Assembly (NCBI GenBank): GCA_913043225.1
Contig: CAJWLU010000023.1
Coordinates: forward strand, 1 to 55,508
Length of the DNA: 55,508 nucleotides
Source of the DNA: an uncultured Acidobacteriota bacterium
Lineage (GTDB): Bacteria; Acidobacteriota; Vicinamibacteria; Vicinamibacterales; UBA8438
Direction of reading: 5' to 3'
Shown: in pieces, positions 1-55,508 of the stretch
How the letters are laid out: the number at the start of each line of letters is the position of its first letter
Numbering within the stretch: position 1 is the stretch's first letter
Notes under the pieces: model-generated
What the model was told of the DNA's origin: nothing
What the model saw: only the letters and a program-made list of their open reading frames with translations
Databases searched by the model: none
Position numbers and translations under genes: made by a program

Positions 1-273
1 TTCGTCATCAATCTGGTCATGGGCCTCACGCCGCTGACGCTCTCAACCTACTGGTGGGTGAGCCAACTCGGTATGTTCCCGGGGACCGCGGTCTACGTCT
101 ATGCCGGAGCAACAGTTCCCGACCTTGCGACACTGAGCGCCAATGGGGTTGGGGGCATCGTGTCGCCCCAGCTGCTCTTGGCGTTTTTCCTGCTGGGAGT
201 CTTCCCGCTTCTCGTCAAGTTCGCGCTTCGACGGTTCCGGTCCCGGCCGGCCGAGGTGTCGGATCGGGCCTGA
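1..273 (+). CDS. TVP38/TMEM64 (DedA/VTT) family membrane protein, 5'-partial
   Basis: Open frame from base 1 reads FVINLVMGLTP...YWWVSQLGMFPGTAVYVYAG, a typical TVP38/SNARE-associated C-terminal half. Confidence 0.8.
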   Translation, partial: FVINLVMGLTPLTLSTYWWVSQLGMFPGTAVYVYAGATVPDLATLSANGVGGIVSPQLLLAFFLLGVFPLLVKFALRRFRSRPAEVSDRA

Positions 274-349
274 TCTCGACGCGAGATGCCGCTCGAACTC
301 GCGTTGCACCGCAGACGCGAGCGAGAGCGAGTGTGAGAGGATTCTCAGC

Positions 350-946
350 ATGAAGTGTCCAACCCTCGTCTTGACCCTGGCGACCGTGGTTCTTGTCCTC
401 ACGGGAGCCCTCGGTCTGCGCGCCCAGTCCGGCCCCAACGATGCGCCGCGGTACGAGAATGGCGCCGACCTGGTGTTCCCGGCCGACTATCGCACCTGGA
501 CCTTCCTGGGAGCCGGTATCGGCATGACCTACGAAGAAGAAGGTGGCGCCGGAAATGGCCAGATGTTCTCGAACGTCTTCGTGAACCCGTCCTCCCACGT
601 CCACTTTATGGAGACAGGCGCTTGGCCCGACGGGACCACGTTCATGCTCGAGTTCCGGCAGTCGGACTCGGCGGCGTCGATTAACCAGGCCGGGCGGTTT
701 CAGACCGGTCTCGCGTTCCTGGAGGCCGAGGTCAAGGACTCGCGGTTCGAAGACGGGTGGGCGTTCTATCAGTTCGGCCCGGGCGGAAACCTGCGGGACG
801 TCGCGCCCCGTATGACGGGCGATGCCGTCGAGCCCTGCATCAAATGCCACACTGAGCACACCGCAGTGGAGCGGACTTTCGTACAGTTCTATCCGACGTT
901 GCTCGAAGTGGCCCGCGAGAAGGGCACCCTCAAGCCAGGTTTCTAG
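350..946 (+). CDS. Cytochrome P460 / c'-beta family protein (secreted)
   Basis: ATG at 350 after GAGAGGA; signal peptide; PADYRTW, F.NVFVNP, C-terminal CIKCH heme motif and TFVQFYPTL as in the P460 family. Confidence 0.85.
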   Translation: MKCPTLVLTLATVVLVLTGALGLRAQSGPNDAPRYENGADLVFPADYRTWTFLGAGIGMTYEEEGGAGNGQMFSNVFVNPSSHVHFMETGAWPDGTTFMLEFRQSDSAASINQAGRFQTGLAFLEAEVKDSRFEDGWAFYQFGPGGNLRDVAPRMTGDAVEPCIKCHTEHTAVERTFVQFYPTLLEVAREKGTLKPGF

Positions 947-990
947 CGCGTCTCGCCACGTCTCCATCCGACACTCCGCAGCGAACCAAC

Positions 991-1551
991 ATGCCCCGCG
1001 TCCGCCTGATCGCCTTGGTGCTGTGGATCGGGCTGGTGGTGGGCTTGAGCATCCTGTACGCCTTGCGCCCTGAGCTGCTGGAGCCGGAGCGGGTGGTGCA
1101 GGCGCTGCGCGGGTCGGGGCAGTCGGTGCTGGTGGGCTACGTCGTGCTGAGCGTTCTGCGCCCAATCACGCTGATCCCGAGCACGCTCCTGATCGTTGTC
1201 GGAACGCTGCTATTTCCAGACCTCAAGTGGTTCGTGATGATCAGTTCGCTGGCCGCGGTGGTGGCATCGGCGGTGCTCATCTACTACTTCTTCGAGTTCC
1301 TGGGATTGGGCGATCTCTTCGAGCGGAAACACGCCAAGCACGTGCGCTGGCTCGAGACCCAGATGAACCAGAAGGGTTTCTGGCTGGTCGTCGGGTGGTC
1401 GATGTTCCCGTTCGTACCGACCGACGTCATCTGCTACGTTGCCGGGACCCTACGGATGCATGTCGGCAAGTTTGCGCTCGGTGTAACGCTGGGCGAGATC
1501 CCGATCGTTGCTTTTTACGTTTGGGCGACTGGGGCGGTGGTGGGGGTGTGA
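991..1551 (+). CDS. TVP38/TMEM64 (DedA/VTT) family membrane protein
   Basis: Hydrophobic 186 aa with FPFVPTDVICYVAG motif. Confidence 0.85.
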   Translation: MPRVRLIALVLWIGLVVGLSILYALRPELLEPERVVQALRGSGQSVLVGYVVLSVLRPITLIPSTLLIVVGTLLFPDLKWFVMISSLAAVVASAVLIYYFFEFLGLGDLFERKHAKHVRWLETQMNQKGFWLVVGWSMFPFVPTDVICYVAGTLRMHVGKFALGVTLGEIPIVAFYVWATGAVVGV

Positions 1552-1616
1552 GGGCTAAAGCCGCCGGTCGCTGAAGCGGGTCCGGATCGGTTAGTCTGGG
1601 CCCTCCGGGAGAAACT

Positions 1617-3968
1617 ATGAGTCATTCGCACCGAGTGTTGGCGCTCGTTTTGGCGTCGATCGTCACGGCCTCGACCGCCGTCGGGCAACGCCGCGACTTC
1701 ATTCCTCCGGTGCCGGCGCCCGACGGGCCGGTGGTGCTCTACAGTGCCGAGGTGCAGCGCATCCGGGTGGTGCCGGTCGCCAACGATCTCGAGCACCCGT
1801 GGGGGATGGCGTTCCGGAGTAACGGCGACATCCTCGTTACCGAGCGCGACAAGGGGACGTTGCGTGTGATCCGGAACGGTCAGTTGCTCGACCGTGACAT
1901 CCCGGGAGTCCCCGAGGTGTTCTCCGATTCTGACCGGGCGGGGCTGATGGACGTGGCCGTCCATCCCGCGGACGACCGGATCGTCTACCTCACCTATTCG
2001 AAGTCGATCCGGACCGACGACGGGGGCGAAGGAGTTACGGTGGCGCTGGCGCGTGGCCGGCTCGACAACGGCAATCTCACCGAGGTGCGCGACATTCTTG
2101 TGGCCGAGGGGGTTGACCGCGGTATCGCCGCTTCACGTTTGGTCTGGGGTCCAGACGACTCGCTCTACATGACGGTGGGCGGTTCCTACGTGTTCGCCGA
2201 CACCGGCAGCTACGCACAGGATCCCGGCACCCACTTTGGCAAGTTGCTTCGACTGAGTGACGACGGCAGTGCCGCGCCGGACAACCCGTTCACCAGCGAT
2301 TCGGCCTATCTCCCCGAGATTTACTCGATGGGCCACCGCAATCAACTGGGGCTGGCCTGGCACCCTGAGACAGGCGATTTGTGGGCGACAGAGAACGGCC
2401 CCCAGGGTGGCGATGAGGCCAACATCATCAAGCCGGGCGCGAACTACGGCTGGCCGCTCGCGTCCTACAGCCGTGAGTACTCGGGTGTGCGAGTGAGCGA
2501 GACACCGTGGCGGCCCGAGTTTGAGGACGCGGAGATCCTCTGGTGGCCCTCCATCGGCCCCTCAGGCCTAGCGTTCTACACCGGTCCTCACTTCCCCGAA
2601 TGGGAGGGCAACCTATTCGTTGGCTCAATGATGGAAGGCCGGATGCCGCGCACCGGACACATCGAACGGATTGTCTTCAACCGTCGCGGCGAAGAGATCC
2701 GCCGCGAGTCGCTCCTGACCGAGCTCAAGCAGCGGATTCGCGACATCCGGCAGGGGCTGGATGGTTATCTCTACGTGTTGACCGACGAGGCCGCCGGTGT
2801 GCTCCTGCGGATCGAGCCGGCCCGTGCCATCGTCGCCCCTCCGGGTAGCAGCGTCTTCATCGACCGGCTGACGGAGGCGCGCGTGCCGTCCCTGCCCCGG
2901 GCCGAGTGGTCGGAGGAGCAGACTGCGATCGCCGAGGCGTTCACCCGGACCGGACCGCCGGGTGAGGCGCTCCGAACGCTCCTTCGCGTGCCGGCGCTAG
3001 CCAATCGGTTCCTGCCGCTGCTGACCTACGTGTCCAACGACTCGACTTTGTCGCCGCGTCACCGCGGCATCCTGATTTTGCGGACTGCCTGGCTCGCCCA
3101 GAACGCCTATCTGTGGTCTGCCCACGCCGACCGCTCGGACCATGGGCTGACTGCAGACGAGATCCAAGGGCTCGCCGAAGGCGAGGCCGACAGCTTCAAC
3201 ACGTTCGAGCAGGTGCTGATCGATCTGGCCGACGAGATGTTCCGGAACTCGGCGGCCACCGACGCCACCTGGACCGAGCTCTCCCGGATGTACGACACCC
3301 GGAATCTCGCCGACGCGGTGGTCACGGTGGCCGACGTTGTCTCGTCCTCGATTCTGTTCAACACCCTCGGCGTCCAACCCGACCCCAGAGCACGGAATCT
3401 GATCCCGAGCGCGGAGGTGGCGTACCGAATCGACGTGCCGGAGCGTGAGACCCCGCTGACCGCGCCCCGCATTGATCCGGTGGAGGGAGACGGCTTGCGG
3501 GTGGGGCGCACCCTGCGCCAGCACCCCGAGATGGAGTCGCAGTGGTATGCGAGTCCGAGCTATGTGAACAATCCAGAGCTCTCGCGGTTGACCCCGTACG
3601 ACCGCGAGATCCTGATTCTCCGCACGGGCTGGAACACGCAGTCGGTCTACGAGTGGGCCAAGCACGTGGGCAGCGTCGGCCGCGCCCGCGATCATGGCCT
3701 AGAGCCGGAGTGGATCGCGCAGGGGCAGGACGCCGCCGGATGGAATGCCACCGAGCGCCTACTGATCAACGCCGCCGACGAGCTGTATCGCGACACGATG
3801 ATCTCGGACCAGACGTGGACCGCCCTGTCGGAGTCCTACGACACCCACCAGATGATGTCGATCGCGGCGACGGTCGCCCGCTACCGCAAGGTGTCGATGA
3901 CCCTGAACGCGCTCGGCGTCCAACCGCTGCCAACGGACGAGGGTTTCCCGGTTCTTGAAGGGTACTGA
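1617..3968 (+). CDS. Soluble PQQ aldose sugar dehydrogenase (GSDH/YliI-like) fused to two AhpD/CMD-like domains
   Basis: Signal peptide; LEHPWGMAF, YSMGHRNQLGLAW, ENGPQGGDE, GANYGWP; C-terminal repeats RGILILRTAWLAQNAYLWSAH and REILILRTGWNTQSVYEWAKH. Confidence 0.85.
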   Translation: MSHSHRVLALVLASIVTASTAVGQRRDFIPPVPAPDGPVVLYSAEVQRIRVVPVANDLEHPWGMAFRSNGDILVTERDKGTLRVIRNGQLLDRDIPGVPEVFSDSDRAGLMDVAVHPADDRIVYLTYSKSIRTDDGGEGVTVALARGRLDNGNLTEVRDILVAEGVDRGIAASRLVWGPDDSLYMTVGGSYVFADTGSYAQDPGTHFGKLLRLSDDGSAAPDNPFTSDSAYLPEIYSMGHRNQLGLAWHPETGDLWATENGPQGGDEANIIKPGANYGWPLASYSREYSGVRVSETPWRPEFEDAEILWWPSIGPSGLAFYTGPHFPEWEGNLFVGSMMEGRMPRTGHIERIVFNRRGEEIRRESLLTELKQRIRDIRQGLDGYLYVLTDEAAGVLLRIEPARAIVAPPGSSVFIDRLTEARVPSLPRAEWSEEQTAIAEAFTRTGPPGEALRTLLRVPALANRFLPLLTYVSNDSTLSPRHRGILILRTAWLAQNAYLWSAHADRSDHGLTADEIQGLAEGEADSFNTFEQVLIDLADEMFRNSAATDATWTELSRMYDTRNLADAVVTVADVVSSSILFNTLGVQPDPRARNLIPSAEVAYRIDVPERETPLTAPRIDPVEGDGLRVGRTLRQHPEMESQWYASPSYVNNPELSRLTPYDREILILRTGWNTQSVYEWAKHVGSVGRARDHGLEPEWIAQGQDAAGWNATERLLINAADELYRDTMISDQTWTALSESYDTHQMMSIAATVARYRKVSMTLNALGVQPLPTDEGFPVLEGY

Positions 3969-4024
3969 GGAGGTTCCGGCAGGGCAGAAACCCCAGGTTC
4001 TGTGACCCACCGCCGGCGCCCGTA

Positions 4025-4063
4025 CGAAAGAAGGGCCTCGGCCGTGTGGACGGCCGAGGCCCT
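4025..4063 (-). terminator. Intrinsic terminator
   Basis: Perfect 14-bp stem AGGGCCTCGGCCGT-N4-ACGGCCGAGGCCCT (4032-4063), followed on the minus strand by TCTTTC. Confidence 0.85.
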
Positions 4064-4139
4064 GAGTCGGGATCTGCGTCAGTGACGTTGGGTTACCCCG
4101 TCCTGGGGAAAACCCTCCACCACTGTTGCTTGGAGGTCC

Positions 4140-4184
4140 CTACGAGGACGTCACCTCCGCAGAGCCGTACTTCAATTCGTCCAC
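4140..4184 (-). CDS. 14-aa small ORF MDELKYGSAEVTSS
   Basis: GTG start 7 nt after GGAGG within AAGGAGGTGATCC (4198-4186); TAG at 4142-4140. Confidence 0.55.
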   Translation of the reverse strand: MDELKYGSAEVTSS

Positions 4185-4314
4185 AGGATCACCTCCTTCG
4201 CAGGCGCACAGCATGCGGCGGGTCCCAACCCGCCCGGCCCCTGGGCCGCCCGGCCACCCACTCGGGGCCGCCGCGCCAGACGTTGCCGCCGACGCGGAAC
4301 CACGACAGGGCCAC

Positions 4315-4343
4315 ATCGTGTGCCCTGGCCCTGCCGTTGTCAA
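4315..4343 (-). promoter_or_regulatory. Sigma-70-type promoter
   Basis: TTGACA (4343-4338), 17-nt spacer, CACGAT (4320-4315). Confidence 0.65.
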
Positions 4344-4358
4344 ACCGGCCCCGCCTCG

Positions 4359-4628
4359 CTACCTGGTCGGTTCGATGACAAGGAGCGTTTGTCGAGTAAT
4401 GCCGCTGCCGGATTTCGCCAGAATCCGCGTGTCGAAGGTGGACAGACACCCTCCGTGAGACTGGGCTAACCCCCACAGGTAGATGTCGGTGAGCTGTCTA
4501 TGCCTGGGGATCATGACCGTGTCGAAGCGGTCGCCGTCGAGCGTCGTTACAGTGTCTGGCCAGAAGTGGTGGCCATTGCCTGAGAAGAATGTGGCCAGGC
4601 GTTCGATCAGGTCTCGTAGGCGATCAAA
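4359..4628 (-). pseudogene. 5'-truncated VapC/PIN-domain toxin remnant
   Basis: Startless frame (in-frame TAA just upstream) reads ...HHFWPDTV...HRQLTDIYLWGLAQSHGGCLSTFDTRI..., resembling the VapC C-terminal pattern H.QLTD.YLL.LA..HGG.L.TFD..I. Confidence 0.7.
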
Positions 4629-5970
4629 TTAACCCCGTCGCCCAGAGTACGTAGACCACAGCCATCGAGGCGGCGCCGTTGACGAAGGTCACTCCCCCGA
4701 ACGAGATCAGCGCGCCCTTCAGCGACATGCGAGATAGCGAGGTGCACACCCAGAAATAGCTCGAATTCACGTACTTGATGATGATCGACCCCGCCGCGCC
4801 GGCGAGCATCGTGGCCTCGGGGCTCAGTCCAAGGGTGTCCATCATCGGGGCGGCGACCGAGGCGGCCGTGATTACGCCCACCGTGGTTGACCCCGTGATC
4901 ATGTTGCCGGCGATGCCGAGCACAAACGGTAGGAAGATGGCGGGCAGCCCGGTTGCGGCCACGGTCTCCGCAATCGCATCCACGGCGGGCGTCGAGCGGA
5001 GGATCTGGCTCAGCGATCCGCCCAGCCCGGTCACCATGATGATCATGGCCGAGCCTCGCAACCCCTCTTCGACCCAGGTGCTAACCCGCGCAGCGGCATG
5101 GTTCGCCTTTGTGTTCCGGTAGGCCAGGAGGATGCCGATGCTCAGGGCGACGACCGGCCATCCCAAATACAGCATGGCGGCATTGACCAGGTGGTCTTCT
5201 GGCAGCGCGAAGGCGGTCACGCTCTGGCTGGCAATCAGGACCAGCGGAATCAGGATCGGGGCGTAGGCGCGCCAGGTGGTCGGGAGCTCGGCCTCTCGTC
5301 CCTGCTCAATGAACGATTGACCGACGAACTCCTCGGATGGCGGCGACTCGATGTGTGGGCCTACGATCTGGGCGTAGGCCCAACCGGCCAGCGCGCCGAT
5401 AAAGGTGGCGAGACCGCCGAAGACGATCACCTGCCCGATGTCGGCGTCAACCAGCGCCACGGCCGCCAGTGGGCCCGGCGTCGGAGGCACCATGGCGTGC
5501 GTGAGTTGCATCGCCCCGACCAGGCCGGTCGCCATAACGCTCATGTTGAGACCGCTGTTGATGGCGGCGGAGTGGACCAGAGGATTCAGGATCACGTAGC
5601 CGACGTCGGAGAAGATCGCCAGGCCGATCACGAACCCGCTTAGGGTCAGCGCGAGCGGCATCCGATGCTGGCCCACCCACCCGATCATCGAAGCCGTAAT
5701 TCGCTCGATCCCGCCTGTGTGCTTGAGCGCCTCGGCCAGGATCGAACCCATCACGATGACCACTGCGATGCCCTGGACGGTGCGTCCGAAGCCTTGCTCG
5801 AAGGCATCGATAAAGGCTTGCCGATCGATCCCCGGGATCAGGGCGAACAGCACGATGGGTACGAGCAGCGCGATGAAGACGTGCCACTTGAATCTAGTGA
5901 TGAGGAGAAACAACAGGGCGACGACGGCCACCAGACCGCCGATGGCGATGAGGACGCTCTCGGTAATCAC
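4624..5970 (-). CDS. GntP family permease (gluconate:H+ symporter-like)
   Basis: Probable GTG start at 5970; many TM helices; FSDVGYVILNPL, THAMVPPTPGPLAA, GSTTVGVITAAS, YVNSSYFW. Confidence 0.85.
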   Translation of the reverse strand: MITESVLIAIGGLVAVVALLFLLITRFKWHVFIALLVPIVLFALIPGIDRQAFIDAFEQGFGRTVQGIAVVIVMGSILAEALKHTGGIERITASMIGWVGQHRMPLALTLSGFVIGLAIFSDVGYVILNPLVHSAAINSGLNMSVMATGLVGAMQLTHAMVPPTPGPLAAVALVDADIGQVIVFGGLATFIGALAGWAYAQIVGPHIESPPSEEFVGQSFIEQGREAELPTTWRAYAPILIPLVLIASQSVTAFALPEDHLVNAAMLYLGWPVVALSIGILLAYRNTKANHAAARVSTWVEEGLRGSAMIIMVTGLGGSLSQILRSTPAVDAIAETVAATGLPAIFLPFVLGIAGNMITGSTTVGVITAASVAAPMMDTLGLSPEATMLAGAAGSIIIKYVNSSYFWVCTSLSRMSLKGALISFGGVTFVNGAASMAVVYVLWATGLI

Positions 5971-6023
5971 ACGGGGAGCATCATGCGCGCGGTCGTTGAT
6001 GTCAATCCGCGTACAATGACGCG

Positions 6024-6320
6024 GTGAGCTATCGCGATAAGCGAGGCGTCGTCTACGACCCTGTGCCGTTGCCCACCCATGAGGTGACCGACGCCGTGGC
6101 CCTCGACGCGCGCCTGGTGCGGCGCCACACCGAGGCTCGCAAGACGATCCCGTTCTACACCGGAGCCGACGGTGTCCAACTGGCGCAGCAGCCAGCCAAC
6201 CATCGCCGGCGCTGGACGGACGCCCAGTGGCTCGCGTTCGAGGAACACCGCAAGCTGGAAGAAGAGGCGTCGCATGTCGACGAGCCTCACGCCGCGGTCT
6301 GGGTGGTCCGCAACCACTAG
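6024..6320 (+). CDS. Hypothetical protein (98 aa)
   Basis: TACAAT 6 nt before GTG (leaderless-type); GC3-rich codons; no family recognised. Confidence 0.55.
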   Translation: MSYRDKRGVVYDPVPLPTHEVTDAVALDARLVRRHTEARKTIPFYTGADGVQLAQQPANHRRRWTDAQWLAFEEHRKLEEEASHVDEPHAAVWVVRNH

Positions 6321-6519
6321 TCGGGTTCCCCGTCACATTCTTGCGGCGGGGCTGACCGGGTTCTACGTGGTCCGCAACCCTGACAAGCTGCGTTGGCTCG
6401 AGGCATTCTGTCGCGCGACGCTTGACCCCGGAGGTCCGATGCGGGCATCCTCGTCTGGATCTGATTAACCCCGGCGGTTGTTGTCCGCCGGCCATGATGT
6501 TTCAAGCGAAGGAGCAGGC

Positions 6520-7455
6520 ATGAGCTTTCGAGAACATGGCGTCAGCAGAGTCGCGGTTCTGGGCGCCCTTGTGGTGGTGGGTGCGTTGCCTGTCGGCGTG
6601 GTGTCCGGTCAGCAGGGCCAGATGGAGGTCGAGGTCGAGCAGCTTCAGGACAATCTCTATGTCCTGCGAGGCGGCGGCGGGAACTCTGCCGCGTTTGTTA
6701 CCAGCGACGGTGTGGTGCTGGTGGACACGAAGGTGGCCGGTTGGGGGCAGCCGCTCATCGACGCCATCGGCGAGCTAACCTCGAATCCGGTGACCACCAT
6801 CATCAACACCCACGCGCACTTCGACCACGTCAGCGGCAACGTCGAGTTTCCGGCCACGGTTGAGTTCGTGGCGCACGACAACGCCAAGACGCTGATGGAA
6901 GAGTGGAATCCCGTGACCGGGTTTCCCGGTAACTTCCCGGACGTGTTCGAGACCAGCGGGGGACAGGGACTCCCGACCCGCACCTACCAGGATCGCCTGA
7001 CGCTCGGAAGCGGCGCCGACCAGGTGGACCTGTACTACTTCGGTCGCGGGCACACGGGTGGCGACACCTGGGTGGTCTTCCCCGCGCTGCGGACCATGCA
7101 TGCCGGTGACATGTTCCCCGGTAAGCAGGTCCCGATCATGGACGCGAGCAATGGCGGTAGCGGGCTGGAGTACGCCAACACCCTGCGGATGGCCTACTCG
7201 ACCGTGACCGATATCGACACGATCATCACCGGGCACAGCGTGCAAATGGATCGCGACGACTTGCGGGAGATGGCTGACTTTGTCGATGGGCTGGTGTCGG
7301 CTGCCAAGCAGGCAAAGGCGCAGGGCGTGTCGGCGGCCGATTTCGTCGCCGACTGGTCTCCCAAGCCGCGTTTCCGCGTCGACTTCAGCATGCCGGCGCC
7401 AGCGTCGTTCCAGGCCTGGGTGCAGGTGATCTACGACGAGATCGACGCGATGTAG
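6520..7455 (+). CDS. MBL-fold metallo-hydrolase (cyclase-like), secreted
   Basis: AAGGAG RBS; signal peptide; INTHAHFDHVSGN, GHTGGD, HAGD, TGH. Confidence 0.9.
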   Translation: MSFREHGVSRVAVLGALVVVGALPVGVVSGQQGQMEVEVEQLQDNLYVLRGGGGNSAAFVTSDGVVLVDTKVAGWGQPLIDAIGELTSNPVTTIINTHAHFDHVSGNVEFPATVEFVAHDNAKTLMEEWNPVTGFPGNFPDVFETSGGQGLPTRTYQDRLTLGSGADQVDLYYFGRGHTGGDTWVVFPALRTMHAGDMFPGKQVPIMDASNGGSGLEYANTLRMAYSTVTDIDTIITGHSVQMDRDDLREMADFVDGLVSAAKQAKAQGVSAADFVADWSPKPRFRVDFSMPAPASFQAWVQVIYDEIDAM

Positions 7456-7487
7456 CTCGCGGGGCTTCGCTCGCCGTCTTCTCCAAT

Positions 7488-7540
7488 GCGGCCCTCATCG
7501 TTCCCTGCCCCCGTAGGGAGGTGGCGATGAGGGCCGTTTT
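7488..7540 (+). terminator. Probable intrinsic terminator
   Basis: GCGGCCCTCATCG...CGATGAGGGCCGT stem followed by a T run. Confidence 0.6.
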
Positions 7541-7831
7541 CGTGTGAGCCGTGCCACAACCTCCGTCTCAGGGTAGACCCGCCTGCCACCAGGTCGGGCG
7601 GATGACCCCGAAACCGGGATTGGGCGTGGCTGGATCATCCCTACGGTGCCCGCCAAGACGCACCGATGCTCATGAGCGCGGCGGTGACCGATAGTCGATA
7701 GCGTGCAGCACCACGCTAGACTTTACGGCCGAAGGCCCCTGCAGAGTTGCACGTGGGCGCCACCGCTCAACGTGGTTCGTCGGCGCGGGGCGCCAACACT
7801 GCCGACCACCACGGCGCCGATGACCGTGGCC

Positions 7832-7866
7832 GCACCGGGCGATCCCATGTCAGGATCGCCCGGTGC
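7832..7866 (+). promoter_or_regulatory. 14-bp hairpin covering the RBS and start codon of the symporter gene
   Basis: GCACCGGGCGATCC-CATGTCA-GGATCGCCCGGTGC; the 3' side contains AGGA (7852-7855) and GTG (7863-7865). Confidence 0.6.
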
Positions 7867-9767
7867 AGCTACTGGACTGGCTGATCGTTCTGGCCTTCGT
7901 GGTGTATGCGGTCGGCGTTGGACTCAGACATCGTCGGCAGGCCTCGCGCAGCCTCGAGGAGTACTTCCTGGCGGGTCGCTCGTTGTCCGGCTGGAAGGCC
8001 GGGCTCAGCATGGCGGCCACTCAGTACGGTGCCGACACCCCCCTGCTGGTCACCGGCATCGTCGCCGTCTCGGGCATCTTCGGCGTCTGGCAGTTCTGGA
8101 TCTACGCTGTCACCTTCCTCTTCATGGGGTTCGTACTGGCTGGCGCCTGGCGACGAGCCGGTGTGGTCACCGACGCCGAGCTGACCGAGGTGCGCTACGG
8201 CGGTCCCCCTGCTTCGGTGCTCCGTGGCGTCAAGGCGGTCTATCAGGGCACCATCATCAACTGTGTCTCGCTGGCCTGGGTGCTGTTTGCCGCCGCCAAG
8301 GTCGCCGAGCCGTTCTTGTTGTGGGACCAGTGGTTGCCGGCGGGACTCTTCCTACCGGTGGTCGCTTTGGTTGAGTCCGTCGGTGTGCCGCTCTCGATTG
8401 TGGGTCCCGAGGCGGCAGACGTCTGGGTCCGAACGGCCAGCAACCTGATCTCCCTGTTGCTTATTCTCACGGTCACCGCGCTGTACTCGTCCACCGGCGG
8501 GCTGCGCAGTGTCGCGGCTACCGACGTGGTCCAGATCGGCATCATGTTCGTTGGCACGGTCGCCTTCTCTGTGTTCGTCGTTCGGGAGGCTGGTGGGTTG
8601 GGGGAGATGACCGCGCGGGTGCAGTCTACGTTCTCTGAAGGCGGTCCGGGCGGCATCACGCCGTCACAGATTCTTGCCTTTACCCCGGCGCAGGCGAAGG
8701 ACGCCACGCTGACGGTGCTCTCGATGTTGGGGCTGTTATGGCTCATCAACTCGGTGTCGGACGGATCTGGCTATCTCGCGCAGCGTTCGATGGCGTGCCG
8801 AAGCGACCGCGACGCGAAGACCGCCGCGTTGGTGTTCACCTTCACGCAGGTCGTAGCGCGAAGTCTGATCTGGCTGCCGATCGCCGTCGGGTTGATGGTG
8901 TTGTTCCCGCCGGACCCCTCGCTGCCGCCAGAGCTGCTACAGGGAGATCGTGAGGCCACCTTCGTGCGCGGGATGGCGGAGCTCCTCCCGGTTGGCGTGA
9001 TGGGTCTCATGCTCACCGGCATGCTGGCAGCGCTGGCGTCCACGGTGGATACGCACCTCAACTGGGGGGCGTCTTACTGGACGAACGATCTCTACAAGCG
9101 ATTCATCTGCCAATCGTGGCGTGGCACCGAGCCGAGTGGTCGGTCGCTGGTCTGGGTGGCGCGCGGCTCGAGCCTGGTGATCCTGCTGATCGCCTTGGCG
9201 ATCATGAGCCAGCTCACGTCCATCAATCAGGCGTGGCAGGTCAACTTGCTATTCGGGGCCGGCCTCGGGGTGGTGCAGGTGCTGCGCTGGCTCTGGTGGC
9301 GAATGAACGCCTGGGGGGAGATCTCGGCGATGGCGGTCTCGGCCGTGGCGGCGCCGGTGCTGCTGGCGGCGTTTGGCGATGACCAGCAGGCACTCCGGTT
9401 GTTGCTGATGGGCGCGCTTTCTACGCTGGCGGCGCTGGTCGCGGTCTGGCTGAAAGGGCCGGAGGCGCCTGAGGTTCTGGAAGCGTTCTATCGTCGAGTG
9501 CGTCCGGTTGGCTACTGGCGTCCAGTGGGAGAGATGGTTGACCGGAGTGGCGCCGCAGCCGGGCCCGGCCGTCTCGCTCGAGCCCTGACCGCGATGCTAT
9601 TGTGCGCAGTGACGGTCTTTAGCGTGCTGGTCGGGTTCGGTACTTGGATGCTAGGCAGCCCGGCACCGGCCGGAATACCGACCCCGGTCTGGGTGGTATC
9701 CCTGCTGCTGGTAGGTGCGGGGGTTGCCCCGTTTTGGTGTCGACTCGGGTTCGGCCGCGACGCCTAA
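7863..9767 (+). CDS. Sodium:solute symporter (SSS) family protein
   Basis: EYFLAGRSL, SMAATQYGADTPL, GYLAQR, STVDTHLNWGASYWTND. Confidence 0.9.
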   Translation: MQLLDWLIVLAFVVYAVGVGLRHRRQASRSLEEYFLAGRSLSGWKAGLSMAATQYGADTPLLVTGIVAVSGIFGVWQFWIYAVTFLFMGFVLAGAWRRAGVVTDAELTEVRYGGPPASVLRGVKAVYQGTIINCVSLAWVLFAAAKVAEPFLLWDQWLPAGLFLPVVALVESVGVPLSIVGPEAADVWVRTASNLISLLLILTVTALYSSTGGLRSVAATDVVQIGIMFVGTVAFSVFVVREAGGLGEMTARVQSTFSEGGPGGITPSQILAFTPAQAKDATLTVLSMLGLLWLINSVSDGSGYLAQRSMACRSDRDAKTAALVFTFTQVVARSLIWLPIAVGLMVLFPPDPSLPPELLQGDREATFVRGMAELLPVGVMGLMLTGMLAALASTVDTHLNWGASYWTNDLYKRFICQSWRGTEPSGRSLVWVARGSSLVILLIALAIMSQLTSINQAWQVNLLFGAGLGVVQVLRWLWWRMNAWGEISAMAVSAVAAPVLLAAFGDDQQALRLLLMGALSTLAALVAVWLKGPEAPEVLEAFYRRVRPVGYWRPVGEMVDRSGAAAGPGRLARALTAMLLCAVTVFSVLVGFGTWMLGSPAPAGIPTPVWVVSLLLVGAGVAPFWCRLGFGRDA

Positions 9768-9780
9768 CGTTCCATTCAAC

Positions 9781-10689
9781 TTACCGCGTCACCCTGACGG
9801 TGACGTCTTCGGTGGTGTACAGCCCCCCATCGTGCGCCTGGGCGCGCAGCACATAGGTCCCCGGCCGGCTGAACGTCGCCTGTGCGGTCCAGCGGCCGTC
9901 CTCGGGGGGGGCTGGAGTAGACCATCCAGGCGACCAGGGCGCGTTCCGGTTCACGCGCGAATCCTCCCAGACCGCGATCTGCTCCGGTTCGAACGCCACC
10001 TGTTCGCCGGGGCCCCGATAGACGAACCAGGAGAAGCGCAGGCCGGTAGCGCTGTCGGTCGTGATCCGGCCGGGACGACGAGGGTTGGCGGGGGCAAGTC
10101 CGCGCGCGCGCGGCACACCGTCGTCGGTCACGGTTGCTGCCAGGTCAAGCGGTTCTCCGATTCTCACGCTCCGGGTGTTGCTCCCCTCGACCACCAGCAT
10201 CGGTGGCGCGTTGCCAGGCATCTCAGGTGTGGCTCCGGCCGCCCCGGCAGCGCCAAAATTGGCCTGTTTGACCAGATCGTCGATGAAGTAGTCGCGCTTC
10301 AGCGTCGCGTAGGCTCGTTCGGTCCGACCGTTCGTGGTCAGGGTCCAGACCAACTCTTTGTCGCCGAAATCGGCTGGTACACGGACCTGGAACACGAAGC
10401 GGTTGCGCCGCGGAAGAAAGTGGGTGGGCTGGCCTTGATCCGGCCCGCCCGGCTCGATGATGTTGTCAGGCCCGACTGGTACGTCGATGACCTCTTCCCA
10501 GTTCCGGTTCATGTAACCGAACACCAGGTTGAAAGAGCCGTCCTCGTTCTGCTCCCAGCCCTCGTACGCCGGGGCTATGTTCTGTCCGCTGGCAAAGGAT
10601 TGAGCGTCCGAGGCTCGAACCGATCCCAGACCGAACGCCAGGGCGAGACACAGGACGGCTACGCCGACGCGTGGGTAGAGGCCACTCAT
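9781..10689 (-). CDS. Conserved secreted hypothetical protein with a C-terminal Ig/PKD-like segment
   Basis: Signal peptide; QNIAPAYEGWEQNEDGSFNLVFGYMNRN; TFSRPGTYVLRAQAHDG; starts 11 nt after the monooxygenase-like gene. Confidence 0.8.
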   Translation of the reverse strand: MSGLYPRVGVAVLCLALAFGLGSVRASDAQSFASGQNIAPAYEGWEQNEDGSFNLVFGYMNRNWEEVIDVPVGPDNIIEPGGPDQGQPTHFLPRRNRFVFQVRVPADFGDKELVWTLTTNGRTERAYATLKRDYFIDDLVKQANFGAAGAAGATPEMPGNAPPMLVVEGSNTRSVRIGEPLDLAATVTDDGVPRARGLAPANPRRPGRITTDSATGLRFSWFVYRGPGEQVAFEPEQIAVWEDSRVNRNAPWSPGWSTPAPPEDGRWTAQATFSRPGTYVLRAQAHDGGLYTTEDVTVRVTR

Positions 10690-10700
10690 GGGGCTACCCC

Positions 10701-12080
10701 CTACTGTCCGCCGCCGGCGTTGAGCTCCGGCGACGAGGTGTCGCAAGTCAGGCAGCCCAAGTCGGCCGTGCCGTCGGCCCGCTCGAGTCGCTCGCGGCGT
10801 GCAACCTCGGCTGCGAATTCTTCGTCGTCCATGTAGATCGCCTGCAGCAGGTTGATGAACATGTTATCTACCGACCGATGGCCCGCGCCGGACCAGTTGC
10901 GCGGATCCGGCACGTTCGGATTGGTAAGCGTGTTGTTGAAGTAGCCGCTCAGGTGCAGGATGGTGCCCTTAGGAAGCAGCGGCGCAGAGTCGTCCGCATA
11001 TTTGTAGACCCGCACCCAGTTGTGGTCGTACCCCGAGCAGTTGAGGGTTTGGGTCGTGTCTCCCCAGATCGCCTCCAGGCACATCCGCACCCCCGGCGCG
11101 TGCATGTGCGGCTCGTAGACGCTCAGCTTGGTGTTCTCGGGCAGCGTAAAGTAGGCGTCCATCCGCTGATTGTCCTCGTTTCCGCGGATGTCGATGTCCG
11201 GCCCGTTACCAAAGAAGAGTAACTCCACTTCCTTTGTCGGTTCGTAGCCCTTCGGGTGGAACTTGAACCCGACGTCGAGCCGCACTTTCGTGTCGGTGCC
11301 GTTCGAGTGGAGATGGGTCGAGGGGAACACCAGTTGCGACCCCGCCCGGAGCATCACGCCTGCCTCCGCGTCGAACACGTCGGCGTTGCGTCCCACTTCG
11401 TGCACCGGCCACGTATAAGTGGTCTCTCGCTCGCTCCCGGGAACGAGTGTGCTCAGTGCAGAGTGGTGCACCACGAACAGGCCGCCCACGGTGTCCGAGC
11501 GGACGCCGCGTTTGAGGTCGTTTCGCTCTTTGTATTCGATCGCCGCCACGTAGCGGTCCTCGGTCAGGCCTGCGTCGACCACGCCCAGCATGCCCCACCA
11601 ATCCGGTGCTTCGCCCGCCACTTCGACCTCGGGCGACGACACGACCAGGTCGGGCGTCCCGATTTCCCACTCGTCGACGTCGATGAACGGCGGAGGCGTC
11701 GGCATGTCGGCCGGATTCCCCTCCGGTGCGCCGTTGTCGACCCAGGTCGCGATGAGCTGAATCTGCTCGTCGCTCAGTGACCAGTCGTCCTTGAAGTCCT
11801 GAATGCCGAGATCTTTCTCGATGTACCAGGGCGGCATCACACCCATCCGGTTTCGGAGGCCGGTGCGTTGCTTAATCGATCGGGCCCAGGGGCGGACTTC
11901 TTCGTAGGTGATCAGCGACATCGGCGCCAGCGAGTCTGGCCTGTGGCACTTCTGGCAGCTCCGCTGAAAGATCGGGGCGATGTGCTTGCTGAAAGTCACC
12001 TCGTCCTGCGCGGCGGCGGGCTGGGGTGTTCCGGTCGCGGCCAGTGCAAACGTGGCGATGATGATCAAGCGCTTCGTCAT
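10701..12080 (-). CDS. Cytochrome c (CxxCH) fused to a PHM/DBM-like copper monooxygenase domain
   Basis: GGGGAG RBS; signal peptide; CQKCH, MPPW, VVHH, THLH, PHMH, DNMF. Confidence 0.75.
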   Translation of the reverse strand: MTKRLIIIATFALAATGTPQPAAAQDEVTFSKHIAPIFQRSCQKCHRPDSLAPMSLITYEEVRPWARSIKQRTGLRNRMGVMPPWYIEKDLGIQDFKDDWSLSDEQIQLIATWVDNGAPEGNPADMPTPPPFIDVDEWEIGTPDLVVSSPEVEVAGEAPDWWGMLGVVDAGLTEDRYVAAIEYKERNDLKRGVRSDTVGGLFVVHHSALSTLVPGSERETTYTWPVHEVGRNADVFDAEAGVMLRAGSQLVFPSTHLHSNGTDTKVRLDVGFKFHPKGYEPTKEVELLFFGNGPDIDIRGNEDNQRMDAYFTLPENTKLSVYEPHMHAPGVRMCLEAIWGDTTQTLNCSGYDHNWVRVYKYADDSAPLLPKGTILHLSGYFNNTLTNPNVPDPRNWSGAGHRSVDNMFINLLQAIYMDDEEFAAEVARRERLERADGTADLGCLTCDTSSPELNAGGGQ

Positions 12081-12175
12081 GTCGCTCCCCTTCGTAAACC
12101 ACTCCAGGCCGTGATCTTAGTGCCGAAGGAGTCAGCCTGCAACCCACCCCTGGCGAGGATATAGTAGCCACCCCG

Positions 12176-12390
12176 ATGTCTTCTGTGCGGCGGTGGGGGT
12201 CGACGCTGTTGTTCGGAACTTGGTTAGTGTTGCTTCCGACCCTCCTGCCCGGCCAACTCCAGGGACGAATGGTCGACTGGAACGGTTCGCCCGTTGCCGA
12301 CGCGACCTCGGTCCCTGGGAGCAGATCTTCTACGGCGAGTTCAATAGCCGGCGACCTAAACGGGTCCTGGTCAAGGTGATCGGCGAGTAG
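12176..12390 (+). pseudogene. Chimeric deletion scar: 5' end of a secreted protein gene joined to the 3' end of yjbQ (UPF0047)
   Basis: One frame gives a signal-like start plus [19 protein letters not shown]; another frame from 12304 gives [28 protein letters not shown], like the YjbQ C-terminus. Confidence 0.7.
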
Positions 12391-12395
12391 GAGCG

Positions 12396-13121
12396 CTACC
12401 GGAACCGCTGACCGTCGACGGCGGCATACTTGGCCATCGCTCGATTCAGACCGACCGTGGCTTCGAGCGCGGACACCACGGCGTCGAGTCGAGCGCCGGG
12501 AATCGCACAGGTCAGCTCCTCTGGTGCCATCCCGGTACGGGCTCGGCTGAGCGCGCAGCCGACGCTCGCGGCCACCGCGTGCTGCTCTTTCGCCATGGCC
12601 ACGATGTGGCACTGCGGCTTGCCCTCGAACTGCATGCCGGGCACGGCATCACTGAGGGTCATGAGCCCGAATCCGGTGACCCGCAAGAGCACGACGTTGG
12701 GTTGGGTCGTGGCGTCAGCCAGCGGGCCATAAACGACCGATCCCGGGCGCTCGGCCACCACCGGGAGCGCCGTGACCGCTGGTTCGTCGACCCAGCCGGA
12801 GTCGAGCACGGCCCCCACATCGTCGGTCGCGGCCGCTTCCTCAAGGGTCAGGAACCCATGGGTGTAGCTGCCCACGCTGCAGTTCGCGTGGTCCGCCTTG
12901 GTAGTGGCGAACGTTTCGATGGACGCCTGCATCCAGAAGACACACCCGGCCGGCACTTGACCCGTCCGACCTTGTGCGTTCGGCTCCGGATAAGGAATGT
13001 CGCGTCGCGATGGCCCTGGAGCCTCCGCAGCGTGAAACGTGATCGCGATCGGAGGAGCGACAGGCCGCAGGGTCGCGACCAGACGCTCACTCAGGGACCG
13101 GAAGTTCACCCAGCCAGACAC
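12396..13121 (-). CDS. DUF169 family protein
   Basis: VPAGCVFW, HANCSVGSYTHG, VYGPL, GKPQC, SVGCALSRARTG; start overlaps the upstream stop (TAGTG). Confidence 0.75.
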   Translation of the reverse strand: MSGWVNFRSLSERLVATLRPVAPPIAITFHAAEAPGPSRRDIPYPEPNAQGRTGQVPAGCVFWMQASIETFATTKADHANCSVGSYTHGFLTLEEAAATDDVGAVLDSGWVDEPAVTALPVVAERPGSVVYGPLADATTQPNVVLLRVTGFGLMTLSDAVPGMQFEGKPQCHIVAMAKEQHAVAASVGCALSRARTGMAPEELTCAIPGARLDAVVSALEATVGLNRAMAKYAAVDGQRFR

Positions 13122-14485
13122 TAGTAGTCGTCGACGGACAACGACGCCTTGATAAGTTCATTGTCGTTGCGATGGAAGACATGGCCGTTGGCATAGGCCG
13201 GATGGGTCCAGTTGATCATCCGCGCGCCAAACCGGCGTGCGCCGAAGCCCGCATCACCGGTCGGTTCGATCAATCGTGTGCGGGCCTGTTCCACGTAGCC
13301 GTCCGGTGTGAACTGTGCGCTGATTAAGAGACCGTCGTCGTTGTTGACTAGGTAGCGGTCGCCCTGCTTGACCATGAACGCGGTGCCCCATCGTGCCTGG
13401 GCCACCATCTGGTCGTTCATCCACAGTCGCTCGCCGCTGGTGGCATCGAGGCCACGTAGCTCGCCGTAGCTGCCCACCCCGTAGACGTAGTCTCCCTCGA
13501 TGAGCGGCGTGGTGATCAGCGCATGCAGGCCGTCGGTTTCCTCCGGCATCTCGCTCCGGCTCTGCCCTCGCCACAGGAGTTCCGCGTCGGGCCGATCCTG
13601 GTCGAGTCGCATCATGAGCGAGCCGCGATAGAACTGCGTCACGAGGAGATAGTTGCCGCTGTGCACTGGAGTGGCCACCGACATCCCGGAGCCCGCTTCC
13701 CACTCCTCTTCCCAGTACAGTTCCCCGTTCTCCGGGTTGAGCGAGACTAGCGCCGCGGCGTGCCACACGATGAGCTGACGAGCCCCACCAGCCTCGATGA
13801 TGATTGGCTGGCCGTAACCCATCTCCCCCTCGACGTCGAGCGCGCGCCACACCTCTTCGCCCGTGTGTTTGTTCCAAGCCACGACGAGGCCGCCCGGCTC
13901 GCCACCGACCACGTTGATCAGGTGGTCGCCGTCGACGATGGGTGAACTCGCGACGCCCCAGGTCGGGATGAAGCTGTCGTAGTCCTCGAGGTAGTGCTTC
14001 TCCCAGCAAATCTCTCCAGTGGTGGCCTCCAGACAGTAGAGGTCGCCGGCCGCGCCGACCACATAGACACGGTCGCCGTCGACGGTCGGGGTGGCCCGCG
14101 GACCGATCGCGTAGGAGGCCATCAGCATTCGATAGGAGGTCGGCCACTCGCGGGTCCAGAGCACCTCACCGGTCTCCTCGTCGAGCGCCATCGCCCGCTC
14201 GGTGCCGTCCATGGTGCGGGACTCGGGATCTTCAACCCAGTCGGTGATGAAGACCCGGCCGTCGGCCACTGCCGGCCCGGAGTACCCCGAGCTGATCGGG
14301 ACGCGCCATTTCACGTTCAGCGTTTCGGGCACGCCCTCGACGATACCCGTTTCGTTCCACACGCCGTGACGGCCGGCGCCTCGCCACTCCGGCCAGTCGT
14401 TCGCCAGTAACGGCGTGGCCAGTAGCGTCACCGTGGCCACCGCCAGACCAGCTAGACGCAGCCGGACACTCGAAAACAGGTTCAT
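13121..14485 (-). CDS. PQQ-binding-like (BamB-like) beta-propeller protein
   Basis: GGAGG RBS; signal peptide; DWPEWRG, GYSGPAVADGRVF, GPRATPTVDGDRVY, WTHPAYANG. Confidence 0.85.
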   Translation of the reverse strand: MNLFSSVRLRLAGLAVATVTLLATPLLANDWPEWRGAGRHGVWNETGIVEGVPETLNVKWRVPISSGYSGPAVADGRVFITDWVEDPESRTMDGTERAMALDEETGEVLWTREWPTSYRMLMASYAIGPRATPTVDGDRVYVVGAAGDLYCLEATTGEICWEKHYLEDYDSFIPTWGVASSPIVDGDHLINVVGGEPGGLVVAWNKHTGEEVWRALDVEGEMGYGQPIIIEAGGARQLIVWHAAALVSLNPENGELYWEEEWEAGSGMSVATPVHSGNYLLVTQFYRGSLMMRLDQDRPDAELLWRGQSRSEMPEETDGLHALITTPLIEGDYVYGVGSYGELRGLDATSGERLWMNDQMVAQARWGTAFMVKQGDRYLVNNDDGLLISAQFTPDGYVEQARTRLIEPTGDAGFGARRFGARMINWTHPAYANGHVFHRNDNELIKASLSVDDY

Positions 14486-14509
14486 GCCTAGTCCTCCCCT
14501 TGAGCCAAC

Positions 14510-16837
14510 ATGCAAGTCTATACTCTTCCGCAGCGCATGCGTCCGTCCCGGCTCGTGTGGCTGGCCACACCCCTCATCGTGTTCCGGTTCGGGGCGGCCG
14601 CGTCCGCGCAGCCCGCTTCTTTATTACCCACGACCCTACTCGGTCCCTCGGCGCCGGTGGCGCCGGCGGTCGTGAACCGGGATGCCGAGGGCCGCGCCAC
14701 AGTGCGCGCCACGCGCCTCGAGACGCCGCTCCAGCTCGACGGCCGGCTCGACGAGTCGGTGTACGACGAGGTCGCGTTCATCACCGACTTCATCCAGCAG
14801 CTTCCGGATGAAGGCGCGCTGGGCAGCCAACGCACCGAAGCCTGGGTGTTCTATGACGACACCAGCGTCTACATCTCGGCTCGTTGCTATGACGACGCGC
14901 CCCCTAGCGAGTGGATCGCGAATGAGATGCGGCGCGATGTGATGCCGCTCCGCCAGAACGATTCGTTCTCGGTCATGCTGGACACCTTCTACGACCGTCG
15001 CAACGGTCTCGCGTTCCTCGTCACGCCCATCGGTGGCTTCTCCGATTTCGCTATTTCCGACGAAGGAGGGCGGGTCAACATCGACTGGAACACCATCTGG
15101 GACTCGCGCACAGGTCGGTTCGACGGCGGCTGGACGGTCGAGATCCGGATCCCGTTCAAATCGCTTCGCTACCGTCCGGTTGCCGACCAGGTCTGGGGGC
15201 TACAGCTTCGTCGCATCATCCGGCGGCGGACCGAGGCGTCCTACCTCACGGCGCTTCCCATATCGGCCGCCCGCGGCAACAGCGTCATCGCGGGCCTCTG
15301 GCGTGTCTCTGCCGCCGGTTCGCTGATGGGGGTCGAGCTTCCAGAGCAGAGTCGTCATGTCGAGATGAAGCCGTACGGCATCGGCGGAGTCACGACGGAT
15401 TTGGATGCCTCGCCGGCTCGTCGAGACGACCTTGCCGGTGATGTGGGGCTCGACCTCAAGTACGGCATCACCCAGAACCTGACCGCCGACTTCACCCTGA
15501 ACACCGATTTCGCGCAGGTCGAGGTGGATGAGCGGCAGCTCGACTTGACCCGCTTCAGTCTCTTCTTTCCCGAAAAACGCGAGTTCTTTCTCGAAGCCCG
15601 GGGGAATTTTGACTTCGCCCGCGGAAGCACCGTCAACGGGGTCGGGGCGCCGACGATGTTCTTTAGCCGGCGTATCGGCCTGCAGGGCGGCTCGATGGTG
15701 CCAATTCTGGCGGGAGGGCGGGTCACCGGGAAGGCGGGCGCCTTCGACGTCGGGGCGCTCAACATCCAGACCGATGACGAGGCGGTGTCCGGGGCCGAAA
15801 GCACCAACTTCAGTGTGCTGCGGATCAAACGGGACATCCTGCGACGTAGCACCATCGGCGGGATCGTCACGAATCGGTCAGAGTCGCTGGTCGGCGACGG
15901 CTCCAGTCAGGTTTTCGGCGTGGACGGTCGTTTCGCGTTTCTCGACGACGTGAACCTGGTGGGGTATCTGGCTCGGGCGAACGTGCCGGAACGGCGCGGG
16001 CGCGACCTGAGTTACCTGGGCCAGTTCGCTTACACGGGTGACCGATACGGGCTGGACGTGGGCCACTTGGTGGTCGAGGACAACTTCATTCCCGAGGCGG
16101 GCTTTGTGCGGCGGGGCAACATCCGCCAGTCGTCGCTCTCGGCCCGTTTCAGTCCCCGCCCGCGCGGCATCGATTGGATCCGGCGCGTCAGTCTGGCGGG
16201 CGGATTCAGACACATCGAAGCGGCCGACATAGGGCAGCTCGAGACGCGGGTGCGCGAGGCCGAACTTGAGATCCAACTCGAGAACAGTGACGCAGTGTCG
16301 GTCGAGGTGTCCGATCGCGACGAGGTGCTCGCCCGGCCGTTCCGGATTACACCGGAGGTCACGATCCCGGTGGGCACATATGGCTTCCGCGACATCGAAG
16401 CGACCTACGCCTTCGGTCAACAGCGGCCGGTATCCGGGTCGGTCTCGATCACGACCGGCCAGTTCTGGAGTGGCGAAGCGACCTCGCTCGAGGTCAGTCG
16501 CGGCCGGATCGAGATAACTCCGCAGCTGTCGGTCGAGCCGAGTGTGTCGGTGAACTGGATCAATCTGCCAGAGGGCAGTTTCACCGCCACGCTCGCGCTC
16601 ACCCGCATGACTTACACGGTGTCGCCCCGGATGTTCTTCAGCGGTCTGCTGCAGTACAGCTCGAGCGCCGACACGTTCAGTACGAACTTCCGGTTGCGCT
16701 GGGAGTACTCGCCGGGCAGCGAGCTGTTCGTGGTGTACACGGAGGACCGCGACACCGATCCCTTCCGTCCTAATCGTGGGACCGAGCTCCGCAATCGCGG
16801 CTTCGTCGTGAAGACAACCCGTCTGTTTCGCTTCTAG
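14510..16837 (+). CDS. DUF5916 / CBM9-like domain outer-membrane protein
   Basis: LDGRLDESVY, NTDFAQVEVD, RFSLFFPEKREFFLE, FFSRRIG, C-terminal LFRF; start may be 14537. Confidence 0.85.
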   Translation: MQVYTLPQRMRPSRLVWLATPLIVFRFGAAASAQPASLLPTTLLGPSAPVAPAVVNRDAEGRATVRATRLETPLQLDGRLDESVYDEVAFITDFIQQLPDEGALGSQRTEAWVFYDDTSVYISARCYDDAPPSEWIANEMRRDVMPLRQNDSFSVMLDTFYDRRNGLAFLVTPIGGFSDFAISDEGGRVNIDWNTIWDSRTGRFDGGWTVEIRIPFKSLRYRPVADQVWGLQLRRIIRRRTEASYLTALPISAARGNSVIAGLWRVSAAGSLMGVELPEQSRHVEMKPYGIGGVTTDLDASPARRDDLAGDVGLDLKYGITQNLTADFTLNTDFAQVEVDERQLDLTRFSLFFPEKREFFLEARGNFDFARGSTVNGVGAPTMFFSRRIGLQGGSMVPILAGGRVTGKAGAFDVGALNIQTDDEAVSGAESTNFSVLRIKRDILRRSTIGGIVTNRSESLVGDGSSQVFGVDGRFAFLDDVNLVGYLARANVPERRGRDLSYLGQFAYTGDRYGLDVGHLVVEDNFIPEAGFVRRGNIRQSSLSARFSPRPRGIDWIRRVSLAGGFRHIEAADIGQLETRVREAELEIQLENSDAVSVEVSDRDEVLARPFRITPEVTIPVGTYGFRDIEATYAFGQQRPVSGSVSITTGQFWSGEATSLEVSRGRIEITPQLSVEPSVSVNWINLPEGSFTATLALTRMTYTVSPRMFFSGLLQYSSSADTFSTNFRLRWEYSPGSELFVVYTEDRDTDPFRPNRGTELRNRGFVVKTTRLFRF

Positions 16838-17166
16838 AGCAGGTTCTCGCATCGAGAGCCCGCAGCGCGGCGTGGGGTCTTGGGGTGACTACCTGACTCT
16901 GTAGGAGCCCCAAGAAGGTCTCGACTTGTTCGTTCATGGCGATCAGGGGCCGACACCCCTGGGTGTCGGAGAAGCTAGATTGTGAGGGGGGGGGCAGTAC
17001 TGGGGCGGGGCGCCGCCCAGCGCGCGGAGGAAGTTCCGGCGGCTGCTTGTCGTCGTAACGGGCAAACCCTATCAGGCTGGGCGGGCTTGCACCTCCTTGG
17101 TCTCTACGATAGTTTTGCAGTCGATTCACCTGGACCCGGACGCCCTTGCAGACAGGAAGGTTCACG

Positions 17167-18210
17167 ATGATCTCTGCGCGTCGTTTCGTTCTCGTCGCCG
17201 CCGCAACGTTTTTGGCCGCCGCCACCACCGTCGAGGCGCAACCGGTCAACGATCTGCCCAACCCTTACACGACCCATCAGGGCTTCTACGAGCTGCCGGA
17301 GGGTCGAACCTGGGGAGCCACGAGCGCGGTAGACATCGACCCAGACGGCACCTCCATCTGGGTAGGTGAACGGTGCGGTCAGAACAGCTGTGCGGGTTCG
17401 GATCTCGACCCAATGCTGAAGTTCGATGCCGAAGGCGACCTGGTGACCAGTTTTGGTGCCGGCATGCTGCTCTTCCCTCACGGTATCCATGTCGACCGCG
17501 ATGGCAACGTCTGGATCACGGATGCGCGCGGGCCGCGCGATGACGTTCCGGAAACCGCCGGTCTCGGTCACCGGGTGATCAAGTTCAGCCCCACCGGGGA
17601 GGTCCTGCTGGTGCTGGGCGAGGCGGGGGTTGCGGGTGACGGCACCGACCATCTGCTGAACGAGCCGTGTGACGTGGTGACCGCCCCCGACGGGTCGATC
17701 TTCGTCGCCGACGGGCACAGCGGTCAGGGTCGAAACGCCGGGCCCGAGACCGTCGCCCGCATCGTGAAGTACGACGCGGAGGGGAACTACCTCATGCACT
17801 GGGGCGGGCTCGGATCTGAGCCGGGACAGTTCCGGACACCGCACGGCCTCGCCTTCGACTCGCGGGGACGGCTTTTCGTGGCCGACCGCGGTAACGTGCG
17901 GATCCAGATCTTCGACCAGGAGGGCAACTTTCAGGAGGAATGGCCCCAGTTCAGCCGTCTGAGCGGTATTTACATCACAGCAGGCGACATCCTCTACGGT
18001 ACCGACTCGGAGTCCAATGACCGCTCCAATTCGGGCTGGCGCCGCGGGATCCGAATCGGGAGCGCCGCGACTGGCGAGGTGACCTACTTCATCCCCGACC
18101 CGGTCGGAGAGGGCGGGACGAGTGCGGCCGAAGGGGTGGCGGTCGACGCCAACGGCAACATCTTCGGAGCCGAGGTCGGTCCCCGGCAGCTCGTGCGCTA
18201 CACGCGGTGA
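17167..18210 (+). CDS. NHL-repeat protein, peptidyl-alpha-hydroxyglycine alpha-amidating lyase (PAL)-like
   Basis: Signal peptide; FPHGIHVDRDGNVWITD, NEPCDV, FVADGH, PHGLAFD, VADRGNVRIQIFD. Confidence 0.8.
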   Translation: MISARRFVLVAAATFLAAATTVEAQPVNDLPNPYTTHQGFYELPEGRTWGATSAVDIDPDGTSIWVGERCGQNSCAGSDLDPMLKFDAEGDLVTSFGAGMLLFPHGIHVDRDGNVWITDARGPRDDVPETAGLGHRVIKFSPTGEVLLVLGEAGVAGDGTDHLLNEPCDVVTAPDGSIFVADGHSGQGRNAGPETVARIVKYDAEGNYLMHWGGLGSEPGQFRTPHGLAFDSRGRLFVADRGNVRIQIFDQEGNFQEEWPQFSRLSGIYITAGDILYGTDSESNDRSNSGWRRGIRIGSAATGEVTYFIPDPVGEGGTSAAEGVAVDANGNIFGAEVGPRQLVRYTR

Positions 18211-19586
18211 TTCCCAAAGATCGCTCGCCCTGGACGCGCCGGGTCGCCGTTGGCGTCTGTCTGGTTGCGTTGCCGCTGACCACGATCGCGGCCAACGACT
18301 GGCCACAGTGGCGAGGCCCAACGCGTCACGGGACCTGGACCGAGTCCGGCATCCTCGAACGCTTTCCCGACGCGGGTTTGACGGCTTCCTGGCGAACGCC
18401 TGTGCGAGGTGGGTTCGCCGGCCCGGTCGTCGCCGACGGTCGGGTTTTCATCCTCGACTACCAGGAGACTCCGGGCAGCCGGACGATGGACGGCATGGAG
18501 CGGCTCCTGGCCCTCGATGAGGAAACAGGTCGCGTCCTGTGGGCCAGCGAGTGGCCCGCCACCTATCGCAATCTACATCCCACGTTCGCGACCGGACCGC
18601 GGGCGACTCCGAGCGTCGATGGCGACCAGATCTTCGTTGTTGGCGCCGCCGGTATGATCCTAGCGCTCGATACCGCCACCGGAGATCCGCTCTGGCAGGT
18701 GGACACCACCACCGAGTACGGCATCACCGTCCCGGTGTATGGCGTGAGTGGCGCGCCACTAGTCGACGGGTCGATGGTCATCGTCCTGATGGGCGCCGAG
18801 CCGGACGCGCTCGTAGTGGCATTCGACAAGGCCACCGGCGAAGAGGTCTGGCGCGCCCTGCCCACGGTCTCCGAGACGGGGTATGCAGCACCCGTCATCT
18901 ACGAGGCAGGCGGGATGCGTCAGTTGATCGCCTGGCATCCGCGTGGCGTGAGCTCACTCGACCCACAGACGGGCGAGCTCCACTGGCAGCACGACTGGGA
19001 GATCTCGAACGCGCTCACCGTGGCGAGTCCGGTGTCCGCGGGGCCCTATCTGGTCCTGACCCACTTCAGGCTGGGGTCGCTGATGCTCAGACTCGACCAG
19101 GACCGGCCGGGGGCAAGCGAGCTCTGGCGTGGCACCAGCCGCAGCGAGCTCCCTGGCGAGACCGAGGGTCTGCACGCGCTCATCACGACGCCCGTGATCA
19201 TTGGCGACTACCTCTACGGCGTCGGAAGCTACGGCGAGCTCCGCTGCCTCGACGCCCGTACCGGGGAACGTGTGTGGGAAACTGCCGCGGCCGTCGTGCA
19301 GGAACGCTGGGGCACTGCGATGCTCGTGGCGCATCCGCCGACCGGCCGGGTGTTCATCTACAACGAGATGGGCGAGCTGATCCTGGCCGAGCTATCGCCC
19401 AAGGGCTACACCGAGATCGACCGGGTATCGCTGATCACGCCCACCACCCGGACCCGCGGCGGCGCCAGCGGGCGGTGGGGAGACCGTCCGGTGGCGTGGG
19501 CGCACCCAGCCTTCGCCAACCGGCATGTCATCGTGCGCAACGACGAAGAGATCGTGCGCTTGTCGTTAGCGGCGGCCGACTATTAG
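18207..19586 (+). CDS. PQQ-binding-like beta-propeller protein (paralog of 13121-14485)
   Basis: NDWPQWRG, SRTMDGMERLLALDEETG, GLHALITTP, WAHPAFAN; GTGA overlap with the upstream gene. Confidence 0.85.
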   Translation: MIPKDRSPWTRRVAVGVCLVALPLTTIAANDWPQWRGPTRHGTWTESGILERFPDAGLTASWRTPVRGGFAGPVVADGRVFILDYQETPGSRTMDGMERLLALDEETGRVLWASEWPATYRNLHPTFATGPRATPSVDGDQIFVVGAAGMILALDTATGDPLWQVDTTTEYGITVPVYGVSGAPLVDGSMVIVLMGAEPDALVVAFDKATGEEVWRALPTVSETGYAAPVIYEAGGMRQLIAWHPRGVSSLDPQTGELHWQHDWEISNALTVASPVSAGPYLVLTHFRLGSLMLRLDQDRPGASELWRGTSRSELPGETEGLHALITTPVIIGDYLYGVGSYGELRCLDARTGERVWETAAAVVQERWGTAMLVAHPPTGRVFIYNEMGELILAELSPKGYTEIDRVSLITPTTRTRGGASGRWGDRPVAWAHPAFANRHVIVRNDEEIVRLSLAAADY

Positions 19587-19961
19587 CTCGGTTAGGTACG
19601 GCCCCCGTATCTCCAGAGCGAGCGCCTGCCGTCCGAGCCACAGCTAGACTCACCCAACACACCACCGGGCACTCGCTAAACCGTTTGAGAGCCCCAGTCG
19701 TCCGCGGTGGAGCGGGCAGACGCTCCAAGAATAAGCTGTGGCGACAGACCCCTACCAGCTGGTAGACCGCTTACAGCGTGTCGTTTGATCTTTCTCCGAA
19801 TGTCTCGCGCAGCGCACGGTCATGCCTTGCCGTCGGCGGCTGCACGGAGGCCCCTATGGCACGGTAGACAACTGCGGCTCACTGGCAGGGTTGAATGTCT
19901 TACTTCTAACTCTTGCTGCTATTCGAAGTTGAGAAACATTTACCTGAGTGGCTTGCCAAGG

Positions 19962-20711
19962 CTAGTGACTCTTCGTCGACTCAATCAAGTAGTACCAGTT
20001 AAAGATAGGCCAATTCACTGCCGACATCAAACGATCGAAGCCGATCAGGCACCTCCAGATACTTCTTCCTGGCAAACCAAGCAAGCAAACTGGGGCCATC
20101 AGGCCTGAAACACTCCGGACCCTGTTTTCGTTACCTCCAATCATCTGTAGAATCTCGGAAGCAGGTCGATGATTAAAAGGACTCGTCTCCGTGTTCATGC
20201 CCAAAAAGACAGATAAACCCAAGACAAGCTTTCGATATATCGAATCGATATTTCCCTCGAATATGACTAGCTTGCCACCTGGTTTCAATACGCGCATACA
20301 TTCATTCAGCACCTGATCTGGATAAGGCAAATGATGAATAACGCCCCTCAATACGATGCCATCAAATCTTGCATCCGCGAAAGGCAAACGTTCGCCTTCC
20401 GATACGTATAAACATCCCGGCGCTTTCTTTAAACCTCTTTGGGCTACGACCAGCGATTTGTGGCTAGAATCGACGCCGCAGACACTCTCAAAGTGTTTCT
20501 CTAGATAGACTGTCAGTTCCCCTATCCCACAGCCAACTTCCAAGATCATCGAACAGTTGGGCAGGCAATCTACGATCTGCCCGAAATGAAAGTTGTAGAG
20601 CTCTGCCCGAGAGCCTTCTGCGCTCACGCACGCCTGCATGCGCTCTGCGTAAGCGTCACTCTCAGCGCGCTCTTTAGCCTTTAGTCGGTTAATCCGCCGC
20701 TCGCTTTTCAT
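19962..20711 (-). CDS. Class I SAM-dependent methyltransferase
   Basis: ILEVGCGIG, LPFADARFD, IHHL, RVLKPGG; low GC. Confidence 0.9.
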   Translation of the reverse strand: MKSERRINRLKAKERAESDAYAERMQACVSAEGSRAELYNFHFGQIVDCLPNCSMILEVGCGIGELTVYLEKHFESVCGVDSSHKSLVVAQRGLKKAPGCLYVSEGERLPFADARFDGIVLRGVIHHLPYPDQVLNECMRVLKPGGKLVIFEGNIDSIYRKLVLGLSVFLGMNTETSPFNHRPASEILQMIGGNENRVRSVSGLMAPVCLLGLPGRSIWRCLIGFDRLMSAVNWPIFNWYYLIESTKSH

Positions 20712-22440
20712 TGATGTGTTTGCTCTTGACTACGAACTGGCCCATCACGAGCACGTCCAAATGCCCTAACCGGAAAGCCCTTATCGCATCGGCAGGACTC
20801 GCAACGATAGGCTCTTCGTGCATGTTGAAGCTGGTATTGACCAATACGGGATCGCCCGACCGCTTTCCGTAAGCGGTCAAGATGTTGTGCATAAACAGAT
20901 TGCCGGACCTCGACACCAATTGCGGCCGGGCAGTTCCATCCAGATGCACAGCTGCCGCGCAACGCTGCTTCATCCTGTCGGTACAATCACAGGTCACCGT
21001 CATGAAAGAAGCGGCTCTTGCGGACTGCTCCAGGTCCAAGAAGTAGTTCGGCGCAGCTTCCTGCGTGACAACGGGCGCAAACGGCATAAACTCTGTGCGA
21101 TTCAGCTGTCGATTGAGCCACGTATTGATGTTGGGATCCGAAGCGCCGTACAAGATCGACCGATTTCCTAGAGACCTTGGGCCGTATTCCATCCGCCCAC
21201 GAAACACGGCTACGACGTTGTCTTTCAGTAGTAATTCGGCGACTTCTTGCTCCAAGCCAGACTCATGTAGCTCGTATTCGCAGCCTTCGAACTCCAGCAC
21301 CTCCTGCATTTGGTCTCTCGTATAGTCGGGACCGAGATAGACGTGTGAAATTAGAGACCGCTCAGAGGCGCACCATCTCGCCGCGGAAGGGTTGTCGAGT
21401 CTAGCCCACGCCGCGTACGCCGCACCTAAAGGGATGCCGCCATCCCCCATGTGAGGATGGATGAAGCCCTCCTTCACCTGACTCAGGCGAAACAGCAGTT
21501 GGTTTAGTCTGACATTCGCAAACGTGCCACCCGCTAGCGCTAAGTTCTGCAAGGGATACTGCCGCATAGCTGTCTCTGTAACTCCAACGAGAGCGTATTC
21601 CAAGAGCCGTTGTGCTCCATAAGCGATCTGTTTGGAGTTGAAAGGTTTCAGTGTCTTCTGCAAATACTCTATTGCAGGCAAGAGAAAGAGGCGCTTCTTA
21701 TTCAGGAACCACAATTTCTCTTTTGAATAGCCATAAGCGTCTAGCAAAGTGCGGTACGCTTCGTCGCAAGGTTCATAGGCTGCCAGGCCTGTTACTTTGC
21801 CGCCATGGCGCCATGGGTCCATGCCAAGCAAAAAAGTAATGTACATCCAGAAGTTGCCGGCCGAATGTATCCGAGGCGTATAGCTAACTCTCCTTAGATG
21901 ACCTTGTTGTCCAAGATACACCCCTCCTGAAACTCCGTCACCGCCGCCGTCTGAGGTGACGACGACGCATTCAGGGAAGCCGCTCGTGAAATAAGCTGAG
22001 TATGCGTGACATTCGTGGTGGTCCACAAAAGTCACAGGCGCGGTAAGTCCGTGCTGCCGAATCTCTTTCTTTAGAAGACCTTGCCTCGTTCTCAATCTTA
22101 GAATTAGCCGGATTGAGTGATATGCCAGCTCTGTTTCTAGCAGCCGCCCAGCATATTGGCTAAGTGTTCCAGCGAAGCGACGAAGCATGTTGGTGTTGAG
22201 CGTCGAAATGCCGAGTGCATTATCAGAGGCGGGACGGGTTGTTCCGCCAAATGCGATGTGATCGATATCTTTGGGTGCCAACCCAGTATGTTCCCAGAGA
22301 TTACCGAGTGCTCGGACCGGGAATCCCGTGTGCATCTTGTTTCGAGAGAAACGCTCTTCATTCGCTGCATAGACAATGGATCCATTATCAATTAATGCGA
22401 CGCCGCTGTCTTTACCGACAAAAAGTCCAAGTATTCTCAT
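20689..22440 (-). CDS. O-carbamoyltransferase (NodU/CmcH/TobZ family)
   Basis: EERFSRNK, DHHECHAYSA, DGGGD, GKVTGLAAY, EYGPRSLGNRS, MPFAP, NTSFNMHEEPIV. Confidence 0.95.
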   Translation of the reverse strand: MRILGLFVGKDSGVALIDNGSIVYAANEERFSRNKMHTGFPVRALGNLWEHTGLAPKDIDHIAFGGTTRPASDNALGISTLNTNMLRRFAGTLSQYAGRLLETELAYHSIRLILRLRTRQGLLKKEIRQHGLTAPVTFVDHHECHAYSAYFTSGFPECVVVTSDGGGDGVSGGVYLGQQGHLRRVSYTPRIHSAGNFWMYITFLLGMDPWRHGGKVTGLAAYEPCDEAYRTLLDAYGYSKEKLWFLNKKRLFLLPAIEYLQKTLKPFNSKQIAYGAQRLLEYALVGVTETAMRQYPLQNLALAGGTFANVRLNQLLFRLSQVKEGFIHPHMGDGGIPLGAAYAAWARLDNPSAARWCASERSLISHVYLGPDYTRDQMQEVLEFEGCEYELHESGLEQEVAELLLKDNVVAVFRGRMEYGPRSLGNRSILYGASDPNINTWLNRQLNRTEFMPFAPVVTQEAAPNYFLDLEQSARAASFMTVTCDCTDRMKQRCAAAVHLDGTARPQLVSRSGNLFMHNILTAYGKRSGDPVLVNTSFNMHEEPIVASPADAIRAFRLGHLDVLVMGQFVVKSKHINEKRAAD

Positions 22441-22459
22441 GCACGTCTTCTATGAGTGT

Positions 22460-23371
22460 TTAGTGTTTTCTCCACAGAACTAAAAGCACGCAACCCGGTG
22501 ATGAGGCGATCACACTTGCAAGATACCAGGTTAAAGAGATGGAAACGGCAGTCTCTGGCGCTACTTCAAGATAGCCCAATAGTGCCACGAGTGCGCCCTC
22601 GCGGAGGCCTAGGCCGCCAATGCTCAAGGGCAAGGCTGAAACAAGTTGAGCTAAAGGCAGTATCAAAATAAACGTAAAGTACGTTACGCCCGCATGTAAC
22701 TCACCCGAGAGCGTATAGATCGCAAGTGTGACTACCAGGTGGATTAGTATCGAGAGGGCAAATACGACGAGGAGTTTAGCAGCGTTACTGAAGAGTGACG
22801 AGATATGTCGATAAACACAGCCAATGACATTGTGGGTTGATAGTGGCTTGAAGTGTGAGAGCGCAGCCAAGAGGCCAGTTGAGAGAATGGCAAGGGCAGC
22901 CAGTAAATGAGTCGCGCCAGCATGATGGAGCTCGAGTGGCGCGAGGGGTATTGCCAGAGAACCCATCAATAAGAGCGTCAAGAGGCCTAGGCAGCGGTCA
23001 ATCAGAAAGCTTGATGTTGCGGCCTGGAGGTCGCCTGATGCTTTGTAGAGAAGAGAGGCCCGAAGTGTATCTCCAGCAATAACGCCTGGTAAGGTCAGAT
23101 TAAAGAAAGATCCTATTATCGATAGAGCAAAAGATTTTCCTGTTGAGACAGTAATCGCGGTGTCTAAGTTGGCGATAATGTAACGCCAACGAATGCTTGC
23201 AAGAAAGACGCTGCTGGCGCTCAGCAAGACGACAGATACCAGCGGACCGGCGCCAAGCTCGATGGACGTGCGCAAGACTACGCCGAGATCTACTCTGCTA
23301 AATACCCAGGACAGCGCCAAGGCGCTCACGAGCGCCTTCAGTGTGAAGAAGAGATAGCGAGTGCTGAGCAC
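22460..23371 (-). CDS. Lysylphosphatidylglycerol synthase TM / flippase-like protein (UPF0104)
   Basis: RW, FFNLTLPGVIAGD, IDR, LPLSIGGLGLRE. Confidence 0.85.
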   Translation of the reverse strand: MLSTRYLFFTLKALVSALALSWVFSRVDLGVVLRTSIELGAGPLVSVVLLSASSVFLASIRWRYIIANLDTAITVSTGKSFALSIIGSFFNLTLPGVIAGDTLRASLLYKASGDLQAATSSFLIDRCLGLLTLLLMGSLAIPLAPLELHHAGATHLLAALAILSTGLLAALSHFKPLSTHNVIGCVYRHISSLFSNAAKLLVVFALSILIHLVVTLAIYTLSGELHAGVTYFTFILILPLAQLVSALPLSIGGLGLREGALVALLGYLEVAPETAVSISLTWYLASVIASSPGCVLLVLWRKH

Positions 23372-23432
23372 TACGTCCCTGGCCTGTCTGGTTTCCTCGG
23401 ACCAGTGATTGTCGGCGAGCGGCGCCTTGGGT

Positions 23433-23830
23433 TCACGGTAGTGCCGCTCGCGTCGTTGTGTGCGCTTTAAGCCCCAGCATCGTTAGGGGGATGGAGTGAG
23501 GTGGACGATATCCCATCGGTAGGTCACAGAACGACCTTGACCGAGTGCGGAACCAGTCTACATTCAGGCGCTCATTCTCCAAGCCCTCATTAAAGTTCAC
23601 GTCAGTTCGTTGGCCCACGGGCTGTGACGGTTGATCGGCGCCGTGTCGACCTGCGTCGCCGTACGCCAGCCAGTACCGAGCAACCCTCAGGGTATGTGCC
23701 AGTTCACGCAGCTCGGGTTGTCGATGACCAGACATTGACCGTTCCAGTGTTTGAGCGCAGGTGGGCGTTTAGGCGCTGTCCAGTTGGCGAATGCCACGCT
23801 GCAAACCACCCCATCGGGCTGAGAGCCGCC
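23433..23830 (-). mobile_element. Degenerate IS3-family transposase remnant
   Basis: QPSQP...NFNEGLENERLNVDWFRT...RPPHS resembles the IS3 core PGKP.QN..ESFNG.LR.ECLN..WF...RPHS; sits at the edge of the low-GC island. Confidence 0.5.
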
Positions 23831-23944
23831 GCCCACAGGCCATTCGCTAAACCTGCATCGGGCCCGCTATCGGCGTCTTCAGTGATGGCGGTGGGATGTG
23901 GCCTGGACCAGCCATAGGGGCCGGTGTCTGAGGTGGCAGGCGCT

Positions 23945-25108
23945 TCATGGAATCGGTGCCGGGTTAAAGGGATTGGAGAATCGCGGATCGGTGAGAAACT
24001 TCTCGTCGGTGAGCGTATGGAGAAACGCGACCAGGGCGTCGATCTCGGGGTCGGTCAGCTCCAGCGGGACCGGCACGATTGGACCTCCGGTTACGGCCGT
24101 GCGTCGATCGATGAGCGTCATGTCCAGGAAGGGACTGGCCGTGACCCGACGGTCGTAGTGCTCGACCACCTCACGCAGTGAGTCGAACCGTCCATCGTGC
24201 ATGTATGGTTTCCGCACGGCGACGTTGCGCAACGACGGAGCTTTGAAGCGTCCCTCGCCAGTGCCCGGGTCCCCCTGATTTTCACCGTCGAGACCGATGT
24301 TCCGGGGCGAACGGAGGACCTGTACATCGGTCGCATGGCAGCGCGCACAACCGGCCCCCCGCTGTCCTGGTGTGGGCGTGGTCAGGAAGAGTCGATGTCC
24401 GGCCGCTTCGAGTGGTGACAGCCGCGCGTCGAAGGCCGCCGATCCGGGCGGGCCGGCGGCGCGGGCCTCGTCATACTGGGCGCGGTGAGAGACCAGCGCC
24501 CGGACGAACTGGGCCAGGGCGCGGGCGAGTCGCAACTCGGTTACCTCCGGCGTGCCGAAGGCGTCGGTGAGCAGTGGGGCATAGTAGGGCGCCTCGGAGA
24601 CCCGCGCCACCGCGTCGCCGGGCGACAGGCCCATCTCGATTGGGTCGGTGAGCGGCGCCAGGACCTGCGACTCAAGGCTCTCCGCACGCTCGTCCCAGAA
24701 GAACCGTCCCCGTTCGTAGTACCTCGCGTTGGTCAGGCTCATGGCGTGGCGCCGGGTCGCCCGGCCATTGAACCCTTCACTCAACCGGCGGGGATCCCCG
24801 AAACCATGCGCCTGTTGGTGGCAGGAGGCGCAACTTATAGTGCCGTTAGCCGAGAGCCGCGTGTCATGGAAGAGCACCCGCCCCAGGGTGACGCCGGCGT
24901 CGGTCGGTGGATTCTCGAACGGCGTGTTGTCGGTGGCGCCGATGCCGAGCGGGTCAGGGTCGGTGAAGTGCTGGGGAAGCCGTTCATCGGTGTAGCGATA
25001 CCCCGGCGCGGGCAGCTGCGGTACCTGCAGCCGGGCTGGCGCGGGCGTCTGGGCGGCCACGAGCACGCTGAGGCCCAACAGCACGAGGAGCGGCAGGAAC
25101 TTTCGCAC
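23945..25108 (-). CDS. Di-heme cytochrome c peroxidase / MauG family protein
   Basis: LGRVLFHDTRLS, CASCH, FFWDERA, CARCH, FKAPSLRNVA, PYMHDG; GTG start 6 nt after TACAGT. Confidence 0.9.
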   Translation of the reverse strand: MRKFLPLLVLLGLSVLVAAQTPAPARLQVPQLPAPGYRYTDERLPQHFTDPDPLGIGATDNTPFENPPTDAGVTLGRVLFHDTRLSANGTISCASCHQQAHGFGDPRRLSEGFNGRATRRHAMSLTNARYYERGRFFWDERAESLESQVLAPLTDPIEMGLSPGDAVARVSEAPYYAPLLTDAFGTPEVTELRLARALAQFVRALVSHRAQYDEARAAGPPGSAAFDARLSPLEAAGHRLFLTTPTPGQRGAGCARCHATDVQVLRSPRNIGLDGENQGDPGTGEGRFKAPSLRNVAVRKPYMHDGRFDSLREVVEHYDRRVTASPFLDMTLIDRRTAVTGGPIVPVPLELTDPEIDALVAFLHTLTDEKFLTDPRFSNPFNPAPIP

Positions 25109-25251
25109 CCTGCGACTGTAACGCATCCGGTGGGCTGGAGCCGCCGCCCTTGCTCCAGCGTGATGCCGTCTCCTCCAGAGCCGCTACAATCGCTACGCGG
25201 GAGAAACCTGAACGGTCGGTTGAGCGTCTCGACGTAGGTGTAGGGGGCCTA

Positions 25252-26565
25252 ATGACGAATCTGGTCTGGCGCTTCGGAAGTGGTGGCATTTGCGCGCTCG
25301 CAGTGACGATACTCCTCGGTCTTGGTGCTGCAGCTATTGCCGGCCAGCGGGTGTACCCGGTCAACGGAGCCCCGTATGCTGGGGCCGTCGTCTCTTCGCC
25401 GGGGGCGACCCTGGCGGTGGTCGGCGGAATCACTGGCGCGGGCTTGGCGGCAGAGGCGTCATCGGAGGCGCTGTCGGGACTGGCGGCGCGTCTAGAGTCG
25501 GTGGGCCTCGACCGCTCTCGGTTGCTCCGCGTGCGGGCCGCCCTCGAACCCGGTACTGACGTCGGAGCCTGGAACGAGGCGTGGAACCGCTACTTCGATG
25601 GCGTGCCCCCACCAGCGCGGACGACGGTCTATGCCACGTCGCTCCCGGTGGGCGCGACGGTGATGATTGATGCGGTCGCGTCGTTCCCCGCGGACGCTTC
25701 TCATCCGGTGTCCGTGTCGGGCGCCCGGAAGACCCTGAATCCCCATCTGCGGCTCGTCGGTCCGGATTCGAACCCGACGGCGATCGTGTCGACGCGCACC
25801 GGTCTGTTTCTTACCTCCGGCGCGCTTCCCGGTCGTGACATTGGCAACTTGACGTCGATGGAAGCTCACATGCGTTCCTCTATGAACAGCCTGGGCCGGA
25901 ATCTGACCTCGCAGGGCCTCCAGTGGTCGGATGCGTTCTTCATCCGGGTGATGCCGACCCCGCAACCCGGACGCGCCGACGTTGACTTCGACGCGTGGGT
26001 CCCCGTCTACGAGATCCTGGGTGAGTTGACGGGTGGGGCCCGGCCGGCCTACACGCTGTGGTCGGCGCCCGGGTTCGGCGCCAGCGGCCGGTTCTCGGAG
26101 ATCGAGGTATGGGCCGTCCCACCTGCGCCGCCTGCGGTGTTCGCCACTGCGGACCCCACCGCCGCGAATCCGAGACTCCGGATGTCCGGCAATCCCCGGA
26201 GCTTCATTGCCAGTGGCGCCATGATTGCGCCCAACGCCGAGCTGGCCTGGATGTCAGGCATCGTGGCACCGGAGGGAACGCCTCCCGAGGAGGAGGCGGC
26301 GCGCTCCGTCGCGACGCTCAAGGAACGGGTGGCCGAGATGGGTGCGACCCTGGCCGACGTCGCCGAGCTGCGTGTGTATCGGGTGTCGCGCGAGGTCGAC
26401 GGTGATGATCTCGCGGAGGCCTGGAATGAGGTCTACGGCGCCGAGTGGAACAACGAGACCCAGCCTCACAAACCGGTCCGGACCAACTACCTGGTCGAGG
26501 CGCTTCCGGGCGGACGTCACGTGGAGGTCGAGGCGGTCGTAGTACTTCCGCCCCGGGAGTTTTGA
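25252..26565 (+). CDS. Secreted protein with three tandem RidA (YjgF/YER057c/UK114)-like domains
   Basis: Signal peptide; repeats ending PARTT...MIDAVA, PAYTL...EIEVWA and PVRTN...EVEAVV. Confidence 0.7.
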   Translation: MTNLVWRFGSGGICALAVTILLGLGAAAIAGQRVYPVNGAPYAGAVVSSPGATLAVVGGITGAGLAAEASSEALSGLAARLESVGLDRSRLLRVRAALEPGTDVGAWNEAWNRYFDGVPPPARTTVYATSLPVGATVMIDAVASFPADASHPVSVSGARKTLNPHLRLVGPDSNPTAIVSTRTGLFLTSGALPGRDIGNLTSMEAHMRSSMNSLGRNLTSQGLQWSDAFFIRVMPTPQPGRADVDFDAWVPVYEILGELTGGARPAYTLWSAPGFGASGRFSEIEVWAVPPAPPAVFATADPTAANPRLRMSGNPRSFIASGAMIAPNAELAWMSGIVAPEGTPPEEEAARSVATLKERVAEMGATLADVAELRVYRVSREVDGDDLAEAWNEVYGAEWNNETQPHKPVRTNYLVEALPGGRHVEVEAVVVLPPREF

Positions 26566-26567
26566 AG

Positions 26568-27587
26568 GTGCGACGACTGACATGCGTAGCTGCCGTCGTG
26601 TTGACGGCGGTCGGGCTTGGGGCGCAGTCGGGTCGTTTTCCTGAACGGCTCCCGCTCGATCAGCTCGATGTCTCGCCACCGGCGACCCGCGTGACCGGCG
26701 ACCTCGGGTCTCTTCGCGCGCACCGGGTAGCGTGTCCCTCTCAGGATCTCACCGGGGCCGCCCTGCGTCGCCGCATCGTGGACGTGACAGTCCAGGAGTG
26801 GAGCTTCTTCGGTCACGCCGTGCTCGACTACACCCGGCCAGACGTGTTCGACCGCGCACGTATTCGTCGCCGCGGCTGGTCCCTGCTCGATCGTGAGGAG
26901 ACGGTGCGGGTCGCCGACTCGATCGCCGGCTACTGGACCGTGACGCCCGAAGGAAGCTGGATTATCGAGAACCAGAATCGCCGCTGGCATCAGTTCGGTG
27001 TGGCCTCGCGCTGGCGCACGCCCTGGTCGGCGGCCTTCATCTCCTGGGTGATGTGCGAGAGCGGGCTCGACGAAAGGGAACAGTTTCGGCGCGCGGTCGC
27101 GCATCACACCTACATCGACCAGGCGATTCGCGCCCGCGACGGTGCGGCGGCATCGGCTGCGTTCACGGCCTACGATATCGGCGAGGCGCCGATTGCGCCC
27201 GGCGACCTCCTGTGCAGTGGACGCCGGCCCGTCTATCGGTCGGTAGCCGAGCGGCGGCACCAGATGGGCGAGGGGGCCCGCATGCATTGCGACATCGTGG
27301 TCAAGCTCGAGCCGGACCGTTTCCGCATCCTCGCCATCGGCGGCAACGTACGAGCCACGGTCGGTCTCAAGTTGCTGCCCGCCGAGGTCGACGCCCAGGT
27401 CGGCGTCCTCCCGGCCGGCGGACCCCGACCGATGTTCGTTCATCTCAAGCTCGCCGCGGACCCGATCGCCCCCGACGCGCTCGACGACACTCCGACCCTG
27501 CGCGCCCTGAGCTGCGCGGGTCGAGCCTGGCCAGAGTCGCTCCGGGTGGCCTCGATCGCGCCGCCGGACCCCGCGGCCCACTGTTGA
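26568..27587 (+). CDS. DUF2272 domain protein (NlpC/P60-CHAP-like)
   Basis: PWSAAFISWVM, HHTYI, PGDLLC, HCDIVV, IGGNV. Confidence 0.8.
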   Translation: MRRLTCVAAVVLTAVGLGAQSGRFPERLPLDQLDVSPPATRVTGDLGSLRAHRVACPSQDLTGAALRRRIVDVTVQEWSFFGHAVLDYTRPDVFDRARIRRRGWSLLDREETVRVADSIAGYWTVTPEGSWIIENQNRRWHQFGVASRWRTPWSAAFISWVMCESGLDEREQFRRAVAHHTYIDQAIRARDGAAASAAFTAYDIGEAPIAPGDLLCSGRRPVYRSVAERRHQMGEGARMHCDIVVKLEPDRFRILAIGGNVRATVGLKLLPAEVDAQVGVLPAGGPRPMFVHLKLAADPIAPDALDDTPTLRALSCAGRAWPESLRVASIAPPDPAAHC

Positions 27588-27636
27588 TTCAGATAGACTG
27601 GTTGCCCGCTATTGACAGGAAGTCCGAGGAGGACCG

Positions 27637-28356
27637 ATGAAAGCCACTGCTATTGCCCCGTGCGCCATCGCTGCGCTACTGCTTGCTGCTACGTCTGGTG
27701 CGCAGTCCCAGGTCATCGATCTCCGTGCGTCTGACGGCGTCGTGCTCAAGGCGACCTATACCTCGCCAGGGCAGCCGGGTCCTGGCATGCTGTTCATCCA
27801 CCAGTGCAACATGGACCGGAGCTCGTGGACGAGCATCGCGAGCGAGCTCGTCGACGCCGGCGTCCACGTCCTCACGCTCGACCTGCGCGGCTTTGGCGAG
27901 AGCGGCGGCGAGGGGATGTCGGCCGGGTTTCCGACCCTGCTCCAGAAGTCGGCCGACGACGCCGACATGGCCTACGAGTATCTGGCGGCGCAGCCGGGTG
28001 TCGACACCGACCGGATGGGTGTGGGCGGCGCCAGCTGCGGCGGGATGATCAACGCGGATCTGGCGGCCCGCAAGCCAGTCGAGGCATTGATGCTCCTATC
28101 GAGTCCGCCCAGCGCGGCGGCAGTCGAGAACATGGCTGCGTCACCGGAGCTGGCGGTGTTCGGCGCGGCCACCGAGGATGATCCGGTGACTCAGGGTGTC
28201 GCCGATGCTCTACGGGCAGCCGTCGCCGGGTCCGGGCATCCGAGCTCGAAAGCCATGATCTACGAGGGCACCGAGCATGGGCTCCCGATGTTCGAGAAAA
28301 ACCCGGACCTTGAGCCGGCGCTGCTCGACTGGCTGAAGGCCGAACTGACGAACTAA
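27637..28356 (+). CDS. Secreted alpha/beta hydrolase
   Basis: DLRGFGES, GASCG nucleophile elbow, C-terminal HG. Confidence 0.85.
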   Translation: MKATAIAPCAIAALLLAATSGAQSQVIDLRASDGVVLKATYTSPGQPGPGMLFIHQCNMDRSSWTSIASELVDAGVHVLTLDLRGFGESGGEGMSAGFPTLLQKSADDADMAYEYLAAQPGVDTDRMGVGGASCGGMINADLAARKPVEALMLLSSPPSAAAVENMAASPELAVFGAATEDDPVTQGVADALRAAVAGSGHPSSKAMIYEGTEHGLPMFEKNPDLEPALLDWLKAELTN

Positions 28357-28370
28357 CTTTGGAGGGAGCA

Positions 28371-29303
28371 ATGCGACGTGTCATGTGCTTGGCGGGTCTG
28401 ACCGCCGTCGGCGTGATTTTCACTGTGGCGGCCCAGGAGGCGCGGCAGCCCCGGCCAGAGATCTACGGGATCAAACGGGTATCTGAGCAGCTGTATGTCC
28501 TGATCAACGACCCGATGAGCAATGCCATGGAAACCGGAGGCAATACCGCGGTCTGGGTCATGGATTCGGGGGTGCTGCTGGTCGACACGAAGATCGCCGG
28601 CTACGGACAGAGCATCATCGATCATGTGGCCAAGATCACGCATCTGCCGGTGACGACGATCGTCAATACCCACACTCATTACGACCACAGTGGCACGAAC
28701 GTCGAGTTCCCCGACACGGTCGACTTCGTTGTGCACGAAAATACGCTCGCCCAGATGTCGCGCGAGACGTGTGCGTCGGTGACCAACTGCGACGCGTTCA
28801 AGGGCGAGGGCGCCAGGTATCTGCCCAAGACCACGTATTCGGATCGGCACACCTTGTTCAGCGGCGACGACCGGGTCGAGCTGCATCATTTCGGTCGGGG
28901 CCACACCGACGGGGACACGTTCGTGGTGTTCCCGTCCGCCGGAGCTATGCACACCGGCGACATGTTCCAGCGGATGACGAGCGGGTTTCCATTCATCGAC
29001 GTCGAGAACGGCAACGGCAGTGCCCTAGAGTTCGGCGCGACGCTCGAACGGGCAGTGGCCGGCATCAGCGGTGTGGACACCGTGATCCCAGGGCACAACA
29101 CCTGGGTGGTCGCCTGGAACGACTTCGTCGCCTTCACGGGGTTCTACAACGACATGCTGGAGCAGGTGAGGGCCAGCCACGCCGCCGGCCGCAGTGTCGA
29201 GGAGGCGGCGGAGGCCTACCGCGTGCCGGCCGAGTTCAGCCGGTTCCCCGCGCCGCCGGAGAACGTCCGGCGGGCGGTCGGGTGGGCCTACGACGAACTG
29301 TGA
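28371..29303 (+). CDS. MBL-fold metallo-hydrolase (cyclase-like), secreted
   Basis: NTHTHYDHSGTN, GHTDGD, HTGD, PGH; paralog of 6520-7455. Confidence 0.9.
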   Translation: MRRVMCLAGLTAVGVIFTVAAQEARQPRPEIYGIKRVSEQLYVLINDPMSNAMETGGNTAVWVMDSGVLLVDTKIAGYGQSIIDHVAKITHLPVTTIVNTHTHYDHSGTNVEFPDTVDFVVHENTLAQMSRETCASVTNCDAFKGEGARYLPKTTYSDRHTLFSGDDRVELHHFGRGHTDGDTFVVFPSAGAMHTGDMFQRMTSGFPFIDVENGNGSALEFGATLERAVAGISGVDTVIPGHNTWVVAWNDFVAFTGFYNDMLEQVRASHAAGRSVEEAAEAYRVPAEFSRFPAPPENVRRAVGWAYDEL

Positions 29304-29347
29304 CCAGTCGGTCGAGCCCGTGACGCTCGCTGTAGGGGGAACTCGAG

Positions 29348-30274
29348 ATGACCAGATACGGACTCGTGGCTGCGCTCGGTGGATGGATGGTGCTGGTGGC
29401 CGGCGGCCCCCTTGCGGCCCAGGAGTTGCCCCGCACAGCCTGGGGTGACCCGGATCTGATGGGCACTTGGTCGTACGCCTCGCTAACTCCGCTCCAGCGG
29501 CCCACATTAATGGCTGAGAAGGAGTTCTTCACGCCCGAAGAGGCCGCCCAGCGGAACTTCGCAGTGACCCAGGACCAGCCGGATTCGCCCGGCAGCGTGG
29601 GGTCCTACAACGCGCTCTGGTTTGACCGGGGCGAGGTCGCCGAGGATCTCCGTACCGCGTTGATTGTCGACCCGCCGAACGGGCGGCTGCCGACCCGGAC
29701 CGAGACCGACCGGCACGCTGAGGCGCGCCGCGCCTATCTTCGCGATCACCCCGCCGATTCATGGCTGGACCGGAGTAACTGGGACCGCTGCATCACCTAT
29801 CACGGTGTGCCACCGGTCTCGACCGGATACAACAACACCTACCAGATCCTGCAGACGCCGACCCATGTGGCCATTCGGGTGGAGAATATCCACGACGTGC
29901 GGATCATCCCGATCGACGGGCGTCCGAAGCTCACCGACGCAATCCGTCAGTGGAATGGCGACTCGCGGGCCTTCTGGGAGGGAGACACGCTGGTGGTCGA
30001 GACGGCGAACTTCAGTGACCAGACGGTGCACCGTTTCCCCTCGTCACCGACGACTAAGGCCGTCGAGCGTTTCAGGCGGGTCAGCGAGGATCGGATCGAC
30101 TATCAGTTCACGATCGAGGACCCGACGGTCTATACCGGGACGTGGACCGCGGTCAGGCCGATGCCCAGGCTGGACGACTACGTCATCTATGAGTACGCGT
30201 GCCACGAAGGTAACTACGCCATGACCAACATCCTGCTAGCCGAGCGGTCGCAGGAGGCGGCGCGCGGCCAGTAG
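29348..30274 (+). CDS. Conserved secreted hypothetical protein
   Basis: PRTAWGDPDLMGTW, IVDPPNGRLP, WEGDTLVVET, YEYACHEGNY. Confidence 0.8.
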   Translation: MTRYGLVAALGGWMVLVAGGPLAAQELPRTAWGDPDLMGTWSYASLTPLQRPTLMAEKEFFTPEEAAQRNFAVTQDQPDSPGSVGSYNALWFDRGEVAEDLRTALIVDPPNGRLPTRTETDRHAEARRAYLRDHPADSWLDRSNWDRCITYHGVPPVSTGYNNTYQILQTPTHVAIRVENIHDVRIIPIDGRPKLTDAIRQWNGDSRAFWEGDTLVVETANFSDQTVHRFPSSPTTKAVERFRRVSEDRIDYQFTIEDPTVYTGTWTAVRPMPRLDDYVIYEYACHEGNYAMTNILLAERSQEAARGQ

Positions 30275-30306
30275 CAGGACGAGTCGTAGGTTCGTCCGAC
30301 AGGACC

Positions 30307-30490
30307 ATGTCGTCTCGAGTGAGTACGGTGACCGCACTGACGACGCTGAGCGTACTTTCGTCTTGGGCGGCCGACGCGCAAGACTCCAGCCAGCACTCCC
30401 ATCCTTCGTTGCAGCGGCCGCCCGGTGATCGTGACGTTATCGCGCGCGGGCGAGCGCTGTACGGTCCCAGCTGTTCGCGTTTGTGATGTA
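30307..30490 (+). pseudogene. Truncated c-type cytochrome N-terminus
   Basis: AGGA RBS; signal-like start then QRPPGDRDVIARGRALYGPSCSR; a 1-nt shift gives C-S-R-C-D (decayed CxxCH); stop at 30486. Confidence 0.5.
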
Positions 30491-30511
30491 GTAGGCCGCA
30501 TAGCTTGCGGC

Positions 30512-30997
30512 ATGAAGTTACTCGCGCAGACCAACCTCGCCTGGATGCGCTATCCGCTCGACGACCCGCGGATGGCGCCGATGCGTGACGAGATCGACCG
30601 CATCAACCGCCTTGGCGACGCTTCGCCGGGCTGTGTCTGGCGTTTCGAGACCCCCGACGGCGACGCTACCGCCGTGCGAGTGCTCGATGATCCCCGCATT
30701 CTGTTCAATCTGACGATCTGGCGGTCGATCGACGACCTCCGGCACTACGTGTATCGCACCGAGCATGCCGACTTTTTCCGGCGCAGGCGGGAGTGGTTCA
30801 TTCGTCCCCCGCAACCGCCAGTGGCCATGTGGTGGGTGGCCGAGAGCGAGCGGCCGTCGGTTTCGGACGCCATGGAGCGTCTGGAGCGCTTGTGGCGGGA
30901 GGGACCGTCGCCCGAGGTCTTCAGTCTGGCTGATGCATGGGATGCCGACGGCCGCCCGGTCAGTTGGACCCGACGATCGCCTCGCACAAACGGGTGA
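30512..30997 (+). CDS. DUF3291 family protein
   Basis: LAQTNLA.MRYPLDDP.M, SPGCVWR, NLTIW.SI.DL, H..F.RRRREWF, MWWV. Confidence 0.85.
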   Translation: MKLLAQTNLAWMRYPLDDPRMAPMRDEIDRINRLGDASPGCVWRFETPDGDATAVRVLDDPRILFNLTIWRSIDDLRHYVYRTEHADFFRRRREWFIRPPQPPVAMWWVAESERPSVSDAMERLERLWREGPSPEVFSLADAWDADGRPVSWTRRSPRTNG

Positions 30998-31946
30998 CCC
31001 GCTCGGTGTCGGCTAGTGTGCACCCGACCCCGCGGGGCTTCCCGTGGACGCAGCTGGCGATGAACTCCTCCAGTTGTCCACGGAGTCCCGGTTTGTAGGT
31101 CAGATCCGCTTTCAGGCTGATCTCCACCTGCGGCGAGTAGCGGCGGATCGGATGCTCGGGTGTTGGGTCGGCCACATCCATCCCGTGATACACGGTCAGG
31201 GTTTCGAGCGGGGACAGCTCGTAGATCCGATCGCTGAAGTGCAGCGCGAGTCGGTGCCGGCTGGGTGCGTCGAAGTTGATCCGCAGGTGAACAGGCACAT
31301 CGGTGGCGGTGGCCACGAGCAGTCCGTTGTAGGCGGCAAACCCGCCGTCGTCCCGTCGTCCCGTGCGGTGCATTTGCTCGACCCGCAGGTCGCCCAGCAG
31401 GTGCAGCAGTAGATCGAGCGGGTGCGACGTCCGTGACAGCAGCCCCATCGTGGGCACCCAAGCCGGCGCCGACGCGAAATCCGCGTCGAGCGGATCGGGG
31501 AAGCTTCCTTCGACCGACAGCAGCGTGCGGGTGCTGAGCGCCTGCCGCACCTCCGGAAGGAACTCGTAGAACCGGCGGTTGTGACCGATCAGGGTCCGTT
31601 CCCCGAGAGGTGTCGGACGCTCGAGCCACTCGCGCAGCCTGCGGGATGACAGCGCGGGCGGTTTCTCGATCAGGCTCGGGATGCCGGCTTCGAGTACCTG
31701 CTCGGCGATGTCGGCCGTGCGATCCCAGGGGGTGGCGACCAGCAGCGCTTCCACCACGTTTCGGTCCATCGCGAGGAGGTCCTCGACTCGGTCGCACGCC
31801 CGGCCAACCTGAAAGTCGTCCATGAATCGGCGACGGCGGTCAGAGTCGCCCGTCGTGCAGACCGTATCGATCTGATGACCCAGACCACGGACGACTGCTG
31901 CATGGTGGCGCGCCATCGGCCCGCACCCGATGAAGCCGAACTTCAA
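30960..31946 (-). CDS. Gfo/Idh/MocA family oxidoreductase
   Basis: GFIGCGPMARHH, LIEKP, GHNRRF, HPLDL. Confidence 0.85.
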   Translation of the reverse strand: MKFGFIGCGPMARHHAAVVRGLGHQIDTVCTTGDSDRRRRFMDDFQVGRACDRVEDLLAMDRNVVEALLVATPWDRTADIAEQVLEAGIPSLIEKPPALSSRRLREWLERPTPLGERTLIGHNRRFYEFLPEVRQALSTRTLLSVEGSFPDPLDADFASAPAWVPTMGLLSRTSHPLDLLLHLLGDLRVEQMHRTGRRDDGGFAAYNGLLVATATDVPVHLRINFDAPSRHRLALHFSDRIYELSPLETLTVYHGMDVADPTPEHPIRRYSPQVEISLKADLTYKPGLRGQLEEFIASCVHGKPRGVGCTLADTERVTRLCEAIVGSN

Positions 31947-33151
31947 CGGCTTTTATCCATCGCGTCGTCGGCTACCGGTTGCGCCGAGACCGGACGCCGC
32001 GCCGCGTTCCACCGGATGTCTGGCACGAAGACTGACTGGCGCTTCAGGATCTCGCCACGATGATCCGTCAGGTCGTCGAGCACTCGTCCCAGCTCGGTCT
32101 CGACGTCCGTGGTGGGCTCGTAGCCCAGGTCGCGAAGACCCTGGTGGTCGGGGTTGTAGTGGTGGTCTTCCCGCTCGACGCGCGGGTTCTCGAGCGGCTG
32201 GATGGTGACATCGAGTCCTTTGCGGTTCCCCACCGCGCGCACCTTTTCGGCCAGCTCGGTGACGGAGTACACCTCCTGGAACTGATTTAGCACCCGATAC
32301 TCGCCTTCCCCCGGAGGGTGGTCGAGCGCCAGTGTCAGGCAGGCCATCGAGTCGGCCAGGGGAAGGAAGCCGCGCCGTTGGTGACCGGAGCCGTAGGGCG
32401 TCAACGCATGACCGATCACGGCCTGGGCGCAGAAACGGTTGATCGTCGTGCCGAAGGCCTGATCGATATCGAACCGGGTATTCAGCCGCGCCTCGGTCGG
32501 GTCCAGCCCGGTGCCGAAGACGACACCCTGCATGATGTCAGTCGCAGCCAAGCCCCAGAGCCGACAGGCGAACATCACGTTGTTCGAGTCGTGCACCTTC
32601 GTCCAGTGATACCAGCTGCCTGCCTGTCGCGGGAACGGCAACGTGTCGGTCCGCCCCCGGTAGTCGACGGTAAAGAACCCTTCCGGAATGTCGAGGTTTG
32701 GGGTCCCGTACTCTCCCATCGTGCCCAGTTTGAGCAGGTGGGCGTCTGGGCACGCTTCCCGCATCGCATACAGCACGTTCAGCGTGCCGATCACGTTGTT
32801 CTGGTGGGTGAAGACGCAGTGGTCAACGTCGATCATGCTGTAAGGCGCAGACGGCATCTCGCCTAGATGGACGACGGCATCCGGTCGCACGTCGGCCAGC
32901 GCGTCTCGCACGAAGCGGTAGTCGCAGAGGTCGCCCTCGAAGAACCGGAGATCGCGGCCGAAGCGGCTCCGGAAGGCATCGAGCCGTTCCGGCATGGGCG
33001 CGATCGGCACGACGGACCCCGAGCCCATCTCCTCGACCCAGGCGCGACGCAGGAAGCGGTCGGCACCAGAGATGTCGGCCCCGCGCCCGGCCAGGTGTCT
33101 GGCGAGTGACCAGCCGAGATAACCGTCGATGCCCGCGATGAAGACCTTCAT
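31943..33151 (-). CDS. sqdB: UDP-sulfoquinovose synthase
   Basis: GIDGYLGW, HLGEMPSAPYSM, KLGTMGEYGTPN, GSWYHWTKVHDS, TDIMQGVVFG. Confidence 0.9.
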   Translation of the reverse strand: MKVFIAGIDGYLGWSLARHLAGRGADISGADRFLRRAWVEEMGSGSVVPIAPMPERLDAFRSRFGRDLRFFEGDLCDYRFVRDALADVRPDAVVHLGEMPSAPYSMIDVDHCVFTHQNNVIGTLNVLYAMREACPDAHLLKLGTMGEYGTPNLDIPEGFFTVDYRGRTDTLPFPRQAGSWYHWTKVHDSNNVMFACRLWGLAATDIMQGVVFGTGLDPTEARLNTRFDIDQAFGTTINRFCAQAVIGHALTPYGSGHQRRGFLPLADSMACLTLALDHPPGEGEYRVLNQFQEVYSVTELAEKVRAVGNRKGLDVTIQPLENPRVEREDHHYNPDHQGLRDLGYEPTTDVETELGRVLDDLTDHRGEILKRQSVFVPDIRWNAARRPVSAQPVADDAMDKSR

Positions 33152-33220
33152 TTGCTGTGGTGTACCTGCCTGGGCGCTAGAACCGACACAGTGTAGCCTA
33201 CTGGCCCGGTCGGGTCGTAC

Positions 33221-33505
33221 TTGGCGCTGGGACTACGATGGAACGCTCCAGGACGAGAACCTGAGCGCCAGCCGCAACTTCGAGTTTGCCCGCAACCTCT
33301 CCTTCAATGCGGACAGCCGGCGCGACATGGAGCGTTTCGGCGAGATCGACTTCGAGAGATCGGAGTAATCGATCGGCGGCAGCAGCGTCGACATTTCGAG
33401 AGTCCTGTCTCTCAGAGCTCGCTATCGACTGTTCTTCAGTCGAGACCTGCGCCGGACGATCCGGGCGATCTTCACCAGAATCGGATATCTCTCCCGCTAT
33501 GTAGG
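33221..33505 (+). pseudogene. Fragmentary remnant of a DUF5916-type outer-membrane protein gene
   Basis: Pieces RWDYDGTLQDE...FARNLSFNADSRRDMERFGEIDF and DLRRTIRAIFTRIGYLSRY (C-terminal-like); no start codon. Confidence 0.45.
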
Positions 33506-33552
33506 CCCTTGTCCCGGCGGGTTGGGGTCGGGTCTTGTAGACTCACGGTTCG

Positions 33553-34200
33553 ATGTTTATCCGCCGAGTCCTTGTCTCCCTCGCGAGCGTCCTGCTGGCG
33601 GCGGCCCCGTGGTCCGCCTATGTCCGGTCGGCGGAGGAGCGGGCGCACAGGCTCGTGATCGTTGTCGACAACGCTGACGACCCCCGGATCGGTCTGACGC
33701 GCGAGGCGATCGGCTTCTGGAACCAGACGCTGGCCGATCTGGGCCTCGACCTCGAGTTGCAGGAGGCCGAGCTTCTGGTGACCTCGGCCCAAGCGCGAGC
33801 GATTGAGACGTTCGCGCGCTTCGTGTCTCAGCGTGGCGGTCGGATGCCCAAGGGAACCAATGGGCCGGCCCCGCCGGAGACGCTGGCTCAGCTGGACGGC
33901 GACGTCGTGGTGCTGCTGTCTCGACAGCAGCTGTTGCCGTTCGCCTGGCCGCTCGTCGGGCGACCCGACTACTTCGTCGCGATCCGCCAGCTGGAGCGCC
34001 GACGTCCCGGGGACGAGCGCGTGCTCCGGAACGTCATCGCGCACGAACTGGGACATACGCTCGGGCTTTCACATCATCGGACGAGCTTCACGCTAATGTG
34101 CGCCCCGTGCTCCTCGGTGGCGGCCGCTGACCAGACCTTGGAGTGGCTGCCCTTGACCGACCTCGACCTAGCTCGCCTCCGAGCGCGATATGCGCAGTAG
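33553..34200 (+). CDS. Matrixin-like (metzincin) secreted metalloprotease
   Basis: HELGHTLGLSH plus Met-turn TLMC; signal peptide. Confidence 0.85.
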   Translation: MFIRRVLVSLASVLLAAAPWSAYVRSAEERAHRLVIVVDNADDPRIGLTREAIGFWNQTLADLGLDLELQEAELLVTSAQARAIETFARFVSQRGGRMPKGTNGPAPPETLAQLDGDVVVLLSRQQLLPFAWPLVGRPDYFVAIRQLERRRPGDERVLRNVIAHELGHTLGLSHHRTSFTLMCAPCSSVAAADQTLEWLPLTDLDLARLRARYAQ

Positions 34201-34235
34201 CGGCGTCTTGCCGCGCTTGCGCCACTCCGACGACA

Positions 34236-35495
34236 ATGGCTCTCGTGATTCCTAAGGTGCAGGTGCGAGCGACAGGATGCTGTCTCGTCGCGTGGCTGCT
34301 GGCGGCCGCGCCAGGCGCCGCACAGGACTGGCCGCAGTGGCGCGGGCCGGCGCGGGATGGGGTCGTGTCCGCCGCGGTCACGCCTGACGCTTGGCCGGCG
34401 GCCTGGCAGCGCGCCTGGGCGTTCGAGATCGGCGAGGGCTACGCGTCCCCGGTCGTGGTTGGCGATCGAGCCTATACCTTCAGCCGGCAGGATCCGCTCG
34501 AGGTCGTCACTGCCCTGTCCTTAACCGACGGCACTGTTTTCTGGCAGCATCTGTATCAGGCGCCGTTCGAGAAGAATCCCTACGCGCTCAAGATGGCTAA
34601 GGGTCCCTACGCTACGCCGTTGGTCGATGGCGGCCGCCTCTACACGGTGGGGGTGAGCGGCATCGTCTCGGCGTGGTCGCTTGACGACGGGCGTCCGCTA
34701 TGGCGTCGCAGCTTCGTCGACCTTGTCGACTCGACGGCCCTGTTCGGTGGCACGGCGGCGTCGCCGCTGATGGTCGACGGGCTGCTGGTGGTACAGGTGG
34801 GGAGCGACGTGCATGGCGGCGTGGTGCTGGCCCTGGACTCGACGGACGGTGCTGAGCGGTGGCGTCTGGAAGGGCCCATGCCAGGCTACGCCTCCCCCAT
34901 CCGGTTCGACGCTGGCGGCGTAGGCCACTTGGTCGTGGTGACCCAGGAGTCGCTGGCTGGACTCGATCCGGCGACCGGTGTCCCCCGCTGGACCATTCCG
35001 TTCCTCGACGAGTTGCTTGAGAACATCGTGACGCCGGTCTGGACCGGGGCCGAGCTCATCATGTCCGGTACCCGGGCCGGCACGCACGCTTACCGCCTCG
35101 TCAAGGAGGAGGGCGCGTGGAGCTACACTGAGATCTGGACGAACCCCGAGGTCACGTTTTACATGAGCTCGCCGGTCCTGGGCGACGGGTTGCTGTACGG
35201 TCTCTCGTCGAAGAGGGCCGGCCGGTTCGTGGCGCTCGACACCGCGAGCGGCGAGGTGACCTGGTCGAGCGAGGGCCGTGAGGGAGAGCACGCTACAGCG
35301 TTGCTGACCGCCGAGCACCTAGTGCTGCTGACTAACGAGGCGCAGTTGCTGGTGGTTGAGCGGGGCGGGGCGATCTACCGTATCGAACGGAGTTACACCG
35401 TGGCCGACAGCCAGACCTGGACGCTGCCGGTGCTGCTGGACGACGGACTGCTTGTGCGCGACGAGACGCACCTAGTGAAGCTGACCGCCGAGTGA
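34236..35495 (+). CDS. PQQ-binding-like beta-propeller protein
   Basis: QDWPQWRGPARDG, GEGYASPVV, GPYATPLVDGGRLY; start uncertain. Confidence 0.85.
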   Translation: MALVIPKVQVRATGCCLVAWLLAAAPGAAQDWPQWRGPARDGVVSAAVTPDAWPAAWQRAWAFEIGEGYASPVVVGDRAYTFSRQDPLEVVTALSLTDGTVFWQHLYQAPFEKNPYALKMAKGPYATPLVDGGRLYTVGVSGIVSAWSLDDGRPLWRRSFVDLVDSTALFGGTAASPLMVDGLLVVQVGSDVHGGVVLALDSTDGAERWRLEGPMPGYASPIRFDAGGVGHLVVVTQESLAGLDPATGVPRWTIPFLDELLENIVTPVWTGAELIMSGTRAGTHAYRLVKEEGAWSYTEIWTNPEVTFYMSSPVLGDGLLYGLSSKRAGRFVALDTASGEVTWSSEGREGEHATALLTAEHLVLLTNEAQLLVVERGGAIYRIERSYTVADSQTWTLPVLLDDGLLVRDETHLVKLTAE

Positions 35496-35521
35496 GGCGG
35501 CGGCGTGGAGGGAGTCGAGCA

Positions 35522-36844
35522 ATGACCAACCTGTACAGACGGATCGTTCGACGGTGGGTGGTTGGGCTGGCCGCGGCGGCGGTGCTGGCGTCACCGACCC
35601 TCGATGGGCTGGCGGCCGAGGACCTTCCGACGGCCGCGCCAGAGTCGGTCGGCATGTCGAGCGAGCGGTTGCAACGGATCGACGAGTACTTTCAGCGATT
35701 CGTCGACGAGGGGAAGATCGCGGGCGCGGTTAGCCTGGTCGCGCGCCACGGGAAGGTCGTGCATCACTCGGCCGTCGGGATGAACCACCTAGAGGTGGAG
35801 ACGCCGATGTCCACCGACCAGATCTTCGTTTTGATGTCGATGACCAAGCCCATTGTATCGACCGCGTTAATGATGCTGTTTGAGGAGGGGCGCTTCCGGC
35901 TCGACGATCCGATCGCGGACTGGATTCCGGAGTATGCCGACCACATGGTTCGTGAAACCGAAGGTCCGGTCGCTCGCACGGTCGCCGAGGCGCGCCCGGT
36001 CACCATCCGTCACGTCTTGACCCACACCTCCGGGCTGACACTCAGCGCGAACGGCGCGGCGCTCTCGGCCGAGGACCGTCGGTATGTCACCAACGACGGG
36101 GAGCCGTTCGCTACTCTGTCCGAGCGTGTCACCAGGGCGGCGAAGATACCAGCCGCGTTCCATCCGGGCGACCATTGGCAGTACGGGGCCTCGACCGACT
36201 ACGTCGCGGTGCTCGTGGAGCGGATCAGCGGTCAGTCGATCGCCGAATTCCTGCAAGAGCGGATTTTCGACCCGCTCGGTATGGAGGACACCTTCTATAA
36301 CGTCCCTCGGGAGAAGGTTGACCGGGTGGCCGCCGCCTACCGCCGGGTTGATGACGGCATGGAACTGCTGAGGGCGCCAGGGTTCAGGGAGCCGACCACC
36401 TACTTTCCCGGCGTGGCTGGGCTCAGTGGCACCTCGTCCGACTACTTCCGGTTCGCCCAGATGGTGGCTAACGGGGGCGAGCTCAACGGCCTCCGGTTGC
36501 TTGGGCGGAAGACGGTCGATCTGATGGTCAGCAACCACACCGACGACATGGATGTTTACATTCGTGGTACGGGCTACGGGTTCGGTCTCGGCTTCGGAGT
36601 GCTGGTCGACCCGACCAAGTCGTTTGACACTATGTCGGCGGGTGGCTACGGGTGGGGTGGCGCGTGGGGCACCCTCTACTTTGCCGATCCGGCCGAAGAC
36701 CTCGTCGGGCTCATGTTTATCCAGCTGGCGGGGCATGGCCCGTTGAACATCAGACAGATGTTTACGAATGTGGTCAGTCAGGCGGTCGTCGACAGCGTGG
36801 CGGACCAGGCGCCCAAGATCCGCGGCTACCTGGCGACCCCGTAG
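35522..36844 (+). CDS. Serine hydrolase (class C beta-lactamase-like)
   Basis: SMTK (SxxK), LTHTSG, PG.HWQYG, IFDPLGMEDT, YGWGG.WGT. Confidence 0.9.
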   Translation: MTNLYRRIVRRWVVGLAAAAVLASPTLDGLAAEDLPTAAPESVGMSSERLQRIDEYFQRFVDEGKIAGAVSLVARHGKVVHHSAVGMNHLEVETPMSTDQIFVLMSMTKPIVSTALMMLFEEGRFRLDDPIADWIPEYADHMVRETEGPVARTVAEARPVTIRHVLTHTSGLTLSANGAALSAEDRRYVTNDGEPFATLSERVTRAAKIPAAFHPGDHWQYGASTDYVAVLVERISGQSIAEFLQERIFDPLGMEDTFYNVPREKVDRVAAAYRRVDDGMELLRAPGFREPTTYFPGVAGLSGTSSDYFRFAQMVANGGELNGLRLLGRKTVDLMVSNHTDDMDVYIRGTGYGFGLGFGVLVDPTKSFDTMSAGGYGWGGAWGTLYFADPAEDLVGLMFIQLAGHGPLNIRQMFTNVVSQAVVDSVADQAPKIRGYLATP

Positions 36845-36872
36845 GGCCGGTTTCCGCCCCGCCATTAAACGC

Positions 36873-37439
36873 TTAGAGCAACCGCAGCTGGCCAGCCGCG
36901 AGCGGCGCCACGGTCGGCGAGAAGTCGCCCAAAGATGGCGCGGCGACCGTGCCGGTTCTGGCATAGCGCTCGAGTTGTTGCCGCAGCCACATGATGTAGC
37001 GGCGGTTGTGCGACCGCTCGTCGATCGCTTGGCGGCACAACGACGCTACTGCGCCGGCATGACGCCGCCACGATCTCCCGTCACAATCCACCTGCAGATA
37101 GCAGGGTTTCTCGTCCCAGAACAGTGGGTCCCTGGCTAGGGTCCAGATATCGCATTGAATCTCGCCGCTCGGGATCAGTTCCATCCCGGGCGGTTGGAGC
37201 AGGTGCGTGAGCTCGTGACCGATCGTGTAGTAGGTCACTCGCCGGCGCCGGTACGGATTCAGACGGATCAGGCGGTCAGAGGGAATTGCCAGCCCGTCCA
37301 GCCGCCGACTGGCGGTGACCCCGACTGTGACCGGTGCGTCACCAAGCTCGGGAAAGAGCGCCAGCGAACGCTTGAGCTGTAAAACCAGCTCGTCGGATGC
37401 GGCCGCAGCCATCGGCGCGGTGAGGCGGAGCCGGGCCAT
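36873..37439 (-). CDS. Hypothetical HExxH (zincin-like) protein
   Basis: TIGHELTHLLQ plus downstream GEIQCD; TGcTATCGT extended -10 just upstream. Confidence 0.65.
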   Translation of the reverse strand: MARLRLTAPMAAAASDELVLQLKRSLALFPELGDAPVTVGVTASRRLDGLAIPSDRLIRLNPYRRRRVTYYTIGHELTHLLQPPGMELIPSGEIQCDIWTLARDPLFWDEKPCYLQVDCDGRSWRRHAGAVASLCRQAIDERSHNRRYIMWLRQQLERYARTGTVAAPSLGDFSPTVAPLAAGQLRLL

Positions 37440-37632
37440 GTCAGGACACGATAGCAGGTTCGCGAAACTGATGAGTGGCGATCGTCGTCTAATCCCGGTA
37501 GGCGGCCGGAGTGCCGGGATTGCCCCTCGCTCAATCCGCACTGGCGCCGTTTTTCTCCAGAGTCAATGCCGAGCGAATTTCTTCAAGGGCAAAAACATTT
37601 TCTTCCTGAGTCGTGATTAGATCGACGGAACC

Positions 37633-40600
37633 ATGAACGGCATCATCAACTGGTTTGCCCGGAACCCTGTCGCTGCCAATCTACTGATGGTCTTCTTGGT
37701 CGTCAGCGGCGCGGTCGCCTCCTTGACGGTAAAAGAGGAGGTCTTTCCCGAGTTCGCCCTCGACCTGGTGACGATCGAGGTGCCTTATCTGGGGGCCGCC
37801 CCTGAGGAGGTCGAGTCGGCCGTCTCGGTGCGGATCGAAGAGGCGATCCAGGGGATCGACGGGATCAAGGAGATCACGTCAACGGCATCCGAAGGGATGG
37901 GGACGGTCCAGGTCGAGCTGGAGCTCGGCGCTGACACCCGGAAGGTCGTCGACGATATCAAGAGCAATGTCGACGCCATCACGACGTTTCCCGCCGAGAC
38001 CGAGAAACCGATTATCCGAGAGCTCACCACCCGCCAGCAGGTCGTCGACATCGCGGTGGCGGGCGACACCGACGAACTGAGCCTGAAACGGGTCGCCGAG
38101 CGTGTGCGTGACGAGCTCACCGCGCTGCCCGAGATCACGCAGGCGGAAGTGGTTGGCGCGCGGCCCTACGAAATCAGTATCGAGGTGTCGGAAACTGCGC
38201 TGCGGCGACACGGGCTCCGGTTCGACGATGTGGCTGATGCGGTGCGCAGGTCATCGCTCGACCTTCCGGGGGGGGCGGTCCGGGCGGAGAGCGGCGAGAT
38301 TCTGCTGCGGACCATCGGTCAGGCCTACGGGCGTCAGGACTACGAGAATCTTGTGCTCCTCACCCGCCCGGATGGCACCCGGCTGATGTTGGAAGACGTG
38401 GCCACGGTAATCGACGGGTTTGCCGAGACCGACGAGTCGGCCCGCTTCGATGTGGCACCTGCGGTGTTGGTGTCGGTCTATCGAACCGGCGATCAGCGGG
38501 TGCTCGAGATTGCCGATGCGGTCGAGCGGTATGTCGAACGTGCGGAGGGCACGTTGCCCGCCGGGTTGACGCTGACGATGTGGCAGGACCAGTCTGAGGC
38601 GCTGGACGCCCGGCTGTCCTTGCTGCTCCGCAATGGGTTCGGCGGGTTCGTCCTCGTCTTCGTCGCGCTCGCCCTGTTTCTGGATCTGCGGCTGGCGTTC
38701 TGGACCAGCCTCGGGATCCCCATCTCGTTTCTTGGCGCGATCTGGCTGATGCCGGCGTTCGATGTATCCATCAACGTGATGTCGCTGTTCGCGTTCATCC
38801 TAGTGCTGGGCATCGTCGTGGACGATGCCATTGTCGTGGGCGAGAACATCCACACGCACCAGCAGCGTCACGGAGAGGGAATGAAGGGGGCGATCGAGGG
38901 AGCCCGAGAGATCTCACGGCCAATCATTTTCGCCGTCCTCACCACAATGGCGGCGTTCATGCCGATGCTCTTCGTTCCCGGACCGCTGGGCAAGGTTTTC
39001 ATGGTGATCCCGCTCATCGTGATCCCGTGTCTCTTCTTTTCGCTGGTTGAGTCGCTCATGATCCTGCCGGCTCACCTGTCCCACATGTCGCGGCGGAAAG
39101 GGCGCGGGCCCTGGCGGCGCTTCCAAGGGTTGTTTGCCAGCGGGCTGGCGTGGGTGACCCAACGACTCTACAAGCCTGCCCTCGAGTTCGGGTTACGCTG
39201 GCGCTATCTCACTGCGTCGGTGGGCATCGCCATGCTGATTCTGACCTCCGGGTTGGTGGCCAGCGGCTACACCACTTTCATCTTCTTCCCGTCGATCGAA
39301 GCGGACTTCATGTCGGCCAACGTCACGATGCCGCAGGGGGCACCGCTGACGGCGACCTCGGATGCGCTAGCCAGAGTCGAGAACGGAGCGGCGCGTCTCC
39401 GGAAAGAGGTGTTCGAGGAGACCGGGCAGGATGTGTTCCGCCATGTCTTCTCCTCGATGGGACGACAGTCGCAATCGGGCGGGCCGATGGGTGGGACATC
39501 GACCAGCGGGTCCAATGTAGGCGAGGTGACGATCGAGCTGATTCCCTCCGAGGAACGCATGTTTGACAGCGAGACGCTCGGCCGCCGGTGGAGAGAACTC
39601 ACCGGCACGATCCCTGAGGCGATTGATGCCACGTTCAGCGCCACGATCATGAGCCCTGGCGAGGACGTCAATGTCCAGCTCATGGGGGGGAACTTGGACC
39701 AGCTGCGAGATGCCGCGTTCGTCGTGCAAGACCGGTTGGCCGGGCTGGCCGGGGTGTACGAGATTACCGATACCTTCCGGGACGGCAAGCAGGAGATACG
39801 GCTTGGCATCAGGCCGTCCGCGGAGACGCTCGGGCTGACCCTGCAGGATCTCGGTCGACAGGTCCGCCAGGCGTTCTACGGTGAGGAGGCGCAGCGGATC
39901 CAGCGTGGCCGCGACGACGTCCGGGTGCTGGTCCGCTATCCTGAGGAGCAGCGACGTTCCCTCGGCGACCTCGACAACATGCGCATTCGTACGCCGGAGG
40001 GAGCCGAGGTGCCGTTCCGCGACGTGGCGGTGGTCGAGACCGGTCGTGGCTTCTCTTCCATCCGGCGTGTCGACCGCAATCGCGCCGTCAGCGTGACGGC
40101 GGCGATTGATCCCACCACTACGACGTCTGGAGCGGTCACGGAAGAACTGGAGCAGGTCATTCTGCCCGAGGTGCTGGCTGGCTTCCAAGGGATCACGTTT
40201 TCGTTCGAGGGCGCTCAGGCCCAGCAGGCCGACTCCATCGACGGGCTGGGTCGCGGGTTTGGCCTCGCGGTTCTGCTGATCTTCGCCTTGCTCGCCGTCC
40301 CCCTCCGTTCCTATATCCAACCGCTCATCGTGATGGCGGCCATCCCGTTCGGGTTGGTGGGGGCCATCTGGGGGCACATTGTCATGGGACTCAACGTGAC
40401 GATGATCTCAATGTTCGGCCTTGTGGCGCTTACCGGCGTGGTCGTCAACGACAGCTTGGTTATGGTGGATTTCATCAACCGGAAGCGGGAACGCCAGGCC
40501 AGTCTGCTCAGTGCGGTCCGTGAGGCGGGTGTCGCCCGGTTCCGTCCGATCATGTTGACCTCGCTGACCACCTTCGCCGGGTTGGCACCGCTCATGTTCA

Positions 40601-40797
40601 ACCAGAGCTTCCACGCCGCGTTTCTGGTGCCTATGGCTGTCTCGCTGGCGTTCGGCGTGCTGTTCGCCACCTTCATCACGCTGGTGCTGGTTCCCACCGC
40701 GTATCTCATCCTCGACGACGTTCACGTCATGGTGCTCGGTCGGTCGGAGTCGGTGGCATTGCCGGCCACCGGATCCCCGGCGCCCGCCGAGTCGTAG
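37633..40797 (+). CDS. RND efflux transporter permease (AcrB/AcrD/AcrF family)
   Basis: 1054 aa; NPVAANLLM, LGIVVDDAIVVGEN, GVVVNDSLVMVD, RFRPIMLTSLTT. Confidence 0.95.
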   Translation: MNGIINWFARNPVAANLLMVFLVVSGAVASLTVKEEVFPEFALDLVTIEVPYLGAAPEEVESAVSVRIEEAIQGIDGIKEITSTASEGMGTVQVELELGADTRKVVDDIKSNVDAITTFPAETEKPIIRELTTRQQVVDIAVAGDTDELSLKRVAERVRDELTALPEITQAEVVGARPYEISIEVSETALRRHGLRFDDVADAVRRSSLDLPGGAVRAESGEILLRTIGQAYGRQDYENLVLLTRPDGTRLMLEDVATVIDGFAETDESARFDVAPAVLVSVYRTGDQRVLEIADAVERYVERAEGTLPAGLTLTMWQDQSEALDARLSLLLRNGFGGFVLVFVALALFLDLRLAFWTSLGIPISFLGAIWLMPAFDVSINVMSLFAFILVLGIVVDDAIVVGENIHTHQQRHGEGMKGAIEGAREISRPIIFAVLTTMAAFMPMLFVPGPLGKVFMVIPLIVIPCLFFSLVESLMILPAHLSHMSRRKGRGPWRRFQGLFASGLAWVTQRLYKPALEFGLRWRYLTASVGIAMLILTSGLVASGYTTFIFFPSIEADFMSANVTMPQGAPLTATSDALARVENGAARLRKEVFEETGQDVFRHVFSSMGRQSQSGGPMGGTSTSGSNVGEVTIELIPSEERMFDSETLGRRWRELTGTIPEAIDATFSATIMSPGEDVNVQLMGGNLDQLRDAAFVVQDRLAGLAGVYEITDTFRDGKQEIRLGIRPSAETLGLTLQDLGRQVRQAFYGEEAQRIQRGRDDVRVLVRYPEEQRRSLGDLDNMRIRTPEGAEVPFRDVAVVETGRGFSSIRRVDRNRAVSVTAAIDPTTTTSGAVTEELEQVILPEVLAGFQGITFSFEGAQAQQADSIDGLGRGFGLAVLLIFALLAVPLRSYIQPLIVMAAIPFGLVGAIWGHIVMGLNVTMISMFGLVALTGVVVNDSLVMVDFINRKRERQASLLSAVREAGVARFRPIMLTSLTTFAGLAPLMFNQSFHAAFLVPMAVSLAFGVLFATFITLVLVPTAYLILDDVHVMVLGRSESVALPATGSPAPAES

Positions 40798-40870
40798 CGG
40801 CTCCGTTTTCTTCTCGGTCTAGATCTACTGAACCCGGTGCATCCGGAGGAAAACGATCTGTGTTTTTCCT

Positions 40871-40910
40871 TTCACCTTTAATAAAATAGTATTTCTTTAT
40901 AATAAAATAC
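40871..40910 (+). promoter_or_regulatory. AT-rich promoter/operator region
   Basis: TATAAT at 40898-40903; direct repeat TAATAAAATA at 40879 and 40900; AAGGAGGT RBS downstream. Confidence 0.55.
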
Positions 40911-40944
40911 AGGCAGTTGAACGGACGCAAGGAGGTAGTCAGGA

Positions 40945-41340
40945 ATGCAACAGTTACAGAGTATTCGTAGGGAACTGAAGCGGTCACTGGCCAGGGATCT
41001 CAGAAGCCAGTTGGAGTCTCTGCGTGCCAACGCTCATAGCGATGTGATCGACGAAGGGGTTTGGAGTGAGCACGTCGCAGTCGCAGCACAGGCCATCGAG
41101 GTGGACTGGCAACGCAAGCGCCAGATCCAGGCGGCGCTGGACCGGATCCGCACCGGCCGTTATGGCCGGTGTGACAGCTGCGATGCTGCTGTCGCCGAGG
41201 CCCGGCTGACCGCCGCGCCCTGGGCGACCCGGTGCGTTCGCTGTCAGGAGCGGCAGGAGCGTCTGGATAATGCTCGGATCGTCCGCGGACCGGTCTCGAT
41301 GAGAGACGGATTCGAAAGTCGCTTCGATGACGCGGCCTGA
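40945..41340 (+). CDS. TraR/DksA C4 zinc-finger protein
   Basis: AALDRI..G.YG.CDSC...[22 protein letters not shown] at the coiled-coil tip. Confidence 0.9.
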
Positions 41341-42247
41341 TGGGGAAATACGGATGGAGATGAACGGCAGCACGGCACGTAGGGCGGGATCGAGCACCGA
41401 TGACTTGGTCGAGGTCTACTTCCGTGACGTATCGAAGCATCCGATCCTGAGCAAGGACGAGGAACGGTCGATGCTTGACGGGATCGACCGCTGTCTCGAC
41501 CCGGAGGAACGTACGCGTGCGGCCGAACGGGCGAATCAGCAGCTGGTGGAGTCGAACCTGCGGCTAGTGGTGATGCTGGCCAAAGGCTATCAACACCGTG
41601 GACTCTCGCTGCTCGACCTCATCCAGGAAGGCAATGTCGGTCTACTAAAGGCAGTCGAGCGGTTCGATCGGCATCGGGGGGTACGTTTCTCGACCTACTC
41701 GGCGTGGTGGATCCGGCAGTCGATCGTCCGGGCACTCATTGACAAGGCGCCCATCATCCGGATCTCGAGCCATCGGGTCCACCAAAGGCGCCAGGCGCAG
41801 CGAGCGCGTCGACACCTCGAACGAGAGCTCGGGCGCCCGCCCTCTGACGAGGAGGTGGCGCGCCAACTGGGCGTGACCACCGACGTCATGGAGCGGATCG
41901 TCAATGCGGTGCCGGAGGTTGGGCCACTCGATTCGAGCGAGACCGGCGACTGGGGGCCGGCGGTTCAGGTGCGCGACGACAAAACGCCGCCGCCGGACGA
42001 GCAACTGGTGGCCGCAGGTCTGCGACGCGACACCCGTCGTGTCCTCTCTGTTCTGGCGCCTCGCGAAGCGCAGGTTCTCGTGTGGCGCTTCGGGCTCGAC
42101 GGTGGCGCCTACCGCAGCCTGGCGGAGATTGGTGCCCGCCTGTCACTCACCAAAGAGGGAGTGCGAGGTATCCAGGTGCGCGCGCTGGAGAAGCTTCGTC
42201 AGTCGATGCAAGCCGACGTGCTCTCCGACTGGTGGAGAACCGCCTGA
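41327..42247 (+). CDS. Sigma-70 family factor, group-2 (RpoS-like, no region 1.1)
   Basis: [45 protein letters not shown]; start may be 41354 or 41360. Confidence 0.9.
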
Positions 42248-42823
42248 CGCCGGCTCGCCCTCATCTCGCCCTGGCGGGCCAGGGCGCGCAGGATGCCGGC
42301 GAAAATCCGCACGTGTAGCGGATAGATGCCGTGCCAGTAGGCGAGGCTGGCGAGACCCAACGGGTCGAACATAGCCGTCTGTCGCACGAGGCTCCGGCCG
42401 GGCCCTGATTCCTGTACCTCAAACTCCAGCCACGCCCGTCCCGGGAGCTTCATCTCGGCGACTAGGCGGAGGCGGCGATCTGGCTAAAATGCTTCGACCC
42501 GCCAGCAGTCGAGGGTGTGTCCCACTTGCAGCGACTCTGGATCGCGCCGCCCGCGTCGCATCCCCACCCCGCCGAGCACTAGGTCGATCCAGCCCCGGAT
42601 CGTCCAGAGGGCATCCAGGTGATACCACCCACGTACTCCCCCGATCTGGCGGATCGGCCTGAACGCGTCGGTCGGCGACGCGTCGACCTCGACCGCGCGG
42701 CTGTCGACCAACCGGGTGCCAAGCTGGACTCCGGCCCACGTCGGCATCGCCCGACCTGACGAGATGGCGTCCGATGTAGCCGCTGGCGCCGGTGAGAAGG
42801 ACGAGAGGGCGTTGATCGAACAT
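42199..42823 (-). pseudogene. YbjT-like SDR/DUF2867 gene with internal deletion, frameshift and nonsense codon
   Basis: MFDQRPLVLLTGASGYIG jumps out of frame to SDAISS...IGGVRGWY...DCWRVEAF* and continues PDRRLRLVAEMKLPGRAWLEF...FDPLGL..LAYW. Confidence 0.85.
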
Positions 42824-42862
42824 GTCTGAGCAACATAATTCGTTTTCTTTCTTTGGGGAATT

Positions 42863-44245
42863 GTGCCGGTGAACACACTCGACGACTTGTCGGTCCTCCC
42901 CGAGGTCAGGGTGCGCCGCCGCGGTGCCCCGGATCCGGAAGGGCGTGGTGTTGTCTACTGGATGCAGCGCGCGCAGCGGGCGCAGGATAATCGCGCGCTC
43001 GACGTGGCCATCCGGGCGGGCAACCTGTTGCGACGACCGGTGGTCGTGTTCCTGGCGCCAGTGCCGAACTACCCGAACGGCAACCTCAGGCACTACCGCT
43101 TTCTGTTCGAGGGTTTCGAAGAGCTGGAATCTGCTCTTGGCCGCCGGGGTGTCGGACTGGTGTTCCGCCTGTATCCTCGCCATCGCCTGGAGCTGTTGCT
43201 GGACGAGGTCAGACCGGCACTGCTGGTTGGAGATGAGAACCCACTCCGCGAGACGGAGGCCTGGCGCGCCAAGGTCGCTGAACGGGTGCGGGTACCGTTC
43301 TGGACCGTCGACACCGAGGTCGTCGTGCCGTCGGTCTGCCTGGAGCGGGAGCAGTATGCGGCCCGGACGATCCGACCTCGGATTCATCGACTCCTACCGA
43401 CCTACCTCGTGAGGCCCCCCAGTCCGCGAGCGCACATTCCGTGGTCCCCCGGGAGGGGACTCGCGCGTGAGCGACCCACGGGCGAGGTGCCGACCGACTA
43501 CCCGCTCGATCGGCGCGTGGGTGGCGTTGGCGGCCTCGTCGGCGGGGCGAAAGAGGCTCGTCGGCGGCTACGCCGTTTTGTCCGGACCGGGCTCTCGGGC
43601 TATGCCACCGCGCGCAGTCATCCGGAGCATGACGGGACCAGTCGATTGTCGGCCTATCTGCACTTTGGCCATCTCGGTCCACGGGCGCTCGCAATCGCGA
43701 TCCAGCAGAGTGACGCGCCGGAGGTGGACCGGGCGGCGTTTCTTGAGCAGCTGATCGTGCGGCGTGAGCTGGCCATTAACTTTGTCCGTTACAACGACTG
43801 CTACGACCGGCTCGACGGATGCGAGTCCTGGGCTAGGCGCACGCTCGACGAGCATCGCCTGGATCGGCGTCCGGTCATCTACACCCTCCGCCAACTGGAG
43901 CAGGCCGAGACGCATGACCCGCTCTGGAACGCCGCACAGCGCCAGGTCGTGGACACCGGTTGGATGCACGGCTACATCCGCATGTACTGGGCGAAGAAGA
44001 TCTTGGAGTGGACGGCCCGGCCCGAAGACGCCTTTGCCATAGCGGTAGAGCTGAATGACCGCTACCAGCTCGACGGCCGAGACCCCAACGGCTATGCCAG
44101 CATCGCGTGGGCGGTGGGGGGCAAGCACGATCGGGCATGGGGACCGACACGCCCCGTGTTCGGTGCGGTGCGTTTCATGTCGTTTTCCAGCACACGGCGG
44201 AAGTTCGACAGCGCTGCCTACATACGCCGGTACGCCGGAACCTGA
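42863..44245 (+). CDS. phr: Class II CPD DNA photolyase
   Basis: VYWMQRAQR..DN.AL, SRLSAYLHFGH, EQLIVRRELA.NF, GWMHGYIRMYWAKKILEW, DGRDPNGY. Confidence 0.92.
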   Translation: MPVNTLDDLSVLPEVRVRRRGAPDPEGRGVVYWMQRAQRAQDNRALDVAIRAGNLLRRPVVVFLAPVPNYPNGNLRHYRFLFEGFEELESALGRRGVGLVFRLYPRHRLELLLDEVRPALLVGDENPLRETEAWRAKVAERVRVPFWTVDTEVVVPSVCLEREQYAARTIRPRIHRLLPTYLVRPPSPRAHIPWSPGRGLARERPTGEVPTDYPLDRRVGGVGGLVGGAKEARRRLRRFVRTGLSGYATARSHPEHDGTSRLSAYLHFGHLGPRALAIAIQQSDAPEVDRAAFLEQLIVRRELAINFVRYNDCYDRLDGCESWARRTLDEHRLDRRPVIYTLRQLEQAETHDPLWNAAQRQVVDTGWMHGYIRMYWAKKILEWTARPEDAFAIAVELNDRYQLDGRDPNGYASIAWAVGGKHDRAWGPTRPVFGAVRFMSFSSTRRKFDSAAYIRRYAGT

Positions 44246-44268
44246 CCCGGGGTGCGCGGAGTCTGCGG

Positions 44269-45873
44269 CTAGTCCGGGTTAACGCAGGAGAAGCTCGCCG
44301 CGTTGTCGGTATCGCCGCTGCCGTCCCACCGGGCCACTTGTGGGTAAGGGCACAGCGGCCGACTCTGCACGACCTCGCCGTCGCGGAGCTTCGAGGCGAT
44401 GATCTGGGCTGGCGCCTCGTCCTGTTCGACCCAACGTTCGAGCGCAGACAGCGCGTCGAAACTGTCTGGTCCGGGGCCGCCGCGACAGTGGCCCATACCC
44501 GGCACCATGAACAGCCGGTAGAAGTCTTGCACGCTCGCCAGCTTGGTGGTGTCGTCAGCCCCCTCGCCCATCTCGGTGACCACCCGTTCGAAATAGTCGA
44601 TGCTGCTGAGGGGGGAGATGTCGGCGTCGCTCCAGCCGTGATACATGAGGAGCTTCGCCCCGCGATCCCTCAGACCGCTGAGGTCGGGGTTGTTGGCATC
44701 GAGCGCGGCGCCGGTCTTTGCCAGCGCAATCGGCAGATCCCGCTCGTAGTTCCACGACCGGAAGTCCCACACCGGATCATCGAAGACCATGTTGCGCATG
44801 AAGTCTTCGGCCGCCAGGAAGTGGGTCCCCGCGTACGCCTGCCGCCCGGTGACCCAGCTCGACCAGCCGCCGGGACCGGCTTCGCCCCCCGGAACCAGTC
44901 CCGGATAGATCGGCGTACCATCGGCATCAAGTGGACCCTGCCAGATGTCTCGCACCGCTTGTACCTGCTTGGCAGTGAGGCATCCCTCGGTCTCGCCCCC
45001 CTCACAGGTCAACACACCGGGGTCGAAGTCGCACTTGCGCGGGTCGTCGAGCACGCCGTCTTTGATCCCGTCGATCGCGTCACAGGCTTTGGTCACCGCA
45101 TCGCCCAGCACCGCGACCTTGTCGGGGGGGATGTAGCTGGCTTCGTCGTCCAGGGTGGCCAGCGCGTACCACAGGTGGGCGGCGGCGTAGAACGTGGTCC
45201 AGTCGTGGGCGGGGTTGCCCACCACGAGACCGTCGAAATCTTCCGGATAGCGCTGGGCCTCCATCATGCCCTGCTGGCCACCTTTTGAGCACCCGACGTA
45301 ATACGAGTAGTCCGGCGCGCTGCCGTAATGAGCGGCCGTGATCGCCTTGCCGTGCATGGCTGTGAGATGCATCGACCGATGACCGAAGTCCGCGATCAGA
45401 TCCGGCCGGTTCAGGGCCCAGTTCGCATCAAAGCCCCCGTCGCCGCGCACGTGGCCGGTGTCGGTGCTGGCTGTCGCGTAGCCGCGCCGGAGCGCGCCGG
45501 CCATCGCGCCGTAGCTGATGACGCCCGCCATGCCTCCGTTGCCCGCGGCGTGGAACTTGCCGTTCCAGTCTTCTGGCAGCCAGACCTCGAAGTTGACGGC
45601 CGGCTCGCTGGTGACGGCCACGCGGCAGAAGGTCGGGAGATCTATCGCGTCGCCCCCCGGCGGCGTGAACGAGCCGGCGGGAACCGCCTCGGCCAGTGTG
45701 ATGGTCGTGTCCGGCAGGACGAGTGCGGCCAGCGCGGCGCAGGTGGCCGGAGCGACCTCATCAGTCGCGGCCGTTGTCGACTTGGCACTCTCGGCGCAGG
45801 CGGCCATTCCGGCCATTGCCGTCGCGACCAGGCTGCCCCCCAGCAACGTCGTCCAGTTTCCCCGAGTCTGCAT
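44269..45873 (-). CDS. Tannase/feruloyl esterase family lipoprotein
   Basis: Lipobox-like MAAC; EVWLPEDWNGKF, STDTGH, GCSKGG, YHGWSD, PGMGHC, RPLCPYP. Confidence 0.92.
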   Translation of the reverse strand: MQTRGNWTTLLGGSLVATAMAGMAACAESAKSTTAATDEVAPATCAALAALVLPDTTITLAEAVPAGSFTPPGGDAIDLPTFCRVAVTSEPAVNFEVWLPEDWNGKFHAAGNGGMAGVISYGAMAGALRRGYATASTDTGHVRGDGGFDANWALNRPDLIADFGHRSMHLTAMHGKAITAAHYGSAPDYSYYVGCSKGGQQGMMEAQRYPEDFDGLVVGNPAHDWTTFYAAAHLWYALATLDDEASYIPPDKVAVLGDAVTKACDAIDGIKDGVLDDPRKCDFDPGVLTCEGGETEGCLTAKQVQAVRDIWQGPLDADGTPIYPGLVPGGEAGPGGWSSWVTGRQAYAGTHFLAAEDFMRNMVFDDPVWDFRSWNYERDLPIALAKTGAALDANNPDLSGLRDRGAKLLMYHGWSDADISPLSSIDYFERVVTEMGEGADDTTKLASVQDFYRLFMVPGMGHCRGGPGPDSFDALSALERWVEQDEAPAQIIASKLRDGEVVQSRPLCPYPQVARWDGSGDTDNAASFSCVNPD

Positions 45874-46120
45874 GCGGTTGATCCTATCCGGCCCCTTGTC
45901 CGGCTCCAAACAACCTGCCCCGCAGGTGCTGTCCCCGCTAAATCACGCGCCCAGCGCCAGCATTGCCCGACGGTCCAGCACTTTCTGTACGGCCCGACGC
46001 GCCGGCGCACCCCGAGCTCACGACCGGATCGTGTCGAAATGCTTTCGCTTATGTCACAGGGAGGTCCCGGTTCGGCAGGCAGCACTTGCTCAGTGGCCGG
46101 TCGGAGGCGATCATCCGGGG

Positions 46121-47155
46121 ATGTCCCGCCCACTCGCCGACGCGCTCGCACGCTATCCCAGAGTTTCACTCACACGGGTTCCCACGCCGCTCGATCGAGT
46201 GACCCGGGTTGGCGAGCAGATCGGTCTTGACCTGTATCTCAAGCGTGATGACCTAACCGATCTGGCGATGGGTGGGGACAAGCCGCGCAAGCTCGAGTAC
46301 GAAGTAGCCAGGGCGGTGTCGGCTGGGGCGACGGTGCTGGTCACCGTTGGGAGTGCGCAAAGCAATCACGCCAGGCTGACGACCGCGGCGGCCCGGCGGG
46401 TTGGGATGGGAATCACGGTGGTGCTCGGTCGCGACGATCGGGTCACGTTCCAGGGCAACCTGCTGACGGTCAGGCTCATGGGCGCCGACGTCCGTTTGGT
46501 CGACACGGCAGACCACTGGGCGTTAGAGGAGGACGCGCGCGTCGTCTGCGACAAGCTTCGGGCCGCAGGCGAGACGCCTCACTTCATTCCGGTAAGCGGG
46601 TCGACGCCGCACAGCTGTCTGGGCTACGTGCGGGCGGGACTCGAACTCGTCGACCAGCTAGGCGAGCGTGAACTCGAGCCGGCGGCGATTTACGTGCCCT
46701 GTGGAACTGGCGGGATTCTGGTAGGACTCACGACCGCGCTTCGCGATGCGGGCGTTGATTGCCCAATCGTCGGCATCAGCGTCAACCGGCCGGCGGCGCA
46801 GTGTTATGAACGGATCGACGCCTGGTGGCGTGCCGTCAGCGAGCTCCTTGAGCTGGACCCGAACCGTCCACGCGGACCGATCGAAGTGGATGATGGATAC
46901 ATCGGGCGCGAGTACGGGGATCCCACAGAGGCCTGTCTCGACGCCATTCTGCGCATGGGGTCGACCGAGGGGATCCTGCTCGATCCGGTGTACTCGGGGA
47001 AGGTGTTCGCCGGGCTGTGTGGTCACCAAGCGGCAGGCCGGTGGCCGGGTGGTGCGTCTGTGGTGATGCTGCACTCCGGCGGCACACCCGCCTTGTTTGC
47101 CTATCAGGACGCCCTGGCCGTGCATCTCGACCGGAAGAAGGGCGTTGAGCACTAA
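46121..47155 (+). CDS. D-cysteine desulfhydrase / ACC deaminase family PLP enzyme
   Basis: PTPL, KRDD, GGDKPRKLEY, QSNH, EGILLDPVYSGK, LHSGG. Confidence 0.9.
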   Translation: MSRPLADALARYPRVSLTRVPTPLDRVTRVGEQIGLDLYLKRDDLTDLAMGGDKPRKLEYEVARAVSAGATVLVTVGSAQSNHARLTTAAARRVGMGITVVLGRDDRVTFQGNLLTVRLMGADVRLVDTADHWALEEDARVVCDKLRAAGETPHFIPVSGSTPHSCLGYVRAGLELVDQLGERELEPAAIYVPCGTGGILVGLTTALRDAGVDCPIVGISVNRPAAQCYERIDAWWRAVSELLELDPNRPRGPIEVDDGYIGREYGDPTEACLDAILRMGSTEGILLDPVYSGKVFAGLCGHQAAGRWPGGASVVMLHSGGTPALFAYQDALAVHLDRKKGVEH

Positions 47156-47261
47156 CGGCTGACACGCCGACCGGCGCGGCCTCAGGCGCTCACATGCTCG
47201 CGCTCGCCAACGATCGCGGCCCGCTCTGCGAGCCCGTTCTTCCGCGCGAGCCGCACGCGCA

Positions 47262-48896
47262 TCACGCCGGGCCATCCTCCGTTCGACCAAGCTCCTCGGT
47301 CGCGATTTCCCGCATGCGGTACTTCTGCACCTTCCCGGTGACCGTCATCGGGAAGGTGTCGACGATCTTCCAGTACCTGGGAATCTTGAACGTCGCGATG
47401 GCGCCGCGACACAAGCTGGCCAATCCGTCTGCATCGATTGTGGCGCCGGGGCGAGGCTTCACCCAGGCCATTACTTCTTCTCCGTAACGGGCTGACGGGA
47501 CACCGATGACTTGGGCGTCGGCCACGTCCGGGTGGGTATACAGGAACTCCTCCACCTCCCGTGGCGAGATGTTCTCCCCGCCGCGGATGATCATGTCCTT
47601 AATGCGCCCCACGATGCTCAGATAGCCGTCGTCGTCCATCGTGGCCAGATCGCCCGTGTGCATCCAGCCGCTCCGATCGATTGCCGTGGCCGTCGCCTCC
47701 TCGTCGTCCCAGTATCCCAGCATCACCGAGTAGCCTCGGGTGCAAAGCTCGCCCCGTTCGCCGCGGGGGAGCAGCCGCCCGGTCTCTGGGTCGATCACCT
47801 GCACCTCCACGTGCGGATGCACCGGACCCACGGTGGCGACGCGTTTCTCCACAGGATCGTCGACTCGGGTCTGCGTCGAGACCGGCGACGTCTCGGTCAT
47901 CCCGTAGCAGATCGTGATTTCCGGGATGTGCATCCGCTCCCGTACCTGCTTCATCACTTCAATGGGGCACGGAGAACCGGCCATTACCCCGGTTCGGAGG
48001 GTGCTGAAATCGGTGTGTCCGAACCGGGCATGGTCGAGCTGGGCAATGAACATGGTCGGCACACCGTAGAGCGCCGTGCATTTTTCAGCTTCCACCGCGG
48101 TCAGTGTCGCTTCGGCGTCGAACGCCTCTCCGGGCGTCACGACGCAGGCCCCGTGGCTCGTTGCCGCTAGGTTGCCGATCACCATGCCGAAGCAGTGATA
48201 GAACGGCACCGGCACGCAGACGCGGTCGACCTCGGTATAGCCGAGGACCTCCCCGCAGAAGAACCCGTTGTTGAGGAGGTTGTGATGCGACAGCGTCGCG
48301 CCTTTGGGAGCGCCGGTCGTGCCGGACGTGTACTGGATGTTGATCGGGTCGTCGAAATTGAGCGTGGACTCGCGCGCCGCCAGCTGATCGTCGCCGATGT
48401 CGGTGCCGTCGGCGAGCAGCGCCTCCCAGTGGTCGTCGAGGACGACCGCGTCGCCCAGTGCCGGGCAGTCCGGCCGGACGGCCCCCACCATGTCCTCGTA
48501 GCTGGTTTGCCGAAACCCCTTCGACAGCAGGAGCAGGCCTAGGCCGGACTGGTTGAGCGCGTGCCGCAGCTCCTGGGTCTTGTAGGCGGGGTTGACGTTA
48601 ACTAGGACGGCCCCGATTCGGGCGGTCGCGTATTGGATGACCACCCACTCGAACCGGTTGGGCGACCAGATACCGACCCGGTCCCCTTTGGCGACGCCGC
48701 GGGCCAGCAGCGCCTTGGCGAGTTCGGTCGTGGCGTCCCACAGCTCCCGGTAGGTCGCCCGGTACCCCTGCGCCACTGAGATCAGCGCGTCGCGGTCGCT
48801 GACCCGGTTCACTGTACGCCTGAGGTTCTCTCCGATGGTCTCGCCCAGCAGCGGAACAGCGCTGGTGCCATGCACATACGAAGAGGGCTGCATCAT
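47262..48896 (-). CDS. Acyl-CoA synthetase (AMP-binding)
   Basis: [47 protein letters not shown]. Confidence 0.95.
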
Positions 48897-48944
48897 GAGT
48901 CCTCAGCGCTTTGCGCCACCTGCCGCCGCCTGGTGCATCACGTC

Positions 48945-49370
48945 CTACCGTGCGGAGTCGTCCTCGGACGCGTACTCCAACTCGACGTAGCCGCCCGCGG
49001 GCGTCCACTGCATCCGCCGGGCCGGGAGGTCCGACTCGTCACCCCGCTGGTTGATGTAGACGAGAATCTCGTCGTAGTTGCCCTTGATCGGCTCGACGAG
49101 CGATCTGCCGATTTCCTCCGTGCGGCTCGGATCGTCCGCCTCGACCTCGATGACGAACGCGCCGTGCGCGGTCGCCATGTCGGTAATCTCCCAGGCCTCG
49201 TTGACGAGCTGTGGTTCGTTCGTCTCTGGGAGGGCCTCCAGATTGACGACCTCGAACTCGTCGTCGCTCGGGACGACCTCGGCGCGTTGCTGCCAGAGCG
49301 TCAGGTTCAGGATGCCCAGCGCGATGGCGCACGCGATGAGGCCGATCCGGAACATCCATTGGATCTTCAT
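48945..49370 (-). CDS. Hypothetical membrane-anchored acidic protein
   Basis: N-terminal TM helix (MKIQWMFRIGLIACAIALGILNL); GC3-rich codons. Confidence 0.7.
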   Translation of the reverse strand: MKIQWMFRIGLIACAIALGILNLTLWQQRAEVVPSDDEFEVVNLEALPETNEPQLVNEAWEITDMATAHGAFVIEVEADDPSRTEEIGRSLVEPIKGNYDEILVYINQRGDESDLPARRMQWTPAGGYVELEYASEDDSAR

Positions 49371-49452
49371 GATCTCGACCGATGGCGCAGGATAGCACGC
49401 GGCTGTGCACCTGATAGGCTGACCCAACGTTAGTCAGAGGAGGAGGACATCG

Positions 49453-50202
49453 ATGGCACTCCAGAGTACGCGAGCGTGGATTCGTGTGGTGGCTGGCACC
49501 AACCTTCTGGTGCTGGCGCTGCTGGTGGCGCCGGGCGCCCAGGCACAGACGGTCGCGGAGATTGTCGAGGCGAGCCTCGAGGCGGTCGGGGGACGTGAGG
49601 CTCTGGCCGGGATCACCAGCCTGCGTCAGGTCGGCGGGTCTGTCATGAGCACCGACTACGGCGACCTCGAAGGCGACACCGAGGTGGTCATTATTCCCAA
49701 CCAGAAGATCTATCAGGACCTCGACAGTGATTTCTTCCAGCAGACCAGCGCCTGGAACGGGACGGTGGGGTGGCAGTCCGACAGCATGCAGGGCATGACG
49801 GACGCGACCGGCGAGCAGGTGGCGGTGTGGGCCGCGCAGACCTCGCTTCATCCGTTCCAGGGGTTTGGCGACCCTGCCTTGGGGGAGTACAGCAAGCTCG
49901 ACGATGCTGAGGTGGGCGGGCGTCCGCACCATGTCGTGCAGATCACGGCTGCCGTTGTGACGTTCGACGTCTATGTCGACACTGAGACCTACCTCGTGTC
50001 ACGCATGACGGTCGACACCAGCTTGCCGCAGCTGGGGACGGTCCGTATGACGTTGGATGTGGAGGGATACCAGGAGCACGGCGGAGTGCTGTTCGCCACC
50101 ATCAGCGGCCTGGCGATTCCCGGGGCGTTCAGTATCGACACCGTCTACGACACCGTCGAGGTGAACGGGGAGGTCGATCACAACATTTTCGAGAAGCCCT
50201 AG
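49453..50202 (+). CDS. Hypothetical secreted protein (possibly LolA-like)
   Basis: GAGGAGGAGG RBS; signal peptide; EAVGGREALAGITSL; VDTETYLV. Confidence 0.75.
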   Translation: MALQSTRAWIRVVAGTNLLVLALLVAPGAQAQTVAEIVEASLEAVGGREALAGITSLRQVGGSVMSTDYGDLEGDTEVVIIPNQKIYQDLDSDFFQQTSAWNGTVGWQSDSMQGMTDATGEQVAVWAAQTSLHPFQGFGDPALGEYSKLDDAEVGGRPHHVVQITAAVVTFDVYVDTETYLVSRMTVDTSLPQLGTVRMTLDVEGYQEHGGVLFATISGLAIPGAFSIDTVYDTVEVNGEVDHNIFEKP

Positions 50203-51020
50203 GTGTGGAGATTCCCGCGGCCGGGGCCGACGAACGAGTAGAGCGTCATCCCGGCCGCCGCGGCCATCTCGACCGCCAGGCTCGAGGCGGCCCCAACCGA
50301 GACCATGATGGGAATGGCCGCCTTGAGCGCTTTCTGTACCAGTTCGAAGCCGGCTCGTCCGCTGACCACCAGGATGCGGTCGGAGAGCGACGTGGCGCCG
50401 TCGAGCACGGCCCGCCCGATGACCTTGTCGACCGCGTTGTGCCGCCCGATGTCCTCGCGGACGGTGAGGAGCTCGCCCTCCAACGTGAATAAACCAGCGG
50501 CGTGAATCCCGCCGGTGGCGTCGAAGAGGGGCTGGTGCGGACGCATCCGATCCGGGAGCGACGCCAGCAGCTGGGTTGGGCAGTCCCTGGCCTCGATCGC
50601 TGGGAGCGCCTGGTCGAGGTCGTCCAGGCTCTCCTTGCCACAGACTCCGCATGCCGCGGTCGCGCGGAAGTGACGCTGCGCCCGTTCGACGCCGGCGACG
50701 TCCGCTCCGTTCTGGAGCGTCACCAGCACCCGGTCTCCGCCTCCGACCTGGCCTGCCGCTAGAGCCTCTGGTGATGTGGCCTCAGCGCCAGGTTCGTGGC
50801 GGATAGAATCCACCTGCCCGCCGCTGGTGATGACGCCCTCGCCAAACAGGAACCCGGCCGCCAGTTCCTCGTCGTGGCCCGGTGTCCGCATGGTGATGAC
50901 CAGGGGCTGACCGCCTACCCGGATCTCTAGCGGGGCCTCCACGGCCACGACGTCACTGCTTCGTACCCCGTCGTTCCGCGTGACCTCGACCGCTCGCAGA
51001 CCGACTGCTGACACCGTCAT
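50199..51020 (-). CDS. fdhD: Formate dehydrogenase accessory sulfurtransferase FdhD
   Basis: EAPLEI, TMRTPG, ACGVCG, TGGIHAA, REDIGRHNAVDK, SGRAGFELVQKA. Confidence 0.95.
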   Translation of the reverse strand: MTVSAVGLRAVEVTRNDGVRSSDVVAVEAPLEIRVGGQPLVITMRTPGHDEELAAGFLFGEGVITSGGQVDSIRHEPGAEATSPEALAAGQVGGGDRVLVTLQNGADVAGVERAQRHFRATAACGVCGKESLDDLDQALPAIEARDCPTQLLASLPDRMRPHQPLFDATGGIHAAGLFTLEGELLTVREDIGRHNAVDKVIGRAVLDGATSLSDRILVVSGRAGFELVQKALKAAIPIMVSVGAASSLAVEMAAAAGMTLYSFVGPGRGNLHT

Positions 51021-51180
51021 GTCGCGATTGTATGGCAGAACGAACACGGGGCCCGGGGAGCGGCGTTCTCCGCGACGCGCCGGTCGCCGCAGCTGGTCGA
51101 GCGCAGAGCGGCGACATCGGTGCGGCATTCCAGTGTCGTCTCGGATCCCCTCAGGCCCTGTGCTAAATTAGGCGCTCACC

Positions 51181-54100
51181 ATGTCGCTATCTCGCCGCAC
51201 GTTCCTCAAGGTCTCGGTCGGCGCCGCGGCCGGCGTCAGCGCGCTCGGGTTCGACCTGCAGCCGGCCTACGCCGCGGTGCGGCAGCTCAAGATTCGGAAC
51301 GCCCGCGAGTACAAGACGGTCTGCCCCTACTGCGCCGTGGGCTGCGGCACCATCGCCTATACCCACGGCAGCGGCGGACTGAACACCACCAACACGGTCA
51401 TCCACGTCGAAGGCGACCCCGATAGCCCAATCAACGGCGGCACCCTGTGCCCCAAGGGTGCGTCGCAGATGCAACTGGCCATCAGCCCGCGGCTGAAGAA
51501 GAGCCCGATGTATCGGGCCGCCGGCGCCAGCGAGTGGCAGGAAGTCGACTGGGACTTCGCCATGGACTGGTTCGCGCGCAAGTTCAAGGAGTCGCGCGAC
51601 CGCACTTTCGTCGAGCAGGACAGCCAGGGGCGCACGGTTAACCGCTGCAACGGCATCGCCTGGGTCGGCAGCGCGACGGTGGCCAACGAGGACGCGTATC
51701 TCATCACGAAGACGATGCGTGCCATGGGGCTAACCTACATCGACCATCAGGCCCGCATATGACACAGCCCCACGGTGGCCAGTCTGGCCGCCACGTTCGG
51801 TCGCGGGGCGATGACCAACCACTGGAAGGACATCAAGAACGCCGATGTCGTACTGGTGATGGGGGCCAACCCGGCCGAGAATCATCCCTGCGGCTTCAAG
51901 TGGGCGGTCGAGGCGCGTGACGAGAACAACGCCACGCTTGTCACCATCGATCCCAGATACACGCGGACATCGGCGGTGGCCGACAAGCACATGCAGATCC
52001 GCCCGGGGTCTGACATCGCGGTGCTGGGCGGGCTGATCCGTCACATTCTGGCCAACGACCTCCACCATGCCGACTACGTCCGTACCCACACCAACGCTTC
52101 GTTCATTGTCAGCGGCGACTTTGGGTTCGAAGACGGGCTGTTCTCGGGCTTCGAGGAGGCGGCCGGCGCCTACGACAAGACGTCTTGGGGCTACGAGCGG
52201 GGACCGGATGGCTATGTGCGGCGTGACGAGACGCTTGAGGACCCGCGCGCCGTCTTTCAGCTGCTGAAGCAGCACTACGACCGCTACACGCCGGACGTGG
52301 TGGCCCAGATCGCCGGCTGCACCGAGGAGAAGTTCCTCGAGATGGCCGACATCATCTGCTCCACCGGTCGTGCCGACCGGGTGGGCACGATCATGTACGC
52401 GGTGGGCTGGACCATGCACACCGTGGGTAGCCAGATCATCCGGACCGCGGCCATCCTGCAGCTCCTCTTGGGGAACATCGGCCGTCCGGGTGGCGGGATC
52501 AACGCACTCCGAGGCCACGCCAACGTGCAAGGTGCGACCGACCACGCGATCGTGGCGGGCATTCTCCCGGGCTACTTGAAGGTGCCGACGCCAGACCAAG
52601 GCAGTTTCGACGCGCATCTCGCGGCGTCGACGCCGACGCCGCTGGTGCCGGACACGGTCAATTACTGGGGGAATTACCCCAAGTTCCTCGTGTCCCAGCT
52701 CAAGGCCTGGTTCGGCGATCACGCTACCGAGGCCAACGAGTTCGGCTACCACTACCTCGGTAAGCAGGACGGCGACGCCACCTGGCTCTCGATCTGGGAT
52801 CAAGTCCGGCAGGGCAGCATTGAGGGCTTCGTGTCTCTCGGCTTCAATCCGTTGCTGGCGGGTCCCGACGTTCCTAGACTCCTGGAGTCGATGGCTCAGT
52901 TGCAGTGGAAGGTGGTCATCGATCCGTTCATGCTCGACAGCGCCGAGTTCTGGCGGGCGCCAGGGGTCGACCCCGCCACGGTCCAGACCGAGGTGATGTA
53001 TTTCCCCACCACGCACTGGATCGAGCGGGACGGTTCGTTTACCAACAGCGGGCGGTGGGCGCAGTGGAAGGAAAAGGCGATCGACGCGCCTGACGGGGTG
53101 CGGTCGGACACCTACGTGCTGTCGGAGCTGTTCTGGCGGGTCAAGGAGCTCTATCGCGAGGACGGCGAGGACGCCGTCTACCACGACCCGATCGAGCACC
53201 TCACCTGGGACTATCTCAATCCGCGGCTGCCGACCCTGGTCGAGCTCGCCAAGGAGATCAACGGCTACGACCGTGAGACGGGCCGGTTGCTGTCGTCATT
53301 CGGCGAGCTCGCTGCCGATGGCTCCACCACCTCGGGCAACTGGATCTACACCGGCAGCTACACCGAGGAAGGCAACATGATGGCGCGGCGGGACACCGCC
53401 GATCCCACGGGGCTCGGGATGCACCACGGCTGGGCGTTTAGTTGGCCGCTCAACCGGCGCGTCCTCTACAACCGGGCGTCGGCAGACGCCGACGGGCGGC
53501 CCTGGGAGGCGTCTCGCGCCGGTATCGCCTGGAACGGTCGTGAGTGGATTGGCGACGTGCCGGACTACGGTCGGACGACGCCGCCGGACGGGCCCGGGGC
53601 GTTCATCATGACCGAGGAGGGCGTGGCGCGGCTGTTCAGCAGCCATCTGGCCGACGGTCCGCTGTCCGAGCACTACGAGCCTGTCGAGAGCCCGACAGGT
53701 AATCCGCTGCACCCCGCGGTGCCGATCAACCCGACCATCAACTGGTATGACGGCGTGCGGGAGACGCTGGCCACCGCCGACGACGATTTCCCGTACGCCT
53801 GCACCGTCTACCGTGTGGTGGAGCACGAGCATTTCGTGACCCGGAACGTGCCGCTGCTCGTCGAGGCGATGCCGGACTTTTTCGTCGAGATCCCCGAAGG
53901 GCTCGCGGCTGAGAAAGGGATCGCTAACGGATCGCGGGCTCGGGTCTGGTCGAAACGTGGCGAGGTCGAAGGCGTGGCGATCGTCACCAAGCGGATCAAG
54001 CCACTGACGGTGAACGGTCAGACCGTGTGGACGGTCGGCATCCCCGTCCACTGGGGATTCGTGGGTATCACGCAGGGGTCGATGGCCAATCTCCTCACGC

Positions 54101-54186
54101 CGTACGTCGGCGACGCCAACACCCGTTGCCCCGAGTTCAAGTCTTTTCTCGTCAACGTGGCACCAGCGGAGCCGCAAACCACATAG
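51181..54186 (+). CDS. fdnG: Formate dehydrogenase alpha subunit, selenocysteine-containing, Tat-exported (1001 aa)
   Basis: SRRTFLK Tat signal; CPYCAVGC; QARI-TGA(51760)-HSPTVASLAATFGRGAMTN read in frame; ALRGHANVQG. Confidence 0.95.
51760..51792 (+). promoter_or_regulatory. Sec UGA codon and bacterial SECIS hairpin
   Basis: TGA then, 11 nt later, GGTGGCC-AGTCT-GGCCGCC with GU in the apical loop. Confidence 0.85.
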
Positions 54187-54200
54187 GGTAGAGTTCGTGA

Positions 54201-54236
54201 CAGAGCCCAGAGCCCCAAGCCCCAAGCCACAGAGCG
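54201..54236 (+). repeat. Heptamer tandem repeat C(A/C)(G/A)AGCC x4-5
   Basis: CAGAGCC CAGAGCC CCAAGCC CCAAGCC A CAGAGCG between fdnG and fdnH. Confidence 0.7.
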
Positions 54237-54245
54237 CCGATCTCC

Positions 54246-55109
54246 ATGCCTGACACTCTCTCCATCAAGCGCGTCTCGGCCTCCCAGAGCGCTCTAATTC
54301 CGCTCGAAGCGCTCAGATCGGGTGGACCCGTCTACTCGAAGCTGGTCGATATCTCGAAGTGCATCGGGTGTAAGGGCTGCGAGGTGGCCTGCAAGGAGTG
54401 GAACGACCTCAAGGTCGAGCAGACTAGCAACTTCGGCAGCTACCAGAGCCACAAGGACCTGTCATCGAACACCTGGTTATTGATGCGGTTCAATGAGGTG
54501 GAGAACGGCGAGGATGTCGACTGGCTCATCAAGAAGGACGCCTGTCTCCATTGCGCCGATCCAGGGTGCCTCTTTGCTTGCCCGGCTCCGGGTGCGATCG
54601 TCCAGTATCAGAACGGCATCGTCGACTTCAATCAGGACAACTGCATCGGCTGCCAGTACTGTGTTTCCGGGTGTCCGTTCGACATCCCCCGGTTCGACCA
54701 GGAAACGAAGAAGGTTGCCAAGTGCAACATGTGCATCGACCGGGTCGAGTCCGGTCTCGAGCCCGCCTGCGTGAAGACCTGTCCCACCAACGCTATCGAG
54801 TGGGGCATCAAGGACGACATGCTGGCCCAGGCCGAGAAGAAGGTTGAGCGGCTCAAGGAACGCGGTTATGAACACGCCGCTATCTACAACCCGGGCGGCG
54901 TCGGCGGCACGCACATGATGTATGTCGTGCCGCATGGGGATCGGCTGACCGACTACAGCCTGCCGGCACATCCCACGGCCAGCCCCGGTCAGCTTCGCGG
55001 CCTGAATATCCTCCAGCGGTTCGGCTCGTACCTCCTCGGCTTCGGCGTCGTGTCCGCCCTGGTCCACTTCCTCGCCGTGGGACCCGAGAGCCCCGAGGAG
55101 AACGCGTAA
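54246..55109 (+). CDS. fdnH: Formate dehydrogenase beta (4Fe-4S) subunit
   Basis: CIGCKGCEVAC, CLHCADPGC, CIGCQYCVSGCPF, KCNMC..R...G..PACVKTCP, C-terminal TM anchor. Confidence 0.95.
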   Translation: MPDTLSIKRVSASQSALIPLEALRSGGPVYSKLVDISKCIGCKGCEVACKEWNDLKVEQTSNFGSYQSHKDLSSNTWLLMRFNEVENGEDVDWLIKKDACLHCADPGCLFACPAPGAIVQYQNGIVDFNQDNCIGCQYCVSGCPFDIPRFDQETKKVAKCNMCIDRVESGLEPACVKTCPTNAIEWGIKDDMLAQAEKKVERLKERGYEHAAIYNPGGVGGTHMMYVVPHGDRLTDYSLPAHPTASPGQLRGLNILQRFGSYLLGFGVVSALVHFLAVGPESPEENA

Positions 55110-55149
55110 GGTGTCGAGTGTTTGGAGCCCCTAGCCTCATGAGCGACCC

Positions 55150-55508
55150 ATGCTGAAGCGCTTCACGTTCTTTGAACGGATCGTCCACTGGGTCGTCGGC
55201 GTAACTTTCGTCCTCCTGCTTCTGACTGGTCTCGCCTTCTCCTATCCGTCACTCTTTTGGCTGACGGCTCTGCTTGGCGGCGGGCCATCCGCCCGCGTGC
55301 TACATCCACAGGTGGGCGTGGTGTTCGGCATCGGGCTGCTGTTCATGTTCGGGCTGTGGGTCAAGGACATGTTCCTGGACCGGCAAGACCGGGAGTGGCT
55401 CGGCGCCATCAAGCACTACGCCGCCCACGAGCGCGACAAGGTCCCTCCCGCGGGCAAGTACAACGCCGGCCAGAAGATGTTCTTCTGGGTGCAGAGCGTC
55501 CTCAGCAT
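55150..55508 (+). CDS. fdnI: Formate dehydrogenase gamma (cytochrome b556) subunit, 3'-partial
   Basis: MLKRFTFFERIVHW, LLLTGL, ARVLHP, GKYNAGQK; runs off the window end. Confidence 0.92.
   Translation, partial: MLKRFTFFERIVHWVVGVTFVLLLLTGLAFSYPSLFWLTALLGGGPSARVLHPQVGVVFGIGLLFMFGLWVKDMFLDRQDREWLGAIKHYAAHERDKVPPAGKYNAGQKMFFWVQSVLS

Follow-up and report, generated by a model that had tools for sequence, protein, structure and literature searches.

The 55,508-nt contig CAJWLU010000023.1 of an uncultured Acidobacteriota bacterium (assembly GCA_913043225.1), analysed over its whole length and referred to here as the window, raises the question of what is encoded on its minus strand at ~4343-4025, and whether that stretch acts through an RNA, through a peptide or through the translation of a short reading frame. 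The original prediction had proposed an unannotated dual-function RNA or micropeptide system with a 14-codon open reading frame (ORF), possibly highly expressed and acting on ribosomes. Here, the stretch is identified as a real gene of a stand-alone structured RNA of ~280 nt in the Acidobacteriota (Table 1). The RNA family is new, with no Rfam match and no earlier description in the open-access papers and bioRxiv preprints covered by a literature search. The RNA probably works through ribosome engagement rather than via its peptide, as judged from sequence comparison, and the reading that we favour with moderate confidence is that of a stand-alone, translation-gated structured RNA in which the passage of the ribosome, and not the peptide, is under selection. 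Acidobacteriota are among the most abundant bacteria of soil and sediment, and to our knowledge almost nothing is known of their RNA biology.

Table 1. Features of the RNA gene in the window, in order of transcription.
Feature	Position	Strand	Remarks
-35 box TTGACA	4338..4343	-	Kept in most Vicinamibacteria homologs and several distant ones
-10 box CACGAT (family consensus nACGAT)	4315..4320	-	17 nt after the -35 box
Predicted transcript, ~280 nt	4026..4308	-	5' end inferred from promoter spacing, 3' end from terminator
P1 hairpin CCGCGT...GCGCGG, variable apex	4271..4297	-	5/6 pairs changed on both sides; 81.7% of cells paired
P2 hairpin	4236..4269	-	Outer stem 92.7% paired; 4/5 pairs changed on both sides
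PK1 5' strand GGGCG	4251-4247	-	In P2 apical loop
P3 hairpin GGCGGG/CCCGCC	4217..4234	-	97.7% paired; 6/6 pairs changed on both sides
PK2 5' strand TTGGGA	4228-4223	-	In P3 loop
PK1 3' strand CGCCT (CGCCC in most homologs)	4202..4206	-	Just 5' of Shine-Dalgarno; 94.5% paired; 3/5 pairs changed on both sides
Shine-Dalgarno AAGGAGGTGATCC	4186..4198	-	13-nt perfect complement of 16S rRNA 3' tail; core invariant
14-codon ORF, reads MDELKYGSAEVTSS	4140..4184	-	GTG (4184-4182) to TAG (4142-4140)
P4 5' strand GGCTCTGCG, codons 7-9	4158..4166	-	Pairs with 4078-4071
P4b 5' strand GGTGACG, codons 10-12	4149..4155	-	Pairs with 4087-4081; GA/GA internal loop divides it from P4
P6 hairpin GTCC-TCGTAG-GGAC	4136..4149	-	Stop codon in loop; stem variants CCCC:GGGG, CUUC:GAAG
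P5 region	4094..4135	-	CCUCC-initiated hairpin, then CCCC...GGGG hairpin
PK2 3' strand ACCCAA	4088..4093	-	Adjoins P4b; 81.8% paired; 3/6 pairs changed on both sides
P4b 3' strand CGTCACT	4081..4087	-	Here also able to pair locally with 4125-4118
P4 3' strand CGCAGATC	4071..4078	-	
Intrinsic terminator	4025..4063	-	14-bp stem (4063-4032), 4-nt loop, T-rich tail; from terminator scan

Gene structure, distribution and expression

When the sequence was re-read, every element listed in the original prediction was seen on the minus strand, including a promoter and a terminator of the gene's own. The promoter is kept among homologs as TTGACA-17-nACGAT. Its -10 hexamer, CACGAT, explains why a generic consensus promoter scan passed it over. 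The terminator is the sole site of its kind found by the terminator scan within 3500-5000, and its stem covaries in the alignment. An imperfect pairing that had been proposed between the 5' end of the transcript and the base of the terminator falls in freely varying stretches. Both gene callers and Rfam overlook the element; a scan against Rfam 15 returned no family at its gathering threshold for this stretch.

Homologs are found as single copies across several Acidobacteriota classes. Exact pattern matches, one to a genome, were obtained in 75 species genomes, of which nearly all are metagenome-assembled genomes of Vicinamibacteria, and 23 of 60 relatives matched at E <= 4e-10. The covariance model R1 gave one full-length match in each of 24 of the 151 genomes sampled phylum-wide, and 21 of these 24 genomes are labelled as lying outside the class of the window. 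The element is dispensable, given one complete genome that does not carry it, in a genus where 12 of 14 genomes do. A phage origin was considered as well, and the exact pattern had 0 matches in viral contigs.

Four RNA runs from three studies contain whole contigs of 151-229 nt that fall inside 4058-4296, from which transcript ends, strand and abundance are not readable. The element is present in RNA libraries, hence expressed, and its expression may be high. The prediction of an unannotated stand-alone structured RNA is thus borne out by the missing Rfam match, by conservation, by the RNA-library contigs and by the gene's own promoter and terminator. In three of the RNA runs, the flanks at 3400-4047 and 4318-5000 had no contig cover, an absence that carries no weight. 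In the other run, contigs of 90-95% likeness that fitted only in part were seen at 4407-4556 and 4786-4818.

Fold of the RNA

For the 286-nt transcript, the folding energy is -160.7 kcal/mol, compared with -135.2 +/- 5.7 kcal/mol for shuffled sequences (z = -4.49); none of 200 shuffles was as stable. In an alignment of 44 sequences, 87.8% of cells at the proposed positions are paired, as against 36-50% with the partners slid, and 31 of 43 pairs have changed on both sides, a count reached by 0 of 500 shuffles (mean 15.6). This covariation supports the predicted hairpins P1-P3, two pseudoknots and a long helix between the ORF and the 3' tail. RNAalifold, applied to the first alignment and its sub-alignments, recovered P2, P3, P4b and the terminator and missed the pseudoknots. 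It also placed a local GGG:CCC helix, P5b, which was replaced by the pseudoknot PK2 because of compensatory variants in distant homologs. All-against-all mutual information on the first alignment was dominated by relatedness and was discarded.

The 5' side of the transcript consists of three abutting hairpins, P1, P2 and P3. The GCAA loop that had been pointed out on P1 is present here, and it is an insertion that only the closest relative has as well, so it is not conserved. From the other two hairpins, the predicted pseudoknots reach towards the rest of the molecule. PK1 ties the loop of P2 to the linker preceding the Shine-Dalgarno (SD) sequence, with compensatory variants GAGCG:CGCUC, GAGCA:UGCUC and CGGCG:CGCCG, and PK2 ties the loop of P3 to CCCAAC of the 3' domain, with variants AGGGG:CCCCU, CUGG:CCAG and UGGGA:UCCCA.

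The ORF itself is built into the fold, as its codons 7-12 are paired with the 3' tail in one long helix made of P4 and P4b. The compensatory variants of P4 include CGUUUCG:CGGAACG and GGUUUGAC:GUCAGACC. It had been suggested that CTGCG (4203-4199) pairs with CGCAG (4078-4074) to enclose the ribosome-binding site and the ORF. That pairing is absent from other genomes, and the conserved, covarying partner of CGCAG is instead the CUGCG inside the ORF (within 4166-4158). In P4b, a G-to-A change in the window has its compensating C-to-T change on the partner strand, and frequent G-U pairs, which would be mismatches on the other strand, fix the functional strand. A local helix, P5a, shares a strand with P4b and is displayed in the computed fold of the 286-nt transcript. 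Yet P5a is 78% paired compared with 99.0% for P4b over 64 sequences, and it is kept just as a possible alternative to P4b. Further towards the 3' end, the fold of P6 is adopted by 36 of 44 distinct segments. In the P5 region, 4 of the 5 pairs of helix P5x have changed on both sides; the alignment is uncertain at this point, which holds its pairing down to 68.7%.

Ribosome-binding site and reading frame

The SD sequence would pair with the entire single-stranded 3' tail of 16S rRNA. As 16S rRNA was not assembled in the source genome, the 16S 3' ends were taken from three related genomes. The 11-mer AGGAGGTGATC is found at 5 further sites of the genome, so that a long SD is rare there, and not unique. 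In a constrained partition-function model, the mean unpaired probability of the SD is 0.47. The start codon follows ~7 nt downstream and is GTG in 94 of 95 homologs and TTG in the remaining one. The ORF is 14 codons long in 92 of 95 homologs and closes with TAG or TAA, whose position is fixed even though the two codons in front of it vary widely. Taken together, the 13-nt complement of the 16S tail and the open frame suggest that the RNA may act on ribosomes, as the original prediction had it.

It could be envisaged that 30S subunits dock on the RNA through the SD, and that a ribosome reading the frame would have to melt P4/P4b and the adjacent PK2. The RNA would thereby switch between a compact and an opened fold according to translation, and selection would keep the act of translation rather than the peptide. 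The two states may serve to hold and release a partner, to report translational capacity or to tie up 30S subunits. More specifically, the RNA could be a mimic of an mRNA that captures 30S subunits, either parking them in a 6S-like manner or reading out translational capacity by binding and releasing a partner; we put this forward tentatively, as a proposal that is more likely to be wrong than right. Here, a phylum-wide, single-copy RNA sets a maximal ribosome-binding site and a mini-frame of constant length inside its own tertiary fold. Should the fold be gated by passing ribosomes, or should 30S subunits be held by the RNA, then RNA structure would be coupled to translation status in a new way, and growth control in organisms that resist cultivation could be approached through it. 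If the mRNA-mimic proposal is true, slow-growing Acidobacteriota would have a regulatory RNA of a new, ribosome-directed class.

Unlike this translation-gated reading, an RNA that is never translated would use its SD-like stretch to bind a protein, a C-rich RNA or, as a sponge, the 16S tail, with the ORF being incidental. Conservation at the level of nucleotides rather than amino acids would fit such an RNA, as would the half of the ORF that is locked in helices and a start codon that is never ATG. The pattern of stop triplets speaks against it: among the 64 distinct ORFs, none of the 75 internal stop triplets lies in frame, whereas 24 lie in frame +1 and 51 in frame +2, and 42 of these ORFs carry one in frame +2. 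The three homologs of other length differ by whole codons only, the spacing between SD and start is kept, and the stop triplet is fixed inside a hairpin loop that otherwise varies. Sequence comparison thus supports a 14-codon frame kept open by selection, and we regard a non-translated RNA as unlikely.

The amino acids themselves bear on a further explanation, namely an ordinary small-protein gene whose product is the 14-residue peptide and whose RNA structure serves just stability or translational control. Such a gene would account for the strong SD, the start and stop codons, the constant length and the frame kept open, and the peptide does have nearly invariant residues E-V-A at positions 10-12 and a common G7. 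However, these residues are precisely those encoded by the strands of P4 and P4b, where synonymous sites are invariant too, and wherever the RNA is unpaired the peptide varies freely, with 35 different peptides among 99 sequences and further variants in other homologs. Synonymous and non-synonymous changes number 36 and 80 in frame, no different from 24 and 61 or 26 and 67 in the other two frames, a result that fits an irrelevant peptide and equally fits an untranslated ORF. Over codons 2-6, changes at the three codon positions amount to 50, 45 and 70, a modest excess at the third. Neither the comparison with out-of-frame counts nor the variation of the peptides points to purifying selection on its amino acids. 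Moreover, a heavily covarying 5' domain with two pseudoknots, ~115 nt in all, far exceeds the needs of a 45-nt mRNA, and Pfam scans of the flanks revealed no recurring maturation or processing gene and no conserved partner gene. A small-protein gene appears about as unlikely as the non-translated RNA. Of the proposed dual-function RNA or micropeptide system, the structured RNA and the frame held open by selection are supported; the micropeptide is not, the peptide being free to vary outside the base-paired positions.

Genomic context

A cis-acting leader or attenuator, in which translating a leader peptide decides whether transcription runs past the terminator into the gene that follows, would be expected to keep its neighbour. 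The likeness to the trp, his and phe leaders lies in the very short ORF, in possible alternative pairings (P4b and P5a) that translation would swap and in a terminator placed directly after, and at some loci the next gene is indeed co-directional, encoding MoeA, PQQ_2, DUF4159 or M48 proteins. In the window, however, the next gene converges on the RNA gene. The next Pfam-supported gene was compared at 36 loci: it converges at 12 of them and represents unrelated families at the remainder. Within one genus, nothing but the RNA gene is conserved, and the distance to its neighbours shifts by 10-20 kb. A conserved co-directional gene directly downstream was thus found neither in the window nor across the 36 loci or that genus. 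As the flanking genes differ between genomes, the element is most probably not a leader, and its ORF carries no run of regulatory codons and is preceded by a large 5' domain with two pseudoknots, unlike leader attenuators. We consider this explanation very improbable. Chance structure in GC-rich intergenic DNA, where many alternative pairings are possible, or a divergent housekeeping RNA is refuted by phylum-wide conservation and covariation, by the fold statistic given above and by the presence of tmRNA, 6S, SRP and RNase P RNAs at other loci of this genome, with ARAGORN finding nothing at this locus.

Synteny was derived from Pfam scans, which replaced a clustering of longest ORFs that was spoiled by spurious long GC-rich frames. 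A precursor of a RiPP or peptide cofactor (PqqA-like) was rejected, as no maturation gene recurs in the flanks. PQQ-dependent dehydrogenases are neighbours at many loci, but the genome has 181 PQQ_2 and 19 GSDH matches, and a link to them was dropped. An SSF symporter gene lies divergently upstream at 9 of 34 loci, and the window has its own SSF gene at 7863-9767; this is partial synteny at the level of the family, with no supportable functional link.

Comparison with known RNAs

The absence of tmRNA, RNase P, SRP and 6S hallmarks, noted in the original prediction, agrees with the finding of each of these RNAs elsewhere in the genome above its Rfam cut-off. The real tmRNA is an RF00023 match of 185 bits at positions 73-425 of contig C12, and ARAGORN reported no tRNA or tmRNA within 3800-4600. 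Even so, tmRNA (SsrA) offers a close likeness, in that it stands alone, measures a few hundred nucleotides, contains pseudoknots, embeds a short frame read by ribosomes and engages the ribosome directly. In tmRNA, too, the end of the reading frame lies in a hairpin. A tmRNA is recognised by a tRNA-like domain (acceptor and T arms) and a tag frame lacking an SD and a start codon. The new RNA, in contrast, lacks a tRNA-like domain and brings an SD and a start codon of its own, as used in ordinary initiation, and the ends of its peptides vary (SS, AP, YP, SL and others), unlike a fixed degradation tag.

RNAIII/hld, SgrS/SgrT and SR1/SR1P are small RNAs of dual function, each with a small protein encoded as well. 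They resemble the new RNA in being stand-alone, with their own promoter and terminator and a short ORF, which here is predicted to be translated. Yet they have a conserved functional peptide and an RNA part that acts by base pairing, while the new RNA has a peptide that is unconserved beyond helix-constrained nucleotides and an ORF built into its tertiary fold, and it has no sequence or Rfam relationship to any of the three. A type I toxin-antitoxin system was rejected, as its toxin would be a small hydrophobic peptide and the peptides here are acidic or hydrophilic. The promoter scan showed no antisense promoter for an overlapping RNA, and the frequent G-U pairs favour one functional strand.

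A possible analogy is 6S RNA, which mimics and ties up a core machine, as the new RNA may do by mimicking an initiation site. Such an action would be aimed at the 30S subunit and not at RNA polymerase; the two folds differ, and the genome's 6S RNA is encoded elsewhere. Downstream-peptide, Acido-1 and Acido-Lenti-1 are structured RNA candidates from comparative genomics, some of them preceding tiny ORFs or coming from Acidobacteria, and in a permissive cmscan none of them reached E <= 10 on the region of the element. The best permissive matches within 3900-4500 scored 11-25 bits against thresholds of 35-96, all of them centred on the terminator; mir-4523, Atu_C4, CC2171 and isrL, weak matches of this kind resting on the terminator hairpin, were rejected. 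The RNA is a ready candidate for a new family, for which alignment, structure and covariance model now exist. The sole Rfam match in the window is SECIS_3 at 51757-51815, away from the element.

Gene model and transcription

An autonomous RNA gene of the minus strand is flanked by a PIN/VapC-like remnant on one side and, on the other, by a converging gene that encodes a dehydrogenase-decarboxylase (GSDH-CMD) fusion. The TTGACA-17-CACGAT promoter, the three abutting hairpins, the Shine-Dalgarno sequence (SD), the 14-codon GTG-TAG frame and the 14-bp terminator of the original prediction are all present on that strand, and the terminator is the sole terminator-like site found by scanning 3500-5000. 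A generic promoter scan does not report the promoter, owing to the CACGAT sequence of the -10 box. There is a single copy of the element in its own genome. For the predicted 286-nt RNA the folding energy is -160.7 kcal/mol, compared with a mean of -135.2 +/- 5.7 among dinucleotide shuffles (z = -4.49), and 0 of 200 shuffles folded equally well. Stop-free frames of 95-110 aa overlap the gene at 4189-4476 (minus), 4046-4378 and 4126-4458 (both plus), none with a Pfam match; they are spurious ORFs of the sort typical in GC-rich DNA, which a gene caller might annotate instead.

Features of the RNA gene and its surroundings (P, helix or hairpin; PK, pseudoknot; last column, cells with standard pairs in alignment A3)
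Feature	Position	Strand	Basis or remark	Paired in A3
GSDH-CMD fusion gene	1617-3968	plus	converges on element	
Terminator	4063-4032	minus	14-bp stem and T-rich tail; terminator scan	
P6 hairpin	4149-4136	minus	stop codon in loop; stem variants and local folding	
P4b	4155-4149 : 4087-4081	minus	codons 10-12; GA/GA internal loop between P4 and P4b	
P4	4166-4158 : 4078-4071	minus	codons 7-9 GGYUCUGCG with CGCAGAYC; covariation	
P4 and P4b together				84.8%
ORF, 14 codons	4184-4140	minus	GTG (4184-4182) to TAG (4142-4140), peptide MDELKYGSAEVTSS; read from sequence	
SD AAGGAGGTGATCC	4198-4186	minus	read from sequence	
PK2	4228-4223 : 4093-4088	minus	P3 loop UUGGGA with ACCCAA; covariation	81.8%
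PK1	4251-4247 : 4206-4202	minus	P2 loop GGGCG with CGCCY, immediately 5' of SD; covariation	94.5%
P3 hairpin	4234-4217	minus	third of three abutting hairpins; 6/6 pairs compensatory	97.7%
P2 hairpin	4269-4236	minus	abuts P3	92.7%
P1 hairpin	4297-4271	minus	abuts P2	81.7%
-10 box CACGAT	4320-4315	minus	17 nt past -35 box; read from sequence	
-35 box TTGACA	4343-4338	minus	read from sequence	
PIN/VapC-like remnant	4359-4628	minus	no start; next after permease gene	
GntP-family permease gene	4624-6495	minus		

Partial matches to a 601-nt query covering the element came from six RNA-library runs, four of which, from three studies, were compared with 3400-5000. Each of the four holds one whole contig lying wholly inside the element (151 nt, 4058-4208; 221 nt, 4064-4284; 212 nt, 4061-4272; 229 nt, 4070-4296), with 1-3 mismatched letters and no loose ends. 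The element is thus present in RNA libraries, while the contigs say nothing on its ends, strand or level. Two recurrent mismatches, in plus-strand letters, are strain variants: 4242 T>G (3 runs) restores the nearest relative's C within P2, and 4187 G>A (2 runs) replaces a C in the extended SD by U, a state also occurring in some homologs.

A pseudoknotted fold supported by covariation

Alignment A3 comprises 44 sequences with a mutual likeness below about 90%, of which 14 are distant homologs. Standard pairs fill 87.8% of its cells, compared with 36-50% when partners are slid by 1-3 columns. Counted on MAFFT alignments, against a structure derived from those same sequences, both-side changes occur at 31 of 43 pairs; shuffles average 15.6 and reached 31 in 0 of 500, and the covariation score is 0.262 versus 0.166 in shuffles. 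PK1 takes the forms GAGCG:CGCUC, GAGCA:UGCUC and CGGCG:CGCCG in distant homologs, PK2 varies as AGGGG:CCCCU, CUGG:CCAG and UGGGA:UCCCA, and P4 is preserved by variants such as CGUUUCG:CGGAACG and GGUUUGAC:GUCAGACC. P4b is paired in 99.0% of cells over 64 sequences; its 3' strand has five variable positions, every change preserving G-U or A-U pairs, and a G-to-A change in the window's own ORF is offset by a C-to-T change in the partner. Read from the plus strand, the frequent G-U pairs of P4b would become mismatches, so it is the minus strand that is functional. The P6 stem reads CCCC:GGGG or CUUC:GAAG in distant homologs and was formed by 36 of 44 distinct local segments folded alone. Between P6 and PK2 lie a CCUCC-initial hairpin and a CCCC...GGGG hairpin, and in this stretch of less certain alignment P5x is 68.7% paired, with both-side changes at 4/5 pairs.

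The pairing of CTGCG (4203-4199) with CGCAG proposed earlier is not kept in homologs. The earlier hairpin at 4125-4080 matches a local alternative helix (P5a, 78% paired), which has a strand in common with P4b, and a switch between the two is possible. The predicted fold is compact, with PK1 tying the 5' hairpins to the segment before the SD and PK2 tying them to the strand beside P4b. The SD, the start codon and about six codons lie between PK1 and P4, and the remainder of the frame appears locked within P4, P4b and P6.

Ribosome-binding site and reading frame

The 16S rRNA genes of two same-family genomes and one distant carrier end in ...CUGGAUCACCUCCUUUCU, so the SD AAGGAGGUGAUCC is perfectly complementary over 13 nt to GGAUCACCUCCUU, which we take to be essentially the entire free 3' tail of 16S rRNA. 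The SD core is invariant across 74 Vicinamibacteria sequences and slightly changed in distant homologs (e.g., GGGGGUGAUCC, GGAGGUGGUCC). An SD of such length is rare, not unique: the 11-mer AGGAGGTGATC occurs six times in the 3.85-Mb genome, versus three for the reversed control.

Of 95 homologs, 92 carry an ORF of 14 codons, two an ORF of 15 and one an ORF of 13. GTG is the start codon in 94 and TTG in the remaining one, in every case about 7 nt past the SD, and the stop is a TAG or TAA at a constant place. The 64 distinct ORFs contain 75 stop triplets at 19 position/triplet combinations, 24 in frame +1 (22 ORFs), 51 in frame +2 (42 ORFs) and none in frame in any ORF. This total lack, on counts inflated by relatedness, points to a frame that is kept open. 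Conservation does not extend to the peptide: the last two codons before the stop vary widely (SS, SL, SF, FP, YP, AP, TS, SR, VP), and the near-invariant E-V-A, like the G often present at position 7, is specified by helix strands whose synonymous sites are invariant too. Single-base changes, counted on a tree from non-ORF columns, gave synonymous/non-synonymous ratios of 36/80 in frame versus 24/61 and 26/67 in the other frames; in codons 2-6, codon positions 1, 2 and 3 changed 50, 45 and 70 times.

We read this pattern of an apparently retained frame and an unconserved peptide as selection for the frame to be read, not for its product. The data would also fit a complete absence of translation, and an RNA that is not translated, with an SD-like stretch that binds some other partner, is the foremost alternative, unlikely beside a frame so consistently free of stops. 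A true micropeptide gene, next in confidence, would account for the start, SD and open frame; lacking a conserved product, it too is doubtful.

Possible mode of action

We consider a ribosome-engaging, translation-gated structured RNA the probable identity of the element. 30S subunits would bind through the full anti-SD complement and start translation at GUG, and the ribosome would have to unwind P4 and P4b before reaching the stop codon. As P4/P4b abut PK2, a translating ribosome would open the entire fold, whereas an untranslated RNA would stay compact, giving two states set by translation. Alternatively, the RNA may hold ribosomes at a hard-to-melt structure. It could be speculated, more tentatively, that the RNA regulates or sequesters the translation machinery itself; if such a ribosome-directed role is true, the element could prove categorically new.

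Genomic neighbourhood

In 12 of 36 diverse loci the first downstream gene with Pfam support is convergent with the RNA gene, its families there being aldehyde dehydrogenase, alpha/beta hydrolase, HGSNAT, amidohydrolase, GSDH, SSF, PTE and RecQ, FtsX-like permease; elsewhere among the 36 it is co-directional and of unrelated families (MoeA, PQQ_2, DUF4159, M48, CAP). In 9/34 loci an SSF symporter gene is found upstream in divergent orientation (the window's own is 3.5 kb off), a family-level synteny. Within one genus the RNA gene alone is conserved, its distance to neighbours shifting by 10-20 kb. Given these varied flanks and shifting distances, it is an independent gene and no leader. A leader or attenuator, third among the alternatives, is thus very improbable; leader-peptide attenuators share a similar logic, but the element has no downstream gene.

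The 783-aa product at 1617-3968 combines PQQ-type glucose/sorbosone dehydrogenase and carboxymuconolactone-decarboxylase domains. Two other loci (L062, L105) have the same fusion facing the RNA gene in convergent orientation, and the ORF cluster it represents converges in 9/75. The genome has a very large PQQ_2-type beta-propeller expansion (181 matches) and 19 GSDH matches. The PIN/VapC-like stretch covers the C-terminal two-thirds (...QLTDIYLWGLAQSHGGCLSTFDTRI...), with a stop codon before it and no usable start, which suggests the decayed remains of a toxin-antitoxin system immediately upstream of the RNA promoter. In the 623-aa GntP-family permease ORF the Pfam match begins at residue 188, leaving either a long unexplained N-terminal extension or a true start further in.

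Distribution

DNA search gave strong matches in 23/60 relatives (E <= 4e-10, 71-92% identity over 120-320 nt), 22 of the window's family and one of another family of the order. Scanning one genome per species for an exact pattern (SD, start, 12-36 free bases, conserved ORF end) gave 75 loci. The titles of 71 name Vicinamibacterales, Vicinamibacteria, Vicinamibacteraceae or Acidobacteria/Acidobacteriota MAGs; those of the other four, taken as given, are Thermoanaerobaculia, 'uncultured bacterium', Alphaproteobacteria and Gemmatimonadota. Both MAGs of the last two labels (L102, L103) carry the RNA, and that of L102 is nearly identical to the RNA of Vicinamibacterales MAGs (L084), which points to an error of labelling or binning in that contig and not to a broader host range.

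A covariance model of the 3' domain only (R1; 142 positions, 28 pairs) gave a single full-length match per genome in 24 of 151 phylum-wide genomes (E 2e-32 to 3e-7), 21 of them outside the window's class, including 5/5 and 6/6 genomes of two families. Within the window's own order distribution is patchy (10/121 genomes). In one genus, 12 of 14 genomes have the stretch; a complete one-contig genome (G027) lacks it, and it was not found in a 71%-complete one. Loci L145 (G013:C1:55001-75000) and L146 (G027:C1:3193001-3213000) are syntenic at 81-84% identity until ~250 nt past the RNA terminator; past that breakpoint similarity is nil, and G027 there lacks the RNA and 10 kb beyond. On this distribution the gene is widespread and mostly vertically inherited, yet dispensable.

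Relation to known RNA families

At gathering thresholds cmscan gave no match at the element, and a permissive search (E up to 10) gave just weak matches centred on the terminator. ARAGORN found no tRNA or tmRNA in the element region. The hallmarks of tmRNA, RNase P, SRP and 6S RNA had been judged absent, and all four RNAs are indeed located elsewhere in the genome, each above its Rfam cut-off. Chance, or a divergent housekeeping RNA, ranks last and is practically negligible beside these results and the covariation. In the literature we could consult, we found no account of such an RNA.

The closest in possible action is tmRNA, likewise pseudoknotted and stand-alone with an embedded short frame for the ribosome. 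Unlike tmRNA, the element has no tRNA-like domain and has its own SD and start; with the real tmRNA elsewhere, it is therefore not a member. Dual-function small RNAs have an ORF in common with it, but its peptide is under no detectable selection, and 6S RNA resembles it by analogy only. In kind we group it with structured small RNAs with a translated frame. The sole gathering-threshold match in the window is SECIS_3 at 51757-51815 (plus; 67.1 bits versus a threshold of 63), implying a selenoprotein gene with an in-frame TGA there.

What the first reader, a model, noticed from the sequence alone, without database searches (positions are those of the whole stretch)
4114..4198. Small RNA is complementary to the 16S rRNA 3' end and helix 45, with SD motifs about 38-40 nt apart
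Seen: the plus strand reads AGCCGTA-N16-GGATCACCTCCTT (4163-4198). Established: bacterial 16S typically ends ...GUAGCCGUA-N15-GGAUCACCUCCUUU. The minus-strand RNA could therefore pair 13 nt with the anti-SD tail and, via TACGGCT (Tyr-Gly codons plus one base), with the 5' strand of helix 45 at almost native spacing. GGAGG occurs three times (4196-4192, 4158-4154, 4118-4114). An anti-SD-like GACCTCCA just after the stop could mask the second or third. Inference: the RNA may trap or queue 30S/70S particles (storage, hibernation or 16S maturation) rather than encode a functional peptide. This organism's own 16S is not in the window.
Basis: partly seen in the sequence, partly recalled or inferred. 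Interest (0 to 1): 0.78.

Follow-up and report, generated by a model that had tools for sequence, protein, structure and literature searches.

The report
Ribosome-docking mini-mRNA of Acidobacteriota
This is a small, separately transcribed, tightly folded RNA whose ribosome-binding site pairs with almost the whole free tail of 16S rRNA and leads into a conserved 14-codon reading frame, a little-understood kind of RNA so far published only for Alphaproteobacteria and found here throughout parts of the phylum Acidobacteriota.

Summary
The sequence facts are all correct. The minus strand carries a free-standing RNA gene of about 280 nt: promoter 4343-4315, terminator 4063-4032. It has a 13-nt complement of the 16S 3' tail (4198-4186) and a GTG-started 14-codon ORF (4184-4140).

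Homologues occur in 16 relatives by BLAST. A covariance model finds them in 28 of 151 genomes of the class and 24 of 151 of the phylum. All examined keep the tract, a GTG/TTG start and a 13-14-codon frame ending xEVAxx*.

In the tract only A>G and C>U changes occur (one exception). These keep pairing with the invariant 16S tail. Some members reach 18 nt, ending on the first base of the start codon.

The second half of the ORF is paired to the 3' part of the RNA, and this is supported by covariation. Marine metatranscriptome contigs cover only 4058-4288.

The helix-45 complement (TACGGCT) is chance. It occurs in 1 of 36 distinct ORFs, and relatives' h45 reads AGCUGUA. The third GGAGG and the post-stop anti-SD are lineage-specific.

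The closest known relatives in kind are the rreB/rreR small mRNAs (Hahn et al. 2016), whose function is unknown. I rate this a new variant of a known kind.

The parts
4315..4343 (-). Promoter-like element: -35 TTGACA (4343-4338), 17-nt spacer, -10 CACGAT (4320-4315). Predicted start of the RNA is near 4308.
   Evidence: Read. A TTGACN-N16-18-NANNNT motif lies 100-125 nt upstream of the SD core in most of the 82 of 90 homologous loci that have one (77 with exact TTGACA). The generic sigma-70 scan did not list it, because the -10 box is weak by that consensus.
4202..4300 (-). 5' folded domain. It holds a 5' hairpin, a long-range helix GGGCG (4251-4247) with CGCCU (4206-4202), and hairpin P3: GGCGGG (4234-4229), loop UUGGGA (4228-4223), CCCGCC (4222-4217).
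   Evidence: Pair counts on 60 distinct sequences give helix 1 100% paired and helix 2 (P3) 99.2% paired, with compensatory changes in 4 of P3's 6 pairs.
4186..4198 (-). Extended Shine-Dalgarno tract AAGGAGGUGAUCC, complementary to 16S GGAUCACCUCCUU. The G at 4199 could add a G.U pair, 4185 is a mismatch, and the first G of the start codon pairs again.
   Evidence: RNA contigs X16 and X18 carry 4187 G>A, which is C>U in the RNA and still a G.U pair.
4140..4184 (-). Mini-ORF of 14 codons plus stop: GTG...TAG, MDELKYGSAEVTSS.
   Evidence: There are 0 in-frame stops in 35 distinct variable regions against 6 and 16 in the other frames, and the third codon position is the most variable. The frame is intact in all 25 sequences and all 7 (L130 read by eye).
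4148..4163 (-). 5' strands of helix A (UCUGCG, 4163-4158) and helix B (GGUGACGU, 4155-4148) around a GA bulge (4157-4156). Together these hold the invariant internal GGAGGUG (4158-4152).
   Evidence: RNAalifold and pair counts. Helix A has compensatory changes in 5 of 6 pairs. Helix B is 98.5% paired.
4073..4094 (-). 3' partner segment AACCCAACGUCACUGACGCAGA. CCCAA (4092-4088) is complementary to the P3 loop. ACGUCACU (4088-4081) pairs with helix B, followed by GA (4080-4079). CGCAGA (4078-4073) pairs with helix A.
   Evidence: The loop-to-CCCAA complementarity is 4-6 bp in all 60 sequences, with coordinated changes in two clades. The column test is weak.
4096..4136 (-). Variable post-stop domain.
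   Evidence: CCCC/GGGG 94.7% paired. ACCUCC and the third GGAGG are not kept outside the window's order. Several homologues have insertions of 50-100 nt here.
4022..4063 (-). Intrinsic terminator: a 14-bp G+C-rich hairpin followed by UCUUUCGU.
   Evidence: Terminator hairpins align in the homologues and show compensatory changes (columns 382-415).

Best explanation
The locus is a free-standing gene for a structured RNA of about 280 nt that is also a mini-mRNA.

A single-stranded bridge between two folded domains presents a 13-nt complement of the free 3' tail of 16S rRNA (up to 18 nt in homologues). This is followed at canonical spacing by a weak GUG/UUG start and a 13-14-codon frame.

From about codon 7 or 8 through codon 12, the frame is locked in a 14-bp interrupted helix with the RNA's own 3' segment. 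That segment in turn probably touches the loop of a 5' hairpin.

The most likely working, by analogy with rreB:
1. A 30S subunit docks very tightly through the full-length SD:anti-SD helix.
2. Initiation and the first rounds of elongation are slow, because of the long duplex, the weak start codon and the helix standing at the mRNA entrance.
3. When the ribosome does read through to the fixed stop, it must unfold the core of the RNA.

The state and lifetime of the RNA would then depend on ribosome engagement ('ribosome-regulated expression').

Shown here: the gene, its conservation, the selection for pairing with 16S, the maintained frame and the fold.

Inferred: tight 30S binding, weak translation, remodelling and any downstream physiological role.
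For: Gene and transcript:
- A conserved promoter motif is present in 82 of 90 loci, and there is a terminator.
- Whole RNA-library contigs of 151-228 nt from three studies cover only 4058-4288, while the flanking genes are uncovered.

Conservation:
- 16 BLAST homologues among 40 relatives.
- Covariance model hits in 28 of 151 genomes of the class and 24 of 151 of the phylum. Both counts include the window's own genome.

Selection for pairing with 16S:
- Across 25 distinct tracts from 44 homologues found without the pattern, positions 4-16 show only Watson-Crick or wobble-keeping transitions, with one mismatch. G positions never change and one U changes.
- The 16S tail is identical in all 15 related genomes read, as far as it could be read (one is masked after CCTT).
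- Two families of the class carry AGAAAGGAGGTGGTCCAG. This is an 18-nt complement with one G.U, ending on the first base of GTG.

Reading frame.

Fold:
- 95.3% of cells are paired, against 39-48% when the partner is slid.
- 14 of 29 pairs have compensatory changes, against 5.6 +/- 1.2 in shuffles; 0 of 500 shuffles reach the observed value.

Analogue: rreB has a 17-nt SD that includes the first base of GTG, encodes 14 aa, binds 30S, is translated weakly, and is stabilised by replacing the start codon with a stop (PMC5711450).
Against: - No experiment exists on this RNA.
- The strand and exact ends of the transcript are not shown, because contigs cannot show them and DNA can be present in RNA libraries.
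- Single-sequence folding does not predict the tract to be especially open: mean unpaired probability is 0.38 against 0.31 for the whole RNA.
- The window's tract has only 13 contiguous pairs, below the 16 or more used by the rre authors.
- The alignment used was fitted to the model, which favours the structure.
- The 67 loci carry the tract by construction of the search pattern.
- Conservation of the peptide C-terminus (EVA) cannot be separated from conservation of helix B, because the same bases encode both.
- The rre authors saw no growth effect of overexpression, so a simple ribosome-sponge role is doubtful.
Confidence: 0.7

Rival explanations
1. It is an ordinary small-protein gene. The 13-14-residue peptide (MDDxxxGSAEVASS / MSxxxVSAEVASP) is the functional product. 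The very strong ribosome-binding site only secures its synthesis, and the flanking structure only stabilises the mRNA.
For: The frame is always intact, with a fixed length, an in-frame indel and start-codon switching. The third codon position is the most variable. The C-terminal xEVAxx* is kept across the phylum.
Against: The non-coding parts (about 100 nt 5' and about 90 nt 3') are conserved as well as or better than the peptide. The N-terminal half of the peptide varies freely. The conserved codons are invariant at synonymous sites and lie in helix B. No partner or modifying gene is a conserved neighbour. In rreB the extended SD lowers rather than raises translation (PMC5711450, section 19).
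Confidence: 0.2
2. The RNA clamps the 16S 3' end twice, on the anti-SD tail and on the 5' strand of helix 45, to trap, store or help mature 30S particles.
For: The window has TACGGCT at near-native spacing. With the relatives' h45 (AGCUGUA) it could still form 6 Watson-Crick pairs and 1 G.U.
Against: The 7-mer is present in 1 of 36 distinct ORFs, and the other 35 give 1-5 Watson-Crick pairs of 7. It lies in the most variable part of the frame. Part of it (U4163) belongs to helix A. Helix 45 is a stable, closed hairpin in mature 30S subunits (established knowledge).
Confidence: 0.04
3. It is a non-coding base-pairing or protein-binding sRNA. The ORF and the SD-like tract are incidental to its structure.
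For: The fold is strongly conserved with covariation. The internal GGAGGUG has a clear structural role in helix B.
Against: Incidental sequence would not keep a start codon (GTG or TTG only) at fixed spacing, a frame free of stops while the other frames carry them, and indels in multiples of three. The substitution pattern of the tract points to an external partner with exactly the sequence of the 16S tail.
Confidence: 0.05
4. It is a cis-acting leader (ribosome-dependent attenuator) of a downstream gene.
For: It has a short ORF followed by hairpins and a terminator, as attenuators do.
Against: In the window the next gene converges: a GSDH/CMD gene ending at 3968 on the + strand. Neighbours differ among 13 loci examined. 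The terminator is not part of any alternative pairing seen.
Confidence: 0.02

Closest known systems
rreB / rreR small mRNAs of Alphaproteobacteria (Hahn et al., RNA Biol 2016/17, PMC5711450; abstract and sections 13, 18 and 19 read, figures not held)
   Same: - Both are free-standing small transcripts with their own promoter and terminator.
- In both, the SD is embedded in a long perfect complement of the 16S 3' tail that runs to the first base of the start codon. In rreB this is 17 nt. Here it is 13 nt in the window and up to 18 nt with one G.U in homologues.
- The spacing is the same: 7 nt between AGGAGG and the start.
- Both use a GTG start and have a sORF of 14 codons (rreB) or 18 (rreR).
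- Both are conserved within a lineage, with genomic context not conserved beyond it.
- In both, the predicted structure involves the region downstream of the tract.
   Different: - The phylum differs (Acidobacteriota).
- The RNA is longer: about 280 nt against 165 nt.
- It has a leader of about 110 nt folded into a conserved domain.
- The second half of the ORF is paired to the 3' segment.
- There is an invariant internal copy of GGAGGUG 8 nt before the last sense codon.
- There is a probable loop-to-strand tertiary contact.
- The window's own tract is below the authors' threshold of 16 nt or more.
- Binding to 30S and weak translation are shown for rreB only.
Rfam RF02471, Ms_IGR-5
   Same: According to those notes (not checked here), it is a stand-alone sRNA with a maximal SD and a mini-ORF.
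   Different: The family model does not match this element. There is no hit in cmscan of 3980-4360 at E up to 10. None of the 3 weak hits in the whole genome at E up to 10 lies on contig C23.
STAB-SD 5' stabilisers and strong-SD stabilisation of Bacillus mRNAs (the hbs example appeared in the listing, PMC5737220, abstract only; the rest is recalled)
   Same: A very strong SD that holds a ribosome or 30S subunit on an RNA and thereby affects its lifetime.
   Different: Those elements sit near the 5' end of long mRNAs and protect downstream coding sequence. STAB-SD elements have no start codon. Here the tract lies about 110 nt in and is followed by a conserved start and frame, and the RNA ends about 115 nt after the stop.
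rnTrpL / peTrpL attenuator-derived sRNA with a 14-aa leader peptide (Sinorhizobium; listing, abstracts only)
   Same: A small terminated transcript with a conserved 14-codon ORF, in which both the RNA and the peptide may act.
   Different: That RNA derives from the attenuator of a trp operon and has regulatory Trp codons. Here there is no downstream operon, no run of regulatory codons, and a full-tail SD.

Membership tests
rre small mRNAs (rreB/rreR) | Separately transcribed small RNA with its own promoter and terminator | tested here: met
   Promoter motif in 82 of 90 homologous loci. Terminator at 4063-4032. RNA-library contigs are confined to 4058-4288, though the strand is not shown.
rre small mRNAs (rreB/rreR) | At least 16 nt of complementarity to the 16S 3' end, covering the SD and running to the first base of the start codon (the authors' search criterion) | tested here: inconclusive
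   The window has 13 contiguous Watson-Crick pairs (4198-4186), a possible G.U before them, one mismatch (4185), then the G of GTG. Homologues in the same RNA family have 15 pairs (AAGGAGGTGATCCAG) or 18 with one G.U (AGAAAGGAGGTGGTCCAG).
rre small mRNAs (rreB/rreR) | Conserved very short ORF (14-18 codons) starting with GTG | tested here: met
   14 codons with a GTG start in the window. Homologues have 13-14 codons with GTG or TTG.
rre small mRNAs (rreB/rreR) | Sequence or structure homology to rreB or rreR | not tested
   The paper's figures and supplement (alignments) were not available as text, and no alphaproteobacterial genome could be addressed. The authors themselves report no similarity between RreB and RreR.
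rre small mRNAs (rreB/rreR) | Co-sedimentation with 30S subunits, weak translation, start-codon-dependent turnover | not testable with these tools
   These are experimental properties, shown for rreB only (PMC5711450).
Rfam RF02471 Ms_IGR-5 | Score at or above the family's gathering threshold (45 bits) | tested here: not met
   No match on the element at E up to 10.
tmRNA | tRNA-like domain with a tag reading frame lacking an SD and start codon | tested here: not met
   ARAGORN finds nothing in 3800-4600. The RNA has an SD and start codon and ends in a terminator.
Ribosome-dependent transcription attenuator (leader peptide) | A regulated gene downstream on the same strand | tested here: not met
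   The downstream gene in the window converges. Neighbours are unrelated in 13 loci.

The most novel reading that the evidence does not exclude
Acidobacteriota carry a pseudoknotted RNA device that measures or holds ribosomes.

A 30S subunit is captured through the entire 16S tail. Slow translation of the mini-ORF unzips the helix that hides an invariant second copy of the SD. At the fixed stop codon, that copy sits exactly 8 nt before the P-site codon. It can re-capture the anti-SD there, so the ribosome is kept on, or cycled on, the RNA.

Together with the alphaproteobacterial rre RNAs, and with similar elements noted elsewhere in this scan (unchecked AI notes), this would define a widespread, convergent class of ribosome-docking mini-mRNAs. 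Their role would be in ribosome homeostasis, quality control or dormancy.
Probability: 0.15. Interest if true: 0.85.

Novelty: new variant of a known kind. Interest (0 to 1): 0.6.

Why it matters
Mini-mRNAs with a ribosome-binding site that pairs with the whole 16S tail are published for one class of bacteria only, and their function is unknown.

This family shows the same design in an unrelated, ecologically dominant phylum. It also offers a much richer comparative record: more than 90 homologues, a covariation-supported fold, and a substitution pattern that directly shows selection for pairing with 16S rRNA.

That gives concrete, testable constraints on mechanism:
- the distance from tract to start codon;
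- a helix at the mRNA entrance;
- a fixed stop two codons after the internal SD copy.

It also suggests that the design arose more than once or is ancient. Finally, it is a reminder that annotation pipelines miss both the RNA and its tiny frame.

Tried and rejected
- **Rfam.** Only SECIS_3 elsewhere in the window reached a gathering score. At E up to 10 there were only chance matches, mostly to the terminator hairpin. RF02471 gave no hit on the element.
- **Own genome.** No second copy and no 16S assembled, so relatives' 16S had to stand in.
- **Conserved neighbours.** The largest cluster was spurious GC-rich ORFs, and no neighbour was shared by more than 22 of 68 loci. A Pfam scan of 134 flanking ORFs from 13 loci showed unrelated genes. 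BipA lay next to the element in only two closely related genomes.
- **Accessibility of the tract.** Single-sequence folding was not informative (0.38 against 0.31).
- **P3 loop to CCCAA contact.** It is complementary in all 60 sequences, with two coordinated changes. The column-wise test is weak because the core never varies. I keep it as inferred.
- **SD masking by the post-stop ACCUCC.** Rejected as a family feature, because it is absent in other orders.
- **Degenerate rRNA fragment on the + strand.** Rejected, because there is no similarity beyond the 13 nt and the promoter, frame and terminator are on the minus strand.
- **The record labelled Alphaproteobacteria (L086).** Not evidence for occurrence outside the phylum. 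Its locus is syntenic with Vicinamibacterales loci.
- **Literature.** Four searches found no description of this RNA: 'Vicinamibacter' with 'small RNA'; anti-SD/small RNA/short ORF/Acidobacteria; extended SD/16S 3'/noncoding RNA; and papers citing the rre paper. A fifth, for 'rreB', found no later functional work on rre genes in the library searched.
- My scripts had regex errors, corrected.

Full report
**Observation.** On the minus strand the region reads CGAAGGAGGTGATCC-T-GTG GAC GAA TTG AAG TAC GGC TCT GCG GAG GTG ACG TCC TCG TAG GGACCTCCAA. This gives:
- a 13-nt complement of the 16S tail (4198-4186);
- a GTG start 7 nt after GGAGG (4184-4182);
- a 14-codon frame ending at TAG (4142-4140);
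- a second GGAGGTG inside the frame (4158-4152);
- a third GGAGG (4118-4114);
- ACCTCC just after the stop.

**A gene of its own.**
- Upstream lie TTGACA (4343-4338), a 17-nt spacer and CACGAT (4320-4315).
- Downstream lies a 14-bp terminator hairpin with a T-rich tail (4063-4032).
- The flanking genes are a convergent glucose/sorbosone dehydrogenase-CMD gene (1617-3968, +) and a GntP permease (4624-6495, -).
- Rfam has nothing here and ARAGORN finds nothing.
- The element is single-copy in the genome.
- The genome is a 55-contig assembly without a 16S gene.
- Record titles of related loci place it in Vicinamibacteria, phylum Acidobacteriota. The runs that hold the stretch are marine.

**Expression.** Four RNA libraries from three studies were laid on 3600-4900. 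Each contains a whole contig of 151-228 nt lying at 4064-4284, 4061-4272, 4061-4288 and 4058-4208. There are no loose ends, and nothing lies on the neighbouring genes, except two unrelated low-identity pieces in one run. Contigs show neither strand nor true ends, and DNA can contaminate RNA libraries. This is therefore a hint, not proof, of a discrete abundant transcript.

**Conservation.**
- BLASTN of 4020-4260 found clear homologues in 16 of 40 relatives: 15 of 24 in the same family and 1 in another family of the order. Two further hits were 23-24-nt chance matches.
- All 16 carry AGGAGGTGATCC-N-GTGGA...GGAGGTG...TCCTCGTAG.
- A strict pattern scan of one genome per species found 67 loci. Nearly all are labelled Vicinamibacterales, Vicinamibacteria or Acidobacteria. 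In these the tract is fixed by construction. The spacer was allowed 19-23 nt and is always 21.
- A covariance model (R1) found the RNA in 28 of 151 genomes sampled from the class. Besides the own family, it was present in 16 of 17 and 5 of 6 genomes of two other families. It was found in none of 27, 39, 13 and 10 genomes of four others.
- R1 found it in 24 of 151 genomes sampled from the phylum, including families of other classes (2/2, 5/5, 6/6 and several singletons).
- Both counts include the window's genome. These are samples: 'not found in those searched', not 'absent'.

**Pairing with 16S.** The 16S 3' end reads ...GGTAGCTGTAGGAGAACCTG(T/C)GGCTGGATCACCTCCTTTCT in 15 genomes: 5 of the own family, 5 of the two other families of the class and 5 of other classes. 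One is masked after CCTT.

In the window's genome, the element is the longest complement of this tail among 9846 GGAGG sites. It has 13 nt; the next best are one of 12 and twelve of 11.

Among 44 homologues found by similarity rather than by pattern, there are 25 distinct 18-nt tracts (L007 was read by eye).
- At positions 4-16, the G's never change and one U changes.
- Every other substitution is A>G or C>U. Each of these keeps a G.U pair with the rRNA.
- The one exception is a U>C.
- Positions 4 and 5 were unconstrained by my parsing and show the same rule.
- A strain variant in the RNA contigs (4187, C>U in the RNA) follows it too.

This asymmetry is what selection for pairing with a fixed partner of sequence GGAUCACCUCCUU predicts. 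No such partner exists inside the RNA.

Two families of the class carry AGAAAGGAGGTGGTCCAG. This complements all 18 tail bases with one G.U and ends on the first base of the start codon.

**Helix 45.** TACGGCT lies in the most variable part of the frame. It occurs in 1 of 36 distinct ORFs; the rest make 1-5 Watson-Crick pairs of 7 with either version of h45. Relatives' h45 reads AGCUGUA. This part of the finding is coincidence.

**The frame.**
- All 68 pattern-defined sequences have 45 nt. Peptides are of the type MDDxxxGSAEVASS.
- All 25 sequences aligned (21 of them the distant class-level homologues, 4 from the window's own order) have an intact frame of 13 or 14 codons. Each starts with GTG or TTG one base after the tract. 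Most are MSxxxVSAEVASP. The one-codon difference from the window's order is a clean 3-nt gap.
- Seven homologues from other classes have 14 codons ending EVAxx* (L130 read by eye).
- In 35 distinct variable regions there is no in-frame stop, against 6 and 16 sequences with stops in the other two frames. Shuffled sequences have a 0.30 chance each of an in-frame stop.
- Mean entropy at codon positions 1/2/3 of codons 2-9 is 0.82/0.72/1.12.
- Relatedness of the sequences weakens the statistics. The start-codon switch and the in-frame indel are independent arguments.
- I conclude that the frame is read by ribosomes. Whether the peptide itself matters is open. Its conserved end is encoded by bases that are also structural.

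**The fold.** RNAalifold and explicit pair counts support the following elements:
- a long-range helix GGGCG:CGCCY that ends 3-5 nt before the tract;
- hairpin P3 with the loop UUGGGA;
- helix A (UCUGCG:CGCAGA) and helix B (GGUGRCGU:ACGYCRCY), separated by a GA/GA internal loop. Together they pair about codons 7 or 8 through 12 with a segment about 70 nt downstream;
- a CCCC/GGGG hairpin;
- the terminator.

On 32 sequences, 94.6% of cells pair, against 40-53% when the partner is slid. On 60 distinct sequences spanning the phylum, 95.3% pair, against 39-48% slid. There, 14 of 29 pairs have compensatory changes (shuffles 5.6 +/- 1.2; 0 of 500 reach the observed value), including 5 of 6 pairs in helix A and 4 of 6 in P3. 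That alignment was fitted to the model.

The P3 loop is complementary to the CCCAA that directly precedes helix B's 3' strand in all 60 sequences. Two clades changed both sides: UGGGG with CCCCA, and GGGC with GCCC. The column test is weak, so this contact is inferred.

The 'second SD' is thus the 5' strand of helix B plus the GA loop. In every homologue examined it also sits exactly 8 nt before the last sense codon.

The 'anti-SD' and 'third SD' pair with each other in the window (4136-4131 with 4119-4114). They lie in a domain that varies in sequence and length, with insertions of 50-100 nt in some homologues.

**Context.** Neighbouring genes are unrelated among 13 loci from different families. 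At most 22 of 68 loci share any neighbour. Nothing suggests a regulated downstream gene or a peptide-modifying partner.

**What is known.** Earlier notes of this scan (unchecked AI notes on other genomes) pointed to rreB/rreR. I read the abstract and three sections of Hahn et al. (PMC5711450).
- rreB is a 165-nt mRNA of Bradyrhizobiaceae.
- It has a 17-nt complement of the 16S tail that includes the first base of a GTG start, and a 14-codon ORF.
- It sits mainly in the ribosomal fraction and co-sediments with 30S.
- It becomes more stable when the start codon is replaced by a stop.
- Analogues with 16-17 nt were reported in four alphaproteobacterial orders.
- The function is unknown, and overexpression gave no growth phenotype.

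Searches for later work or for such RNAs in Acidobacteria found nothing in the library. The notes also named Rfam RF02471, which does not match this element.

**Mechanism proposed.** The tract and the first six codons form a single-stranded bridge between two folded domains. A 30S subunit can dock laterally and form a 13-18-bp SD:anti-SD helix, with GUG/UUG in the P site.

Helix A then begins at about nucleotide +19 to +22. That is just outside the mRNA entrance (geometry from established ribosome structures, recalled). The complex can therefore form without unfolding the RNA. Elongation, however, must break both a very long SD helix and a 14-bp helix.

I expect tight binding and slow, regulated translation, as measured for rreB. 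Read-through to the fixed stop would transiently dismantle the core of the fold. What the cell gains is not known. Candidates are a sensor of free ribosomes, a holding site, or control of the RNA's own decay.

**Verdict.**
- The helix-45 idea is refuted.
- The element is a new, phylum-wide, structurally elaborate variant of the rre-type ribosome-docking mini-mRNA.

Noticed in passing
window 51757-51815 (+): Match to Rfam SECIS_3 (selenocysteine insertion sequence) at 67.1 bits, above the gathering score of 63. A selenoprotein gene presumably lies there.
   Followed up: no
window 4407-4556: One oligo-dT RNA run (X18) has a 169-nt contig on this stretch with 8 differences and a loose end at 4407. 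The stretch holds a 51-codon minus-strand ORF (4359-4514) with no Pfam match. It is probably a relative's sequence.
   Followed up: partly
window 1617-3968 (+): A 783-residue protein joins a glucose/sorbosone dehydrogenase beta-propeller (GSDH, E 2e-102) to carboxymuconolactone decarboxylase-like (CMD) sequence. This is an unusual fusion.
   Followed up: no
window 4187 and 4242: RNA-library contigs carry 4187 G>A (runs X16, X18) and 4242 T>G (X14, X15, X16). The first lies in the SD tract and keeps a G.U pair with 16S. Both are strain variants of the same RNA.
   Followed up: partly
L049 and L080: Two contigs of one MAG record set (PAUN01) each carry a copy of the RNA gene, with slightly different sequence. 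This is either two copies or two strains in one bin.
   Followed up: no
L086 / L143 (G314): A record labelled Alphaproteobacteria carries the RNA in a locus 84-86% identical over about 4 kb to Vicinamibacterales loci. The 16S gene on the same 2.9-Mb contig has an AGCCGTA-type helix 45 and is only 80-84% identical to acidobacterial 16S. A mislabelled or chimeric assembly is likely.
   Followed up: partly
L081, L024, L107, L113, L115, L117, L121: Insertions of about 25-100 nt occur at two permissive sites of the RNA: after the stop codon, and in L024 between hairpin P3 and the SD tract. The rest of the RNA stays aligned.
   Followed up: no
L086 2869-2945 and the same place in L022, L039, L069: A tRNA-Arg(ACG) gene, 100% identical over 78-83 nt in L022, L039 and L069, lies about 310 nt from the RNA gene in one clade. 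rreB also neighbours a tRNA gene in Bradyrhizobium (PMC5711450, Fig. 1 legend). This is probably coincidence.
   Followed up: no
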